DNA from: a virus | Lineage: Duplodnaviria > Heunggongvirae > Uroviricota > Caudoviricetes | IMG/VR virus record: IMGVR_UViG_2687453319_000001 | Reading direction: 5' to 3' (one strand) | DNA length: 37,753 bases | Part shown: in pieces, positions 1 through 37,753 of the stretch | How the letters are laid out: each line of letters begins with the position of its first letter | Numbering within the stretch: position 1 is the stretch's first letter | Translations under genes and position numbers: made by a program | The notes under the pieces: generated by a model | What the model was told of the DNA's origin: nothing | Seen by the model: the letters and a program-made list of their open reading frames with translations, nothing else | Database searches by the model: none

Positions 1-8710: not shown

Positions 8711-9591
8711 ACACTCCTCGTCAGTATTCTGGCGGCCATTGCACTTAATCCCGGAGACATGCGGTTGAATGCTGTGCCGGCGGCGTTAAGCTGCCCGGAA
8801 ACGGTATCCAGAGCACCTGCAATATTTCTTTTGTCCACACCACTCAGCGCAGACTGTGCCTGCTGTACATACGTGGCTGCTTCGCTGGCTGTTCTGGCCA
8901 GACTGATGGCATCGGGCATGGATTCAGAGAGTGCGTTAAACGCCGGAACACTTTTCCCCAGAGCCCCGGAGATATTACCCAGTCCGCTCATCAGCCCCGG
9001 CACACGGGTCAGTGCGACAACGGGGTTATCCTTCATTTTCTGTGTCACCCGAACGGCGCTGATAGTGGTCTGGAGTACAGACTGCGCCTGTTTCGCATAG
9101 TTGACGCCGTTGCGGATGAACTGCGCCACCCCTGAAGGTGAAGGAATGGCACCGGAGACCGCCCCGACACCCGGGAGCTTCGTGCGTATTGCCGGTGGTT
9201 GCAGAGGATTTTTCGGATCACCGGTGTATTCCCGGAGAGACACGGTGGCACTGACAGCCAGCACGTTACCGGTGCTGTCTGTCTGCTCGCTGGTTGCGGT
9301 CACATCGGTAATCACGAACCAGCCACGATAGTCACCGTTGCCGAAGACCAGCGCCAGTGCCTGATGGGCTTTCATGGCTGTTCGCAGTCTCGCCAGCTCC
9401 ACATCGGGTACACAATAATGCTGATGGAAAACCAGAGTTATCTGGATTTCGTCCAGCCTGTCGCCGACGAACTGCAGGCCAGGCTTACCCCCGATGCGGG
9501 CATGCTCCGCATAATCGACGCCGAACGTGGCCTCGAAGCCGTCCCAGTAGGTAATCAGCTCAAACTCAATATCACCCAGTACGGCAAACAT
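8707..9591 (-). CDS. Tail protein U-like / DNA circularization protein N-terminal homolog (Mu gp43-like)
   Basis: 294 aa, directly downstream of the tape measure gene; segment ...ALALVFGNGDYRGWFVITDVTATSEQTD... resembles P2 gpU-type proteins. Confidence 0.6.
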   Translation of the reverse strand: MFAVLGDIEFELITYWDGFEATFGVDYAEHARIGGKPGLQFVGDRLDEIQITLVFHQHYCVPDVELARLRTAMKAHQALALVFGNGDYRGWFVITDVTATSEQTDSTGNVLAVSATVSLREYTGDPKNPLQPPAIRTKLPGVGAVSGAIPSPSGVAQFIRNGVNYAKQAQSVLQTTISAVRVTQKMKDNPVVALTRVPGLMSGLGNISGALGKSVPAFNALSESMPDAISLARTASEAATYVQQAQSALSGVDKRNIAGALDTVSGQLNAAGTAFNRMSPGLSAMAARILTRSV

Positions 9592-12500
9592 CAGCGGTAC
9601 TCCTTACGTTGTTTCTGAGCCAGCAGACGCTCCAGCATTTTTTCCAGCTCATGCAGGCTCATATTCAGGGCGCCAGTCAGTCCGGCAGGCGCTGTGGTTT
9701 CCCTGCCATTGAGGAAAAACTGAGGATTAAAGCTGACCTGGATACCACCAGACGTTCCACCGCCGGTTGCAGCTGCACCACGGCCTGAATATCCGGCAGC
9801 CAGGATTTCAGGCGAGGGGATACGGGGAACATCCGGTGTCATCTCATTTGCCAGACGTTGCCCTGGTAAAATCGATGCCCGGGTGGAGAGCGGAATAGCG
9901 GGCATGGAAGACAAACTATTGATTACGGCTCCGATCGCATTTTTAGCAGACGACATAAACCCATTGATATCGGGCAACGGCATACTGAAGCGAACACCTG
10001 AAGTGTTATCCCGTATTTCTGGCCCCTGAATGCTCACGGGCATTTTGGGGAGCAGTTCACTGGCCATTCGCTGCCCGGCCAGAGCTGCAAGCGGAGTGGT
10101 CCGCTGCAGGCCAATGGCGGCCCCCTGCGCGATATTGTCACCAAAGCCCATAAACACGCGGCTCGGCGAATGAATGCCCAGCTTTTCGCTGAACCAGCCA
10201 CTGATGCTGTCACCCATTCCGGTTACACTGGATTTGAGCGACTCCCATTTGTTTTTGATACCGTTAATCAGACCGTCGACAAGATGGCCACCGAAGTCGG
10301 TGAACTTTGCCGGCAGATCAACACCAAGATATTTCAGCGCAGCTGCAAAGGCTTTATAGAGCAGACCTGCCGGCGACCAGTTAATCAGCAGCTTACCAGT
10401 TCCCGCGATACCGCCGTTAAAGGCTTCCTGAATGTCAGCCCAGCACTGTTTAAACCAGCTACTGATGCTGTCACCCATTCCGGTTACACTGGATTTGAGC
10501 GACCCCCATTTGTTTTTGATACCGTTAATCAGACCGTCGATAAGATGGCCACCGAAGTCGGTGAACTTTGCCGGCAGAGCAACGCCGAAATATTTCAGCG
10601 CAGCCGCAAAGGCTTTATAGAGCAGGCCTGCCGGCGACCAGTTAATCAGCAACTTACCAGTTCCCGCGATACCGCCGTTAAAGGCTTCCTGAATGTCAGC
10701 CCAGCACTGTTTAAACCAGCTACTGATGCTGTCACCCATTCCGGTTACACTGGATTTGAGCGACCCCCATTTGTTTTTGATACCGTTAATCAGACCGTCG
10801 ATAAGATGGCCACCGAAGTCGGTGAACTTTGCCGGCAGAGCAACGCCGAAATATTTCAGCGCAGCCGCAAAGGCTTTATAGAGCAGGCCTGCCGGCGACC
10901 AGTTAATCAGCAACTTACCAATTCCCACAATGCCGCCGTTAAAGGCTTCCTGAATGTCTGCCCAGCGCTGTTTAAACCAGCCACTGACTGCCCCCAGTTG
11001 CGGTAGATAAGGTAAGCTGCTGCCGCGACAGCGGTGATAACGAGACCGATGGGATTCATCATCAGCGCACGTCCAATCCAGAGAACAGCACGTCCGGCGA
11101 GCATAATTCCGCGAACCAGCCCCCGGAGAGCACGCCACTCAGTGTTCTGGCTCCTTTGGCGACGGCGCTAAATCCGGTCACCAGCCAGCGGAGCTTACCG
11201 CCTTGCCCCAGTGCGAGCGACAGACGAAGCCAGTTGGCCCGAAGTAAAACAGCATTTTTCCAGACACTTACAAAGGGGGAAATAAGGAGATTCAGCCCCA
11301 GTTTGAGACCAACAGTCGCTATCTTAATCGCAAGGAGCGCACTGATGAGCTTAAAAGCCCCACTGACAAATTGCGGGTGAGTCGCTACCCAGTGTTTTGC
11401 CCCCTGAATGAGTGGAAGCAGTTCCTGAGTCAGAGAAATAAAAGATGGAGCTAATTGATCGCCCAGCGTAATTGCCAGATCACGACTGCTGACCATAAGT
11501 GCTTTAGTGGCTTCAAGGGGAGATTTCAGCCGCTGATCATAAGCACTGGCAAGCAAATCGTTATCCGCAGCCCTGAGAGCACCGGCACGGATCTCTCGAT
11601 ATCTGTCCATGTTGGCCAGCATCGGGCGGATAAATGCCATGACCTGCATATCCGCGAACATATCGCCCAGACCAAAGTTTTTCGCCAGAGCCTGAAGTGC
11701 CTCATCTCTTGCCGTATCATTCTTTATTTTCATGGCTGATTTGAAGCCGGCCAGCGCTTCGGGGCTTTTGGCATTGAGGTAACGTTCTATAACACTCAAC
11801 ATCCCTTCAATCGGAGAGATCCCCGCAGCTTTATAACTCGCAATAGATCCCTGCAAATCAATACCCAGATCAGCAAACTGTTTCTGAGTATCGCGGGCAA
11901 AAATTTTGGTAAGAAAGTTTTTAAAATTATTGGCTGCTTCGTCGGTGGAACCTGCACCGATTTTTGCTATCTGGAGACTGGCCCCGATTTCAGCAACAGC
12001 CTCTTTTCCACTGGCAATACCCGCCATCATTGGGGCCAGGGACTGCATCCACTTGACCTGATCCGGGATTTCAAATGACCCCTGGTCACCGGCATAAGCC
12101 ATAATATTCTGAACGGCACCAAAATCTCTGGCCGCACCTTTCAGGGAGTTTTGCCAGACTGCGGCCACTTTTGCCCAGTCCTGAGCAGACGTGCGTGTTG
12201 CCGTTGCCGCGCGGGCAATATCCGGCATCAGAAAACCGATATCTGACACATTATCAATATTGTCGCTGATGAGTGAACCCACCGCCTCCTGCAGCTCATC
12301 CTGATACTGATTGTATTTAAGCGCCCAGCCTTTTATCTGTCCGGCAAGTGCATCCCGCGTTTTATTGTCATATTTTGCGGTGATCGACATATCAATCATT
12401 TTGTCCTGAAAAGACATGGACTGCTGAACGGCAGGGGAAACCGTATGATAAACAGTCTGTGCCATGCCATACGCTTCAATCCCCTGACCATACAGCGCCA

Positions 12501-12801
12501 TGCGGTTAGCTTTCAGCGCATCACTGGTAGCGGATGCCGCTGACAGACGGCGCTGCTGGCGCTCAATTTGCTCCATGGTGCGGCTTACCCGCAGCAGCTC
12601 GCTGTTGAGATGCTGCATCCGGGAAGAACCCAGTTGACCATAACGTTCTGTTGCACGGGTTAAAGCGTTCTGACGTTCCTGCAGGCGGCGTGAGGTATCG
12701 CTCAGGGAATCAAGCGCACGGCGGGTACCGCTCATTGCAGAACGGAATGTGCTACCAATCATCCCGCCGATAACAACGCCGACTGAAAACTGTCCCGACA
12801 T
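9591..12801 (-). CDS. Tail tape measure protein (single gene split by two apparent frameshifts)
   Basis: RBS GGAGG before ATG at 12801. Three overlapping ORFs read continuously if C5 runs at 11120-11124 and 10991-10995 were C6 (...GARTLSGVLSGG|LVRGIMLAGRAVLWIG...YLIYRNWGQ|AVSGWFKQRWADIQEAFNGG); coiled-coil N-terminal part and internal repeats. Confidence 0.8.
10200..10985. repeat. Three tandem 261-bp (87-aa) repeats inside the tape measure gene
   Basis: Protein repeat SSWFKQCWADIQEAFNGGIAGTGKLLINWSPAGLLYKAFAAALKYFGVALPAKFTDFGGHLIDGLINGIKNKWGSLKSSVTGMGDSI x3; antisense ORFs at 10432 and 10693 are identical. Confidence 0.9.
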
Positions 12802-12876
12802 AGTGGTTAACCTCCGGGGAAGGTGAAAAGACGTGAGGGGATAACGCAGAACAGCCGCTACTGGCGGCTGTCTGTA

Positions 12877-13293
12877 CTATGATTTGTCGCCGTACTCGCT
12901 TTTTATTTGCTCTTCAGCCTGCTCCAGCCACATCTCCAGATCGTCAGTATCGAGGGCATCAATCTCCCCGGCTGAAACCGGAACCATCTCGCCAGCAGCC
13001 CCTGCGCCTGCGTCAGCGCCCTGGTTGCTCTCACCCATCCCCGTGATGAGCTGAAATCGTTTCTGTAACTGCAGGTAATCAGCCAGATCCATATTGTCGA
13101 GATCTTCCGGGAGAAGACCAGTACTGCGGGCAATCAGCGGTTCGTCCCAGTCTGCCGGGTTTTTGCTGATTTTGCGCACCTGCTTCAGGTCTTTTACCGT
13201 CAGGCGTTTCAGTTCAACCAGCTCAATTCTGGTGCCTGCAGCAGTGGTGAAGGGATAAGACAATTTAAAAGTATCGGATGGGGTCTGTGACAT
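12877..13293 (-). CDS. Putative tail assembly chaperone (acidic protein between tube and tape measure)
   Basis: 138 aa, highly acidic C-terminus; position equivalent to P2 gpE / Mu gp41. Confidence 0.45.
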   Translation of the reverse strand: MSQTPSDTFKLSYPFTTAAGTRIELVELKRLTVKDLKQVRKISKNPADWDEPLIARSTGLLPEDLDNMDLADYLQLQKRFQLITGMGESNQGADAGAGAAGEMVPVSAGEIDALDTDDLEMWLEQAEEQIKSEYGDKS

Positions 13294-13369
13294 GATTGTG
13301 CTCCTGTGTAAGTTCAGGGCAGTATGTCGGGAGAAGCGCGTGACGGATATTAAAGGAGATTAAGAAGAA

Positions 13370-13383
13370 GGGGCCGGAGCCCC
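13370..13383 (-). terminator. GC-rich hairpin followed by U-rich tract (intrinsic terminator-like) downstream of the tube gene region
   Basis: Minus-strand GGGGC-tccg-GCCCC then TTCTTCTTAAT. Confidence 0.4.
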
Positions 13384-13390
13384 TGTGATG

Positions 13391-13582
13391 TCAGCAAGTG
13401 CGAAACCCCTTGCAGTTACGCAGGAAAGCGATGAGAAGCGTCTTTCCCTCAGATTTGCCGATGCCGGAGAACCAGTGGTCGGGAGGCTCCCATGCTTCAA
13501 TCAAATCCGCCAGTTTGCGGGCCTTTGAACGTGTGCAGTCAATCGGGTCATTGGTTTTACGGGTATTAAAAAGGGTTTCCAC
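13391..13582 (-). CDS. Small hypothetical protein between tube and chaperone genes
   Basis: 63-aa ORF only; no recognisable motif. Confidence 0.3.
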   Translation of the reverse strand: METLFNTRKTNDPIDCTRSKARKLADLIEAWEPPDHWFSGIGKSEGKTLLIAFLRNCKGFRTC

Positions 13583-13673
13583 CCCGGAATATCAAGGAGG
13601 GTAAACCACGTACCATTTGACATGCCCAGTGCCGCACATCGTCCTCCTTTATCCGTCAGTTCAACACTCACCG

Positions 13674-14195
13674 TCAGCCCCCGATATTGATACGGTAGTC
13701 AGTCAGTTGATCAACACCGCCGACCCGGAAGATGTTGGCCAGATAGTCCAGTTGCAGCAGCTCTTCACCATCCAGTACCTGTCTGATATACGTGCAGGTG
13801 AAGCTACTGGAGAACTCGGCGTTCTCGTGCTGTTTGAACGTCCCCAGCGGGTTCTTCTTGAACATAATCGTCAGGAAGGTGACCAGCGGGATTTCGTCAA
13901 TCAGCCCCTGCGAGCTGTAGCGCTGGACGCTGGAACGACACTGCAGTGCCAGCGACCTGTACGGGTTCGCGGCAGACAGCATCGCATCGCGGTAAAAGCT
14001 GTTCCATTTGATTTCGCCTTCCAGTTTGTCAAAACCAGCCGGGAGTTCCACCTTACCCACCATCCCCAGCGCCTTGTGTTCCTGCATAATCATGGAGACA
14101 TCGGGGAGTTTAACTTCCTCAGCCCGTCCCAGCAGGTTAGTACCATCCAGATAGATGTTGGCATTCGTGATGCGGTTTATCTCAATCTTTGACAT
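13674..14195 (-). CDS. Tail tube protein (P2 FII / Mu gp40-like)
   Basis: 173 aa immediately downstream of the sheath gene with overlapping stop/start. Confidence 0.8.
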   Translation of the reverse strand: MSKIEINRITNANIYLDGTNLLGRAEEVKLPDVSMIMQEHKALGMVGKVELPAGFDKLEGEIKWNSFYRDAMLSAANPYRSLALQCRSSVQRYSSQGLIDEIPLVTFLTIMFKKNPLGTFKQHENAEFSSSFTCTYIRQVLDGEELLQLDYLANIFRVGGVDQLTDYRINIGG

Positions 14196-15622
14196 CAGTT
14201 GCCCCCTTTCAGGGTTAACAGGTATTCCGAGGTGATCTCAGTCTCAAACGTCAGTCGCTCCAGCGGCGGTGGTGGCGTATATTTGTAGCTCAGCAACAGG
14301 TGCCCGGCGGCCAGCTCCGTCTCCGGATTGCGGGCCGGATCAAACCAGCAACGGAAGCCCAGTACCGCACCATCACCAGTCATTTTGCGACCGTAGGCGT
14401 TGACCGACTCCGTCAGTGCATCAATCAGCGCCTGAGTAATCGGCATGTCGATGTACTGCTGGCTGAAATAACGAATGGACTCGTTGATCACATCACCGGT
14501 GCGGCGAACGTTCTCAAAGTTACGCATATGGGTGACCGTTGGCCATGCTGCCGTCCGGTTACCCCACAGACGAAGGCCGCTGCCGTAACTGCTGAATACC
14601 GTGGTGATCCCCTGTTCGTTAAGCAGGTTCACCTCACTCTGCGGGTCATCAATCATCGCGGACAGCTGGCGCTCCACGCCGGTGATCCCCAGAATCTCCT
14701 GATTGGAGGATGACCACCAGTAGCCCTTGTCCAGATCGACTCTGGCACGCAGACCTGCTGCACGCTGGCTGAGCGGCTCCAGACGCTCTGTGTTTGTCAC
14801 CGGGTCATATACCTTCACATGCGGATAGCACAGACGGACGCGGTCGGAGCTGGTATTGAAGTTGATGGTGCCTTCCGGGCCACGACCTGCCAGAGCCTGT
14901 GCAAAGGTGGTACCGACAGGCGCATCAATGTAGGTTACCGCGCCCAGCTTCTCTGCCATGGCGATAAGCTCAACTGCGACACTCTTCTGGGTGCAGAACA
15001 CCGGCGCAATCAGAATTTTGGCGAAATAGCCGTACAGGTTGAAGCTGTCGTTAAGCAGCTTCATGCCAGTTCGGTTTCCGGCGCTATTCACCCCGCCGAT
15101 GATGTCCGCCGCAGTCACCTTCGACGGGTCCGCGTACTCATAGCTCACCTTCACGCTGCCACCGGCCTCAATAGCCTTGCCCAGGTTCGTGAGCACACCC
15201 GCCTGCGCATCAACACGGTAGTCCGTGTTCGCCGTGTGGGTGGTGCTGCCTTCACTGTTTTTCACCACCACATTAGCGACAACCGGATGCGCCAGTCTGG
15301 CCTGCCCTGTCGATTTGTCAAAGGTAACCACCTCATCCTCGATCGCCGTTTTATGTTTCGCCGGGTCGAGGACGTTAATGACCAGAACGGTACCTGCACC
15401 ATGGTCATAAATCGCATCCAGCGCCTGCGGAATGGTAAAGCCGGTGAACTGGCTGCCAAATGCCGCTGCGTCTTTCTCAGACAGGCACTGTACCAGCGTA
15501 TTGACATCCCCCATCGGGGCGGTACCAATCAGGCCAATAACGGCAGATTTCACCGTTTTAACCGGGCGGGCTCCGTTTTCCACCTCAATGGTTTCGGGAC
15601 CATGCAGATAGTTAGCTGCCAT
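14195..15622 (-). CDS. Contractile tail sheath protein (P2 FI / Mu gp39-like)
   Basis: 475 aa, position upstream of tube. Confidence 0.85.
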   Translation of the reverse strand: MAANYLHGPETIEVENGARPVKTVKSAVIGLIGTAPMGDVNTLVQCLSEKDAAAFGSQFTGFTIPQALDAIYDHGAGTVLVINVLDPAKHKTAIEDEVVTFDKSTGQARLAHPVVANVVVKNSEGSTTHTANTDYRVDAQAGVLTNLGKAIEAGGSVKVSYEYADPSKVTAADIIGGVNSAGNRTGMKLLNDSFNLYGYFAKILIAPVFCTQKSVAVELIAMAEKLGAVTYIDAPVGTTFAQALAGRGPEGTINFNTSSDRVRLCYPHVKVYDPVTNTERLEPLSQRAAGLRARVDLDKGYWWSSSNQEILGITGVERQLSAMIDDPQSEVNLLNEQGITTVFSSYGSGLRLWGNRTAAWPTVTHMRNFENVRRTGDVINESIRYFSQQYIDMPITQALIDALTESVNAYGRKMTGDGAVLGFRCWFDPARNPETELAAGHLLLSYKYTPPPPLERLTFETEITSEYLLTLKGGN

Positions 15623-15866
15623 GGGTGTCCTCCGTTTTCACTTCGCTGTCACTGCTGCTTCTGCGCTTTGGTGACTGCACAGCCGGTGTGCCGGCGGGTT
15701 TAGTCTCTTCAGGTACCGGCGTCAGATGTTTCAGCGCCACCAGTACCTTCACGTAGTCATGCTCCTCCGGCAGGGAAACCGTCTTCCCCGGCCAGAGCAG
15801 GATTTCGGTTCCGTCCGACAGCGTGACGCCGCTGGCCGGGCCGGAATAGCGGTATTCTTTCATCAC
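15612..15866 (-). CDS. Hypothetical virion protein (Mu gp38 position)
   Basis: 84-aa ORF; position only. Confidence 0.4.
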   Translation of the reverse strand: MMKEYRYSGPASGVTLSDGTEILLWPGKTVSLPEEHDYVKVLVALKHLTPVPEETKPAGTPAVQSPKRRSSSDSEVKTEDTHGS

Positions 15867-16327
15867 TCGCTTTCCTCATAGTTCACTTCGGTTAACAGCG
15901 GGCCGGACGGTAAATCGCTGTCTTCGATAAAGACGCTTTCAGTCGCGAAGTCGAGGGCGTACTGCCACAGCCCCCTGACTTCACCGATAAACACCTCGCG
16001 GGTCAGCCAGATACGGCGGCGGCAGCCGGGCGGGGTGTGGCCACCGAGAATGCGGCGGACAGCATCCAGGACATTAATCGCCCCTTTTTTACCGTTGAGC
16101 TGGCGGAAGACCACCGTGACGCAGAGCTGGATAGTCTGAGACTGGATCACCGCACCGGTATCATCCGGCCTGTCAAAGCGCGAACCGGCATAGCTCAACA
16201 GCAACGCGCCAACCGGATGGTTCAGGCGATATTCAGCCGGTTTCTCCGGGAAGTACTCCACCTGCAGTTGCGGCAGCTTCTCGCGTAACCGGGCCAGTAC
16301 CGCATCAAGGACGGGCAGAACGTTCAT
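15863..16327 (-). CDS. Head-tail connector/completion protein candidate (Mu gp37 position)
   Basis: 154-aa ORF with overlapping start/stop in the operon; position only. Confidence 0.45.
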   Translation of the reverse strand: MNVLPVLDAVLARLREKLPQLQVEYFPEKPAEYRLNHPVGALLLSYAGSRFDRPDDTGAVIQSQTIQLCVTVVFRQLNGKKGAINVLDAVRRILGGHTPPGCRRRIWLTREVFIGEVRGLWQYALDFATESVFIEDSDLPSGPLLTEVNYEESE

Positions 16328-16773
16328 CAGTATTTCTCCAGTAAACCGTCACGACCGCCGAAAGTGGCCGGGCGACTGCGTACACGAAACTCGCCAGGCT
16401 CAGGCACATCTTTCTGAGTGGACGGCAGCCCCAGCGTGAGCCTGTTATCACGTAACTCCCTGAGTTGCCGCAGCGCTTCTTTGTGGTCATCCTTCACCGT
16501 ATCCGGGAGGTCACCTTCCGGGCGGCGGGCGTAGAGCCGGTAACGGACCAGCGTGATGGCAATGTCCCGCAGAACAGTCGGTATCTCTGCCAGTGGCAGG
16601 ATATAGCGTCCGCGCAGATGGGCATCAATCAGCTCGTCGGCATAGCGGATACAGCTGTCCACCACACGGGTATTCACTGTTGCAGGCGAGTCGAAGTCCA
16701 TCTCTTCACTGGTGAGCTCGATAAGCGTCCGCTCCGGCACCTGCGCAAGCAAATCCTCCAGGGTGCAGTACAT
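16327..16773 (-). CDS. Head completion protein candidate (Mu gp36 position)
   Basis: Likely start at internal Met (MYCTLEDLLAQVPERTLIELTSEEMDF...), one nt after the upstream stop. Confidence 0.45.
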   Translation of the reverse strand: MYCTLEDLLAQVPERTLIELTSEEMDFDSPATVNTRVVDSCIRYADELIDAHLRGRYILPLAEIPTVLRDIAITLVRYRLYARRPEGDLPDTVKDDHKEALRQLRELRDNRLTLGLPSTQKDVPEPGEFRVRSRPATFGGRDGLLEKY

Positions 16774-16774
16774 G

Positions 16775-17113
16775 TCACACCCCGCGCAGGATACGAATGA
16801 CGTCGCCTTCACCCCCGGCTTCATCAAGTGCAATACCACAGGATTTACCGTCGCCGGACTGCGGCACGGCTCTGGCCTGAGCATCTGACTGAACAGCCAC
16901 ACCACGGCTGACAGCGGCCCCGGCCTCGACAGCAATAATGCCCAGAACGCTCACCGGCGTGCTGTCGCCGGTAACAGCATCCACTTCGGCAACCCCGAGC
17001 GCTGCGGCACCGGCTTTACAGGGGGTATTATCTGCCCCGACAAAACGCTGCTGTGCCAGTGCTGCCCCTGCCGTTACGGTTGTGATCAGAATGACCTGCT
17101 GAGTGGTTCCCAT
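16775..17113 (-). CDS. Hypothetical head protein (Ala/Gly/Val-rich)
   Basis: 112-aa ORF directly downstream of the major head gene. Confidence 0.4.
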   Translation of the reverse strand: MGTTQQVILITTVTAGAALAQQRFVGADNTPCKAGAAALGVAEVDAVTGDSTPVSVLGIIAVEAGAAVSRGVAVQSDAQARAVPQSGDGKSCGIALDEAGGEGDVIRILRGV

Positions 17114-17122
17114 AACGCCTCC

Positions 17123-18076
17123 TTATTTACTGATACCGGTAATGAGATACCCGGCATCGCCACCAACCACGGCGACTTTGTAGATATCGGTATAACGGCA
17201 GTACTTCACCTTGCCACCGGCTCCGTCGTATTTGTCGGCAACAGGCATCCCCTTACGACGCAGGGTGTAGCCGAAGGACGGCTCGTTCTCGTCCGCGCTG
17301 TCCGCCCCCGGCTGCGGTTTGCCGACATAGTGCAGCATCAGATTGTCTCCCCAGATATCCGCCGGCACGCTGTTCTTATCCATTGCCGCTTTCATGGACG
17401 GCAGGGAGACCGGGGCACCGATGACGATCTCTTCGATCTGAAAGAGGTCCTGCAGGATTTCTGTGGTGATGCGCTTGCGTTCGTTGGCTCCGATAGCGGC
17501 CTGAATCGCCGGGTGGAACTTCAGCAGCGCCATCACGCCGGCCCCCATGGTCATCAGGTTAGGACGCAGCCCCGTGGCCGTACGGACCGCTTCCATACCG
17601 GCTTCAATCACCCCGATGGGGTCCCCCTTACCACCGGCCCAGCGATCACTGGCTGTCAGTTTTTTGACGTGCCCGGTACGGTAGACCTTTTCATCCTGAG
17701 CCAGACGGGCAGCGATAAGTTCACGGCGCAGGTTCACGCCATTCGTGGCGCGACGGATGGCCTTGCTCTCTTCGTTAAACATGGACTCCGCCTGCTCGCG
17801 ATAGTCCACCGGCGCAGCCAGATCGTGTTCACCCAGCACCAGGTCCAGCGTGCCTGTTTTTTCACGGACCAGAACATTGCTGTCCGCCCCGACGGCACGC
17901 TCGGTGTCATATTCCACAAAGGCGGTTTTCCCGAAGGTCGGTACACGCACGCCTTCCTTGTCCGTCAGCACGACGGGGAAAATACGTTCGCCGATGAATG
18001 CGGCATTTTTATAGCCACGGGCGATACTGGTCAGTACCGGATCAACGACACGTTTACCTTTTAAGTAATCAGACAT
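17123..18076 (-). CDS. Major head (capsid) protein, Mu gpT-like
   Basis: 317 aa, preceded by the protease/scaffold gene and followed by small head genes, as in Mu. Confidence 0.8.
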   Translation of the reverse strand: MSDYLKGKRVVDPVLTSIARGYKNAAFIGERIFPVVLTDKEGVRVPTFGKTAFVEYDTERAVGADSNVLVREKTGTLDLVLGEHDLAAPVDYREQAESMFNEESKAIRRATNGVNLRRELIAARLAQDEKVYRTGHVKKLTASDRWAGGKGDPIGVIEAGMEAVRTATGLRPNLMTMGAGVMALLKFHPAIQAAIGANERKRITTEILQDLFQIEEIVIGAPVSLPSMKAAMDKNSVPADIWGDNLMLHYVGKPQPGADSADENEPSFGYTLRRKGMPVADKYDGAGGKVKYCRYTDIYKVAVVGGDAGYLITGISK

Positions 18077-18090
18077 GCTCTCTCCTTAAA

Positions 18091-19205
18091 TTACAGGCAG
18101 CGTGCGACAGCAGCCTCATAGCTGATGCCTTCTTTTTTGGACAGGGCCACTGCTTTCTGATGCAGGGCCAGACGCTCAGGATCGGCTTCCGCAAACTCTG
18201 CCACATCCACCTTCACCGTGTCGCCGACACGCTCTTTTGTGGCCTGTTCGGCGAAATTCATCACCGGCTCCCCGTCGGAGAGCAATGAACGAAAGGCGGT
18301 GGCCAGCGGTGTGCGGCTTTCCCCCTCAGCAAACTCCACCGGCTTGTCGCCACCGGCGACGGCATCCAGCAGGGCAACCACCACGGAGGAGGCGCGGGGA
18401 GCCAGACGGCCCTCTGCGACCAGTTTTTCTGCAAAGGCCACATTGTCCTTATGCAGTTGCTCCTGTCTGACCTGTGCATCACGCGCATCGCGATCAGCAG
18501 CCTGCTGCTTCAGGCGGCGGTTCTCCTCCTGAAGGGCTTCAATCTCTTCTTTTGTCATCGATGATTCCTCGTTACTTGCGGAAGACGGCCCCGGGCCTGT
18601 CTCACTGAATTGTGCACCTGCTGCATCCTGCGACAGTGTGTCGCGGTACGCCTCTTCGCGCAGACTGTTGAGCTGCCATTCCGGCAGGACTTTTTCTGCC
18701 TCGTCCAGACTGAAGCGGGCGATCAGAAAATCGCGCAGCTTTCCCCACAGGGAGGCATTCGTGATGGCCTGCCAGTCGGCGAACTCCACCACACCTTCTT
18801 CCTGCTCACTGAAGGACACCTGTTTCAGCCCCTTGACGGAAGGTGGCTGTGCCCGAGAAAGCCCACATGGCGAAGGTAGAGCACGCCGGGCTTCGGATTG
18901 GACGGTGAATCCGGGAGGTAGAAAGAGGCGGACACTTTTTTGAATCGTCCGTCGGTGACCATCTCAGCAAACTGCGGGTCCAGCTGGGCAGGCTCTGCCA
19001 TCAGATCGACGCCGCTGAGCGACAGGGCTTTCACCCAGCCCCACGCCGGGTCTTCCGTTCTGGGATGACCAATCACGAGTGGTGCTTCATGGACGGACGG
19101 GTCATAGGCTTTCACGCAGGCGGCAAGATCGTCTGGCGTGAACGGCAGTTTTTTGCCGTGCATATCGGTATGAGTACCGGCTTTAAAAATGTGAATGGCT
19201 GACAT
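18091..19205 (-). CDS. Head maturation protease/scaffold protein (Mu gpI/Z-like), apparent frameshift
   Basis: N-terminal part MSAIHIFKAGTHTDMHGKKL...YLRHVGFLG matches Mu I; the downstream part (SFSEQEEGVVEFADWQAITNASL..., coiled-coil scaffold) is in another frame; joined if the C3 run at 18852-18854 were C4. Confidence 0.8.
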
Positions 19206-19419
19206 TTTGCTGTCCCGCGTTATGTTGTCGGAGACAGTTTGTGAGAAATGCAGGCCCGGCGATTTTAATCTGCTTTAGAAAACATCAGGGGAGAAGGACA
19301 GGGAAAGCAATGCGGTGAACCGGAGGCGGTTATAAAACAGAGGCTGTAAAGCCTTTATAAAGGTAATACAGCCCCTCATTCGCTGGCAATGATAAATCAC
19401 CCGCCTGAAGAGAGAAAAC

Positions 19420-19878
19420 TCAGCGACGGGCCGCTGATTCAAGATGGCGGACAATGGTATCGAGGATGGGGATTACCACTTCAGGCTGTAGTTCTCCATC
19501 CCCCGTCACCGGCAGGAACGGGCGGGCCGGAAGTTCAACAGACTCATTACGCCCCGTTTTACCCCCGAACTGGTGAATGGCACCGTAAACAACGTTGGTC
19601 CCCACAACAGCCTGCCGGTCGTCATGGTCGGTTGATACTGACCCCATCAGACGCCCGGTATCCTGCAGTGTCTGCCCGTCACGTTCTTCCGCTGCCAGCG
19701 AGGGGATCCACCCCGGACGCCCCTCATCAAGAAAGTTAAACTGTGTTTCCGCCAGCAGGGTTCCGGCGATTTTGCGCATCGCGGGCTCCAGGTCTGTGGC
19801 AGCAAGATCCAGCGCACGGAGGCTCCGGCGCAGGGATTTATCGTTAATGGTGATACTGACCAGGTTATCGGAAGCCAT
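19420..19878 (-). CDS. Virion morphogenesis protein (Mu gpG-like)
   Basis: 152 aa downstream of the F-like gene; position and size. Confidence 0.65.
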   Translation of the reverse strand: MASDNLVSITINDKSLRRSLRALDLAATDLEPAMRKIAGTLLAETQFNFLDEGRPGWIPSLAAEERDGQTLQDTGRLMGSVSTDHDDRQAVVGTNVVYGAIHQFGGKTGRNESVELPARPFLPVTGDGELQPEVVIPILDTIVRHLESAARR

Positions 19879-19880
19879 TG

Positions 19881-20701
19881 TTATCCTCTCAGTTCCTGTT
19901 GTGCCAGTGGCTGAAGCGTACCCTGATAGCGGGCCAGGTCGGGACGGTATGCTGCCCCCGGTGCATAAGACCAGCCGACGTCGGTGGTCACCTTCGTGGT
20001 GCCGGTATTAAAGGTGGCCACGTTCCGCATTTCGCCGGTTTTCTCTGAGACCAGTTTCAGTTCCTGGCCCATGGCAGAGCCGGAGCTGATAACCTTCAGG
20101 CCACGGGCACGTACATCCGCCGCACTCAGGGCAATCACACTACAGCGGCAGCGCCAGCCGTTCGGCGGGTAAAATGCCTGCCAGAACGGGTCATCCCAGC
20201 GCAGCACCAGACCATGCAGCGCCAGATGGCTCCTGCGGGTATGGCTGTCGTTGATGCCGGTATACATCCAGTACGGCCTGTCGTCGACGTTTTCCATCTG
20301 TTCCGCCCAACGACCGGCGCTGTAGAGTACGGACATATTGGTGCGAAAGATGGTATCGAGCCGCCACGGACTGCCCTGCTGAATGGTGACCGGCTTACCC
20401 GTTACCGGGTCAGTCGTGTCACGTGGTCCCCACCATCCCTTACGCTTCAGCACCGGCTCCAGCTCCTGCCGGAACCAGCGATCGGTTTTTCCTTCATCGA
20501 CAGCCTGCTGCAGTGCCCGCGAATATCTTCCAGGATATCCAGGCGGGTCACTTTAGCAACGGTAAAGGCGCGGGCATGGGCCTCCTGCCACATTTCTTCC
20601 CAGTCCCAGGTAATCTGATACCCTTTGGACTTCAGGTAACTGACTGCCCGCTTCGGGGGAAGCGTCATGCAGTACGCCAGTTCAGCCGTTGTCACGCTCA
20701 T
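19881..20701 (-). CDS. Head morphogenesis protein (Mu gpF / SPP1 gp7-like), apparent frameshift
   Basis: Two ORFs (...TVAKVTRLDILEDIRG and ALQQAVDEGKTDRWFRQELEPVLKRKGWWGPRD...) join if the C3 run at 20516-20518 were C4; start (20701 or 20728) overlaps the portal gene end. Confidence 0.75.
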
Positions 20702-22178
20702 GCAGACGTCCCCGGATATTTGCCACAAAGAGAATACGGGCCAGCCGTTCCTGCAGATCGTCCGTGTTCATCTGAGGGTAGAGCTCCGCCAGTTCGCCCA
20801 GCAGCTCAGTCGGGTTAACCCCGTTTTCGACCCGCTTAAACAGAGGTGCCAGGACGGGTTCCAGCGTGCCATTTAACACACCTCCGTTCATCAGAATGTC
20901 CAGCGCGTCGTCAAGCTGCTGCTGAGCCTGAATATCGGCATCAATCGCCTCGGCAAATGACAGCGGCAGCATGTTATTCTGGCGTTCCGACGGTGATGTC
21001 TCGTCAATATCGCCGTCCTGCAGTTGGTACTCACGCTTAAAGTATTGCGGGGTCAGACGCAGACCCGCCCGGGTGAGTTTTTCGTCGCGGGTGGCGCGGG
21101 TGTCATCAATGGTCTCCTGTTCCCACATGGCCCAGACCGGACACGGCACATCGCCGAAGTTCAGGGTGACCACCGTTCTGATAACCTGATTCACTGCTGC
21201 CTGAATGATGTCCGCATCCGCATCGCGGATATCAGCCGTTACCTCCAGCCCGGCCTGTGCAGAGGCCTTGTTACTGTTCGCTTCCGTGGTCTGATTCTGA
21301 CCAAGTAATGCAATGGAGATCTCACTGCGTGACAGTGTGATCAGCTCGCGGAATACCTCGCTGCTGTCCGCCTTACCATCCGCGGCTTTGAGTTCGATGC
21401 TGCTGTCATCGGGGATGGTGGCCACCGCGTCCTCCACCATCTGCTCCATGGAGTCCAGCAGTTTTTCAATCTCTGCATCATTTGCACCCCTCGGGTGCTT
21501 ACCGATCACCCACGGGGAGCCAAACTTTTCGGCAAAGCGGAGCCAGAATTTCATCCCGCCTTTCTTGAAGGCGACCGGCCAGAAGCACATGGACAGGTCC
21601 GGGAAACCGTAAGGATTGTCATACGAGGCATCCTGTGCCGGCACCACGAATTTTGACGGTGACAGCAGCTCACCCTCCACACCCGCATCACGCGCCCGGA
21701 AGCGCAGGCAGTTGTCCGTATCAAACTGAAACCACTCAGGCGGTTTGCCGACAATATCCGTCACTGCCCACGCCCTGACCGAACGGCCCCACATGATTTC
21801 ACAGGGCTGATACCCGTAGAGCACGGCATCACTCATCTCACCGATGATGCGGGACAGATCCAGATCGTCGAGCATGTCGCGGATGAAACGGAAGACCCGG
21901 GCAGAAGCGTGACCGCGCTCCAGTCCACGCTCCAGTGATTTGAGCGCTGCTTTACGTCTGCGGATACAGCCCCCAACCAGCGGGTCGGTGCGCAGTTCGC
22001 GGTAGATACGGATATCCCGTCCCTGAGCCTTGAGAATGGGATCAGGATTGGGCAGATACATGCCCAGTCCGTAAAAGTCGATCGCGCGGCTGCGGGAGGC
22101 AATCTGCGCGGTCAGTGATTTCTGAGGCTCAGAAAAAGCAACAAATTCATCGGGTGAAACCCAGATACCCCTCGCCAT
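20682..22178 (-). CDS. Portal protein (Mu gp29-like)
   Basis: 498 aa directly downstream of the large terminase, ATG overlapping its stop (TGATGG). Confidence 0.8.
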   Translation of the reverse strand: MARGIWVSPDEFVAFSEPQKSLTAQIASRSRAIDFYGLGMYLPNPDPILKAQGRDIRIYRELRTDPLVGGCIRRRKAALKSLERGLERGHASARVFRFIRDMLDDLDLSRIIGEMSDAVLYGYQPCEIMWGRSVRAWAVTDIVGKPPEWFQFDTDNCLRFRARDAGVEGELLSPSKFVVPAQDASYDNPYGFPDLSMCFWPVAFKKGGMKFWLRFAEKFGSPWVIGKHPRGANDAEIEKLLDSMEQMVEDAVATIPDDSSIELKAADGKADSSEVFRELITLSRSEISIALLGQNQTTEANSNKASAQAGLEVTADIRDADADIIQAAVNQVIRTVVTLNFGDVPCPVWAMWEQETIDDTRATRDEKLTRAGLRLTPQYFKREYQLQDGDIDETSPSERQNNMLPLSFAEAIDADIQAQQQLDDALDILMNGGVLNGTLEPVLAPLFKRVENGVNPTELLGELAELYPQMNTDDLQERLARILFVANIRGRLHERDNG

Positions 22179-23772
22179 CAGAATCCCTCCAGCATACGGG
22201 CCGCCTGACGACGACGGCGTGAGCTTGCCTTCACCGGCCCTTTGTTAATTTCACGGCTGGCGAAATACGCCAGCGCCAGTGCGATGGCTGAATCCCCGTG
22301 GCGTTTACCACCGTCAGCCTTTGCTTTTGAGCGTTGCTCCGGTACGCGGGGACACCGTTCACCACCTGAACGGCCCGCAGGTCATCCAGTGTGTCTTCAT
22401 CCTTTGGTAAGTCCACCAGGTTACCGTCTTCCAGTGCAGCTTTGACCGGAGGCATATGCTCCCGGTACCAGCCTTCGGTTGGCATCACCTGCTGAACCCG
22501 GCCGGAGCCGTAGCGCTGCATGGCGTATTCAGCCAGATAGGCACCATTACCACGGGCATCAAACGCTGCACCCAGCAGACCGGGCAGGCCATCCATCAGA
22601 TACCAGGTGATTTGCTCCTGCTGTCTGAACGGCACGTTACGCAGCTCCAGTACGAATGGCACGCGTCGTACCAGGTTCTTCTCCTGCAGCAGGGGATAGT
22701 CCACCGACAAATCACCGCTACGGCCAAAGTCGCGCCCCAGGAAAGAGCGGGCATCAGTGGGGAGTGCCTCCAGCAAGGGTTTCAGATACTCATCAAGCCA
22801 GTCCTGCGTCTCGCGGAAGCGAACCTCATCAGACAGCAGTTCATAACCTTCCTTGCAGGTCAGACGCAATACCGGCGTATCAGCGGACATGCGGGACTCT
22901 ATCAGGGCACGGGACAGCCAGGCACCGCCACCGTTGGCCGGAATACAGTCAAGCTCTTCGGATGCGCCGGCACCGTAGAATTTGTACACCGATGCCATCC
23001 AGGCCTGCTCGGATGCCTCCGACCATTCCTTCCCGGTGCGCAGACAGACGCGCCGGAACAGCCCCTCAGATACGGCTTCCCGGAAAGTGATGCGATGTAT
23101 GCTGCCTCCCTGACGTCCGGCACGGATATCCCCGATAAGCGTATTGAACGGATTGTCGTCACCGTCATGGGTGGAGATAACGCGTACCTTTCCCCCCCAG
23201 ATAAGCATCGCCAGCGCCGCTTTCAGCAGTTCGTCCAGTTGCTCATGGAACGCCGCTTCGTCGATAACAATAATACCCTGACGGCCACGCAGGTTAGACG
23301 GGCGGCTGGAGAGCGCAACAATACGAAAGCCGGAGTCAGGAAATTTGATGGTGTAAGTCCTGATGTGTTTGTCGTCGTCGTCCTCTTCCCAGAATCCTTC
23401 TTCAATTTCACTGGCCGCATAGTTGAATGCCCGTGCCCACATCGCACACGCCTGAATGTATTCGACGGTCATGTCCTGGTTATAAGCGATGTAATACACA
23501 TTCATCCCGCCTGCTGGCGCAGAAGAGGCGGCGGTCAGTACGTTATCGGATGCCTCAGCCCATGTAATACCGGTACGACGGCTCTTTTCTATCACCTTAA
23601 GCGGAGAGGTGTCTGCCACCCAGCGCTGCTGGTAAGGCAACAGAACGGGAGGAGCATCCAGCGCCGAGGTATCAGGCAAAACGGGAGCAAGGTTATTCCT
23701 CCCGTCCATGGGACTCATCCCTTCGGGGCCACCGCCAGCGGCGTTTAAAATCACTCCGGATGATTTTGTCAT
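22178..23772 (-). CDS. Terminase large subunit (Mu gp28-like), apparent frameshift near the 3' end
   Basis: 513-aa ORF with an acidic ATPase region (VIDEAAFH Walker B-like). The last ~35 codons (...GKRHGDSAIALALAYFASREINKGPV...MLEGF) are in another frame ending at the portal start; break lies near 22318-22360. Confidence 0.8.
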
Positions 23773-24314
23773 GTGGCAATCCCCAGAATCTCGCGACGAA
23801 GCGCCTGTACTGCGTCGCTTGACAGTCCCCCCTTACGGGCAATTTTCTCGGCGTTGCTGGCTGCCTGCTGCGCTCTGGCCCGTACTTCAGACTGGAACTT
23901 TTTGAGGTTGACGGACGCGCGGGACAGCGTAGCCACATTCTTCGCCACCTTCGACAGCAGGGCCACGCGTTCTTTAGGATCGACTTCGCCTTCTTCCGCC
24001 TCCTGCAACTGGACAATACTCTCGAACAGCTCGGTCTGAATAAGGGCTATCACAGCCTCCGAACGCGCATCCTGATCGTCTGCTGCGCCTTCGGTCAGCA
24101 TGCGGGCCGCTTCTGTTGCCGCACGGATAGCACCATAGCGGCGCTCAATCTTCTGTCCATAGCGATGGATAGCGGATTTGCTGATGACGTACCCCCGCTC
24201 ACGCAGCAGGGACTCCAGCTCGTTATACCCGCTGAAGCCGGATTCAGTCAGCGCCCGTTCAAGCCAGCGGCGCACATCTTCCGGCAGCTTTTCTATTGTG
24301 CTGCGTCTGGCCAT
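23769..24314 (-). CDS. Putative terminase small subunit / DNA-binding protein (Mu gp27-like)
   Basis: 181 aa with basic N-terminus (MARRSTIEKLPEDVRRWLERAL...) immediately upstream of TerL with overlapping ATGA. Confidence 0.55.
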   Translation of the reverse strand: MARRSTIEKLPEDVRRWLERALTESGFSGYNELESLLRERGYVISKSAIHRYGQKIERRYGAIRAATEAARMLTEGAADDQDARSEAVIALIQTELFESIVQLQEAEEGEVDPKERVALLSKVAKNVATLSRASVNLKKFQSEVRARAQQAASNAEKIARKGGLSSDAVQALRREILGIAT

Positions 24315-24625
24315 TATTCACTCCAGTACTTTTCCGGGCGGGCAATACCCGGACCACATTCCACGGTGTATTCCACCAGGTCTACGCCGAGGCGGGTCAG
24401 GTCAGCAAACCAGTCGCCAGAAGGTTTTTTCTCCAGATCAACCATTTTACGGTCAGCCAGATAATCCAGTTCGCGGCGCAGTTCCAGCGGTGTGGTGTCC
24501 GGGTAGATGGCACGGGACACATCCAGCAGCAGCGTCTCGCTGGCGGTGTAAGGGCGGGTCTTGTTCAGGGCAACCAGCAGACTCCAGCGCAGGGATTCGC
24601 GGCGTACCCGGGTAATATCGACCAT
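24314..24625 (-). CDS. Hypothetical protein (Mu gp26 position)
   Basis: 103-aa ORF, translationally coupled. Confidence 0.4.
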   Translation of the reverse strand: MVDITRVRRESLRWSLLVALNKTRPYTASETLLLDVSRAIYPDTTPLELRRELDYLADRKMVDLEKKPSGDWFADLTRLGVDLVEYTVECGPGIARPEKYWSE

Positions 24626-24951
24626 TATTGACCTCCGGTATTGCGGTACTGCTGTACCACTTCCAGTTTGTTATAAAGCGCGTCCAGTTTGGCCTCAATG
24701 ACTGTCTGGCCACGGATATAATCCTCTCGACGGACATAATTCAGCGGTAAATCCGCTTTAAATCGCATAAATTCTTTTTCCAGCTCGCCCCAGTTGGAGG
24801 CGGATTGTTGCAGGGCCTGTTCAAGGGAGGCGAATCGTGCCGCCTGGCGTTCTTCTGTTTTACTGAACAACCATTTGGCGAGCCCTCCCACAAACCCCAT
24901 GAAGGTGAGCAGAAAACTCACCACCGTCCAGAATTCAACCTGCAGTGTCAT
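24625..24951 (-). CDS. Small membrane protein (Mu gp25 position, lysis-associated candidate)
   Basis: 108 aa with one N-terminal TM segment (FWTVVSFLLTFMGFVGGLAKWLF). Confidence 0.45.
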   Translation of the reverse strand: MTLQVEFWTVVSFLLTFMGFVGGLAKWLFSKTEERQAARFASLEQALQQSASNWGELEKEFMRFKADLPLNYVRREDYIRGQTVIEAKLDALYNKLEVVQQYRNTGGQ

Positions 24952-25598
24952 TTCTGTAATCCTTCCCGTTCATCCAGTAACGCGTTTATCTGGTTCCGCC
25001 AGCGACGACATTGTCCTGCGTTGTCGATGATGTTGGCGAGAACGTCACGCTGGGAGACACCCGAATCGCGTAACCGGGTGTCAGTGGTTTCAGGTTGCCC
25101 GGTCGCTGTGCCAGAGCGGGTGCCAGCGGCGGCAACTGAGTCTGAATGACCGGTGTCGACGGATGCGTTGTCATATCCGAGTGCGGCGTTGTACTGGCGC
25201 ACGAAACCGCGAGTAAACACGCACTCAATGGGATGGCTCTTACCTTTTTCATCAATCCAGCGCTGTGTGACATCGTTAATTTGCCCCTGTAGTTGTTTAT
25301 TCCGGCTCTCCAGTTGAGCAATCTGCTCAAGATAACCGGCTTCAGCCCGCTGCCCGGCGGCCACCTGCTCCTGATACCGTCTGGCCCAGGCCCGCAGCGC
25401 AGCATTCTCAAGCGTTGCCTGCTCCGTTTTGTACGCGTCAAATGCTGACTGCAACTGACTGAGCGCGGTATCACCGTCACGCTTTGCAGAGTCATGACCA
25501 CTTCTGTATCCCATGGCATACAGGCCGACCAGAAAGGCATTGATAAGAATGGCCAGCAGAATGCCGCGCCACGGCAGCTTTTTAACCAGATGCCACAC
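24948..25598 (-). CDS. i-spanin (Rz-like); start uncertain
   Basis: N-terminal TM (ILLAILINAFLVGLYAMGY) then coiled-coil-rich periplasmic domain; follows the endolysin; a GTG at 25598 is a plausible start. Confidence 0.55.
   Translation of the reverse strand: MWHLVKKLPWRGILLAILINAFLVGLYAMGYRSGHDSAKRDGDTALSQLQSAFDAYKTEQATLENAALRAWARRYQEQVAAGQRAEAGYLEQIAQLESRNKQLQGQINDVTQRWIDEKGKSHPIECVFTRGFVRQYNAALGYDNASVDTGHSDSVAAAGTRSGTATGQPETTDTRLRDSGVSQRDVLANIIDNAGQCRRWRNQINALLDEREGLQK
24986..25252 (-). CDS. o-spanin (Rz1-like lipoprotein) embedded in the i-spanin gene in another frame
   Basis: MKKVRAIPLSACLLAVSCAS... with a lipobox-like LAVSC followed by a Pro/Thr-rich region; fully nested within the Rz-like ORF. 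Confidence 0.5.
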   Translation of the reverse strand: MKKVRAIPLSACLLAVSCASTTPHSDMTTHPSTPVIQTQLPPLAPALAQRPGNLKPLTPGYAIRVSPSVTFSPTSSTTQDNVVAGGTR

Positions 25599-26322
25599 AA
25601 CTGCTGCCTCCCCATGTGAGATATCGCGGTGCCAGTTCGCGCAGGATGCGCTGCGGATAATGGCGGTTCTCCCGCCAGCTGGCCGCATTGCGTCCGGCAT
25701 TCACCGTGGCGACATGTCCGAACCAGCGGGTGCTGTCCAGACCTTTCTGTGATGCAAGCCGCCTGTCCCGTTGTACCCAGCCCAGACCACCGTTATAGCC
25801 CGACAGTGTCATGGCCATACGCTCGCAGTCACTGGCGGCGCTGACACGCTGCCACAGCCAGCGGTCATAGCTGACCAGCGCCCGGATAGCCCATGCCGGA
25901 TTAAACGGCTCACGACTGCTCAGCATCGGTATCAACTGGCTTATCCAGTCGGCAGTGGCAGGCATGAACTGCGCCAGTCCCTGAGCGCCAGCCGGCGAGA
26001 TCGCATCAGGTCGCCAGCCGCTTTCCTGATGCAGTTGCGCGGCGAAATCGGCCACCGGCGCAGACAGTCCCCATTCAAGCCGGGCATTACGGATCACATC
26101 ATCGCGATACTGCAGCGCAGCCTGCGGAGGTTGTGCTGCGCATGCCTGGCTAAAAAAGCCGCCACACCAGAGCAACATTGCGACAAAGAATACCCATGCC
26201 ATATGAACCAGAAAGGTCCCGGCGCGGACTGACAGGCGTTCGGTTCTGATGAAGACCCGAAAGGCTTCGAAAGCCAGTTTCAGGGACATGCATACAATCC
26301 AGGTGATCTGCGGCCAGTTCAT
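25582..26322 (-). CDS. Endolysin: lytic transglycosylase (SLT domain) with N-terminal hydrophobic/signal region
   Basis: SLT catalytic region ...AQLHQESGWRPDAISPAGAQGLAQFMPATADWI...; hydrophobic N-terminus (second Met at 26202 starts a signal-peptide-like segment MAWVFFVAMLLWCGGFFSQACAAQ). Confidence 0.85.
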   Translation of the reverse strand: MNWPQITWIVCMSLKLAFEAFRVFIRTERLSVRAGTFLVHMAWVFFVAMLLWCGGFFSQACAAQPPQAALQYRDDVIRNARLEWGLSAPVADFAAQLHQESGWRPDAISPAGAQGLAQFMPATADWISQLIPMLSSREPFNPAWAIRALVSYDRWLWQRVSAASDCERMAMTLSGYNGGLGWVQRDRRLASQKGLDSTRWFGHVATVNAGRNAASWRENRHYPQRILRELAPRYLTWGGSSCVASG

Positions 26323-26324
26323 GA

Positions 26325-26675
26325 TTAAAGCCCCATCGCAACAGCCAGGCAGACCGCTGCAACAATCAGTGCACGGCGGATTAACGCAGCAGAAAACACC
26401 AGGTGAAGGCCGGTCTGTACCGGGAAACGCCCTTCAGCCATCAGCCTGTCGTCATGTTTCAGGTACTGACCGGGACGGGCTTTGGGGAAGAGCGAACGGT
26501 CAAGCCAGTAACCCAGCACTGCTGCCAGCGTGATGAGTGCCAGCTTGTAGATCACAACAGGCAGCTGCTGTGGTGAGACCAGAGCGATGGTGCCCAGCAA
26601 CAGCACTGAGGTCAGCAGCCAGCCGCTGAGGCGAGGTTTTTTAACAGGGGGAATGAATTTTTTCAGGTTTTTCAT
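26325..26675 (-). CDS. Membrane protein, holin candidate
   Basis: Likely start at 26675 with AAGGAG RBS; about three predicted TM segments; first gene of the lysis cassette. Confidence 0.45.
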   Translation of the reverse strand: MKNLKKFIPPVKKPRLSGWLLTSVLLLGTIALVSPQQLPVVIYKLALITLAAVLGYWLDRSLFPKARPGQYLKHDDRLMAEGRFPVQTGLHLVFSAALIRRALIVAAVCLAVAMGL

Positions 26676-26805
26676 GTGTGTCTCCTTATCTGGTGGAGAC
26701 AGCATCACAAATACAGGGCGCGAAGGATTTTAAAGCGCGTTAAGAGAGCCGGGGATACGGGATGTGCAGGATAAACGATGAATTATTCACAGAGGAGAAT
26801 ACGAT

Positions 26806-27282
26806 ATGACGCACACACTGAATCCGGTCATCACTGTCACTGTGTCCGGTCCTGTGGGCAGCGGTAAAAGTTACGTACTGGCGCGGATAGAAGAGATGGT
26901 GAAACAGGAACTCGGAAACAGCGTCATTGTCGATGCTGCTGACGTGGAGAATGAGCGCCGTATGAATGGCGAAGATCTGACGACCTGGCAGAAGCCACGG
27001 GGTGGCACAGTGATCAGGCTGGAGGAATACACGGGACAGGGCCTGTTGTCATACGGCGAGGAGCGTATCTGTCGGACGAATGAGCTGCTGGATGTTATAT
27101 GCCCCACGGGCCGGCAACCCTGGATACTGCCCGATGCACTGCATGCCACCATTGCGGCACTGATGACAGTTTACGATCAGGAGCTGCTCATGAAGGAGTT
27201 ACGTAAACTCACCGGTCAGCCAACAGAATGTTGTTCGTCTCCGAAGTACGGCAAACAGGAAAACGCCCCGGATAATCCTTAA
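26806..27282 (+). CDS. Small P-loop NTPase of unknown function (accessory gene)
   Basis: 158 aa, AGGAG RBS; Walker A GPVGSGKS and possible Walker B VIVDAAD; only + strand gene in the late half; convergent with the repressor operon. Confidence 0.5.
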   Translation: MTHTLNPVITVTVSGPVGSGKSYVLARIEEMVKQELGNSVIVDAADVENERRMNGEDLTTWQKPRGGTVIRLEEYTGQGLLSYGEERICRTNELLDVICPTGRQPWILPDALHATIAALMTVYDQELLMKELRKLTGQPTECCSSPKYGKQENAPDNP

Positions 27283-27301
27283 GATACCTCCTGAACAGAA
27301 A

Positions 27302-27317
27302 CAGCCCTGAAGGGCTG
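27302..27317 (-). terminator. Hairpin (CAGCCC-tgaa-GGGCTG) between convergent genes; putative terminator of the repressor operon
   Basis: Perfect 6-bp stem directly after the stop of the 27320..27910 gene, T-rich tract adjacent on the minus strand. Confidence 0.35.
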
Positions 27318-27319
27318 CA

Positions 27320-27910
27320 CTAAAAAAAGAAGTGTATTATTGCCCAAACAGCTATAACGATGATTCCCAGCCCAAGAGCCGATTCTAACTTATCTTTGGC
27401 AGTCATTTTTACTGTTGTAGCGGGCGCAGGTAAGTCTTGCTGCTGTGGATTTTCTGTTAGTTGTTTACGAGAAGAAACATCGCCCCTGTTAGTTTGCTTC
27501 ATGTTGATTACAGATGCGTTATGGGCATTATCAGCAGCAATTGACTGAAGTTTTACAAAAGTTTTTGAATCTGTTTTAGCCAGAAGTAACCTATTTCCCG
27601 TAAACATTGCCTTAAAAGTGATAGTTTTTTTCGTCTTGTCCGCCGCACCAAGCAAACCTCCAATGACCAACCCTGCACCACCAAAGATTAATCCACCAAG
27701 CAAACCTGCGCCTGCCGCCTTACCTATACGGCTTTCCTCTTCACTATCCGCAAGTTCAATCGATAAAAGCTCTTCTTTCAGATTTAATACAATATTTTCA
27801 GGAAAGCCTTGTTTTGGTTTTTTGGCAAACACGATGGTACCGAACCCCATGCTTGCCCACCCTTTAGGAAAACTTCCTGCGATAACCTGAATCCCTGCCA
27901 TGTTCATCAC
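27320..27910 (-). CDS. Accessory membrane protein Y: glycine-zipper TM plus C-terminal TM (candidate exclusion/abortive-infection effector)
   Basis: 196 aa (start possibly at 27901, RBS AAGGTG); GKAAGAGLLGGLIFGGAGLVIGGLLGA glycine-zipper segment and C-terminal LGLGIIVIAVWAIIHFFF; last gene of the repressor operon. Confidence 0.5.
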   Translation of the reverse strand: MMNMAGIQVIAGSFPKGWASMGFGTIVFAKKPKQGFPENIVLNLKEELLSIELADSEEESRIGKAAGAGLLGGLIFGGAGLVIGGLLGAADKTKKTITFKAMFTGNRLLLAKTDSKTFVKLQSIAADNAHNASVINMKQTNRGDVSSRKQLTENPQQQDLPAPATTVKMTAKDKLESALGLGIIVIAVWAIIHFFF

Positions 27911-27991
27911 CTTTTACATTAAAATTTCAGAACGCAGCATGATGCCGCCTTTGTCTTTTTTCTGATCCCATGGTAATTCAGCTGTTATTTT

Positions 27992-28978
27992 CTATTTAAG
28001 AATAAAACGGTATTTACTGTCAGGAGTGCTTTGCTGATCAAGTAGCAGTGAACGACATGGAGCAGTCAAAACCCGAGCATAACTACCATCAGGGCTTATG
28101 TTAATGTAACAAACCTTGCCCTTAACACTATAATTTTCGGGGACGGATGCCTTTGCTGATACAGTAAATTTAAGGGTATGCCAGCCCGTTTTTTGCTTGT
28201 AGCTTGAAACCGAATGGAAATCATCTGAGTACTTATTTAACCCTGGAAACATGCTGCGCAGTGCGGGGATGGAATCTTCTATTATTTTATCGTTGGTTTT
28301 AATGTTAAAAACGCTGGTTTCAGTAGAAGCTACTGCTTTGGCATTTCCCCATTTACCAGCGAACACAATCATTCCCACGAAAAATATTGCTACAAGAACT
28401 AACACTCCCCCCAACACTACTACATGAGGCTTCCGGCTTCTGGTTGGTACAGTTGCGACTGATTTTGCACCGCTTTCCGATGGAGGTGATAGAGTTTTAC
28501 TCTCATCACGAATATTCAGCAGATCATCAAAATAACCAAACACAGCCTGCAACTGCTCTTTGTCTAGGCCTTTAAGATGGGTTGTACCGAAATGCTTCAG
28601 ACAGTATCTGTCACGGTCAAGACGATACCCAGGGTCAGTAAGCGCCATTATTTTGCTGACCAGAAGATTACAGTCCTTCATATTCTGGATCTGTTGTGCA
28701 TATCTCTGAAGGATCTCAACCGCACCATGATAATCAGCCGCAGTCATTTCATTAACTGTTTTGGTATTAAGTTTCGTGTGGATCGTCATCCATAGCTCGC
28801 GCTTACTTTCCCCCAGATCAACCAATTCATCCATCAATCTGTGTAAATCGCGTTTTTGCAGCAACGAAATTGGTTGCTGGGCCGAAGGAAGTATGTCAGC
28901 AGAATAGTTATGAATGGTAACATCACCGCTGACAACGTTACCCACATCCCCGTTAACTGTTTGCTTCTCTTTACTCAT
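27992..28978 (-). CDS. Accessory protein X: cytoplasmic N-domain, single TM, periplasmic C-domain (candidate sensor of a Rex-like module)
   Basis: 328 aa; start overlaps the repressor stop; TM HVVVLGGVLVLVAIFFVGMIVFAG; N-terminal motif GDVGNVVSGDVTI resembles the repressor C-terminal HGDVLGNVIKGNVTI. Confidence 0.5.
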   Translation of the reverse strand: MSKEKQTVNGDVGNVVSGDVTIHNYSADILPSAQQPISLLQKRDLHRLMDELVDLGESKRELWMTIHTKLNTKTVNEMTAADYHGAVEILQRYAQQIQNMKDCNLLVSKIMALTDPGYRLDRDRYCLKHFGTTHLKGLDKEQLQAVFGYFDDLLNIRDESKTLSPPSESGAKSVATVPTRSRKPHVVVLGGVLVLVAIFFVGMIVFAGKWGNAKAVASTETSVFNIKTNDKIIEDSIPALRSMFPGLNKYSDDFHSVSSYKQKTGWHTLKFTVSAKASVPENYSVKGKVCYINISPDGSYARVLTAPCRSLLLDQQSTPDSKYRFILK

Positions 28979-29400
28979 CTTCTCTTGGTATTTTTGTTCA
29001 TTATTCCACCTGTTCCTATGGTTACGTTACCTTTGATAACATTCCCCAGAACATCTCCATGAATAACCTGTTCCGCCCGTTCTCTGGAGGAGCCAGTAGT
29101 CAAGGCCGACAAAACTGAACCTTTGACCTGTAATGGTGCCTGCCGGTAGTGCTGCAGTAACTCCATTTCATCACGTGATAAAGTTATACCTGATGACTCC
29201 CCGGTAAGAATGAACTGTACATTGGCCCCAATTCTTGCAAAGGCTGCAAGTAACTCACCTCCGGGAACAGCAACCCCTCGTTCATATTTCCCCCACATTT
29301 CTCTTGAAACGCCACAAAGGGCTGCTACTTCAGCCTGCTTGAGTGATAACCGCGAACGCTCAGCTTTGAACCGCGACGCGCAAAGAGAATCAAAATTCAC
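28975..29400 (-). CDS. Prophage repressor (HTH, XRE/Cro-C1 family); start uncertain (GTG 29400 or ATG 29436)
   Basis: HTH segment LSLKQAEVAALCGVSREMWGKYERG; divergent from the early operon; the ORF-track ATG at 29436 lies inside the -10 of the early promoter, so GTG at 29400 (GAGG RBS) is more plausible. Confidence 0.8.
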   Translation of the reverse strand: MNFDSLCASRFKAERSRLSLKQAEVAALCGVSREMWGKYERGVAVPGGELLAAFARIGANVQFILTGESSGITLSRDEMELLQHYRQAPLQVKGSVLSALTTGSSRERAEQVIHGDVLGNVIKGNVTIGTGGIMNKNTKRR

Positions 29401-29410
29401 ATAAACCTCA

Positions 29411-29439
29411 TTGACAATGAGAACAATAGTTCTCATAAT
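29411..29439 (+). promoter_or_regulatory. Early promoter Pe (TTGACA-17 bp-CATAAT) with a 20-bp perfect palindromic operator (ATGAGAACAATAGTTCTCAT, 29417-29436) in the spacer
   Basis: Consensus -35, 17-bp spacer, near-consensus -10, about 45 bp upstream of the first early gene; palindrome fills the spacer. Confidence 0.6.
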
Positions 29440-29486
29440 CTATCACATATAAAACAAACATCATTGCATCAACAAAGGAGACAACA

Positions 29487-29675
29487 ATGACTTCCGAACA
29501 AGTTAAAAATCTCTTCCGTCAGCGTGGTATCACGTTTACCCGCTGGGCCGAAGAACACGGCTACAGCCGCAATGAGGTCTATCGTGTTCTCAATGGACAG
29601 ACCAAAGCTCGTTACGGCAAAGCCCATGAAATTGCCGTAAAACTGGGATTAAAACCCACGTCAAATGCGGCATAA
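29487..29675 (+). CDS. Small DNA-binding early regulator (Ner/Cro-like)
   Basis: 62 aa, AAGGAG RBS; first gene of the early operon divergent from the repressor, as Mu ner. Confidence 0.55.
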   Translation: MTSEQVKNLFRQRGITFTRWAEEHGYSRNEVYRVLNGQTKARYGKAHEIAVKLGLKPTSNAA

Positions 29676-29727
29676 ATTTTCCACATATGCAACAGGTTAT
29701 CACATATTGCAAAAATGGAAATGTGAC

Positions 29728-30036
29728 ATGAGTAAAGTAAATATTTCCAGTTCTGGGACCCGCATCCTACGTGTACTCAAAGCTCTACGCGGTCATGCTC
29801 TGAACGGTGTTTCTAACGGTGAACTGGCATCAGCCCTGGGGGAGTCCCCGGCGAATATCAATCGAGCACTTAATACCCTTATTGAAGAGGGACTGGCCAT
29901 GAAATTAGAGAACGGACGTTTCGCACCGGGAATCCAGTTACTACAGATCGCCATGGCTCACAGTCACGAGATGGCGCGTGCACAGGATCGTATTAACGAA
30001 ATCAACCAACGAGTTATTTCAGGTAGTCGTTTGTAA
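29728..30036 (+). CDS. Winged-helix transcriptional regulator (IclR-like HTH domain only)
   Basis: TRILRVLKALRGHALNGVSNGELASALGESPANINRALNTLIEEGLAMKLENGRF resembles the IclR N-terminal HTH. Confidence 0.5.
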   Translation: MSKVNISSSGTRILRVLKALRGHALNGVSNGELASALGESPANINRALNTLIEEGLAMKLENGRFAPGIQLLQIAMAHSHEMARAQDRINEINQRVISGSRL

Positions 30037-30046
30037 GGAGTAATCA

Positions 30047-30961
30047 ATGGGACGCACCAAATCACCCGTTAACACTGAACTGAATGTTGAGGTTCCGCTG
30101 TCAGATAACATCAATGTCAATTTGAACGCTATGACACAGCATCGCATGGAAATTATGCAGCAGTTTGGTGATGGACTGCCTTATGAACGTGATCGCATTG
30201 TTCACGAAGCACGTTTTTATATGGCGCAGAGTGCTGAATCTATGCTGGAAGCGGGTAAGCGGCTGATCATCTTAAAAGAAAATGAGCCACACGGTGATTT
30301 TACAAACATTTTAGAAAATGAACTCGGACTTGCACCACAAGTTGCTCGCCGCATGATGCAAGCCAGTATGAAGTTTTTGGGAGAAGGTGATGAGCCAACA
30401 AAACGCTCAACGTTGAGCGTTTTGGGGAAAGCCAAACTGTACGACCTGATGGTTCTGGATAATGAAGAACTTGATGAATTGGCCGACGGCGGCACAGTTG
30501 CCGGCCTGACGCTTGACGACGTTGATCGCATGTCAGTACGTGAATTGCGTCAGGCCCTGCGCGAAGCGCGCGAAACCAACGCAGCACAACAGCGCGTACT
30601 CGCCGACAAAAATGAAAAAATAGATTCACTCTCCACCAGACTGGAGAAGAAATCCCGTATTCAGCCGCCTGAGCCTGATGAGGAGGTTAAGAAGCTGCGG
30701 GCGGAAGTAACAGCATTAGCGGTTGAGGCGGAATCTGCTATCGCCGTCCGACTGTCCAGCGCTTTTGAGACGCTGTGCGCATATTGTGCTGAAAACATGA
30801 TTGATACCCCCAGAGACTTCATGGCAGGCCTGGTCTGTCAACTGGAAAGCACAGCGCGTAGCCTGCGCTCCACATTTGACCTGCCGGACGAGCCAACAGG
30901 CAATGCAGCGCCTTCATGGCTGACTGAGCCGACGCCACAGATTAACGGGCTGGAGGCATAA
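30047..30961 (+). CDS. Hypothetical early protein
   Basis: 304 aa, AAGGAG RBS; immediately upstream of the transposase; no recognised motif. Confidence 0.45.
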   Translation: MGRTKSPVNTELNVEVPLSDNINVNLNAMTQHRMEIMQQFGDGLPYERDRIVHEARFYMAQSAESMLEAGKRLIILKENEPHGDFTNILENELGLAPQVARRMMQASMKFLGEGDEPTKRSTLSVLGKAKLYDLMVLDNEELDELADGGTVAGLTLDDVDRMSVRELRQALREARETNAAQQRVLADKNEKIDSLSTRLEKKSRIQPPEPDEEVKKLRAEVTALAVEAESAIAVRLSSAFETLCAYCAENMIDTPRDFMAGLVCQLESTARSLRSTFDLPDEPTGNAAPSWLTEPTPQINGLEA

Positions 30962-30964
30962 CCA

Positions 30965-32734
30965 ATGAATGCTGCCCTGACTGAACGACTGGTTTATGTC
31001 GCCCGCGCGGCACGTGACGCGGGGCATGGTAAACGCGGTGCAATATACGACGCTGCCTGTGCTGAACTTGGCATGTCCCGCGCCACTCTGCTGCGCAGGC
31101 TGAAGGAGGTCTCTGTGACTGATAAACGCAAAAAACGCGCCGATGCCGGGCGCAGCGCCCTGACCCGCGACGAAGCCGCGCTGATATCTGCCACACTGCG
31201 TGAGGCCACCCGCAAGAACGGTAAGCGTCTCTATTCCATCGCAGATGCAGTGGAAACCCTGCGGGCTAACGGCTTTATCACCGCAGGCAGAACAGATGAA
31301 ACCACCAGTGAGTTTTTCCCGTTGTCTGAAGATGCCATCAGCCGTGCTCTGCGTAACTATGGCCTGCACCCGGAACAACTGGATGCCCCTGCACCACATA
31401 CCGAAGTGGCCAGTCTGCATCCCAATCATGTCTGGCAGATTGACGCCTCACTCTGCACGCTTTACTACCTGAGCAATGGACATAAAGGGCTGCAGGTGAT
31501 GGACAGCGCGAAGTTCTACAAGAACAAGCCCGCTAACCTTGCCCGTATCGCCAGTGACCGCGTGTGGAGTTACGAGATTACCGACCATGCCAGCGGCTGG
31601 ATTTACGTTGAGTATGTGACGGGCGCGGAATCAGGTGAGAACCTGTGTTCTGTGCTTATCAACGCCATGCAGGAGCGTGGCGGCGCAGACGTGCTGCACG
31701 GCGTGCCGAAAATACTCTATCTCGACCCCGGCTCGGCAAACACCGCGGGTATGACGAAAAACATGTGCCGCTCACTGGGCATCGACCTGATAGCGCACAA
31801 GCCGCATAACGCCCGCGCCACCGGACAGGTGGAAAAGGCGCGTGACATTATCGAACGCAAGCTGGAGCCGGGTCTGAAGTTCCGGCCGGTTCACAGTCTG
31901 GAAGAACTCAACGCGCTGGCCGCGAAATGGCGCAGCCACTTTAACGCCACGGCTGTTCACAGCCGCCACGGTAAAACCCGCACGGATATCTGGCTGAAGA
32001 TTACTGCTGAGCAGCTGAAAAAAGCGCCTTCCGTTGAGGTATGTCGTGAACTGGCTGTGGCGGCACCAGAACTCCGCAAAGTCACGCCAAAACTTCGTGT
32101 CTCGTTCCGGGGCACTGAATTTGACGTATCAACGGTACCGGGCGTACTGGTTGGTGAAAAACTGATGATTACCCGTAACCCATGGCGCAGCGATGTGGCA
32201 CAGGTGGTTCTGACCGGTGAGGACGGCCACGAGACGTTCTTCCTGGTCGAAGAGGTCAGAAAGAACGAGTTTGGCTTTGCTGAAGGCGCGGCGGTATTTG
32301 GCGAAAGTTACAAAGCCCTGCCGGAAACCCCGGCACAGATGGCGGCAAAAGAAACCGAAGCGCTGGTTACCGGTACAGACAACGCCGCAGATGCAGCCGC
32401 CGCACGCAAGGCGAAGGCGCTGCCGTTCGGCGGGCGGCTTGACCCGTATAAACATATCGACGACACCACACTTCCGGCCTATATGCCGAAGCGTGGTCAG
32501 GCCTCTGACGTACGCGGGCCGCGCACTGAACAACGTCCCATGACTCATGTGGAGGCCGCGAAAGCCCTGCGCGATAAGTTCAGCGCCGACGGCCTTACCT
32601 GGACGCCGGAACATTACCGCCAGTTAACGGCACAGTACCCGGACGGCGTACCGGAAGCCGCACTGGATGAAGTCATGGCCACGCTGACCACACCGGCCCG
32701 CAGCAGTGTTATCAGCATTGTTAACGGCAACTGA
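30965..32734 (+). CDS. DDE transposase (Mu A-like function; retroviral-integrase/rve-type core)
   Basis: 589 aa; core motifs HVWQIDAS and LYLDPGSAN consistent with a DDE catalytic domain; followed by the ATPase partner. Confidence 0.85.
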   Translation: MNAALTERLVYVARAARDAGHGKRGAIYDAACAELGMSRATLLRRLKEVSVTDKRKKRADAGRSALTRDEAALISATLREATRKNGKRLYSIADAVETLRANGFITAGRTDETTSEFFPLSEDAISRALRNYGLHPEQLDAPAPHTEVASLHPNHVWQIDASLCTLYYLSNGHKGLQVMDSAKFYKNKPANLARIASDRVWSYEITDHASGWIYVEYVTGAESGENLCSVLINAMQERGGADVLHGVPKILYLDPGSANTAGMTKNMCRSLGIDLIAHKPHNARATGQVEKARDIIERKLEPGLKFRPVHSLEELNALAAKWRSHFNATAVHSRHGKTRTDIWLKITAEQLKKAPSVEVCRELAVAAPELRKVTPKLRVSFRGTEFDVSTVPGVLVGEKLMITRNPWRSDVAQVVLTGEDGHETFFLVEEVRKNEFGFAEGAAVFGESYKALPETPAQMAAKETEALVTGTDNAADAAAARKAKALPFGGRLDPYKHIDDTTLPAYMPKRGQASDVRGPRTEQRPMTHVEAAKALRDKFSADGLTWTPEHYRQLTAQYPDGVPEAALDEVMATLTTPARSSVISIVNGN

Positions 32735-32744
32735 GGAGGGAAAC

Positions 32745-33911
32745 ATGCTGGTACTGAAGCAGCAACTGAAAGAGGCCCGTATTCCACAGGCGGTGGTGGC
32801 GAGAGCTGTCGATGTTTCTGAGGCCACGCTGGCCCAGATTGTGAATCATAACGCGTGGCCCCGCACCAGCCCCGGAGAAGTGCGCCGGCGTCTTGCGTCC
32901 TGGCTGGAAAGTCAGGGGATTGATACAACGAAGAGTTTTGATGCTGTACAGGGCGCGGCCACGCCCCGTACAGCGGGTACCACAGATAAAACGAGCCTCA
33001 GTGAGGAAGAGAATATGTTACTCAAAAAACAGGTGTTATTTCCAGCAACCAAAAAAGCGTTTGGTCTTTTCCGTGACCCGTTCGCCGACGAAGCCATGCA
33101 GGGTTCTGATGATGTGTTCACCACCCCGGACATTCGCTACGTGCGTGAGGCGCTGTACCAGACAGCCCGTCATGGTGGGTTTATGGCCGTCATCGGTGAG
33201 TCCGGTGCGGGTAAATCCACGCTGCGCCGCGACCTGACTGAACGTATCAACCGCGAGAATGCGCCGGTAATTGTTATCGAGCCATACATCATCGCTATGG
33301 AAGACAACGATGTGAAAGGGAAAACCCTGAAGGCAGCAGCTATTGCCGAAGCCATTATCAGTACCATCGCACCACTGGAAAGCATCAGACGCAGTCAGGA
33401 CGCCCGTTTTCGCCAGTTGCATCGCGTCCTGAAAGACAGCAGCCAGGCGGGGTTCAGCCACGTTCTGGTGATTGAGGAGGCCCACAGTCTGCCCATTCCG
33501 ACACTGAAACACCTCAAACGCTTTTTTGAGCTGGAGTCCGGTTTCAAAAAACTGCTGTCCATCGTGCTGATTGGCCAGCCGGAACTGGCGACAAAACTGT
33601 CTGAACGCAATATGGAAGTCCGTGAAGTCGTTCAGCGCTGTGAGGTGGTCGAACTTCTGCCTCTGGACAATAACCTTGAAGAATTTCTGACGTTCAAACT
33701 GCAACGGGCCGGTAAACAGCTGACGGACATTATGGACGCCGGTGCAGTGGATGCCATACGTGCCCGCCTGAGCAATCCGGGAAGTCACCGTAAAAATATG
33801 GTCAGCCTGCTGTATCCGCTGGCCGTCAGTAACCTGGTAATAGCCGCCATGAATCTGGCCGCTGAAATCGGGGTTCCACAGGTCAACGCTGACGTTGTCA
33901 AAGGGGTTTAA
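32745..33911 (+). CDS. Transposition ATPase / target DNA activator (MuB/TniB-like AAA+)
   Basis: 389 aa; Walker A GESGAGKST, Walker B HVLVIEEAH; N-terminal HTH-like segment; GAGGAGG RBS. Confidence 0.8.
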   Translation: MLVLKQQLKEARIPQAVVARAVDVSEATLAQIVNHNAWPRTSPGEVRRRLASWLESQGIDTTKSFDAVQGAATPRTAGTTDKTSLSEEENMLLKKQVLFPATKKAFGLFRDPFADEAMQGSDDVFTTPDIRYVREALYQTARHGGFMAVIGESGAGKSTLRRDLTERINRENAPVIVIEPYIIAMEDNDVKGKTLKAAAIAEAIISTIAPLESIRRSQDARFRQLHRVLKDSSQAGFSHVLVIEEAHSLPIPTLKHLKRFFELESGFKKLLSIVLIGQPELATKLSERNMEVREVVQRCEVVELLPLDNNLEEFLTFKLQRAGKQLTDIMDAGAVDAIRARLSNPGSHRKNMVSLLYPLAVSNLVIAAMNLAAEIGVPQVNADVVKGV

Positions 33912-33913
33912 TA

Positions 33914-34183
33914 ATGAAATCCACCACAGGTATCAACCAGCAAATCAGCAAAGTGCAGTCAGCCATTATGGCGCTTAAGGCGACGAACACGGATGTACAA
34001 AGCATCACCATCAGGGGTAACAAACCTGTCATCCGCGTTTCCCGGAGTGCGCATTGCATGCGCATGCTTGAGCAGGGAAAGGCCTGTTATCTGTATACCG
34101 GACATGACCACAGGGGATATTTCCGTCAGGGCGTTTTCGAACTGCACGGCTGTCGCGTCGTGTGGCCGGAATCTTTGTGGTAA
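33914..34183 (+). CDS. Hypothetical early protein (Kil position)
   Basis: 89-aa ORF directly after the B-like gene. Confidence 0.35.
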   Translation: MKSTTGINQQISKVQSAIMALKATNTDVQSITIRGNKPVIRVSRSAHCMRMLEQGKACYLYTGHDHRGYFRQGVFELHGCRVVWPESLW

Positions 34184-34210
34184 TCAGCACAACTGGAGAA
34201 ATCATAAAAA

Positions 34211-34741
34211 ATGGCAAAAAGTACAAAAGGTGCAAAACGTATCAAGGCCGCAGCAGCACTCTGGGTGCCGGGGACACGTGAAGAGGTCATTGAGGGAATC
34301 AGACTACTCGGTGACGCACAACGTGAACTGGTCAGGGCTGAAACAGAAATGAATGACGCCATTGGCGATATCACCGCACGTTATGCCCCGCTCACCGAGA
34401 GCCTGAAAAAACGCATGGCCGAACTGCAGTCCGGTATTCAGACATGGTGTGAGGCACACCGTGATGAACTGACCGGCAACGGGAAGGTGAAGTTCGCTAA
34501 CCTCACCACCGGCGAGGTGCAGTGGCGAAACCGTCCGCCATCAGTCAGTATCCGTGGGGCGGATAATGTTATTGAATTACTGAGACGTCTGGGGCTTGAG
34601 CGCTTTATTCGTGTAAAAGAGGAAATAAATAAAGACGCTATCCTGAATGAAAAAGAGGCCGTGAAAAATATTCCCGGTATTTCCATTAAAAGCGACATTG
34701 AGGATTTTTCAATAATTCCTTTTGAGCAGGATGTGCAGTAA
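34211..34741 (+). CDS. gam: Host-nuclease inhibitor protein Gam (Mu Gam family)
   Basis: 176 aa; MAKSTKGAKRIKAAAA...LLGDAQRELVRAETEMNDAIGDIT...ANLTTGEVQWRNRPPSVSIRG...FIRVKEEINKDAIL...IEDFSIIPFEQD closely parallels Mu Gam. Confidence 0.92.
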   Translation: MAKSTKGAKRIKAAAALWVPGTREEVIEGIRLLGDAQRELVRAETEMNDAIGDITARYAPLTESLKKRMAELQSGIQTWCEAHRDELTGNGKVKFANLTTGEVQWRNRPPSVSIRGADNVIELLRRLGLERFIRVKEEINKDAILNEKEAVKNIPGISIKSDIEDFSIIPFEQDVQ

Positions 34742-34838
34742 ACACACCACGTTAATTATTTAATAAAAACATTTTCTTTTTTATTCCGACGTCAGCGCCG
34801 CGGGCTTCTGCACGCCGGAAACAGAGGAGAATTAAATC

Positions 34839-35033
34839 ATGATATTTAAATGTATTCAGTGCGAGAGGGATATAACAGCCCTGCGTTTTCACAGCGCCAT
34901 CGCCGTGATGTCCGGTAAATACCACATCCCTGCGGTACGCGTCACCCTGGTCTGCCCGTACTGCAGCCAGCATTTTTCGGCAGACGTGCCCGTCATGGAA
35001 TTCTCCCGCCCTGACAGGGAGGACTCGCAATGA
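34839..35033 (+). CDS. Small zinc-ribbon-like protein (CxxC...CxxC)
   Basis: 64 aa with Cys pairs CIQC and CPYC; strong RBS. Confidence 0.4.
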   Translation: MIFKCIQCERDITALRFHSAIAVMSGKYHIPAVRVTLVCPYCSQHFSADVPVMEFSRPDREDSQ

Positions 35034-35302
35034 TTACCCCACAGGAAGCACGACAGCGCACCCGAACCCTTGTTGAACACTATGTCAACGAGTGTGAATG
35101 CCGCGACCTCACCGATGTGAAGCACGTCCTGACGGCGCTAATCAGCATGACCGCTCAAGCCATTGTGGCGACCAACGGAAAGGCGGCTGCCCTGCAGGTA
35201 CTGGTGAACACACTAACCCACACGGCAGCGCATGAGGTGCCGTACCGGATGGAAACCACTGCAGAAGGCGGCCTGCACATCACCGTCAGCCGGAAGCACT
35301 GA
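35030..35302 (+). CDS. Hypothetical early protein
   Basis: 90-aa ORF, translationally coupled. Confidence 0.4.
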   Translation: MITPQEARQRTRTLVEHYVNECECRDLTDVKHVLTALISMTAQAIVATNGKAAALQVLVNTLTHTAAHEVPYRMETTAEGGLHITVSRKH

Positions 35303-35311
35303 GGGCGCGGC

Positions 35312-35608
35312 ATGACACGGAACACCATACTCACCCGCACCGCCCTCTACCGTCTGGCCCTGCAGCGTTTCGGGCCGGACGCACAGGCCCTGAAACTGAC
35401 AGAAGAGGCCGCTGAACTGGCGGCCAGTGCTGCCCGCAATCTGAACGGACAGGGCAGCGAAAGCGACCTCGCGGCAGAGCTGGCAGACGTGGAAATCATG
35501 ACAGAGCAATTGCGCCTTCAGGGGATGGACCGGCTGATTGACTTCCACAAACAGAAAAAACTGGAACGTCTGGCTGCACGACTGGGCGTGATTTACACGA
35601 ACGAGTAA
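35312..35608 (+). CDS. MazG-like nucleotide pyrophosphohydrolase domain protein
   Basis: 98 aa; LTEEAAELAASA...ELADVEIMTEQL resembles the EExxE...ExxD motifs of small MazG/HisE-type all-alpha NTP pyrophosphatases. Confidence 0.55.
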   Translation: MTRNTILTRTALYRLALQRFGPDAQALKLTEEAAELAASAARNLNGQGSESDLAAELADVEIMTEQLRLQGMDRLIDFHKQKKLERLAARLGVIYTNE

Positions 35609-35622
35609 CCGGGAGGCATTCA

Positions 35623-35838
35623 ATGGCTGACATACTCAGGGAAATCACCGCATGGATACTGATTCTTACTGGCCTGGCGACATGCCTCAGTGCGGGGGCA
35701 GCCCTGGCTGCCCTGCTGATGCACATAACAACACAGTGGTTATGGGAAAAGCTTAAAGCAGCATACAGCCTGAAAGAGCTGTCCGACGCTGTCCGGGCAT
35801 GGAAACGGCAGAAAAATACCGGAGATACAGAACAATGA
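35623..35838 (+). CDS. Small membrane protein
   Basis: 71 aa with one TM (ITAWILILTGLATCLSAGAALAALL). Confidence 0.35.
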   Translation: MADILREITAWILILTGLATCLSAGAALAALLMHITTQWLWEKLKAAYSLKELSDAVRAWKRQKNTGDTEQ

Positions 35839-36518
35839 CAGACCAGAATAAACACATTGAGAAACTGAAAAAGTTGCTGGCGCTGGCCGCATCCGGCAAC
35901 CCGCACGAGGCCGCTCTGGCACTGCGCCGAGCCCGTAAACTGATGGATGTTCACGGCATCACACATTCCGACATTGCTATGAGTGATATTGATGAAACCA
36001 TCAGTCACTACTGGCCGACAGGCAGTCTCCGTCCACCGCGCTACATGCTGGGCCTGATGAACATCATCCGCGAGGTATTTGGTGTTAACTCCATCATTCA
36101 CCCCGGCACGCATCCGTCTGTGGGGTTCTACGGCAACCGGGAACGTGCGGCACTGGCTGCATACACCTGGGAAGTGCTGGCCCGTCAGCTGAAAAAGGCG
36201 CGTCAGCAGTATATCAGTGCACAGAACAAAAGAATAAAAACCGCCACCCGCACCAGCCGTGGAGACCAGTTTGCCGAAGGCTGGGTGCTGGCCGTTATCA
36301 GTGAAATACAGTCCTTTGCCCTGACCGATGATGAGCGTGAACTGATGCAGCAGTGGCTGGAACATAAATACCCGCAGACGCAAACCACCAGGGCGCGTAA
36401 ACCGGGAAGAAGCCGCAATGGCGACGCCTCGCGCTATGCGGGGTTTCGTGAAGGGCAGAACGTCAGACTGCACCGCCCGGTCAGTGGGCAGGAACAACAG
36501 AAACTGGAGGCCAGATGA
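35835..36518 (+). CDS. Hypothetical early protein (DUF2786-like N-terminus)
   Basis: Start at internal Met with GGAGA RBS; N-terminal KHIEKLKKLLALAASGNPHEAALALRRARKLM motif common in phage proteins of unknown function. Confidence 0.45.
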   Translation: MTDQNKHIEKLKKLLALAASGNPHEAALALRRARKLMDVHGITHSDIAMSDIDETISHYWPTGSLRPPRYMLGLMNIIREVFGVNSIIHPGTHPSVGFYGNRERAALAAYTWEVLARQLKKARQQYISAQNKRIKTATRTSRGDQFAEGWVLAVISEIQSFALTDDERELMQQWLEHKYPQTQTTRARKPGRSRNGDASRYAGFREGQNVRLHRPVSGQEQQKLEAR

Positions 36519-36745
36519 TTACGCTATCAGGTAAAAGCCGGAAATTAAAAGCCTGCCGAATATCTGCCAGATACCTTTTTGCCCGCGCCTTTTTTAAGAA
36601 CGTCAGGCCGGGGATCACAATTGGTGTTATTGCCGGACGCGAACAGGTTGAAAAATACATGTCAGGTGCATGGTGGAATAACGACCCTGTCATTGCTGCC
36701 CGTAATATTCATATCGAATGGGGAGGTATTCAGAATGACTACTGA
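36515..36745 (+). CDS. Hypothetical early protein
   Basis: 76-aa ORF, GGAGG RBS. Confidence 0.35.
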   Translation: MITLSGKSRKLKACRISARYLFARAFFKNVRPGITIGVIAGREQVEKYMSGAWWNNDPVIAARNIHIEWGGIQNDY

Positions 36746-36941
36746 AACCATTGTCTGTTTTCTTTTCTGGTATATGTACGCAGGATCATGCAGCGCAAGA
36801 CTTCATCGTTCCCTGGGCTATGGCAGGCACTACGACACCGCGCATTACATCCTGTACATGACCGCCGTCATGTTGTTCTGGCCAGTCACCCTGCCAGCTG
36901 CAACCGACATTGTTGCCGACAGACTGAAAAAAAGGAGATGA
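36735..36941 (+). CDS. Small membrane protein
   Basis: 68 aa starting at ATG 36735 (GGGAGG RBS), two hydrophobic segments. Confidence 0.35.
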   Translation: MTTETIVCFLFWYMYAGSCSARLHRSLGYGRHYDTAHYILYMTAVMLFWPVTLPAATDIVADRLKKRR

Positions 36942-36942
36942 T

Positions 36943-37392
36943 ATGCAGAAAAAACGCCTGATACAGCTTATCCATATTGCCCGTAATGAACTGGGTATGG
37001 ATGAAGACACCTACCGCCAGATGTTACAGGGGCTGACCGGTAAAGCCTCAACCAAAGGAATGGATACCACACAACTAAACTGCGTGCTGGAATCCATGAA
37101 AAAGAAAGGCTTTCGCGTTAAACCAGCCAGAAAAGCCAGCTCCGGTTTACCGCTGGATAACCATCCGCAGTCCAGGAAAATTCGTGCGCTATGGCTTGAA
37201 ATGGCTGCTGCCGGCATTGTTCGTGACCGTTCAGAAAATGCATTAGCGAGGTGGATCAAGCGGGAAACGGGCATCAGCGCCCTGCGCTGGCTCAGTACTG
37301 AACAGGCAAGCAGTGTTATTGAGAAACTGAAGAAGTGGCAGCGCAGAGCTGCGGGAGTCAAACATGAGCGACCTGAATCAGTTTCGAAGTAA
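36943..37392 (+). CDS. gemA: GemA-like regulatory protein (Mu gp16 family)
   Basis: 149 aa; LIQLIHIARNELGMDEDTYRQMLQGLTGKAS...QSRKIRALWLEMAAAGIVRD...ARWIKRETGISALRWLSTEQASSVIEKLKKW parallels Mu GemA. Confidence 0.8.
   Translation: MQKKRLIQLIHIARNELGMDEDTYRQMLQGLTGKASTKGMDTTQLNCVLESMKKKGFRVKPARKASSGLPLDNHPQSRKIRALWLEMAAAGIVRDRSENALARWIKRETGISALRWLSTEQASSVIEKLKKWQRRAAGVKHERPESVSK

Positions 37393-37753: not shown

Follow-up and report, generated by a model that had tools for sequence, protein, structure and literature searches.

Lysogeny region of a Mu-like prophage

What do the two genes do that are encoded directly behind the immunity repressor of this prophage? The original prediction read the repressor (c), the two genes (X and Y) and a small P-loop gene as a candidate Rex-like exclusion or defence module. 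The window, i.e., the whole stretch of 37,753 nucleotides that was analysed, derives from a BcepMu-like (Mu-like) transposable prophage of E. coli, and all four ORFs, including the Walker A gene, exist as described (Table 1). The region is AT-rich, with a GC content of 43–46% vs 55–59% for the remaining prophage, and an identical copy of the 3-kb stretch was found in 97 of 5426 complete E. coli genomes. Our preferred explanation, which taken as a whole we consider fairly probable, is that the region holds the lysogeny (immunity) module of this BcepMu-like prophage, together with cargo.

Table 1. Features of the lysogeny region, with positions in the window.
Feature	Position	Strand	Remarks
3'-truncated P-loop gene	26806..27282	+	158 aa; convergent (tail-to-tail) with Y; remnant of the 242-aa phrog_3787 family
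Walker A motif GPVGSGKS	26848-26871	+	In the P-loop ORF
Terminator-like intrinsic hairpin	27301..27318	-	Immediately 3' of the Y stop; closes the c-X-Y unit
Y, tail-anchored protein	27320..27901	-	193 aa from the RefSeq start; a 196-aa GTG start is less likely
Y C-terminal TM helix	about 27323-27391	-	Residues about 171-193; tail anchor
Y glycine zipper	about 27641-27724	-	About residues 60-87; interrupts a putative PH-like beta domain
X, bitopic inner-membrane protein	27992..28978	-	328 aa; ATG overlaps the c stop in ATGA
X periplasmic alpha/beta domain	27995..28318	-	Residues 221-328; pLDDT above 90
X transmembrane helix	28358..28423	-	Residues about 186-207; AF2 helix 188-207, also read from the sequence
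X cytoplasmic Flk_N-like helical domain	28493..28888	-	Residues about 31-162; pLDDT about 90
X N-terminal motif, class A	28904..28963	-	Residues 6-25, QTVNGDVGNVVSGDVTIHNY; matches the c tail
c, XRE-type HTH immunity repressor	28975..29436	-	153 aa as called; HTH_31/HTH_3 in Pfam
c C-terminal motif	29002..29070	-	Residues 123-145, QVIHGDVLGNVIKGNVTIGTGGI; followed by a basic tail; matches the X N-terminus
Imperfect palindrome	29410..29443		ATTGACAATGAGAAC / GTTCTCATAATCTAT; overlaps the rightward early promoter; candidate c operator
Rightward early promoter TTGACA-17-CATAAT	29411-29439	rightward	Overlapped by the palindrome

The proposal that c, X and Y form a single unit is supported by the sequence. 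X starts within the stop of c, no terminator-like site was seen in the sequence upstream of Y, and a terminator follows Y, so that the two genes probably form one leftward unit with the repressor. They would be co-transcribed with c, in an accessory position that would be expressed in the lysogen. Judging from the ATGA overlap, X is translationally coupled to c, and through this coupling it would be made in a fixed ratio with the repressor. For c itself, a GTG start at 29400 is likelier than the one called and yields a protein of 141 aa; RefSeq annotates the 141-aa start in NZ_CP027447. The protein is a homologue of BcepMu gp17 (tblastn, 38.5% identity, E-value 5e-12), and its probable site of action is the palindrome across the early promoter, a putative operator.

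Database searches gave few hints of function. There was no Rfam match in 26000-30200, and searches of all ORFs against Pfam, NCBIfam, PHROGs and PADLOC returned only the HTH of c, a weak Flk match in X and PHROGs with no function attached. The PADLOC library includes RexAB models. The four proteins, scanned with it at E-values up to 1, gave only generic HTH or P-loop noise, and no homology to RexA/RexB or a described defence protein, in agreement with the earlier statement that none of the four can be assigned to a described defence family.

The P-loop gene, originally counted as part of the module, can be set apart from it. It is convergent with Y, as the text of the original prediction had it, and not divergent, as its title had it. 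The ORF aligns only to positions 1-157 of the 242 in phrog_3787, and DNA homology to the full-length gene, as found in PhiKM, stops at 27270; the full-length gene is present in 483 E. coli genomes. By these alignments, the ORF is a phage gene that lost its 3' end when the Y-containing cassette was exchanged, and we place it outside the module. RefSeq annotates it as an 'ABC transporter ATPase', a label without support, as the NCBIfam matches to models of such ATPases are weak and limited to the N-terminal ~60 residues with the Walker A motif, and the ORF is truncated.

A motif shared by the repressor and X

The proteins c and X have a motif in common, which occupies the last ~25 residues of the one and the first ~25 of the other. 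Local alignment of the two ends scored 52 over 21 residues (X residues 3-23), a score reached by none of 2000 shuffles (z about 8). The match recurs in Mu-like and P2-like phages, among them BcepMu (gp17/gp18): across ~50 distinct c/X-like pairs, cognate partners had a mean score of 47.4 vs 33.5 for non-cognate partners and none of 10000 partner permutations reached the observed sum, the shared ancestry of the loci being ignored. About 45 further pairs scored at least 36. The motifs fall into two classes, A (QxFHGxVGQxxxGDIxN...) and B (GxxNRxAGRD[YF]xE). Both partners were class A in 31 pairs (and 8 more by eye) and class B in 8 (and 2 more), with no cross-class pairs; the Fisher test, like the permutation test, treats loci as independent and ignores kinship. 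Only 40% of the identical residues are encoded by the same codon, with 54% identity at the nucleotide level, which argues that the match is maintained at the protein level. Recent duplication or gene conversion was considered as its source and ruled out by codon usage.

The motif is conserved on both sides of the pair. It is kept in X-linked repressors and missing from an X-less Citrobacter repressor, and in X it is invariant in 18 homologues while the neighbouring linker varies. Residues 1-30 of X are disordered in the AF2 monomer, with a pLDDT of about 41 for the motif.

Two readings of this match can be weighed directly. Quite unlikely, in our view, is that a third party such as a protease or adaptor recognises both motifs, so that X, as decoy or competitor, would set how fast the repressor is turned over, with no direct contact between c and X. 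Repressor tails control proteolysis in phage Mu, where the tail is recognised by ClpXP, and both motifs studied here are terminal, exposed and predicted to be disordered. Such a mechanism would also accommodate Pseudomonas phage Komp_PAO1_1, whose repressor bears a class A motif with no X-like gene directly downstream. However, two very different classes occur in the same host species, A in the window and B in E. coli phage 520873, and partners are always concordant. This is hard to explain by one host factor and easy to explain by homotypic pairing. We prefer a direct pairing of c and X. In Ps59, the class B motif is borne by a different membrane protein, which argues for motif-motif rather than motif-domain pairing. 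Two observations speak against the pairing of c with X: the Komp_PAO1_1 case suggests that the motif may primarily serve self-association of the repressor, and at a few loci (L011, L049, L054 and L055) an X-like gene lies behind a protein without the motif.

Many phages thus encode a repressor and, next to it, a membrane protein with the same short end-motif. Among titles and abstract openings we found no literature on a repressor with a motif-matched partner, and the words 'HTH' and 'repressor' are absent from the full text of the amyloid-motif papers that we searched.

Domain architecture of X

The original prediction had given X a cytoplasmic domain, one transmembrane helix and a periplasmic domain, and the AF2 model agrees. 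Because basic residues flank the helix on its N-terminal side, X would be inserted N-in/C-out in the inner membrane. The cytoplasmic helical domain is homologous to Flk_N: homologues of X have precomputed matches to PF27202 Flk_N, and hhalign aligned the domain to E. coli Flk (96.5%, E-value 7e-10). The NCBIfam Flk model (NF007987) matched residues 19-147 only (E-value 2.9e-12), with 46.6 bits vs an equivalog cut-off of 353, so X is not a full-length Flk equivalog. Like X, Flk has this helical domain in the cytoplasm and is anchored by a transmembrane helix to the inner membrane, where it functions as a protein-protein regulator (PMC13344023). Unlike X, Flk has a duplicated domain and neither the N-terminal motif nor a periplasmic domain, and its gene is chromosomal and adjoins pdxB, with no linkage to a repressor.

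The periplasmic domain has a different affinity. It is homologous to lipoproteins that prophages encode downstream of repressors (BLASTP E-value 5e-17 to KP12_283), and Cys290 and Cys308 are invariant. Relatives that consist of this domain alone are mostly lipoproteins, and X in this E. coli lineage has gained a periplasmic domain of that family. The domain could provide sensor input or a surface for superinfection exclusion. Structure searches with the domains of X gave no functional hint, a search of PDB sequences with the X and Y profiles gave no match, and tblastn of X against GenBank phages found partial-domain matches only.

The lipoprotein relatives raise the possibility that X is mainly a superinfection-exclusion protein, comparable to HK97 gp15, Cor, Llp or Ltp. 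Its periplasmic domain would prevent the entry of DNA or cover a receptor, and the motif that it has in common with c would be a mere oligomerisation or stability element without regulatory meaning. We consider this rather unlikely, even though the homologous lipoproteins occupy the same slot downstream of repressors and X is predicted to be expressed in the lysogen. Most X-like relatives, which are tail-anchored proteins of about 200 aa, do without the periplasmic domain, yet they remain linked to the repressor and retain both the motif and the Flk_N-like domain. This suggests that the conserved core function of X is cytoplasmic. Exclusion also leaves the class concordance with the repressor tail unexplained.

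The c-X pair in BcepMu and other phages

An HTH repressor with an X-like protein encoded behind it is also found in Yersinia, Serratia and metagenomic Mu-like contigs, in 49 IMG/VR loci, and in the phages BcepMu (gp17/gp18), RSA1, AP3, Ps59 and E. coli phage 520873. The gp17 repressor and gp18 membrane protein of BcepMu form the same module as c and X, with equivalents in phiE255 (gp46/gp47), RSA1 (ORF35/ORF33) and AP3 (gp39/gp38). In each, the repressor is of the XRE type and has a class A motif at its C-terminus and a basic tail; the next gene, overlapping or closely spaced, encodes a membrane protein with the N-terminal motif and a Flk_N-like helical region. The position is also the same as that of c-X, between early and lysis genes. 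BcepMu gp18 matched the X-like profile (95%, E-value 3e-8), and the motifs could be read directly. The partners differ at the far end: gp18, ORF33 and gp38 have a small Cys-containing periplasmic tail, whereas X has the lipoprotein-family domain instead. Database records call gp18, ORF33 and gp38 just 'membrane protein', and by titles and abstract openings we found no BcepMu literature that addresses gp18. X is dispensable for phage viability, as an IS element lies between c and X in RSA1 and the X-like gene of phage 520873 appears frameshifted.

Given these observations, we infer that the shared motif mediates physical contact between c and X and that X is a membrane modulator of the repressor. 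The motifs are short, rich in Gly, Val and Asn and predicted to be unstructured, and they would pair by beta-strand augmentation or stacking. At the membrane, X would tether, sequester or switch part of the repressor pool. It would thereby set or sense the state of lysogeny or induction in a phage with a repressor that lacks a RecA-cleavable domain. Small phage proteins with a role comparable to the one proposed for X are known: CTXphi RstC and VP882 Qtip are antirepressors that aggregate or sequester repressors. Like them, X could inactivate a non-SOS repressor by sequestration. RstC and Qtip are, however, soluble and separately regulated and have no motif in common with the repressor, whereas X is membrane-anchored, predicted to be co-translated with c and motif-matched.

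The gene-pair architecture mirrors that of amyloid signalling pairs, such as HET-S/NWD2 in fungi and, in bacteria, Bell/NLR (BASS) and Bab/Agp of E. coli. Those pairs also consist of neighbouring collinear genes, and the upstream protein carries at its C-terminal end the short motif with which the downstream protein begins; these motifs likewise have about 20-25 residues, are rich in Gly, Asn, Gln and Val and are unstructured in the monomer. The published criterion for such pairs is a length of at least 15 and a score of at least 40, which the c/X pair exceeds. The partners are of another kind. The upstream protein is a DNA-binding repressor rather than a death effector, and the downstream one is a small membrane-anchored Flk_N-like protein rather than an NLR/STAND or TPR sensor, so that the receptor and effector domains of amyloid pairs (an NLR/STAND or comparable oligomerising sensor and a cell-death or immune execution domain) are lacking in c and X. 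The class B motif is also rich in charged residues, unlike amyloid-pair motifs.

It is conceivable, though unlikely, that c and X are an amyloid-like (prion-like) signalling pair that controls the prophage. A membrane or periplasmic signal would cause X to oligomerise, its N-terminal motifs would nucleate a beta-stacked fold and so template the identical motif on the repressor tail, and the resulting inactive aggregate of c would commit the cell irreversibly to the lytic cycle. If true, this would extend amyloid signalling from NLRs and death effectors to lysogeny and its transcriptional control, and the induction of many non-SOS Mu-like and P2-like prophages would be explained. Many Mu-like and P2-like prophages have repressors without a RecA-cleavable domain. 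The matched, class-specific terminal motifs provide a concrete, testable handle on how they exit from lysogeny, in a module that is widespread in BcepMu, phiE255, RSA1, AP3 and hundreds of prophages of E. coli, Burkholderia, Ralstonia and Pseudomonas. If the motifs bind or template each other, they would connect the cell envelope to a genetic switch in a novel way and would place motif-matched (amyloid-type) signalling in a new setting.

Y and the cargo slot

The glycine zipper and C-terminal transmembrane helix that had been predicted for Y were both recovered. Homologues of Y have precomputed matches to PF27000 PH_gly_zipper, marked as weak, and the predicted order of strands and helices fits this family in a low-confidence model (pLDDT 36). 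There was no match to Y by tblastn against GenBank phages.

The original prediction assigned to X and Y the logic of lambda cI-rexA-rexB, with its sensor and membrane effector. In such a system, X would sense infection and activate Y, which would depolarise the cell. As in lambda, the repressor is predicted to share its transcript with accessory membrane genes in the lysogen. X and Y both lie behind the repressor in its operon and are both membrane-type proteins, the glycine zipper of Y is of the kind seen in pore-forming proteins, and searches pointed to no other function. Nevertheless, a two-component exclusion system of this type is very improbable. The c-X pair occurs without Y in Serratia, in Yersinia and in about 30 E. 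coli genomes, and in Citrobacter an unrelated repressor is followed by Y in the absence of X. Since each is found without the other, the pairing of X and Y is not obligate, which sets them apart from the Rex proteins. X co-varies with c and not with Y, and is best seen as the conserved partner of the repressor protein itself. In addition, a 90-nt gap precedes Y, with a module boundary exactly at its ribosome-binding site, and no PADLOC model matched. RexB has a polytopic topology, whereas Y has a glycine zipper and one transmembrane helix.

The best reading of Y from its gene context is that it is an independent moron or cargo gene, unrelated to c-X. Y would most likely be a lysogen-expressed exclusion or abortive membrane protein that acts alone. 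The slot downstream of c-X, between the immunity and lysis genes, is hypervariable, with different occupants among relatives. In one relative it holds the PADLOC defence candidate PDC-M18A/B (E-values 3.9e-135 and 2.2e-71), which makes a role of Y in defence or exclusion plausible. The slot thus resembles a cargo hotspot that could be mined for exclusion and defence genes, with Y as one candidate.

Layout of the c-X-Y region

The window is a transposable prophage of E. coli of the BcepMu-like (Bcepmuvirus-type) kind. Late and lysis genes, including a holin, an SLT endolysin and Rz, are leftward, while an IclR-type HTH gene, a DUF3102 gene, a MuB-like ATPase, Gam and Mor are among the rightward early genes. 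The repressor gene c, the two genes that follow it, X and Y, and a small P-loop ORF were all present as predicted, as were the topology of X (a cytoplasmic domain, one TM and a periplasmic domain, with which the AF2 model agrees) and the glycine zipper and C-terminal TM of Y. The P-loop ORF had been titled divergent and is in fact convergent with Y. At the beginning of c (window 29400-29443), a palindrome overlapping the early promoter (TTGACA-17-CATAAT) includes the annotated start, ATG 29436; GTG 29400, with a GAGG Shine-Dalgarno, is the likelier start. The RefSeq form of c in NZ_CP027447 is shorter, at 141 aa.

Features of the c-X-Y region and neighbouring genes in the window
Feature	Position	Strand or direction	Remarks
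Holin	26325-26708	leftward	
P-loop ORF	26806-27282	plus	Walker A GPVGSGKS
GC-rich hairpin and T-run	27318-27301		directly after Y
Y	ATG 27901 to 27320	minus	Shine-Dalgarno before start; 90 nt past X
Y glycine zipper	27641-27724		
X	27992-28978	minus	ATG shares ATGA with c stop
c	28975-29436	minus	XRE-type HTH
ner-like gene	29487-29675	rightward (early)	
Transposase	30965-32734	rightward (early)	

Of 5426 complete E. coli genomes, 97 contain the 3-kb stretch around these genes at 100% identity. The genes lie in a low-GC island (43-46% GC versus 55-59% elsewhere in the prophage), and DNA comparison placed module boundaries at ~26746, 27270, ~27915 and 29435. Escherichia phage PhiKM is 98.7% identical to the left flank (24317-27270) and 81.7% identical to the right flank (29435-30851). 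PhiKM (L002:2490-4943) is without the c-X-Y cassette; in its place, the early strand encodes the full-length P-loop protein, a small ORF and a Dam methylase, and no repressor is annotated in this segment. In E. coli M9682-C1 (NZ_CP024275; L001:31217-32107), the Mor end of the prophage adjoins a gspL gene lacking its N-terminus, so this Mu-like element transposed into the type II secretion operon.

The P-loop ORF had been counted as part of the module. Of the 242 residues of the phrog_3787 profile it matches only 1-157, and its DNA is homologous to the full-length gene of PhiKM only as far as 27270, which is 12 nt short of the stop codon. The ORF is a remnant outside the module. A total of 483 E. 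coli genomes have the full-length gene, in some cases alongside c-X, and the short form accompanies the Y-containing cassette.

X and Y occur separately

The original prediction read the region as a Rex-like module, in which X and Y would be a sensor and effector comparable to lambda rexA-rexB. Among homologue contexts, X was found without Y: the gene order is c, X, an unrelated 249-aa TM protein and Dam in Yersinia, and c, X, Dam in Serratia and in a metagenomic relative. In E. coli, c-X-Y is present in 97 genomes and c-X without Y in ~30, where X is followed by a 203-aa protein and DUF2441, or by nothing. Conversely, Citrobacter and relatives have Y behind a different repressor (Phage_CI_repr-type) and lack X. 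As each gene occurs without the other, the sensor-plus-effector analogy is unsupported and the Rex-like model is less likely, although two parts of it stand: accessory genes that are probably lysogen-expressed, and a cargo gene, Y, that may act in defence. None of the c, X, Y and P-loop proteins matched a PADLOC model, in line with the predicted lack of assignment to a described defence family.

The repressor and X carry class-matched terminal motifs

The c tail (QVIHGDVLGNVIKGNVTIG...) is similar to the X N-terminus (QTVNGDVGNVVSGDVTIH...), with a local BLOSUM62 score of 52 over 21 residues. Shuffled controls averaged 19.9 (sd 3.9; maximum 40), and 0 of 2000 reached 52. Within the motif, nucleotides are 54% identical and the same codon is used at only 40% of identical residues, making recent duplication or gene conversion an unlikely origin of the match.

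An exhaustive profile search of 1.8 billion representatives returned only 114 X relatives. They comprise tail-anchored proteins of ~200 aa with an N-terminal motif, a Flk_N-like helical domain and a C-terminal TM; proteins with the periplasmic domain alone, mostly lipoproteins; and, at the weak end of the list, chromosomal Flk. We compared 56 loci (the window, seven from contig look-ups and 48 from IMG/VR). In nearly all, the X-like gene directly follows one for an HTH repressor of ~140-170 aa, and the repressor C-terminus bears the same motif as the partner N-terminus. Two motif classes were distinguished, class A (QxFHGxVGQxxxGD[IV]xN...GhxhNhG, of which the window has a variant) and class B ([VI]xVxGxxN[RK]xAGRD[YF]xE). 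Partner classes always agree: regular expressions found 31 A-A, eight B-B, and neither A-B nor B-A pairs, and pairs that they missed add eight A-A and two B-B. Mean tail/N-terminus scores were 47.4 for cognate and 33.5 for non-cognate partners, and 0 of 10000 partner permutations reached the observed score sum, statistics that ignore the shared ancestry of the loci. Still, shared ancestry alone does not explain why repressors resemble their own partner more than other partners.

Such pairs also occur in characterised phages. In BcepMu, gp17 ends in ...QVFHGSVGQAVKVEGNLDQQGISFFGKGKKRK, and gp18, annotated 'membrane protein', starts with ...KQEFNKPVGQAIQAG... and contains ...VAGRDIVNVN. Class A pairs are also found in the P2-like phages RSA1 and AP3, and class B pairs in Ps59 and E. 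coli phage 520873. Thus, c and X are translationally coupled, are kept as neighbours across Mu-like and P2-like phages, and have class-matched terminal motifs maintained at the protein level.

There are exceptions. X-like genes follow motif-less proteins in loci L011, L049, L054 and L055. In Pseudomonas phage Komp_PAO1_1 (L068:2360-3505), a class A repressor tail is followed by a signal-peptide (secreted) protein without the motif, so the motif may also have a role, such as repressor self-association, that needs no X-like partner.

Several further loci depart from the common arrangement. The X-like proteins of one subgroup (L049, L054, L055; P0059, P0069, P0073, P0101, P0114) have a longer N-terminal extension that keeps only 'GN.NINFGTQ', behind a different protein without a matching tail; the subgroup may represent a third type of pairing, or one that has degenerated. 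In Ralstonia phage RSA1 (L067:3080-4300), the IS transposase ORF34 lies exactly between repressor ORF35 and its motif-matched membrane partner ORF33, so the coupling of both genes is breakable in a viable phage. In the P2-like phage 520873 (NC_049344.1; L064:3284-3896), the unannotated X-like gene lies between the gp04 repressor (class B tail) and the integrase, split by a frameshift or sequencing error into ORFs of 55 and 115 aa.

X as a putative membrane partner of the repressor

In the AF2 model of X, residues 1-30 are disordered (pLDDT ~41), followed by a confident helical domain (31-162), a TM helix (188-207) and a confident alpha/beta domain (221-328) with two invariant cysteines. The helical domain has precomputed PF27202 Flk_N matches, hits NCBIfam Flk (E-value of 2.9e-12) with a score far below the equivalog cut-off, and aligns to E. 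coli K-12 Flk in hhalign (96.5%, E-value of 7e-10). Judged by these profile matches, it is homologous to the Flk N-terminal domain. Flk is a tail-anchored, cytoplasmic protein that keeps the flagellar type III secretion apparatus in early mode (PMC13344023). A Flk_N-type domain can therefore be a membrane-tethered regulator of another protein, which assigns no function to X. For the periplasmic domain, homology is to lipoproteins of prophages, among them KP12_283 (E-value of 5e-17), whose genes also lie in this position behind a repressor.

We propose that the c and X motifs pair with each other, by which X would tether, sequester or switch the repressor at the membrane. Motif-motif contact is favoured over motif-domain contact because the class B motif of Ps59 is fused to a different, non-Flk_N membrane protein. 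Recognition of both motifs by a third-party protease or adaptor is less likely, as is a purely exclusion role for X. These repressors lack an S24 peptidase domain, making an accessory protein that controls them a reasonable requirement. The arrangement resembles amyloid-signalling pairs, in which adjacent collinear genes carry an upstream C-terminal and a downstream N-terminal motif, an architecture recently shown for the prophage-borne Bab/Agp of E. coli. In the c-X pair, by contrast, a repressor takes the place of the 'effector' and a small membrane protein that of the 'receptor'. The pair exemplifies a widespread module of a repressor and a membrane partner with matching motifs. We found no description of this module in the literature searched, and it is a more interesting result than the Rex-like reading.

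Y occupies a variable cargo slot

The content of the Y slot varies between relatives. In a metagenomic Mu-like relative (L010:6342-7921), PDC-M18A (E-value of 3.9e-135) and PDC-M18B (E-value of 2.2e-71), a two-gene PADLOC defence candidate, lie between c-X and the holin. The site behind BcepMu-like immunity genes therefore behaves as a cargo/defence hotspot. The corresponding slot of BcepMu holds gp19, which has a weak resemblance to a 2TM effector. Judged by its position, Y is a cargo gene that is probably expressed in the lysogen, and for which a putative exclusion or abortive membrane role is plausible.

Homologues of Y are few and limited to Enterobacterales, except for one Burkholderia protein in which the Y domain is fused to SHOCT. 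The precomputed Pfam annotation is PH_gly_zipper. At pLDDT 36 the AF2 model of Y is too poor for use, but the order of strands and helices in it fits a PH-like fold. Two natural Y variants (P0030, P0031) have in-frame deletions of 11 and 16 residues within the glycine zipper, which suggests that the repetitive, GGT/GGC-rich coding sequence has undergone slippage and that variation in zipper length is tolerated.

Follow-up and report, generated by a model that had tools for sequence, protein, structure and literature searches.

A modular mini Walker-A gene divergent from the holin gene of a BcepMu-like transposable prophage of Escherichia coli

Introduction

What is the role of a single plus-strand gene with a Walker A motif that stands among the minus-strand late genes of a transposable prophage? 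The question is raised by an ORF at 26806-27282, referred to below as the P-loop gene, in a viral DNA of 37,753 nucleotides (IMG/VR record IMGVR_UViG_2687453319_000001; this whole stretch of DNA is what we call the window). In the initial annotation, the gene was viewed as a lone moron, possibly with a nucleotide kinase-like or toxin-like function. The analysis described here leads us, tentatively, to prefer another reading, in which the P-loop gene is a lytic-cycle accessory gene, coding for a modular mini Walker-A protein, co-activated with the holin operon and belonging to a ligand-binding set for counter-defence or host manipulation. All the conclusions are computational.

Results

The prophage and its gene layout

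The window corresponds to an entire E. coli transposable prophage of BcepMu-like type (genus Bcepmuvirus). Many E. coli chromosomes match the region 26700-29700 with 100% identity, and the closest sequenced phage to the window is Escherichia phage PhiKM. In E. coli strain AR_0015, the element sits between grxA and ybjC and extends from the Mor-family gene at one end to the invertase and the tail-fibre segment at the other.

Leftwards of 26675, the minus strand carries the late genes (holin, SLT endolysin, spanin-like genes, DUF3486, large terminase, head and tail genes), and the early operon is read on the plus strand from about 29500 (Ner-like, IclR-like HTH, DUF3102, DDE transposase, ExeA-like ATPase, Gam, GemA and Mor). 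The last of these, a gene of the Mor family of transcription activators (37364-37753, plus strand), was identified by the Pfam Mor profile (E=1.3e-43) as well as by the RefSeq annotation. A minus-strand operon composed of an HTH repressor gene (28975-29436), orf328 (27992-28978) and orf196 (27320-27910) faces the P-loop gene, so the convergent arrangement with the repressor operon described earlier is correct. No RNA family was found by Rfam in the region 26000-30000, and there are no transporter partner genes near the P-loop gene.

The description of the P-loop gene as the sole plus-strand gene in about 29 kb of minus-strand genes also held. All other credible genes at 1-29436 are located on the minus strand, and the other long plus-strand ORFs of this region are antisense frames within larger minus-strand genes. 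In AR_0015 the tail-fibre segment at the far left, which is invertible, has the opposite orientation; therefore, two genes there are located on the opposite strand in that strain.

The P-loop gene as a protein-coding gene

The ORF at 26806-27282 (plus strand) has an ATG start, 158 codons and a TAA stop. As had been claimed, it has its own RBS, GAGGAG, situated 8 nt before the ATG (26792-26797, plus strand), and it codes for the Walker A motif GPVGSGKS at amino acids 15-22 (26848-26871, plus strand); all of these could be read directly at 26792-26871, and the AGGA core of the RBS is conserved in the alignment of upstream spacers described below. The protein is listed in RefSeq as WP_000149906.1 with the name 'ABC transporter ATPase'. 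It is a member of PHROG 3787 with E=2.1e-107 and 359 bits, residues 1-157 being aligned to positions 1-157 of the 242 positions of the profile. This PHROG is a family without an assigned function, and thus the membership gives no mechanism. A search of the literature for the accession numbers or the PHROG 3787 identifier found nothing.

We observed the DNA of the P-loop gene in 571 of the 5426 complete E. coli genomes, about 1 in 10, with ST131 strains among them. The dN/dS values of the gene with respect to its relatives vary from 0.19 to 0.47. The ORF is a genuine gene under purifying selection and not a chance frame. Its product is predicted to be soluble and mildly acidic, with pI of about 5.

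The accessory, non-structural character suggested for the gene agrees with these searches. No homology to a virion or assembly component was found in Pfam, PHROGs, NCBIfam, the PDB sequence search or the fold searches. The gene is present in 24 IMG/VR relatives and absent from some close ones (it is missing in KP12, Phi06_2974 B, BcepMu and KS10), and it is located at the edge of a variable region. Besides, we found two features that had not been noted earlier: the gene has been shortened from a form coding for 242 or 247 aa, and it diverges from the holin gene across a conserved 130-bp spacer.

The spacer between the holin gene and the P-loop gene

The divergent spacer (26676-26805) extends from the holin start (26675, minus strand) to the start of the P-loop gene. 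An alignment of the spacers of eight loci, four of them from divergent phages, revealed three invariant blocks. The length of the spacer was exactly 130 bp in the 24 IMG/VR loci and in the metagenome contig L032. The spacing is retained even in loci with a holin of only 65-68% identity and an unrelated protein C-terminus.

One of the blocks is the core of a 14-bp palindrome, TTAAAGCGCGTTAA (26730-26743), which is invariant even when KP12 is included; in the locus L029 the palindrome is perfect, TTAAAGCGCTTTAA. A second invariant block is CAGCAT; its minus-strand reading includes the -10-like hexamer GATGCT (26701-26706) with TGn before it, an extended -10. This is the putative late promoter of the holin and lysis genes, with a transcription start near 26694. 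The third block, GCAG(G/A)AT, contains the -10-like hexamer CAGGAT (26767-26772, plus strand) of a putative promoter of the P-loop gene, with a transcription start near 26779. The centres of both hexamers are located exactly 33.0 bp from the centre of the palindrome in 15 out of 15 loci, which would place a candidate site for a dimeric late activator at about -42.5 from both predicted starts. In KP12, the sequence CCAGAAT is retained in front of a different plus-strand ORF.

We also searched the window for further matches to the palindrome and found nine with at most three mismatches, compared to 0.77 expected. A second copy of the palindrome (6741-6754) is located between two baseplate genes and is accompanied, on the late strand alone, by the hexamer AATACT at an identical distance of 33 bp. 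A sigma-70 consensus promoter was not found before the P-loop gene.

The C/Mor late promoters of phage Mu have a good -10, no -35 and an activator site of dyad symmetry with its centre some 42-43 bp upstream, and the com-mom operon of Mu is a late accessory operon. The spacer described here resembles these promoters in having a putative -10 without a -35 and a palindrome, the candidate activator site, at a similar distance. The likeness to a late accessory operon may extend to the gene content, as in BcepMu-like relatives the plus-strand unit runs on into a Dam methylase gene. On the other hand, in the prophage one palindrome appears to serve two divergent promoters, and the sequence of the site is unrelated to that of Mu. 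From the conservation and geometry of the spacer, and by this analogy, we infer that one dimeric activator site would serve two divergent late promoters and that the P-loop gene would be co-activated with the lysis and packaging genes. The Mor-family protein (37364-37753) is the probable activator acting at the palindrome. Late, activator-dependent expression of the P-loop gene, as predicted from the spacer sequence, is moderately supported.

Two other ideas related to this region were considered. The P-loop protein itself was rejected as the late activator, given the presence of the Mor-family gene. A possible sequestration of the holin RBS by an RNA hairpin (TGTCTCC/GGAGACA) had a z value of -1.2, no better than that of shuffled sequence, and the 5' arm of this hairpin is probably situated upstream of the putative holin start site.

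The features of the spacer bear directly on the view that the gene is a moron expressed in the lysogen, i.e. a small P-loop NTPase or kinase that provides the host with defence, superinfection exclusion or a toxin-like function. We regard this as unlikely, although several observations speak for it: the gene is present in some close relatives and absent from others, it borders the variable immunity region, it is followed by a hairpin, it is widespread across E. coli lineages (ST131 included), and the combination of a conserved N-terminus with variable C-termini recalls genes engaged in an arms race. However, the GC content of the P-loop gene (0.51-0.57) is that of the phage backbone (0.55-0.62 in the late region) as opposed to the adjacent immunity module (0.39-0.45). 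The lack of a sigma-70 promoter, the fixed distance of 130 bp to the holin gene and the conserved symmetric promoter of activator type that it has in common with the holin gene do not agree with a lone gene in a typical moron placement. Such architecture of the spacer argues for expression in the lytic cycle rather than for a lysogen-expressed moron. A moron is also at odds with results given in the sections that follow: homologues in other phages lie inside lytic operons, co-oriented with HNH and terminase genes, on contigs with phage-type genes; matches to defence and toxin profiles are confined to the Walker A region or below the cut-off; and the hairpin has no U tract on the plus strand. 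A late accessory gene, co-activated with the holin operon, is the reading we therefore carry forward.

Family anatomy and module shuffling

A word-indexed protein search found close E. coli relatives only. The family emerged only in an exhaustive HMMER search, in which 1.84 billion representatives yielded just 64 proteins. A scan of genome contigs was overwhelmed by generic Walker A patterns; two loci came out of it. We discarded the locus L006, where the Walker A motif was located within a 345-aa ORF, and set aside the protein P0046 (2018 aa, with '15 repeats' of module 2) as a repetitive sequence with many implausible Pfam matches.

Module 1, the mini Walker-A domain, spans amino acids 1-75 (26806-27030, plus strand) and is delineated by the HMMER matches, the alignments and the AlphaFold2 model. 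Nearly all distant HMMER matches were confined to profile positions 1-75, the sole part kept family-wide, and it was through the same positions that PHROG 3787 detected all the distant relatives. The pattern of conservation starts with a hydrophobic stretch, continues with GxxGxGK[S/T], the helix VLAxIExAL and another hydrophobic stretch, and ends with ER, W..P and hhhLEE. Within this pattern, G20 and K21 were the only invariant residues in the 37 family members. Some members have GKN instead of GKS/T, which favours ligand binding over Mg-dependent hydrolysis. As for Walker B, there are two candidates, VIVD (aa 40-43) and IRLEE (aa 70-74), and both show only partial conservation within the family.

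Module 1 exists as a stand-alone protein of 70-90 aa in Yersinia, Acinetobacter and metagenomic phages. It also forms the N-terminus of proteins of 130-364 aa with unrelated C-termini. In one homologue, encoded on a single 2.9-kb metagenome contig, it follows a PG_binding_1 domain (E=4.7e-15).

Module 2 is helical and spans amino acids from about 85 to 136 (27058-27213, plus strand), with the core PWILPDALHATIAALMTVYDQELLMKELRKL. In the AlphaFold2 model it has helices at 85-98, 110-122 and 125-136 with pLDDT of 58-75. This module was found on unrelated N-termini in P0057 and P0058, and it makes the natural C-terminus in P0024, P0028 and a 141-aa E. coli variant.

In the contig L032, three separate genes follow one another, coding for the N-domain (88 aa), an ORF of 161 aa and one of 76 aa. 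These pieces occur fused in P0024, P0049 and P0036, and module 3 of the E. coli form is the counterpart of the 76-aa ORF. Klebsiella phage KP12, which has no P-loop domain, has at the same position an unannotated 107-aa ORF, which is another module of the family, fused to the P-loop domain in other phages. Such fusion and fission suggest that the modules work together. That the P-loop protein is modular and includes a mini Walker-A domain is well supported.

Genomic neighbourhoods of homologues

The stand-alone homologues were observed in clusters of small genes just upstream of the small terminase gene, usually by an HNH gene and in the orientation of the lytic operon. In a Yersinia prophage, the first base of the homologue coincides with the final base of the LysC (PF23793) gene upstream of it, and the homologue is located after the lysis genes and before the HNH and terminase genes. 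In Acinetobacter and other prophages, it adjoins an HNH gene and is situated just upstream of TerS/TerL. Some of the contigs with homologues also carry phage-type genes for TubZ, DNA ligase and primase.

Genes related to anti-defence were found near several homologues. At two loci (L005 and L046), a gene of the Acb2/Tad1-hairpin type is adjacent to the homologue or one gene off; at a third (L038), Acb2 is within about 4.5 kb of the homologue, along with a weak match to Sequestin within a few kb; at a fourth (L042), there is a Lar-like gene (a weak match) nearby. These anti-defence neighbours sit in general hot spots for accessory genes, and the region before the terminase genes is such a hot spot as well.

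The same neighbourhoods could be taken to mean that the gene is a late morphogenesis helper, coding for a small accessory protein that binds nucleotide and assists lysis or DNA packaging, which we judge to be improbable. The holin gene is always adjacent in BcepMu-like phages, the predicted co-activation with the late genes would fit such a role, and so do the overlap with LysC in the Yersinia prophage, the position between the lysis genes and the HNH and terminase genes, the HNH neighbour just upstream of TerS/TerL, and the fusion to PG_binding_1. Still, KP12, Phi06_2974 B, BcepMu and KS10 have the same lysis and packaging genes without the P-loop gene, and the free shuffling and loss of modules would be unusual in a core part of a machine. 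Moreover, a location before the terminase genes is shared with accessory genes in general, and the PG_binding_1 fusion comes from one short contig.

Truncation, junction and hairpin

PhiKM, the ST131 strain JJ2434 and most of the IMG/VR relatives have proteins of 242 or 247 aa. The copy in the window lacks the positions 158-242 of PHROG 3787 (module 3), and module 3 was found nowhere in the whole window. In the DNA alignments, the homology with the 242/247-aa forms tapers off from 27262 to 27280, within a Pro-rich linker before the last ~85 residues, which constitute module 3. The recombination junction with the new C-terminal tail (…NAPDNP, stop) was mapped to 27262-27282 (plus strand), and the GC content drops from about 0.55 to about 0.42 where the homology ends, from about 27280 on.

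Wherever the 158-aa form occurs, it is linked to the low-GC module orf196-orf328-HTH153, whereas the 242/247-aa and the 141-aa forms are linked to other modules. It is well supported that the low-GC repressor/immunity module replaced the downstream DNA and cut off module 3 at the Pro-rich linker.

A GC-rich hairpin (27301-27318, minus strand) is located between the convergent genes and is absent from this place in PhiKM and JJ2434. On the minus strand, it has a folding energy of -19.8 kcal/mol with a z value of -4.75 and is followed by the U-rich tail UUUCUGUU. On the plus strand, the energy is -12.3 kcal/mol and an A-run follows, with no U tract. The hairpin is therefore, convincingly, mainly the terminator of the minus-strand repressor operon. 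The end of homology, the drop in GC and the linkage of the 158-aa form to the orf196-orf328-HTH153 module assign it to the incoming module and not to the P-loop gene. Thus, of the shared hairpin that the initial annotation described, the hairpin itself is confirmed, and the sharing is not: it came with the imported minus-strand module.

The database also contains many other variants, of 105-118, 143 and 182 aa, that are truncated, frameshifted or carry internal deletions, and the copy in the window, without module 3, may be functionally impaired. That the 158-aa copy is a decaying, functionless leftover of the 242/247-aa gene is nevertheless very unlikely: module 3 is lost and shortened variants are many, but the dN/dS is 0.19-0.47, the cut falls exactly at the linker between modules, a second, diverged 158-aa lineage (P0013, 83% identical) retains the same ending, the natural 141-aa and stand-alone N-domain forms show module 3 to be optional, and about 100 complete genomes carry this form at an identity of at least 99%.

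The nature of the N-terminal domain

The N-domain was modelled by AlphaFold2 with pLDDT of 91.1 and pTM of 0.78, and the rest of the protein was modelled with only moderate confidence. The readout of secondary structure lists helices only; therefore, it does not confirm the classical P-loop sandwich. The protein has the Walker A pattern GxxxxGK[ST], as GPVGSGKS. A P-loop NTPase core, understood as an alpha/beta fold of some 140 aa or larger, with at least five strands and a structural counterpart among known NTPases, was not found, and the PDB yielded no fold match. In BFVD, the sole match was an unnamed 82-aa homologue.

The scans of Pfam, NCBIfam and PADLOC with the 158-aa protein and with the full-length PhiKM form gave sub-threshold matches to the Walker A region only. 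The initial proposal of a nucleotide kinase-like or toxin-like protein was not supported by these scans, as the kinase, zeta-toxin, ABC and KAP matches were confined to the Walker A strand and helix and fell below the cut-offs. For the ABC transporter ATPase, the ABC_tran score was 13.6 bits (cut-off 25) over residues 4-49 only, and LSGGQ, Q-loop and H-loop are lacking. The Zeta_toxin score was 12.6 bits (cut-off 22.3) and the KAP NTPase score was 14.6 (cut-off 20). Of the NCBIfam nucleotide kinases, guanylate kinase scored 12.9 compared to the cut-off of 263, and uridine kinase scored 12.5 compared to 180. None of the PADLOC defence families was matched; the best E value was 0.007 (SngB), in the Walker A region only.

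The profile of the N-domain aligned to PDB sequences only at positions 10-48, which include the Walker A strand, the loop, the helix and the next strand. The matches included ABC domains (E of about 1e-5 for ABCB1), cytidylate kinase, the 'phosphate-loop protein' 6c2u and the designed minimal ATPase 9jix. The likeness to ABC nucleotide-binding domains is limited to that same segment ('tiaLvGpSGsGKStvvsLIeRfy…G.i.iDG.Di'), an alignment of only ~38 residues. The P-loop protein has none of the ABC elements LSGGQ, Q-loop, Walker B/D-loop or H-loop. Similarly, in comparison with P-loop kinases (cytidylate, uridine, guanylate) and zeta toxins, it scores far below the cut-offs and lacks the NMP-binding and lid regions; even the smallest kinases are more than twice as large as the conserved unit of the family.

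The P-loop protein resembles 6c2u and 9jix, both of which rank with the best PDB sequence matches (E 6e-4), in its very small size and in having one beta-(GxxGxGKS)-alpha element. The P-loop prototypes, or designed phosphate-loop proteins, of the Tawfik laboratory are said to be laboratory constructs made from consensus NTPase sequences. By analogy, the P-loop protein may bind a phosphate ligand and would probably need oligomerisation to do so. The family differs from 6c2u and 9jix in being natural and acidic (pI of about 5) and in having its own tail, ER…W..P…hhhLEE.

A true catalytic P-loop NTPase or kinase with an active site completed by oligomerisation is highly doubtful: the canonical GxxGxGKS with its invariant Lys, the acidic residue after the last hydrophobic stretch (…IRLEE) that could serve as Walker B, the similarity to the beta1-P-loop-alpha1-beta2 part of ABC domains and cytidylate kinase, and the presence of 9jix and 6c2u among the best PDB sequence matches have to be set against a conserved unit of only ~75 aa (70-90 aa in the stand-alone homologues), Walker B candidates that are only partly conserved, the lack of lid or base-recognition elements, and GKN in some members. 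From these comparisons we conclude that the protein has a genuine P-loop motif, carried by a domain of insufficient size for a canonical NTPase, and that its RefSeq name is a misnomer. That it is not an ABC ATPase, a kinase, a toxin or a virion part is well supported.

Discussion

The preferred reading, a lytic-cycle accessory gene with a modular mini Walker-A product, can be outlined as follows. The P-loop gene is a backbone gene of the enterobacterial BcepMu-like transposable prophage, and its status as an accessory gene with the base composition of the backbone is well supported. It would be transcribed from the plus-strand half of a bidirectional promoter in common with the holin/late operon. 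As this promoter is predicted to be activator-dependent, the gene would probably be switched on by the Mor-type activator in lytic growth and not in the lysogen. The invariant Gly-Lys may bind a phosphate-bearing ligand, probably a nucleotide or a nucleotide-derived signal, which we propose with low confidence. The other modules, which are separate neighbour genes in some phages, are probably partners or adaptors. With similarly low confidence, the module set would most likely serve counter-defence or host manipulation in the lytic cycle.

The function is thus the most tentative part of the model. The idea that the protein is a subunit binding phosphate or nucleotide, within a set for counter-defence or host manipulation, is weakly supported, and counter-defence by ligand binding is our best guess, made with low confidence. 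The Acb2/Tad1-hairpin and Lar-like neighbours, the Dam methylase gene on the same strand and the absence of the gene from some sister phages point toward counter-defence. The location of the stand-alone homologues by HNH genes before the terminase and the PG-binding fusion speak against it, in that they would also fit a role in packaging or lysis.

Phages are known to encode sponges for nucleotide signals, such as Acb2, Tad1/Tad2, Sequestin and Lockin (PMC12265669). The P-loop protein is, like these, a small soluble protein encoded in an accessory region, and some of its homologues adjoin Acb2/Tad1-hairpin genes. A phosphate-binding loop would suit ligands of the sponge type. There is no similarity in sequence or fold between the sponges and the P-loop protein, and we use the comparison as a working analogy only.

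A bolder proposal, to which we assign a rather low probability, is that module 1 represents a natural, stand-alone, minimal P-loop family of about 75 residues, smaller than any characterised P-loop NTPase. Its oligomers, alone or with partner modules, would sequester or hand over a nucleotide-derived molecule, and the family would make a late-expressed class of counter-defence sponges or adaptors under an undescribed bidirectional promoter of the Mor type.

The family was already known as a PHROG without function, and the gene has been annotated in hundreds of genomes, in part under the misleading names 'ABC transporter ATPase', 'KAP family NTPase' and 'uridine kinase'. What is new is the natural Walker-A unit of about 75 aa, the joining and splitting of modules at one fixed position, the mechanism of truncation and the model of a bidirectional late promoter.

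For research on protein evolution, the 75-residue Walker-A domain may offer a natural counterpart to the laboratory 'P-loop prototypes'. For phage biology, the P-loop gene is a compact candidate for a nucleotide-binding accessory or counter-defence factor, and the fusion and fission of modules at one locus point to its partner proteins. Finally, the symmetric promoter would provide a concrete model of late activation for a little-studied group of transposable phages.

Family names and domain partners of the P-loop gene

The names given in public databases to the family of the P-loop gene disagree: 'ABC transporter ATPase', 'KAP family NTPase', 'P-loop NTPase fold protein', 'uridine kinase' and 'Ni2+-binding GTPase' are all in use. 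We found that every one of these names derives from the Walker A motif alone. With respect to domain partners, the sole hint of a link between the mini P-loop family and the cell wall comes from the sequence of a 159-aa protein (contig L040, 1919-2398), in which a PG_binding_1 domain (E=4.7e-15) is joined to the mini P-loop domain; this fusion was observed in one 2.9-kb metagenome contig only.

In Klebsiella phage KP12 (L003), an unannotated 107-aa ORF (MTEPKQTGLKKGFLFGI…, plus strand, about 5794-6117) takes the place of the P-loop gene downstream of the same conserved promoter blocks. Three proteins of other phages (P0034, P0050 and P0052) carry the module that makes up this ORF as a fusion with the mini P-loop domain, and P0057 carries it joined to module 2, the helical module of the P-loop protein.

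We also observed that homologs of the mini P-loop gene in unrelated phage contigs have genes with an Acb2/Tad1-hairpin domain adjoining or close by (L005, 8457-8687; L046, 6663-6893; L038, 1180-1596). Proteins with this domain are anti-CBASS/anti-Thoeris sponges.

Repeats at late genes

A second copy (TTAAAGGCGTTTAA, 6741-6754) of the palindrome from the putative late promoter between the holin and P-loop genes is positioned between the baseplate genes V and W, with an AATACT hexamer on the late strand exactly 33 bp away. Judging from this arrangement, the region 6712-6754 is probably a further activator-dependent late promoter, here a unidirectional one.

The ribosome-binding site of the holin gene is overlapped by a 7-nt inverted repeat, TGTCTCC/GGAGACA (26679-26701), which is kept in divergent phages. 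Pairing of the two arms in the mRNA could mask this site. However, transcription may begin downstream of the 5' arm, judging by the inferred start site, and the predicted fold of the hairpin was no better than that of shuffled sequence.

Other regions of the prophage

Two overlapping ORFs, 11062-12801 and 9591-11138, divide the tail tape-measure region (9591-12801, minus strand) between them; their counterparts in E. coli strain AR_0015 are marked as incomplete pseudogenes in RefSeq. The prophage may be defective, or a frameshift may be used there. The segment 428-2700 carries an invertase of the recombinase family together with tail-fibre and assembly genes. Relative to the window, the fibre-assembly genes lie on the other strand in AR_0015, the behaviour expected of a Gin-type invertible host-range segment.

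Judged by composition, it is the three-gene operon 27320-29436 (minus strand, GC 0.39-0.45), and not the P-loop gene, that looks like imported cargo. This low-GC operon has taken the place of the region that contains a Dam methylase in related phages. Besides an HTH repressor of 153 aa, the operon codes for a protein of 328 aa, whose N-terminus is similar to that of Flk, a flagellar regulator (NCBIfam E=3e-12, under the cut-off), and for one of 196 aa that matches no family. Its candidate role is an exclusion function, which may be expressed in the lysogen.

What the first reader, a model, noticed from the sequence alone, without database searches (positions are those of the whole stretch)
28920..29080. 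Shared GDV-GNV-x-G-[DN]-VTI motif at repressor C-terminus and protein X N-terminus
Repressor ends ...VIHGDVLGNVIKGNVTIGTGG and X begins MSKEKQTVNGDVGNVVSGDVTIHNY. The DNA is not identical, so this is a conserved peptide motif, not a recent duplication. It could be a common interaction or oligomerisation element coupling the repressor to X.
Basis: seen in the sequence. Interest (0 to 1): 0.55.

Follow-up and report, generated by a model that had tools for sequence, protein, structure and literature searches.

The report
Repressor tail matches membrane partner's N-terminus
The prophage repressor ends in a roughly 20-residue peptide that reappears at the start of the membrane protein encoded by the next gene, and this matched pair co-varies across many prophages, which points to an undescribed physical link between a lysogeny repressor and a membrane-anchored partner.

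Summary
The repressor (28975-29436, minus strand) carries AEQVIHGDVLGNVIKGNVTIG near its C-terminus. Protein X (27992-28978, minus strand; ATGA stop/start overlap) begins KQTVNGDVGNVVSGDVTIHNY. They match at 11/21 residues (E 3e-4). The motif occurs nowhere else in the six-frame translation, and the DNA is about 60% identical.

It is also general. In 62 repressor-seeded and 42 partner-seeded unique gene pairs from other prophages, the repressor tail and the downstream protein's N-terminus share the same class-specific variant of one motif (consensus about QifhGdvGqVAGRDiinn). Cognate pairs beat shuffled pairs at z=14.8. All 80 partner-seeded loci have a matching upstream tail, and the motif is found only at these termini.

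The tail travels with X rather than with the DNA-binding domain: the tail is 82-89% identical where the HTH is 35-53%.

X has four parts: the motif, a Flk_N helical domain, a transmembrane helix and a periplasmic domain. Other partners share only the motif and membrane anchoring. AlphaFold2 models both motif regions as disordered in the monomers.

Best reading: the motif is a homotypic docking tag that ties an XRE repressor without a cleavage domain to a co-transcribed membrane-anchored regulator. The logic resembles SinR/SinI or amyloid-signalling gene pairs. Whether the two proteins bind, and what binding would do, is untested. I found no prior description.

The parts
28975..29436 (-). Prophage repressor gene (153 aa as annotated). 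It encodes an XRE-type HTH, two linker helices and a flexible C-terminal tail, and has no S24 peptidase domain.
   Evidence: ORF list. Pfam HTH_31 4.7e-7 and HTH_3 8.5e-5, no Peptidase_S24. RefSeq calls it a helix-turn-helix domain-containing protein. AF2: HTH aa 18-78 pLDDT about 90, helices 88-114 about 80, tail 116-153 below 50.
29014..29076 (-). Repressor C-terminal tail motif AEQVIHGDVLGNVIKGNVTIG (aa 121-141).
   Evidence: It is 82-89% identical in homologues whose HTH is only 35-53% identical. AF2 models it as disordered with a weak hairpin.
28978..29013 (-). Gly-rich then basic C-terminal end of the repressor (TGGIMNKNTKRR). A basic end (KKK, NKKNK or KRKR) follows the motif in most tail classes.
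27992..28978 (-). Gene X (328 aa), the membrane-anchored partner. Its start overlaps the repressor stop (ATGA), so the two are most likely co-transcribed and translationally coupled.
   Evidence: It matches phrog_10002, function unknown. Its orthologues come from Escherichia, Salmonella, Morganella, Serratia and Yersinia.
28904..28966 (-). N-terminal motif of X, KQTVNGDVGNVVSGDVTIHNY (aa 5-25).
   Evidence: It is nearly invariant across X orthologues. AF2 gives pLDDT below 50 for aa 1-28.
28499..28891 (-). Flk_N-type helical cytoplasmic domain of X (about aa 30-160).
   Evidence: Precomputed PF27202 Flk_N. NCBIfam Flk NF007987 hits aa 19-147 at E 2.9e-12, far below the equivalog cut-off. AF2 models helices with pLDDT above 90.
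28355..28426 (-). Single transmembrane helix of X (aa 185-208, HVVVLGGVLVLVAIFFVGMIVFAG).
   Evidence: Hydropathy scan, AF2 helix 191-205, coordinates.
27995..28306 (-). C-terminal alpha/beta domain of X beyond the TM helix (aa 225-328), presumably periplasmic. It is absent from the shorter tail-anchored partners in other prophages.
   Evidence: AF2 pLDDT above 90. It is conserved at 45-84% in orthologues. It has no significant structural neighbour in PDB or BFVD. Short partners end at the TM helix.

Best explanation
The shared peptide is a specific, co-evolving docking tag. An XRE-type prophage repressor that lacks an autocleavage domain carries, on a flexible C-terminal tail, a roughly 15-20-residue Gly/Asn/Asp/Val-rich segment predicted to favour beta structure. 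The next gene in the same operon encodes a membrane-anchored protein. Here it is X, with the layout motif, Flk_N helical domain, TM helix, periplasmic domain, and its cytoplasmic N-terminus carries the same segment.

I propose that the two copies pair with each other (homotypic beta-strand association), so that X recruits the repressor at the inner membrane. The most likely consequence is that X sets how much repressor is free to bind operators. That would make X a membrane-tethered anti-repressor or sensor that links an envelope or periplasmic cue to the lysogeny switch of phages that cannot use RecA-mediated repressor cleavage.

Shown here:
- the motif pair;
- its positional exclusivity;
- its class-specific covariation;
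- its stronger conservation than the flanking sequence;
- its modular inheritance with the partner gene;
- the domain layout of both proteins.

Inferred:
- direct binding (my estimate about 0.75);
- that the partner controls the repressor rather than the reverse (about 0.4);
- the nature of the signal (unknown).
For: 1. The match is real and unique in the window.

2. Covariation. In 62 unique, tightly linked repressor/downstream pairs, cognate tail versus N-terminus Smith-Waterman scores sum to 2277, against 1344 +/- 63 for shuffled partners (z 14.8; 0 of 10000 permutations reach the observed value). Distinct variants are each matched in cis:
- GDVxGNVxxGxVTI (window)
- GNRVAGRDY/FxE
- HRxALGDYxE (L072)
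- FNGxxxGQFxxxxIIN (L004)
- GQVxAxNIYNI (L065)
- HGGQFxxxxINNY (L008)
- GGVQVGxVxG (L086)
. Within the AGRDY class alone, cognate still exceeds non-cognate (p 0.009).

3. Seeding from the partner side, 80 of 80 loci (42 unique pairs) have an upstream ORF 2-22 nt away that ends in the matching tail. These include a second XRE subfamily.

4. The motif profile hits only N-termini (68) and C-termini (65) among 4381 ORFs. Tail-less repressors of the same family have unrelated downstream genes.

5. Mosaicism. The tail is 82-89% identical where the HTH is 35-53%. Equal contig lengths suggest those divergent repressors sit on the same contigs as X orthologues.

6. AF2 models both motif regions as disordered in the monomers, as expected for segments that fold on binding.

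7. Partners of unrelated architecture share only the motif plus membrane anchoring. They include Flk_N with a TM anchor, Zn-ribbon with 2 TM, and about 140 aa with 2 TM.

8. Flk, the characterised relative of the X N-domain, is a C-terminally anchored cytoplasmic inhibitor that acts through protein contacts (PMC13344023). The Flk_N region of the L002 partner (tested on that protein, not on X) also hits the PHROG families 'anti-repressor Ant' (E 4.9e-6) and 'anti-repressor' (1e-4).

9. The repressor has no S24 peptidase domain, so it needs some other route of inactivation.
Against: - No binding was shown, and no multimer prediction was possible with the tools.
- In a Lonsdalea/Pseudomonas subclass (L014-L018, L023-L028) the partner keeps a motif behind an extra N-terminal helix, but the repressor ends in a helical segment without it. 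The motif therefore has some role of its own, for example partner self-assembly.
- One tail-like repressor (L010) is followed by a DUF4236 protein with no match.
- A shared third-party binder (protease or chaperone) would maintain similarity without direct contact.
- An anti-repressor co-expressed with its repressor must be held inactive by something unknown.
- The small 2-TM partners look more like membrane effectors than sensors.
- The Ant and Red-beta C-terminal domain similarities are weak.
- Many pairs are phylogenetically related, so the permutation statistics overstate independence.
Confidence: 0.5

Rival explanations
1. Amyloid-like (prion-like) signalling. The motif would be a new amyloid signalling motif. 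On a trigger, one protein oligomerises, its motif adopts a cross-beta fold, and that fold templates the motif of the other. The outcome would be either aggregation and inactivation of the repressor (induction) or activation of the membrane protein.
For: - The genomic signature is exactly the one used to define such motifs: the same short motif at the C-terminus of the upstream product and the N-terminus of the downstream product of collinear, overlapping genes (bioRxiv 10.1101/2020.01.06.895854).
- The mechanism has been demonstrated in E. coli for Bab/Agp (bioRxiv 10.1101/2024.11.07.622273).
- The motif is 15-20 aa, rich in G/N/D/Q with alternating V/I, and modelled as disordered in the monomers.
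- Residues are identical in register in the core columns.
- Some partners carry two tandem copies of the motif (P0141, P0166, P0172, P0176), reminiscent of HET-s r1/r2 against the single NWD2 copy (HET-s/NWD2 detail from my own knowledge).
Against: - No NLR/STAND sensor and no HeLo/Bell/Bab effector is present.
- There is no hit to the Pfam amyloid-motif families.
- The commonest class (NRVAGRDYxE) is quite charged.
- An essential, constitutively expressed repressor with an amyloid-prone tail would be risky for the phage.
- No fibril evidence exists.
Confidence: 0.2
2. Antitoxin-like neutralisation. The membrane protein would be the effector (toxin, exclusion or lysis-timing factor) that acts by self-assembling through its N-terminal motif. 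The repressor tail, a copy of that motif, would cap it. Loss of repressor through curing, induction or host shut-off by a superinfecting phage would then free the effector.
For: - Gene order and the ATGA overlap (regulator first, effector second) resemble type II toxin-antitoxin operons with XRE antitoxins.
- The tail is disordered, like the toxin-binding tails of antitoxins.
- Many partners are small 2-TM proteins.
- The motif persists in partners whose repressor lacks it, consistent with a primary role in partner self-assembly.
- The module is optional and sits where lysogen-expressed accessory genes sit. A PADLOC candidate (PDC-S48, E 4.7e-6) follows it in L002.
Against: - No partner matches a known toxin or defence family.
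- Flk_N partners are large, mostly cytoplasmic regulator-like proteins, and Flk itself is not toxic.
- X has a well-folded periplasmic domain typical of sensors.
Confidence: 0.2
3. Shared recognition tag for a third party. Both peptides would be recognised by the same host or phage factor, such as a ClpXP, Lon or FtsH adaptor or a chaperone. X would act as a competitor or decoy that tunes repressor turnover.
For: - The C-terminal tail of the phage Mu repressor controls ClpXP degradation (my own knowledge, not tested here).
- Both motifs are terminal and flexible.
- Competition for one site would also select for similarity.
Against: - At least ten divergent motif variants are each matched within a pair. 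That would require a co-varying third factor in every prophage or host, and none is conserved in the neighbourhoods examined.
- The hosts range from Enterobacterales to Pasteurellaceae, Pseudomonas and Betaproteobacteria.
Confidence: 0.08
4. Chance similarity, or a neutral relic of a partial duplication of low-complexity sequence with no function.
For: The motif is short and compositionally simple. The single-pair BLASTP E-value is only 3e-4.
Against: - Covariation z is 14.8.
- All 80 partner-seeded loci carry the matching tail.
- The motif is found only at these termini.
- It is conserved more strongly than flanking sequence although the DNA has diverged.
Confidence: 0.02

Closest known systems
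SinR/SinI (and SlrR/SlrA) of Bacillus subtilis
   Same: An XRE/phage-type HTH repressor whose C-terminal segment is shared with the product of the adjacent gene. The antagonist binds the repressor by mimicking that segment. (Established knowledge, not tested here.)
   Different: The shared SinI segment is a pair of helices (Pfam SinI). Here the segment is Gly/Asn/Val-rich, predicted to favour beta structure, and disordered when alone. SinI is a small soluble protein encoded upstream. Here the partner is a membrane protein encoded downstream and translationally coupled. No SinI domain hit was found.
Amyloid signalling motif gene pairs (fungal HET-S/NWD2; bacterial BASS Bell/NLR pairs; E. coli Bab/Agp BASS11)
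   Same: The same short motif sits at the C-terminus of the upstream product and the N-terminus of the downstream product of collinear, often overlapping genes. There are many motif families, each matched within a pair. One of the two proteins is membrane-targeted.
   Different: No NLR/STAND or TPR sensor and no Bell/HeLo/Bab effector is present. The C-terminal carrier is a DNA-binding prophage repressor, and the membrane protein carries the N-terminal copy. The sequence matches none of the Pfam amyloid motif families. Amyloid formation is untested.
Flk (Fluke/RflH), flagellar type III secretion-switch inhibitor of Salmonella and E. coli
   Same: The cytoplasmic domain of X is homologous to the N-terminal region of Flk (PF27202; NF007987 E 2.9e-12). 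Both are membrane-anchored with the domain facing the cytoplasm. Flk acts as a tethered inhibitor (PMC13344023).
   Different: X scores 46.6 bits against an equivalog cut-off of 353, so it is not Flk. X is encoded in a prophage immunity operon, has the N-terminal motif, and has an extra periplasmic domain. True Flk proteins (P0177, P0179, P0180) lack a clear motif.
Membrane sequestration of transcription factors (Mlc by PtsG; sigma factors by membrane anti-sigma factors such as RseA)
   Same: A membrane protein holds a soluble transcription regulator away from DNA in response to a signal. This is the functional logic proposed here. (Established knowledge.)
   Different: Those systems use globular interfaces without sequence similarity between the partners. 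Here the link would be a duplicated terminal peptide. Sequestration is only inferred.
Type II toxin-antitoxin operons with XRE-HTH antitoxins (HigA, MqsA, HipB)
   Same: The HTH autoregulator is encoded first and overlaps the second gene. A disordered tail on the regulator is available to bind the second product. The HTH gives weak hits to antitoxin families.
   Different: The downstream proteins match no toxin family. The regulator is in the position of the prophage immunity repressor, divergent from the ner-like and transposase genes. In known systems toxin and antitoxin do not share a motif.

Membership tests
Amyloid signalling motif pair (HET-s/NWD2, BASS, Bab/Agp) | The same short motif at the C-terminus of one protein and the N-terminus of the protein encoded by the adjacent collinear gene. 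| tested here: met
   Gene gaps range from -4 to +35 nt. The criterion is as stated in bioRxiv 10.1101/2020.01.06.895854.
Amyloid signalling motif pair (HET-s/NWD2, BASS, Bab/Agp) | A motif of about 15-25 aa, flexible in the monomer, rich in G/N/Q with alternating hydrophobic residues. | tested here: inconclusive
   The length and the disorder in AF2 models fit. The composition fits for the window class but is more charged in the AGRDY class. No amyloid predictor was available.
Amyloid signalling motif pair (HET-s/NWD2, BASS, Bab/Agp) | Sequence membership in a described motif family. | tested here: not met
   No Pfam hit to the HET-s, NACHT_sigma, Ses_B/PP or RHIM families for either protein or for the isolated peptides. 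Profiles for BASS1-11 were not available, so those families were not tested.
Amyloid signalling motif pair (HET-s/NWD2, BASS, Bab/Agp) | The partners are an NLR/STAND-type (or Agp-type) sensor and a HeLo/Bell/Bab membrane-disrupting effector. | tested here: not met
   The carriers are an HTH_31 repressor and a Flk_N membrane protein. There is no NACHT, NB-ARC, TPR or Bell hit and no PADLOC hit.
Amyloid signalling motif pair (HET-s/NWD2, BASS, Bab/Agp) | The motif forms cross-beta fibrils and templates its partner. | not testable with these tools
   This needs peptide fibrillation assays (ThT, EM, ssNMR) and foci assays.
SinR/SinI-type repressor-antagonist pair | An XRE-type HTH repressor whose C-terminal segment is shared with the adjacent gene product. 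| tested here: met
   HTH_31 and HTH_3. Shared segment.
SinR/SinI-type repressor-antagonist pair | The shared segment is the helical SinI oligomerisation domain, and the antagonist is a small soluble protein. | tested here: not met
   No SinI Pfam hit was found. The segment is modelled as disordered with a weak hairpin. The partner is a 328-aa membrane protein.
SinR/SinI-type repressor-antagonist pair | The antagonist binds the repressor and blocks its DNA binding. | not testable with these tools
   This needs binding and EMSA or reporter assays.
Flk (NF007987 equivalog; Pfam Flk_N PF27202) | Presence of the Flk_N domain. | tested here: met
   Precomputed PF27202 on X and on partners in L002, L004 and L006. 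NF007987 hits aa 19-147 at E 2.9e-12.
Flk (NF007987 equivalog; Pfam Flk_N PF27202) | Full-length equivalence to Flk (score at or above the curated cut-off of 353 bits) with a C-terminal tail anchor. | tested here: not met
   The score is 46.6 bits. X continues for 120 aa beyond its TM helix. The short partners in L002 and L004 are tail-anchored, but they also score far below the cut-off.
Type II toxin-antitoxin module with XRE antitoxin | The downstream gene encodes a member of a known toxin family. | tested here: not met
   Pfam, NCBIfam and PADLOC give no toxin or defence hit for X or for the other partner types tested.
Type II toxin-antitoxin module with XRE antitoxin | The downstream product is toxic and is neutralised by the upstream product. 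| not testable with these tools
   This needs expression and toxicity assays.
LexA/CI-type autocleavable repressor | A C-terminal S24 peptidase domain with the Ser/Lys dyad. | tested here: not met
   There is no Peptidase_S24 hit. The protein ends 75 aa after the HTH. A few distant homologues (P0092, P0093, P0102) do carry PF00717.

The most novel reading that the evidence does not exclude
A prophage lysogeny switch governed by amyloid-like templating. On an envelope or infection signal, a membrane-anchored sensor such as X would convert the matching tail of the immunity repressor into an aggregated cross-beta state, or the reverse would happen. That would flip the lysis-lysogeny decision, or trigger a membrane effector, without SOS. 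It would extend amyloid signalling motifs from NLR/cell-death pairs to transcription factors and to phage decision circuits. The many matched motif classes would act as orthogonal wiring between heteroimmune phages.
Probability: 0.2. Interest if true: 0.9.

Novelty: new variant of a known kind. Interest (0 to 1): 0.72.

Why it matters
Many temperate phages of Proteobacteria, including BcepMu-like transposable prophages such as this one and integrase-type prophages, have short XRE repressors without an autocleavage domain. How these repressors are inactivated is mostly unknown.

A co-evolving peptide tag that ties such repressors to a co-transcribed membrane protein suggests a testable, SOS-independent input to the lysogeny switch. 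Alternatively, it suggests a repressor-gated membrane effector.

The many matched motif variants look like a natural set of orthogonal short interaction tags. The module is present with at least 99% identity in 98 of 5426 complete E. coli genomes (99 hold at least 80% of the queried region), so experiments are easy to set up.

The finding also gives a context for the poorly understood Flk_N domain. Nearly all of its non-Flk members begin with this motif.

Tried and rejected
- The search for related loci with a mixed Flk_N alignment failed because no conserved stretch was available. I replaced it with repressor-seeded scans and a partner-seeded scan.
At 42 aa it returned only 3 short hits. I therefore could not test whether the motif occurs outside repressor/partner pairs in the large database.
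- Foldseek of the X model against PDB and BFVD gave nothing significant. The only suggestive match was the Red-beta C-terminal three-helix bundle (probability 0.85, E about 1). I did not build on it.
- Pfam scans of other partner types and of the isolated peptides found nothing: no bactofilin, HET-s, RHIM or SinI.
- PADLOC gave no hit for X or the partners tested.
- No PDB chain carries the motif.
- Literature searches for amyloid signalling plus repressor/prophage, Flk plus prophage, the motif strings, and BcepMu repressor found no prior description.
- I considered an in-frame repressor-X fusion arising by recombination between the two motif copies and rejected it. The aligned Gly codons lie 107 nt apart, which is not a multiple of 3, and exact DNA identity runs are very short.
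- I considered a recent duplication and rejected it because the DNA is only about 60% identical.
Full report
**Setting**

The 37.7-kb window is a transposable prophage of E. coli. Structural and lysis genes lie on the minus strand (about 440-26300). An early operon lies on the plus strand from 29487 and encodes a ner-like HTH, an IclR-type HTH, a DUF3102 protein, a 589-aa rve transposase and an AAA+ ExeA-like protein. From my own knowledge this layout resembles BcepMu-type phages.

I queried the immunity region 27300-30100 against 5426 complete E. coli genomes. It is present at 99% identity or more in 98 genomes, and 99 genomes hold at least 80% of it. About 500 further genomes match only part of it. 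Only one isolated phage record shares even the early-gene part.

**The observation**

Two minus-strand genes diverge from the early operon.

- The repressor (28975-29436, 153 aa as annotated) has an XRE-type HTH (Pfam HTH_31 4.7e-7) and no S24 peptidase domain.
- X (27992-28978, 328 aa) starts inside the repressor stop codon (ATGA).

BLASTP aligns repressor 120-140 (RAEQVIHGDVLGNVIKGNVTI) with X 3-22 (KEKQTVNGDVGNVVSGDVTI) at 11/21 identities, E 3e-4 for the single comparison. Regular expressions for the motif hit only these two places in the six-frame translation of the window. The two coding stretches are about 60% identical with many synonymous changes.

**What the two proteins are**

AlphaFold2 with family alignments gives the following for the repressor: a confident HTH (aa 18-78), two helices (88-114) and a low-confidence tail (116-153, pLDDT below 50, with a weak hairpin at 133-140).

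For X the model gives:
- a disordered N-terminus (aa 1-28);
- a confident all-helical domain (30-160);
- a linker;
- one TM helix (185-208);
- a confident alpha/beta domain (225-328).

The helical domain is Pfam Flk_N (PF27202, precomputed). It also matches the NCBIfam model of the flagellar regulator Flk over aa 19-147 (E 2.9e-12), but at 46.6 bits against a cut-off of 353. X is therefore a relative of Flk, not Flk itself. [quoted passage not shown]

Foldseek found no significant structural neighbour for X. PADLOC found nothing for X.

**Conservation**

In 21 X homologues from Escherichia, Salmonella, Morganella, Serratia and Yersinia, residues 5-25 are 86-100% identical. Over the same set the Flk_N domain falls to 51%, the linker and TM region to 11-30%, and the periplasmic domain to 45%.

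In repressor homologues with the same tail, the tail stays 82-89% identical while the HTH drops to 35-53%. Several of these divergent repressors appear to share contigs with X orthologues, because the longest-contig lengths reported are equal. The tail is thus inherited with X and not with the DNA-binding specificity.

**The key result: class-specific covariation**

Repressor homologues carry different tails or none. Where there is a tail, the next gene starts with the same variant. The table gives examples.

| Locus and host | Repressor tail | Downstream protein starts with | Downstream protein type |
|---|---|---|---|
| L002, Salmonella (integrase-type prophage) | ...INVSGSGNRVAGRDYHEKKK | MNLNSNGDKNKIAGRDYKEN... 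| Flk_N protein |
| L004, Pectobacterium (transposable prophage) | ...SQIFNGDVSGQFAGNQIINNG... | MRQEFNGTAQGQFSSRDIINIH... | Flk_N protein |
| L006/L007 (the same pair on two contigs) | ...EQIFHGSVGQVIKGDATY... | MTQSFHGDTGVVAGGDVFNV... | Flk_N protein |
| L008, Mannheimia | ...FAGDVHGGQFSTGTINNYGEKK | ..SAIHGGQFGQVINNYY.. | 143-aa two-TM protein, not Flk_N |

I then fetched 99 loci with the conserved HTH as bait and extracted each repressor tail and the next ORF. Among 62 unique tightly linked pairs:

- Cognate Smith-Waterman scores average 36.7, against 21.4 for non-cognate pairs.
- The cognate sum is 2277, against 1344 +/- 63 for shuffled partners (z 14.8; none of 10000 permutations reaches it).
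- Further matched variants appear: HRxALGDYxE (L072), GQVxAxNIYNI (L065), GGVQVGxVxG (L086), GxQAAGRxIxN (L069) and others.
- Within the commonest class (NRVAGRDY/F) cognate pairs are still more alike than non-cognate ones (p 0.009).

Seeding from the partner side gives the same picture. All 80 loci (42 unique pairs) have an upstream ORF 2-22 nt away that ends in the matching tail. These include a second XRE subfamily with a different recognition helix.

With a profile of the motif, tail and partner hits co-occur as follows: 23 both, 0 tail only, 2 partner only, 37 neither (Fisher p 5e-15). Among all 4381 unique six-frame ORFs of the held sequences, the profile hits 68 N-termini, 65 C-termini and nothing else. 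Tail-less repressors of the family are followed by unrelated genes, for example an integrase in L067.

All variants align in register to one consensus, roughly QifhGdvGqVAGRDiinn. Identity between cognate copies is concentrated in about ten core columns.

These statistics are inflated by shared ancestry among loci. The qualitative pattern does not depend on them: many distinct variants, each matched in cis, on at least two prophage backbones and two HTH subfamilies.

**The partners**

The downstream proteins share only the N-terminal motif and, in nearly all cases, membrane anchoring. The types seen are:
- Flk_N plus a C-terminal TM anchor (about 190-225 aa), or with an added periplasmic domain (X and L006);
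- proteins of about 120 aa with a CPxCE...CRHCE zinc ribbon and two TM helices;
- proteins of about 140 aa with two TM helices;
- a few that lack TM helices: two longer soluble proteins (L079, L086) and two short ORFs (L078, L110).

An exhaustive phmmer search with X aa 1-165 finds only 53 clusters in 1.84 billion representatives. Nearly all begin with a variant of the motif, and genuine Flk proteins sit at the weak end without a clear motif.

The Flk_N region of the L002 partner also matches the PHROG families annotated 'anti-repressor Ant' (4.9e-6) and 'anti-repressor' (1e-4).

**Interpretation**

The data show a modular, co-evolving pair of terminal peptides. One sits on a flexible tail of a repressor and the other on the cytoplasmic N-terminus of a co-transcribed membrane protein.

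The simplest reading is direct homotypic association of the two copies, which would bring the repressor to the membrane. I put direct, class-specific contact at about 0.75.

What follows from contact is not shown. I favour control of repressor availability by the partner, as a tethered anti-repressor, sensor or stabiliser, at about 0.4. My reasons:
- The repressor lacks an autocleavage domain.
- X has the layout of a one-pass signalling protein with a folded periplasmic domain.
- Flk is a tethered inhibitor.
- Flk_N resembles a domain of Ant-type anti-repressors.

The rivals share the contact but differ in what follows:
- Amyloid-like templating, as in Bab/Agp or HET-S/NWD2. The genomic signature is identical, but the carrier domains are not, and fibril formation is untested (0.2).
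- Antitoxin-like capping of a membrane effector by the repressor tail. Operon order, the small 2-TM partners and the subclass below fit this reading (0.2).
- A shared third-party binder. This is hard to reconcile with ten or more matched variants (0.08).
- Chance or a neutral relic (0.02).

**Observations that do not fit neatly**

- In Lonsdalea and Pseudomonas loci (L014-L018, L023-L028) the partner has an extra N-terminal helix followed by a motif (ITISVGGDNPGSIHV or LIVKIKGDYGNINLG). The repressor there ends in a helical segment (...VLKLVINR) with no motif. The same N-terminal layout occurs in Flk_N representatives P0136, P0149, P0155, P0173 and P0178. This suggests the motif also serves partner self-assembly, and that coupling to the repressor can use another interface.
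- L010 has a Gly/Val/His-rich tail but a DUF4236 neighbour with no match.

**Comparison with what is known**

The closest mechanistic precedent for an XRE repressor that shares its C-terminal segment with the adjacent gene product is SinR/SinI. That segment is helical and the antagonist is small and soluble.

The closest genomic precedent is the amyloid-signalling gene pair. It has different carrier domains, and none of the Pfam amyloid motif families match.

The module fails the tests for membership of Flk proper, of known toxin families and of known defence systems.

Full-text searches found no description of a repressor-linked motif of this kind. I therefore rate it a new variant of a known kind (matched terminal-motif gene pairs), with a real chance of being more than that.

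Noticed in passing
window 29398-29436: A perfect palindrome, ATGAGAAC-AATA-GTTCTCAT (29417-29436), covers the annotated ATG of the repressor. It occurs once in the window, although 11 of 100 shuffles also give at least one match. Most homologues start at MNFDSL, which corresponds here to a GTG at 29398-29400 with a GAGG 5 nt upstream. The real repressor may therefore be 141 aa, and the palindrome may be an operator or promoter element.
   Followed up: partly
window 27320-27910 (minus strand): Directly downstream of X lies a 196-aa ORF (RefSeq annotates it as 193 aa) with a glycine-zipper-like stretch (GAGLLGGLIFGGAGLVIGGLLG) and a C-terminal hydrophobic anchor (phrog_12025, function unknown). 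It is a second lysogen-side membrane protein of unknown role.
   Followed up: no
L014-L018, L023-L028 (Lonsdalea, Pseudomonas): In this subclass the downstream membrane protein has an N-terminal helix followed by a beta motif, while the repressor ends in a helical ...VLKLVINR segment without the motif. This may be a second kind of coupling interface.
   Followed up: partly
L002 5149-6054: Between the Flk_N partner and the integrase lies a 301-aa protein with a weak BRCT hit and a PADLOC candidate hit (PDC-S48, E 4.7e-6). The repressor operon may continue into a defence gene.
   Followed up: no
proteins P0132-P0180: The Flk_N family is small: 53 clusters in 1.84 billion representatives. Nearly all members start with the motif. 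Genuine Flk proteins (MQPISNPGNVSLQG...) sit at the edge of detection, so chromosomal Flk may be a domesticated relative of these prophage proteins.
   Followed up: partly
P0141, P0166, P0172, P0176 (N-termini): Some partners carry two tandem copies of the motif, for example NRTAGRNYYEV...NNVAGRDVIHV, whereas the repressor tails examined show one copy.
   Followed up: partly
L002 4458-5129 (partner) versus PHROGs: The Flk_N region matches phrog_245 'anti-repressor Ant' (E 4.9e-6), phrog_2127 'anti-repressor' (1e-4) and, weakly, an Erf-like annealing protein family. Foldseek of X weakly matches the Red-beta C-terminal peptide-binding bundle. Together these hint at a shared small helical protein-binding module.
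   Followed up: partly
window 27300-30100 versus E. coli genomes: 98 of 5426 complete genomes carry this immunity region at 99% identity or more (99 cover at least 80% of it). About 500 more match only part of the query at 80-90% identity. This suggests that related prophages carry different immunity cassettes.
   Followed up: partly
P0021, P0022, P0024, P0139: Naturally truncated X variants exist. Forms of about 180-200 aa end near the TM helix and lack the periplasmic domain, and a 47-aa form is frameshifted just after the motif.
   Followed up: no

What the first reader, a model, noticed from the sequence alone, without database searches (positions are those of the whole stretch)
29400..29490. 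Early promoter with a perfect 20-bp palindromic operator in its spacer
TTGACA (29411-29416), 17-bp spacer, CATAAT (29434-29439). The spacer plus -10 contains the perfect inverted repeat ATGAGAAC-AATA-GTTCTCAT (29417-29436), an ideal site for a dimeric HTH repressor to block the early promoter. The annotated repressor ATG at 29436 lies inside this element, so the true start is probably downstream (GTG 29400).
Basis: seen in the sequence. Interest (0 to 1): 0.5.

Follow-up and report, generated by a model that had tools for sequence, protein, structure and literature searches.

The report
Prophage early promoter with built-in operator
This is the main on/off switch of a Mu-like (B3/BcepMu-type) E. 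coli prophage: a near-consensus promoter for the lytic/transposition genes whose spacer is the binding site of the neighbouring repressor. It is an ordinary kind of element, but unusually well supported by comparison with relatives.

Summary
TTGACA (29411-16), a 17-nt spacer and CATAAT (29434-39) form the only 11/12 or better sigma-70 match in the window. The dyad ATGAGAAC-AATA-GTTCTCAT (29417-36) fills the spacer. It has perfect 8-bp arms and 18 of 20 bases are symmetric, so it is not a perfect 20-mer.

In more than 100 related loci, from Enterobacterales to Pseudomonas and Betaproteobacteria, the same TTGAC-17-(C)ATAAT scaffold lies between a divergent XRE repressor gene and a BcepMu-gp16/Ner-like gene. 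Most spacers hold a dyad with a variable, A+T-rich 4-bp centre. The half-sites change on both arms together and track the repressor's recognition helix. Heteroimmune E. coli relatives lose similarity to the window exactly at the -10 and carry a different repressor and a different dyad.

The repressor starts at GTG 29400 (141 aa), not at the annotated ATG 29436. Its DNA-binding domain resembles P22 c2, which binds an 18-bp dyad with four uncontacted central base pairs.

Repressor binding and the transcription start were not tested. This is a new member of a known kind, of modest interest. In passing, I found a strictly maintained 26-bp palindrome inside the DUF3102 gene.

The parts
29411..29416 (+). 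-35 hexamer TTGACA of the early (pE-like) promoter
   Evidence: TTGAC is present at the equivalent place in 63 of 80 genome loci that carry this repressor family.
29417..29436 (.). Operator dyad ATGAGAAC-AATA-GTTCTCAT. It fills the 17-nt spacer and the first 3 bases of the -10.
   Evidence: unique in the window. The dyad is conserved with a variable centre in Pectobacterium, Brenneria, Lonsdalea, Serratia and Pseudomonas. Both-arm changes occur in Izhakiella (ATGCGAAC/GTTCGCAT), Enterobacter soli and others.
29434..29439 (+). -10 hexamer CATAAT
   Evidence: At 17-nt spacing from TTGAC, A(-11) is conserved in 94% and T(-7) in 96% of 51 distinct relatives. Similarity to heteroimmune E. coli prophages begins here, at query position 535/536 = window 29434/5.
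29445..29447 (+). Predicted transcription start of the early operon (inferred, not mapped)
   Evidence: It lies 6-8 nt after the -10. A CA-rich motif is common at this distance in relatives. No RNA data were available.
29475..29480 (+). Shine-Dalgarno motif AAGGAG of the first early gene
   Evidence: It lies 6 nt before ATG 29487.
29487..29675 (+). First early gene: BcepMu gp16-family / Ner-like small HTH protein (62 aa)
   Evidence: TIGR04111, E = 2.8e-27. PGAP names it a DNA-binding protein. Homologous to B3 ORF17.
28975..29400 (-). Repressor gene with revised start GTG 29400 (141 aa; XRE/P22 c2-like HTH followed by a two-helix C-terminal part and a disordered tail)
   Evidence: Pfam HTH_31 and HTH_3. 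Homologue N-termini. Start-codon analysis. AlphaFold model. Foldseek match to the P22 c2 N-terminal domain, rmsd 1.5 A over 64 columns.
29406..29409 (-). Shine-Dalgarno motif GAGG of the repressor gene. It lies 5 nt upstream of GTG 29400 and next to the -35 hexamer of the opposite strand.
   Evidence: GAGG, GGGG, GGAG or AAGG is present at this place in most of the loci examined.
29401..29436 (-). Annotated N-terminal extension (MRTIVLIVNEVY), judged not to be coding. It is the reverse strand of the -35 and operator.
   Evidence: A stop codon follows the ATG in L009 and L010. Lonsdalea has no ATG. The ATG is out of frame in the Pseudomonas loci. There is no Shine-Dalgarno motif before ATG 29436.
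29728..33911 (+). Rest of the early operon controlled from this promoter: IclR-like wHTH protein, DUF3102 protein, DDE transposase (A) and an AAA+ ATPase (MuB-like by its position after the transposase gene)
   Evidence: Same gene order in B3 and in E. coli relatives.

Best explanation
The element is the lytic ('early', pE-type) sigma-70 promoter of a B3/BcepMu-like transposable prophage, with the single immunity operator built into its spacer.

Proposed mechanism. A dimer of the divergently encoded 141-aa XRE repressor places one recognition helix (residues 33-41, SREMWGKYE) on each 8-bp arm of ATGAGAAC-N4-GTTCTCAT. The A+T-rich central 4 bp are probably not contacted. The protein then occupies all the DNA between the -35 and the first three bases of the -10, so RNA polymerase cannot bind or open the promoter. 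The gp16/Ner-like gene, the DUF3102 gene and the transposase A/B operon therefore stay silent in the lysogen.

Autoregulation. The repressor's own Shine-Dalgarno motif and start codon lie just left of the -35, so any repressor transcript must cross the operator. The same site can therefore also limit repressor synthesis.

Immunity cassette. The operator and the repressor gene are inherited together as one cassette whose right-hand recombination boundary is the -10 hexamer.

Shown here: the sequence anatomy, its conservation, the co-variation of the dyad with the repressor, and the corrected start codon. Inferred: actual binding, the transcription start, steric occlusion as the mode of repression, and autoregulation.
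For: Promoter. It is the only 11/12 or better match in the window. In 51 distinct related sequences the hexamers at 17-nt spacing are conserved while the spacer carries little information.

Dyad enrichment. 43 of 63 TTGAC-anchored loci have a dyad of at least 6/7 with a 4-nt centre in the spacer, against 1.5% of control windows from the same loci.

Link to the repressor. Arm complementarity is 5.95/8 within loci and 2.91/8 between loci, and 0 of 10,000 permutations reach that value. Three to four Watson-Crick pair types occur at arm positions 4-8. The centre is 82% A+T and varies. About ten recognition-helix classes each go with their own half-site, for example SRE[IM]WG[KR]YE with GAGAAC, [KQ]RETWSRYE with TGTGAT, TKKSQIDYEK with GGTAAC and KKLAQLNYEK with GGTATTC.

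Heteroimmune relatives. E. coli relatives keep the right-hand sequence from the -10 onward but have another repressor and another spacer dyad. JJ1886 and PhiKM have TGCTCATAATTATGAGCA, and A20 has TATCCCA-TTTT-TGGGATA. The pattern is general in 80 viral contigs. Identical gp16 proteins accompany different dyads.

Repressor fold. The DNA-binding domain matches P22 c2 by sequence (E = 9e-5) and by fold (TM 0.83-0.85, rmsd 1.5 A). P22 c2 binds an 18-bp dyad as a dimer without contacting the central 4 bp (PMC4267663).

Experiment in a relative. Phage B3 ORF18 is 36% identical and has the same layout. In B3-family phage Fc02 a temperature-sensitive repressor mutant releases pE transcription of ner and the early operon (PMC9936078).

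Local conservation. The region 29340-29500 is identical in a prophage that is only 96.2% identical over 1.2 kb.
Against: There is no direct evidence for this element: no transcription-start data, binding assay or reporter. Only one operator copy is present, whereas the classical lambdoid and Mu switches use several cooperating sites. How one site would give a stable switch is not explained. No convincing promoter for the repressor gene was found on the - strand, so the autoregulation step is conjecture. Some family members have only weak dyads (5/8 or less). Loci are phylogenetically related, so the counts are not independent events. The register of each dyad was chosen as the best of a few offsets, which inflates within-locus complementarity somewhat.
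Confidence: 0.85

Rival explanations
1. The dyad is mainly the binding site of the small gp16/Ner-like (Cro-like) protein encoded just downstream, not of the repressor.
For: In lambda-type switches Cro and CI share operators. gp16 is a small HTH protein that is always adjacent to the element.
Against: gp16 proteins that are identical (L101 and L102) or nearly identical in the HTH (window and JJ1886) sit next to completely different dyads. The dyad instead tracks the repressor's recognition helix and lies on the repressor side of the mosaic boundary. Sequences that do travel with gp16 are TATCACATAT and CATCATTGCAT, to the right of the -10.
Confidence: 0.03
2. The inverted repeat acts as an RNA hairpin in the 5' leader of the repressor mRNA, controlling its translation or stability, rather than as a DNA operator.
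For: Any repressor transcript must include it. The - strand leader folds at -14.3 kcal/mol (z = -2.6; 2 of 200 shuffles fold as well) with the 8-bp stem close to the Shine-Dalgarno motif. Both-arm changes would also preserve a hairpin.
Against: Arm sequences are conserved as sequences within each recognition-helix class and switch with that helix. A hairpin does not predict this. The non-complementary positions are mostly A.A, T.T and C.A rather than G.U-type. Close relatives tolerate an A.A mismatch in mid-stem (L009-L016). The JJ1886-type site is a loop-less 18-bp palindrome. The position is fixed relative to the promoter hexamers, not relative to the repressor start. A secondary RNA role remains possible.
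Confidence: 0.05
3. The site only autoregulates the repressor gene, and the TTGACA-17-CATAAT match is not the functional early promoter.
For: The transcription start is unmapped. Promoter-like matches are not proof of function (caveat printed).
Against: The hexamers and their spacing are the most conserved positions across the family. No other candidate promoter lies upstream of the early operon. In Fc02 a pE promoter in the corresponding intergenic region fires on repressor inactivation.
Confidence: 0.04
4. Chance coincidence of an 8-bp inverted repeat with a promoter-like match.
For: Perfect 8-bp inverted repeats occur at about the random rate in the window (7 against 6.2).
Against: The same architecture recurs in more than 100 loci with many different dyad sequences.
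Confidence: 0.01

Closest known systems
P22 c2 repressor and its operators (with 434 cI as a related case)
   Same: The five-helix XRE HTH domain gives the best PDB match by sequence and by fold. P22 c2 binds an 18-bp dyad as a dimer, with outer half-sites read in the major groove and four central base pairs uncontacted (PMC4267663). Here the arms are 7-8 bp around a variable, 82% A+T, 4-bp centre. In both cases the operator overlaps the lytic promoter.
   Different: There is a single operator, not three tandem cooperative sites at OR plus a second set at OL. The C-terminal part is a short two-helix segment with a disordered tail, and no peptidase S24 domain was found, so RecA-type self-cleavage is not expected. 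The dyad sits inside the spacer. The host phage is transposable, not lambdoid.
Lysis-lysogeny region of Pseudomonas phage B3 and its relative Fc02 (repc, pE, pC2, pC1, ner-like)
   Same: The repressor is homologous (B3 ORF18, 36% identity, E = 1e-15). The ner-like gp16 gene is homologous and the downstream order is the same, with DUF3102 and the transposase. B3 has TTGACA-GGTGCAATATTTGGCAC-CACTAT with a GTG repressor start next to the -35. In Fc02, repressor inactivation turns on pE (PMC9936078).
   Different: The half-site differs (GGTGCA type against GAGAAC), and so do the host and the accessory genes. The Fc02 paper defines promoters by prediction and RNA-seq but defines no repressor-binding site: it has one occurrence of 'operator' and none of 'binding site'. 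I could not read the original B3 paper (Braid et al. 2004).
Phage Mu c repressor, Ner, Pe/Pc and operators O1-O3
   Same: Same logic and gene order: a divergent repressor gene, then an early promoter driving a small Ner-type regulator and the transposase A/B genes (comparison from general knowledge of Mu).
   Different: From general knowledge, the Mu repressor is not an XRE HTH protein (its DNA-binding domain is related to that of MuA), and it binds many sites across three operators that also serve as the transposition enhancer. Here there is an XRE repressor and one dyad. The gp16 protein matches TIGR04111; no comparison with Mu Ner was run.
Operators placed in the promoter spacer in other systems, such as R-M controller (C) proteins and MerR-type regulators
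   Same: A dimeric HTH protein is bound between or over the promoter hexamers. C-protein HTH domains are among the structural matches.
   Different: The spacer here is the optimal 17 nt, not the 19-20 nt that MerR-type activators need. Nothing suggests activation.

Membership tests
Sigma-70 promoter | -35 and -10 hexamers close to consensus at 16-18 nt spacing | tested here: met
   TTGACA-17-CATAAT, 11/12. It is unique in the window and the hexamers are conserved across relatives.
Sigma-70 promoter | Transcription starts 6-8 nt downstream of the -10 | not testable with these tools
   No RNA data for this prophage. The only indirect support is Fc02 RNA-seq in a relative (PMC9936078).
Phage immunity operator of the P22 c2 / 434 type | Dyad-symmetric site of about 14-20 bp, with conserved outer half-sites and a variable central segment | tested here: met
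   Layout 8+4+8. The arms are conserved and the centre varies among loci with the same half-site: AATA, TAAA, TATA, TAGA, TTTG, CAAA and TTAA.
Phage immunity operator of the P22 c2 / 434 type | Site specificity matches the cognate repressor (heteroimmunity) | tested here: met
   Half-site classes track the recognition helix. Heteroimmune E. coli relatives swap the repressor and the dyad together.
Phage immunity operator of the P22 c2 / 434 type | Physical binding by the repressor | not testable with these tools
   Needs EMSA, footprinting or ChIP.
Lambdoid tripartite operator (OR1-OR3 / OL1-OL3) | Several adjacent operator copies with cooperative binding | tested here: not met
   One copy at up to 3 mismatches. 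The only other weak match, at 31636-53, is at the chance level.
XRE / cI-like HTH repressor | HTH_3 / HTH_31 five-helix DNA-binding domain | tested here: met
   Pfam PF13560 (E = 4.7e-7) and PF01381. Modelled helices at residues 3-17, 22-29, 33-41, 48-56 and 61-66. P22 c2 match with TM 0.83-0.85.
LexA / lambda-CI-type self-cleaving repressor | C-terminal peptidase S24 domain | tested here: not met
   No S24 hit in Pfam. The C-terminal part is two helices plus a disordered tail. A few distant homologues do carry PF00717.
Mu c-type repressor | Mu-type (MuA-related) DNA-binding domain and multiple operators O1-O3 | tested here: not met
   The protein is an XRE HTH with a single dyad. The definition of the Mu family rests on general knowledge, not on a test run here.
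MerR-type spacer-binding activator site | Over-long 19-20 nt spacer with a dyad | tested here: not met
   The spacer is 17 nt here and in most relatives examined.
B3 / BcepMu-like transposable phage early region | Divergent repressor gene, then a gp16/Ner-like gene, a DUF3102 gene, a DDE transposase and an ATPase | tested here: met
   TIGR04111 (E = 2.8e-27), DUF3102, rve and AAA-type hits. Synteny with B3 and with PhiKM, which is classified as Bcepmuvirus.

The most novel reading that the evidence does not exclude
The spacer-embedded single dyad may be a conserved 'plug-in' immunity cassette design for a whole group of transposable phages. One promoter scaffold (TTGAC-17-CATAAT) would accept dozens of natural, mutually orthogonal repressor/operator pairs, exchanged by recombination exactly at the -10. 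The same dyad might also act as a hairpin or roadblock in the repressor's own leader, so that one 20-bp element would control both arms of the switch without the multi-operator cooperativity of lambda or Mu.
Probability: 0.2. Interest if true: 0.5.

Novelty: new member of a known kind. Interest (0 to 1): 0.32.

Why it matters
The result fixes the repressor's start codon, which RefSeq annotates 12 codons too long in the records inspected. It identifies the probable immunity determinant of a prophage found in about 2% of complete E. coli genomes in this form (127 of 5,426) and in about 11% as heteroimmune relatives (624 of 5,426), including ST131 strains. It also gives a ready-made table of natural recognition-helix/half-site pairs on a constant promoter. 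That table could be used to study HTH specificity or to build orthogonal repressible promoters. Conceptually it is a standard repressor-over-promoter switch.

Tried and rejected
- Extra operator copies. Searching with the full dyad, a 14-base core and the half-site found nothing above chance.
- A promoter for the repressor gene on the - strand. The consensus scans of 28800-30200 and 30000-31400 found none. Reading by eye gave only poor candidates, so pC2- or pC1-type promoters remain unlocated.
- gp16 as the binder. Rejected because identical gp16 proteins accompany different dyads.
- The IclR-like protein as binder of the separate DUF3102 palindrome. Its HTH does not co-vary with that palindrome.
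- Literature. Searches for an already described operator in BcepMu-, B3- or Beetrevirus-type phages found none in the held library. The B3 genome paper could not be opened. One search failed on a term that was too short.
- Formal pair counting with the structure tool. Not used, because two dyad registers one base apart would have forced gaps in the alignment. A permutation test in a script replaced it.

Full report
**What is in the sequence.** Reading 29000-30000 confirms TTGACA at 29411-16, a 17-nt spacer, and CATAAT at 29434-39 on the + strand. It also confirms the inverted repeat ATGAGAAC (29417-24) / GTTCTCAT (29429-36) around AATA. The arms are perfect. Of the centre, only the inner pair A29426/T29427 is symmetric, so 18 of 20 bases are symmetric and this is not a perfect 20-mer. 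The consensus scan finds this as the only promoter-like site in 28800-30200. My own scan finds it as the only match of 11/12 or better on either strand of the whole window, against 0.30 expected. The dyad is unique at up to 3 mismatches, against 0.12 expected. An 8-bp inverted repeat by itself is not unusual: about 7 distinct ones occur against 6.2 expected, and the half-site is not enriched. The case therefore rests on placement and comparison, not on the repeat alone.

**Context.** The - strand ORF 28975-29436 is an XRE-type HTH protein (Pfam HTH_31 and HTH_3). To the right on the + strand lie, in order:
- a 62-aa BcepMu-gp16-family protein (TIGR04111, E = 2.8e-27);
- an IclR-like winged-helix protein;
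- a DUF3102 protein;
- a DDE transposase and an AAA-type ATPase.

This is the early region of a B3/BcepMu-like transposable phage. The closest isolated phage, Escherichia phage PhiKM, is classified as Bcepmuvirus. Phage B3 has the same gene order. The 1.2-kb region occurs at full length in 127 of 5,426 complete E. coli genomes, and part of it in 624.

**The dyad travels with the repressor.** In roughly 490 of those genomes, similarity to the window begins at query position 535/536. That is window 29434/5, the first base of the -10, and similarity then runs rightward. To the left, those prophages carry a different, shorter HTH repressor (only 36% identical over 67 residues for JJ1886). Their equivalent promoter spacer holds a different dyad:
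- TTGATA-TGCTCATAATTATGAGC-AATAAT in JJ1886 and PhiKM;
- TTTACA-TATCCCATTTTTGGGAT-AATAAT in strain A20;
- TTGACT-GGTGAGGTAATCTGCAC-CATAAT in 2014EL-1343-2.

A scan of viral contigs with gp16 returned 80 loci with 51 distinct promoter cores. Most are TTGACx-17-(C/A)ATAAT with an immunity-specific dyad. Identical gp16 proteins (L101 and L102) sit beside unrelated dyads. The dyad is therefore not gp16's site.

**Within the repressor's own family.** A genome scan with an alignment of repressor homologues returned 80 loci from Enterobacterales, Pseudomonas, Orbaceae and many Betaproteobacteria. After turning each locus to the window's orientation, the same layout appears a few nt beyond the repressor start (about 12-20 nt in my register).
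- Loci with the same half-site keep ATGAGAAC/GTTCTCAT while the centre varies: AATA, TAAA, TATA, TAGA, TTTG, CAAA, TTAA.
- Other loci change both arms together. Examples are Izhakiella ATGCGAAC/GTTCGCAT, Enterobacter soli AAGAGATC/GATCTCAT, Jeongeupia TGGTAACT/AGTTACCA, Azospira ATGGATAC/GTATCCAT and Pandoraea TTGTGAAG/CTTCACAA.
- With loci anchored only on TTGAC, 43 of 63 have a dyad of at least 6/7 in the next 24 nt, against 1.5% of control windows from the same loci.
- Arm complementarity is 5.95/8 within loci and 2.91/8 between loci. None of 10,000 permutations reached the observed value. The centre is 82% A+T.
- In 51 distinct sequences the -10 positions A(-11) and T(-7) are 94% and 96% conserved at 17-nt spacing, while spacer positions carry 0.06-0.8 bits.
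- About ten classes of recognition helix each pair with their own half-site.

Two caveats apply. The loci are related, so they are not independent events. The dyad register was picked as the best of four offsets.

**The repressor's start.** RefSeq annotates ATG 29436, which lies inside the dyad. Four observations favour GTG 29400 instead.
- Most homologues start at MNFDSL..., which corresponds to GTG 29400. One is a 141-aa protein that is 89% identical.
- In Pectobacterium and Brenneria the dyad's ATG is followed immediately by TGA. Lonsdalea has no ATG there. In the Pseudomonas loci it is out of frame.
- Nearly every locus examined has GTG, ATG or TTG at the 29400-equivalent position. Most have GAGG, GGGG, GGAG or AAGG a few nt upstream, directly next to the reverse complement of the -35. 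B3 ORF18 is annotated this way.
- ATG 29436 has no Shine-Dalgarno motif.

The apparent conservation of 'MRTxVLIVN' in a few annotated homologues is the operator and the -35 read as protein.

**How it most likely works.** The AlphaFold model has five N-terminal helices, with the recognition helix at residues 33-41, then two further helices at 76-101 and a disordered tail. The best PDB matches are P22 c2 N-terminal domain-operator complexes, with rmsd 1.5 A over 64 columns and 30% identity. [quoted passage not shown] That is the geometry seen here.

A dimer on 29417-29436 would cover the whole spacer and the upstream end of the -10, and would exclude RNA polymerase. For the related B3-family phage Fc02, a temperature-sensitive repressor mutant releases a burst of pE transcription starting at ner. 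In that lysogen the repressor gene is transcribed largely from a distal promoter, pC1, that reads antisense through ner. A second promoter, pC2, overlaps pE (PMC9936078). That paper defines no operator.

In the window I found no convincing - strand promoter. Because the repressor's Shine-Dalgarno motif lies next to the -35, every repressor transcript must cross the operator. Negative autoregulation is therefore plausible but unshown. The repressor has no S24 domain, so the induction route is unknown.

**Rivals.**
- gp16 as the binder is excluded.
- An RNA hairpin in the repressor leader is possible as a secondary role (-14.3 kcal/mol, z = -2.6). It does not explain why arm sequence tracks the recognition helix, why mismatches are not G.U-type, or why the position is fixed relative to the hexamers.
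- Chance is excluded by the comparative data.

**Comparison and novelty.** The element works like a P22/434-type operator over a lytic promoter. It belongs to the B3/BcepMu-type switch, not to the Mu c or lambdoid tripartite types: it has a single site, an XRE repressor and no S24 domain. The held literature describes no operator for this group, but the principle is textbook. I rate it a new member of a known kind, of modest interest. Its practical value lies in correcting the annotation and in supplying a natural set of helix/half-site pairs.

**Noticed in passing.** A 26-bp perfect palindrome lies inside the DUF3102 gene (30399-30424). In relatives it stays a perfect palindrome through many both-arm changes while the encoded amino acids drift. 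It is unexplained and may deserve its own follow-up.

Noticed in passing
window 30399-30424 (inside the DUF3102 gene, 30047-30961): A 26-bp perfect palindrome, CAAAACGCTCAACGTTGAGCGTTTTG, encoding TKRSTLSVL. In relatives it stays a perfect 24-28-bp palindrome with both-arm changes, for example CCAAATGTGCCAACGTTGGCACATTTGG, CCAAAAGCGACAACGTTGTCGCTTTTGG, CCAAAACGCTCAGCGCTGAGCGTTTTGG and CAAAACGGCCAACGTTGGCCGTTTTG. There are no G.T pairs, and the encoded residues change freely. The upstream IclR-like HTH does not co-vary with it. Selection therefore seems to act on the nucleic acid. Candidates are a bidirectional attenuator-like hairpin (A4-stem-T4), an RNA processing site or a DNA site. No literature on DUF3102 function was found.
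   Followed up: partly
window 29441-29450 and 29698-29707 (also 29679-29691): TATCACATAT occurs twice: once just after the -10, over the predicted transcription start, and once in the gap before the IclR-like gene, next to a related CCACATATGCAA. Two copies are within chance for the window. However, the motif stays with the gp16 gene in heteroimmune relatives, which makes it a candidate site for the gp16/Ner-like protein.
   Followed up: partly
window 29459-29471: CATCATTGCATCA in the 5' untranslated region of the early transcript is conserved from E. coli prophages to Pseudomonas phage B3 (CATCTTTGCAT), although the surrounding sequence has diverged. Its function is unknown. It may belong to a repressor-gene promoter on the other strand or to a regulatory site.
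   Followed up: no
window 27992-28978 (- strand): A 328-aa ORF whose ATG overlaps the repressor's stop codon (ATGA), so it is probably co-transcribed in the lysogen. It has a hydrophobic membrane-type segment and a weak N-terminal resemblance to Flk (E = 2.9e-12, far below the curated cut-off). Its N-terminus (GDVGNVVSGDVTIHN) resembles the repressor's C-terminal tail (GDVLGNVIKGNVTIG). It may be a lysogeny cargo or exclusion gene.
   Followed up: no
window 31636-31653 (inside the transposase gene): TGAGAACCTGTGTTCTGT is a weak second match to the operator core, with 2 mismatches. It is at the chance level (2 hits against 1.39 expected). Its conservation was not examined.
   Followed up: no
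window 29401-29436, and the RefSeq records NZ_CP025856 and NZ_CP024278: The RefSeq/PGAP repressor proteins WP_001259268 and WP_001259267 (153 aa) appear to be annotated 12 codons too long. The extension is the reverse strand of the -35 and the operator.
   Followed up: yes
Repressor homologues P0021, P0022, P0025 and P0028 compared with the window protein (alignment A2): Some homologues share the window repressor's C-terminal half almost exactly (LS.DE..L...YR.AP..VK..VLSALT.GSS.ERAEQVIHGDVLGNVIKGNVT...) but have a different N-terminal HTH (recognition helix KKLAQLNYEKG). This suggests that DNA-binding modules have been shuffled onto a common C-terminal module.
   Followed up: no

What the first reader, a model, noticed from the sequence alone, without database searches (positions are those of the whole stretch)
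33914..36941. Semi-essential early region carries several small candidate host-takeover genes, including a MazG-like pyrophosphohydrolase
Around Gam lie nine small ORFs with good RBSs: a Zn-ribbon protein (34839-35033), a MazG-like protein (35312-35608), two small membrane proteins, and a DUF2786-like protein. In Mu-like phages this region encodes anti-host and anti-defence functions; a MazG-like enzyme could degrade alarmone or signalling nucleotides.
Basis: partly seen in the sequence, partly recalled or inferred. Interest (0 to 1): 0.45.

Follow-up and report, generated by a model that had tools for sequence, protein, structure and literature searches.

The report
Early accessory genes of Mu-type prophage
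This stretch is the ordinary accessory part of the early operon of a transposable (BcepMu-type) prophage carried by about one in nine sequenced E. coli; it holds nine real small genes, among them a small MazG-type nucleotide pyrophosphatase and a distant relative of the Mu Kil protein, and none has been tested for function.

Summary
Window 33914-36941 carries nine co-oriented genes with Shine-Dalgarno sites. Their coordinates match RefSeq calls, each belongs to a PHROG family, and those with alignable relatives are under purifying selection.

The window is a BcepMu-type transposable prophage. The region is found in 629 of 5426 complete E. coli genomes and is 99.4% identical to phage PhiKM.

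- **Other reader calls.** The Zn-ribbon (four invariant Cys), DUF2786+DUF7168 and one clear membrane protein are confirmed. The second membrane protein is weaker.
- **New here.** The first gene after B is a distant Kil-family relative. A roughly 60-nt hairpin upstream of the Zn-ribbon gene is conserved across genera. Gam and DUF3164 are mutually exclusive alternatives.

Nothing tested here bears on anti-defence or alarmone hydrolysis. One phage MazG (Atd1) hydrolyses ppGpp; cyanophage MazG does not. Verdict: a new member of a known kind, of modest interest.

The parts
29411..29439 (+). Early-promoter-like site (TTGACA-17-CATAAT, 11 of 12 matches). It lies divergent from the repressor gene (28975-29436, - strand) and is the likely start of the operon that runs through the finding to Mor.
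   Evidence: No other + strand promoter-like site and no convincing terminator between here and 37753.
33914..34183 (+). 89-aa protein, the first gene after transposition protein B. A distant relative of the Mu Kil family and a candidate host-killing or cell-division inhibitor.
   Evidence: phrog_2041. BLASTP to an Aeromonas Mu-like prophage Kil_protein (PF26843), E 0.014. hhalign family vs family: probability 64%, E 6e-5, 70 columns, score 30.0, against 10.9 +/- 2.4 (max 20.0) for 300 column shuffles. Same position as Mu kil. Present in 47 of 47 relatives. The Pfam Kil HMM itself does not detect it.
34211..34741 (+). Gam, the host-nuclease inhibitor and DNA-end-protection protein.
   Evidence: Pfam Phage_Mu_Gam, E 1e-40. 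62% identity to Mu Gam. Replaced by a DUF3164 protein in 30 of 47 relatives, never both together.
34771..34833 (+). Conserved non-coding element: U-rich tract (34771-34783), 15-bp-stem hairpin (34784-34820) and the Shine-Dalgarno of the next gene (34825-34829). In minimum-free-energy folds the U tract pairs with the Shine-Dalgarno.
   Evidence: About 90% nucleotide identity across genera, although the upstream gene is swapped and the downstream gene is only about 55% identical in protein with saturated dS. Consensus fold -19.3 kcal/mol. 97.8% of cells paired, with one compensatory pair. z-score -2.46. Kept even where a different ORF follows. No Rfam match.
34839..35033 (+). 64-aa Zn-ribbon-like protein (C5-x2-C8 ... 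C39-x2-C42).
   Evidence: phrog_3401, E 2e-40. All four Cys are invariant in all but one of about 35 variants that are otherwise as low as about 33% identical; that one variant has Thr at the third Cys. dN/dS 0.16-0.24. Pfam matches are all sub-threshold zinc-finger families. PhiKM's GenBank record wrongly calls a minus-strand ORF here.
35030..35302 (+). 90-aa protein of unknown function. Its start overlaps the Zn-ribbon gene's stop (ATGA). A variable cassette.
   Evidence: phrog_3691. Present in 23 of 47 relatives. Absent from KP12, where the Zn-ribbon and MazG-like genes abut.
35312..35608 (+). 98-aa all-alpha NTP pyrophosphohydrolase of the MazG/HisE superfamily, with metal-binding motif E31-E32-x-x-E35 ... 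E56-x-x-D59.
35623..35838 (+). 71-aa single-pass membrane protein. A variable cassette.
   Evidence: Kyte-Doolittle 2.02 over residues about 8-33. phrog_3958. Present in 11 of 47 relatives.
35835..36518 (+). 227-aa DUF2786 + DUF7168 protein, a near-core early gene of transposable phages. Function unknown.
   Evidence: Pfam DUF7168 E 1e-25 and DUF2786 E 5e-11. phrog_421. Present in 44 of 47 relatives. A 36%-identical homologue sits between B and GemA of a true Mu-type Aeromonas prophage. No relative with a solved structure.
36515..36745 (+). 76-aa basic protein of unknown function.
   Evidence: phrog_3681. 12 Lys+Arg against 5 Asp+Glu. dN/dS 0.13-0.26. Present in 21 of 47 relatives.
36735..36941 (+). 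68-aa hydrophobic protein, a probable small membrane protein. Fast-evolving.
   Evidence: phrog_6436 matches residues 53-120 of the longer ORF, which fixes the start at 36735. Kyte-Doolittle maximum 1.52. 35-39% identity to relatives.
36943..37753 (+). GemA (36943-37392) and Mor (37364-37753). They close the early operon at the prophage end and are listed for context.
   Evidence: Pfam GemA, E 8e-41. Mor annotation and the host gene grxA about 300 bp further on in strain AR_0015.

Best explanation
The interval is the accessory, 'semi-essential' distal part of the single early operon of a BcepMu-type transposable prophage of E. coli. It is probably transcribed from the promoter-like site next to the repressor gene, so it would be expressed only during lytic development (inferred from gene order).

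It is a mosaic of small cassettes:
- **Near-core genes:** a distant Kil-family protein right after B, the DUF2786/DUF7168 protein, GemA and Mor.
- **One alternative slot:** Gam, or DUF3164 in its place.
- **Variable small genes:** the Zn-ribbon protein, the 90-aa protein, the MazG-like enzyme, and the small membrane and basic proteins.

The 98-aa MazG-like protein is a genuine member of the all-alpha NTP pyrophosphohydrolase superfamily with its acidic metal-binding residues intact. It most likely forms a dimer or tetramer of helical hairpins and uses Mg2+ to cleave the alpha-beta phosphoanhydride of a nucleoside triphosphate, giving NMP and pyrophosphate (inferred from the family).

Its physiological substrate is unknown. 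The most likely role is conditioning or cleaning the (d)NTP pool while the phage replicates by transposition.

The Kil-like protein is the best candidate for a true host-takeover function, by analogy with Mu Kil.
For: **Identity of the element**
- 99.4% identical to phage PhiKM, genus Bcepmuvirus.
- Present in 629 of 5426 complete E. coli genomes.
- Gene order A, B ... GemA, Mor, then the host gene grxA.

**Real genes**
- PGAP calls, PHROG families and low dN/dS where it could be measured.

**One operon**
- A single strong promoter-like site at 29411. No internal promoter or terminator.
- Overlapping or closely spaced starts and stops.

**MazG-like enzyme**
- Conserved EExxE and ExxD motifs.
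- Pfam MazG hits among relatives.
- PDB MazG profile hits that align the motifs.
- A high-confidence model.
- Phage NTP-PPase structural neighbours.
- RefSeq names for homologues in cultured phages.
- BcepMu gp06 'pyrophosphatase' in the same region carries ExxExxE ... ExxD.

**Kil-like protein**
-.

**Mosaic structure**
-.

**Fast evolution**
- The small genes have dN 4-18 times that of B and Mor.
Against: - No enzymatic or genetic data exist for any of these genes. No paper mentions their RefSeq protein accessions.
- The window protein itself is below Pfam thresholds (PRA-PH E 0.047). PDB sequence hits are weak and Foldseek against PDB is not significant.
- The monomer model is a two-helix hairpin, so the four-helix bundle depends on an oligomer that was not modelled.
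- The first Glu of the family's 'EE-x-x-D' consensus is Ala in this clade.
- The Kil link rests on profile-profile similarity at 64% probability. The Pfam Kil model misses it.
- A house-cleaning role is a default assumption. A cellular homologue lies next to a NUDIX gene in only 2 of 9 distant loci.
Confidence: 0.72

Rival explanations
1. The MazG-like protein is an alarmone hydrolase. Like Atd1, it would deplete (p)ppGpp early in lytic growth, blunting the stringent response and alarmone-dependent abortive infection or toxin activation.
For: - Atd1, a MazG-like catalytic domain from Pectobacterium phage PcCB7V, hydrolyses ppGpp (Km about 50 uM).
- Atd1 also protects against TIR-STING and retron-TIR toxicity (bioRxiv 10.1101/2022.06.09.495361).
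- The window gene is early-expressed and sits among fast-evolving accessory genes.
Against: - Cyanophage MazG neither binds nor hydrolyses (p)ppGpp and prefers dGTP/dCTP (PMC6850273), so fold alone does not predict this substrate.
- A tblastn search of 50,697 phage records with the window protein found no Pectobacterium phage (5 hits in all). It is therefore not a close relative of Atd1, although no direct comparison was possible.
- The family also occurs in cellular chromosomes next to a NUDIX hydrolase.
Confidence: 0.13
2. The MazG-like protein removes a defence-made toxic nucleotide, for example viperin ddhNTPs or deaminated ITP/dITP. It might act together with the neighbouring Zn-ribbon protein as an anti-defence pair.
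For: - The Zn-ribbon and MazG-like genes are adjacent, with overlapping stop and start, in KP12-type relatives.
- They are read as one fused ORF in one database protein, P0036.
- They are absent together where a lipoprotein-like ORF replaces them.
- The cassette is variable: MazG-like in 32 of 47 relatives, Zn-ribbon in 37 of 47.
Against: - Purely inferential; no homology to any characterised anti-defence protein was found.
- Five relatives keep the Zn-ribbon without the MazG-like gene, and the Dickeya relative keeps the MazG-like gene without the Zn-ribbon.
- The region is well conserved within E. coli: 430 of 629 records are at least 99% identical. It is not hypervariable.
Confidence: 0.08
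3. The MazG-like protein has lost catalysis and acts as a binding or regulatory protein, for example a sponge or an inhibitor of a host protein.
For: - It is very small (98 aa).
- The first Glu of the EE-x-x-D consensus is replaced by Ala in this clade.
- Pfam scores are below threshold.
Against: - All five acidic residues of the EExxE ... ExxD signature are invariant or nearly so under purifying selection. These are the residues I recall as forming the metal site in Sulfolobus MazG-type enzymes; this was not checked here.
Confidence: 0.07

Closest known systems
All-alpha NTP pyrophosphohydrolase superfamily (MazG, HisE/PRA-PH, DCTPP1). Nearest solved structures: Sulfolobus SSO3215 MazG (1vmg), integron iMazG (2q5z/2q73), Bacillus MazG (5ie9), YpjD (2gta)
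   Same: - Size of about 85-100 aa.
- EExxE ... ExxD acidic motif aligned residue for residue with 5ie9.
   Different: - Sequence identity is only 20-26%.
- The window protein is below the Pfam MazG and PRA-PH thresholds.
- The model is two long helices rather than four short ones.
- Substrate and oligomeric state are unknown.
PHROG 2245 and RefSeq 'nucleoside triphosphate pyrophosphohydrolase' of cultured phages (Clostridium phiCP26F gp47, Halobacterium phiH, Xanthomonas X1 and others)
   Same: - Direct family membership: E 3e-34.
- Structural TM 0.75-0.81 to BFVD models.
- 31-48% identity between a family member and these phages.
   Different: - Those phages are not known to be transposable (my own knowledge); here the gene sits in a Mu-type early operon.
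- As far as the searches here show, no member of the family has been characterised biochemically.
BcepMu gp06 'pyrophosphatase' (YP_024679)
   Same: - Same kind of phage and same region: two genes downstream of B, one gene earlier in the order than here.
- Same motif type, ExxExxE ... ExxD.
   Different: - No detectable sequence homology.
- 145 aa, and a different PHROG (5658).
- An analogue or an extremely diverged homologue, not an orthologue.
Atd1, the MazG-like anti-TIR-defence protein of Pectobacterium phage PcCB7V
   Same: A phage-encoded, single-domain MazG-like pyrophosphatase.
   Different: - No close relationship was detected, and no direct comparison was possible.
- Atd1 was found next to phage nucleotidyltransferase genes, which are absent here.
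- Activity of the window protein is untested.
Phage Mu semi-essential early region (kil, gp6-gp9, gam, gp11-gp14, gemA, mor)
   Same: - Same position and logic: small accessory genes between B and gemA/mor.
- Gam is 62% identical, GemA 36% and Mor 30%.
- A Kil-like first gene.
   Different: - The transposase and B are of the BcepMu (rve / ExeA-type) kind.
- None of Mu gp6-gp9 or gp11-gp14 has a detectable homologue here.
- Mu has neither a MazG-like nor a DUF2786 gene.
- The early operon points towards the prophage end.

Membership tests
MazG / all-alpha NTP pyrophosphohydrolase superfamily | All-alpha helical-bundle fold shared with solved MazG and HisE enzymes | tested here: met
   [not shown]
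MazG / all-alpha NTP pyrophosphohydrolase superfamily | Acidic metal-binding signature E-E-x-x-E ... E-x-x-D | tested here: met
   E31, E32, E35, E56 and D59 are present. They are invariant or at least 90% conserved in 17 close and 70 distant relatives and align with TEEMGEL ... EELGD of 5ie9.
MazG / all-alpha NTP pyrophosphohydrolase superfamily | Score above the curated threshold of a Pfam or NCBIfam model (PF03819 MazG, PF12643 MazG-like, PF01503 PRA-PH) | tested here: not met
   The window protein hits only PRA-PH, at E 0.047 (14.5 bits against a cut-off of 21.3), and TIGR03188 at E 0.035. Of 70 relatives, 18 reach E < 0.01 on PF03819.
MazG / all-alpha NTP pyrophosphohydrolase superfamily | Mg2+-dependent hydrolysis of (d)NTP to (d)NMP + PPi | not testable with these tools
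   Needs purified protein and a pyrophosphate-release assay.
MazG / all-alpha NTP pyrophosphohydrolase superfamily | Dimer or tetramer that completes the active-site bundle | not tested
Mu Kil family (Pfam PF26843 Kil_protein) | Match to the family HMM | tested here: not met
   No Kil_protein hit for the window protein or for 9 relatives, even at E 10.
Mu Kil family (Pfam PF26843 Kil_protein) | Profile-profile similarity over the whole domain, above chance | tested here: met
   hhalign probability 64%, E 6e-5, 70 columns, score 30.0. 300 column-shuffled controls gave mean 10.9, sd 2.4, max 20.0. Shared motifs (R/K)P-x-I-x-[IV] and L-[NH]-G-C-x-[IV]-x-W.
Mu Kil family (Pfam PF26843 Kil_protein) | Early-operon gene in the first positions downstream of transposition protein B | tested here: met
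   Mu: kil directly follows B. The Aeromonas Mu-like prophage has Kil as the third gene after B. Here the stop of B and the start of the gene are 2 nt apart.
Mu Kil family (Pfam PF26843 Kil_protein) | Expression kills the host or blocks its division | not testable with these tools
   The phenotype of Mu kil is known from Waggoner et al. 1989, as cited in PMC3961180. It has not been tested for this protein.
Mu Gam (PF07352) | Family HMM above threshold and similarity to Mu Gam | tested here: met
   139.6 bits against a cut-off of 28.3. 62% identity over 169 aa to Mu Gam.
DUF2786 / DUF7168 proteins | Both Pfam domains above threshold, in N-to-C order | tested here: met
   DUF2786 42.9 bits (cut-off 23.9), residues 20-56. 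DUF7168 90.4 bits (cut-off 25.5), residues 58-201. Residue numbers are those of the 239-aa ORF that starts at 35799. All 64 homologues found carry one or both of these domains.
Zinc-ribbon proteins | Two CxxC pairs that are invariant across homologues | tested here: met
   C5, C8, C39 and C42 are kept in all but one of about 35 distinct variants, down to about 33% identity; one variant has Thr at the third Cys. No specific Pfam zinc-finger family reaches threshold. Metal binding itself is untested.
Phage anti-defence proteins | Homology to a characterised anti-defence protein, or a hypervariable accessory-island context | tested here: inconclusive
   No homology was found in Pfam, PHROGs, NCBIfam, PADLOC or PDB. 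Cassette turnover between genera and fast protein evolution fit the idea. Within E. coli the region is highly conserved. No anti-defence HMM library was available.

The most novel reading that the evidence does not exclude
The Zn-ribbon and MazG-like genes, preceded by the conserved hairpin, could form a translationally controlled counter-defence cassette. The enzyme would destroy an alarmone or a defence-made nucleotide, such as (p)ppGpp or a ddhNTP, at the start of lytic growth of a prophage carried by about 12% of complete E. coli genomes, among them an O25:H4 isolate. The hairpin with its anti-Shine-Dalgarno U tract would then be a new cis-regulatory RNA that gates expression of whichever cassette follows it.
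Probability: 0.1. Interest if true: 0.55.

Novelty: new member of a known kind. Interest (0 to 1): 0.25.

Why it matters
This prophage is very common in E. coli, so its early genes are expressed whenever it is induced in many clinical and environmental strains.

- If the MazG-like enzyme proved to act on alarmones or defence nucleotides, it would add a widespread example to the short list of phage nucleotide-hydrolase counter-defences.
- If it is a house-cleaning enzyme, it shows that transposable phages of this lineage repeatedly keep a pyrophosphatase in this region; BcepMu does too.
- The Kil-like assignment gives an immediately testable toxicity candidate.
- The conserved hairpin and the Gam/DUF3164 alternation are small, concrete leads into how Mu-type early operons are built and regulated.

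None of this overturns current understanding.

Tried and rejected
1. Single-sequence and narrow-profile searches of PDB sequences with the MazG-like protein gave only chance hits. A wider 70-sequence profile was needed.
2. The first AlphaFold2 run, on a shallow 17-sequence alignment, was poor (pLDDT 66.8) and was discarded in favour of the 70-sequence run.
4. PADLOC found nothing meaningful for any of the ten proteins.
5. Rfam found no RNA family in 29000-37753, even at E 1.
6. BcepMu gp06 and gp07 showed no detectable homology to the window's MazG-like and 89-aa proteins.
7. Mu gp6-gp9 and gp11-gp14 have no significant match to any window protein. The Zn-ribbon's resemblance to Mu gp6 (CPxCS motif, E 0.37) was judged generic.
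8. The DUF2786 protein has no relative with a solved structure, even by profile. Literature on DUF2786 and DUF3164 is incidental only.
9. A link between NUDIX and MazG-like genes in cellular genomes holds in only 2 of 9 distant loci.
10. No paper mentions the RefSeq protein accessions.
11. Spurious ORFs were ruled out. The minus-strand ORF 34752-35030 that PhiKM annotates is not supported: the + strand ORF has a full-length PHROG match, invariant Cys residues and low dN/dS.
12. The Atd1 sequence could not be retrieved, so no direct comparison was made.

Full report
**What the window is**

The 3-kb interval is 99.4% identical to Escherichia phage PhiKM, a Bcepmuvirus from a uropathogenic E. coli. 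It is 100% identical to many E. coli chromosomes. 629 of 5426 complete genomes carry it, 619 of them over at least 80% of its length and 430 at 99% identity or more.

In strain AR_0015 the + strand gene order is: HTH regulators, DUF3102, transposase A, ExeA-type B, the nine genes of the finding, GemA, Mor. The host gene grxA follows about 300 bp later. The early operon therefore runs towards the prophage end, and BcepMu has the same layout. The window stops exactly at the Mor stop codon.

**Checking the observation**

Each matches a PHROG family at E 1e-34 to 1e-77. GGAG-type ribosome-binding sites precede each start.

Seven of the nine genes have alignable relatives in Klebsiella phage KP12 or in Symbiopectobacterium, Apirhabdus, Intestinirhabdus and Dickeya prophages. 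Six of these show third-position-dominated substitution, with dN/dS of 0.08-0.26 against most relatives. The 68-aa gene is too diverged to measure. The 71-aa and 90-aa genes have no usable comparison.

So the genes are real. Small corrections:
- The nine genes include Gam.
- The DUF2786 gene starts at 35835.
- Only the 71-aa protein has a strong transmembrane segment. The 68-aa protein is hydrophobic but just below the usual threshold.

One strong promoter-like site (29411-29439, 11 of 12 matches) faces away from the repressor gene. No further + strand promoter-like site or convincing terminator lies before the window end. This fits a single early transcript.

**The MazG-like protein (35312-35608)**

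- **Direct database evidence is split.** PHROG 2245 'nucleoside triphosphate pyrophosphohydrolase' matches at E 3e-34. Pfam gives only PRA-PH at E 0.047 and NCBIfam only HisE at 0.035. PDB sequence searches with the protein or a narrow profile found nothing.
- **The family is large.** A profile search of 1.84 billion representatives found 10,697 relatives at E <= 1e-3, mostly proteins of 90-110 aa.
- **The motif is conserved.** In a 70-sequence alignment the motif EE-x-x-EL ... (E)E-x-A-D-V-E-I-M-x-E-Q is conserved. E31 and D59 are invariant; E32, E35 and E56 are at least 90% conserved.
- **Relatives reach known families.** Eighteen of the 70 hit Pfam MazG at E < 0.01. The profile picks up solved MazG proteins 5ie9, 2q73, 2q5z, 2gta and 1vmg at E 0.005-0.3. 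In the printed 5ie9 alignment the two acidic motifs line up with TEEMGEL ... EELGD.
- **The model is confident.** With this alignment AlphaFold2 gives pLDDT 95.6.
- **Homologues are already annotated.** They occur in cultured phages of Clostridium, Fusobacterium, Xanthomonas and Aeromonas, and in Halobacterium phage phiH, often under that name.
- **BcepMu has an analogue.** Its gp06 'pyrophosphatase' lies two genes after B and carries ExxExxE ... ExxD, although it shows no detectable sequence homology.

The superfamily assignment is therefore sound and the catalytic residues are intact. It is also not new.

**What the enzyme might act on**

Nothing computed here identifies the substrate, and published data on phage MazG enzymes disagree:
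- Atd1 from a Pectobacterium phage hydrolyses ppGpp and relieves TIR-STING and retron-TIR toxicity.
- Cyanophage MazG neither binds nor hydrolyses (p)ppGpp and prefers dGTP/dCTP.

The window protein is not a close relative of any Pectobacterium phage protein. Distant cellular homologues exist, two of them next to a NUDIX hydrolase gene. I therefore rank pool conditioning or house-cleaning first, alarmone hydrolysis second, and removal of defence-made nucleotides third. All remain untested.

**The other genes**

- **Gam** is unambiguous (Pfam E 1e-40; 62% identical to Mu Gam).
- **The 64-aa protein** keeps C5, C8, C39 and C42 in all but one of about 35 variants, down to about 33% identity. A zinc ribbon is likely. 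PhiKM's record wrongly annotates a minus-strand ORF there.
- **The 227-aa protein** has DUF2786 plus DUF7168. A 36%-identical homologue lies between B and GemA of a true Mu-type Aeromonas prophage. It has no relative with a solved structure.
- **The 89-aa protein** directly after B has no Pfam hit, but it resembles the Kil_protein of that Aeromonas prophage (BLASTP E 0.014). A 12-sequence profile against a 5-sequence Kil profile that includes Mu Kil gives hhalign probability 64%, E 6e-5, over 70 columns with score 30.0. Three hundred column-shuffled controls gave 10.9 +/- 2.4, with a maximum of 20.0. Mu kil also directly follows B. I take the protein to be a diverged Kil-family member, at roughly 60% confidence. 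Mu kil is a host-killing gene (Waggoner et al. 1989, cited in PMC3961180).

**Mosaic structure**

Presence among 47 IMG/VR relatives that hold both B and GemA:

| Gene | Relatives with it (of 47) |
|---|---|
| Kil-like (89 aa) | 47 |
| DUF2786/DUF7168 | 44 |
| Zn-ribbon | 37 |
| 68-aa hydrophobic protein | 36 |
| MazG-like | 32 |
| 90-aa protein | 23 |
| 76-aa basic protein | 21 |
| 71-aa membrane protein | 11 |
| Gam | 17 |
| DUF3164 (in place of Gam) | 30 |

Gam and DUF3164 never occur together.

Protein divergence (dN) of the small genes is 0.14-0.72, against 0.03-0.05 for B and Mor in the same genome pairs. This is what an accessory early region looks like. It is compatible with host-interaction roles but does not demonstrate them. 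Within E. coli the region is highly conserved.

**A conserved non-coding element**

The 97-nt gap between Gam and the Zn-ribbon gene contains a hairpin (34784-34820) preceded by a U-rich tract.
- The block is about 90% identical across genera, although the upstream gene is swapped and the downstream gene has saturated synonymous divergence.
- The consensus fold is -19.3 kcal/mol with 15 pairs. 97.8% of cells are paired, with one compensatory UA/CG pair and several changes that keep G-U pairs.
- In most variants the minimum-free-energy fold pairs the U tract with the Shine-Dalgarno of the next gene.
- The element persists where a 61-aa lipoprotein-like ORF replaces the Zn-ribbon and MazG-like genes.
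- It is absent from the Dickeya relative, BcepMu, Mu and the Aeromonas prophage, and it matches no Rfam family.

Covariation is too thin to prove an RNA structure. A translational operator, an RNA processing or stability element, or a recombination boundary all remain possible.

**Verdict**

Anti-defence and alarmone roles are speculation with one published precedent and one counter-example. The finding is a new member of known kinds and of modest interest. The Kil-like assignment and the conserved hairpin are the most useful additions.

Noticed in passing
window 34771-34833: A non-coding hairpin with an upstream U tract is about 90% identical across genera. In predicted folds the U tract pairs with the Shine-Dalgarno of the next gene. 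The element is kept whichever genes flank it, and it has no Rfam match.
   Followed up: partly
window 34211-34741; L003:3610-4221; 47 IMG/VR loci (L129-L196): Gam (17 loci) and a DUF3164 protein (30 loci) occupy the same slot and never co-occur. BcepMu and an Aeromonas Mu-like prophage have DUF3164 and no Gam, while Mu has Gam and no DUF3164. DUF3164 may be a functional substitute for Gam.
   Followed up: partly
window 26806-28978: A low-GC stretch (43-46% against about 56% elsewhere) lies between the lysis genes and the repressor gene. It holds three ORFs (158, 196 and 328 aa). The latter two are on the repressor strand and each contains a long hydrophobic stretch (by eye). PHROG families are of unknown function, and there is no Pfam or credible PADLOC hit. 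These are candidate lysogen-expressed cargo genes.
   Followed up: partly
L130 and 11 other IMG/VR loci, just downstream of the hairpin: In these relatives the hairpin is followed by a 53-64-aa ORF with a lipoprotein-like N-terminus (LLVSAC) instead of the Zn-ribbon gene. The MazG-like gene is absent from them.
   Followed up: partly
proteins P0036, P0012, P0031: One database protein reads the Zn-ribbon and MazG-like genes as a single 166-aa ORF. Others carry a roughly 70-aa C-terminal extension on the MazG-like domain.
   Followed up: no
L001 (PhiKM) 4839-5060 minus strand; L003 (KP12) record header: PhiKM's GenBank record annotates a minus-strand ORF where the conserved + strand Zn-ribbon gene lies. 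KP12 is filed under Vequintavirinae although it is a BcepMu-type phage.
   Followed up: yes
window 33914-36941 compared with 32745-33911 and 37364-37753: The small early genes have dN values 4-18 times those of the flanking B and Mor genes in the same genome pairs.
   Followed up: yes
window 34789: The window's copy of the hairpin has A where most E. coli copies have G (CCGACG against CCGGCG). This breaks one base pair and weakens the predicted fold from about -29 to -22 kcal/mol.
   Followed up: partly
NC_052650.1 (Halobacterium phage phiH) 47476-47718: A homologue of this small NTP-PPase family, 47% identical to a family member, occurs in an archaeal virus. The family therefore spans viruses of both prokaryotic domains.
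   Followed up: no
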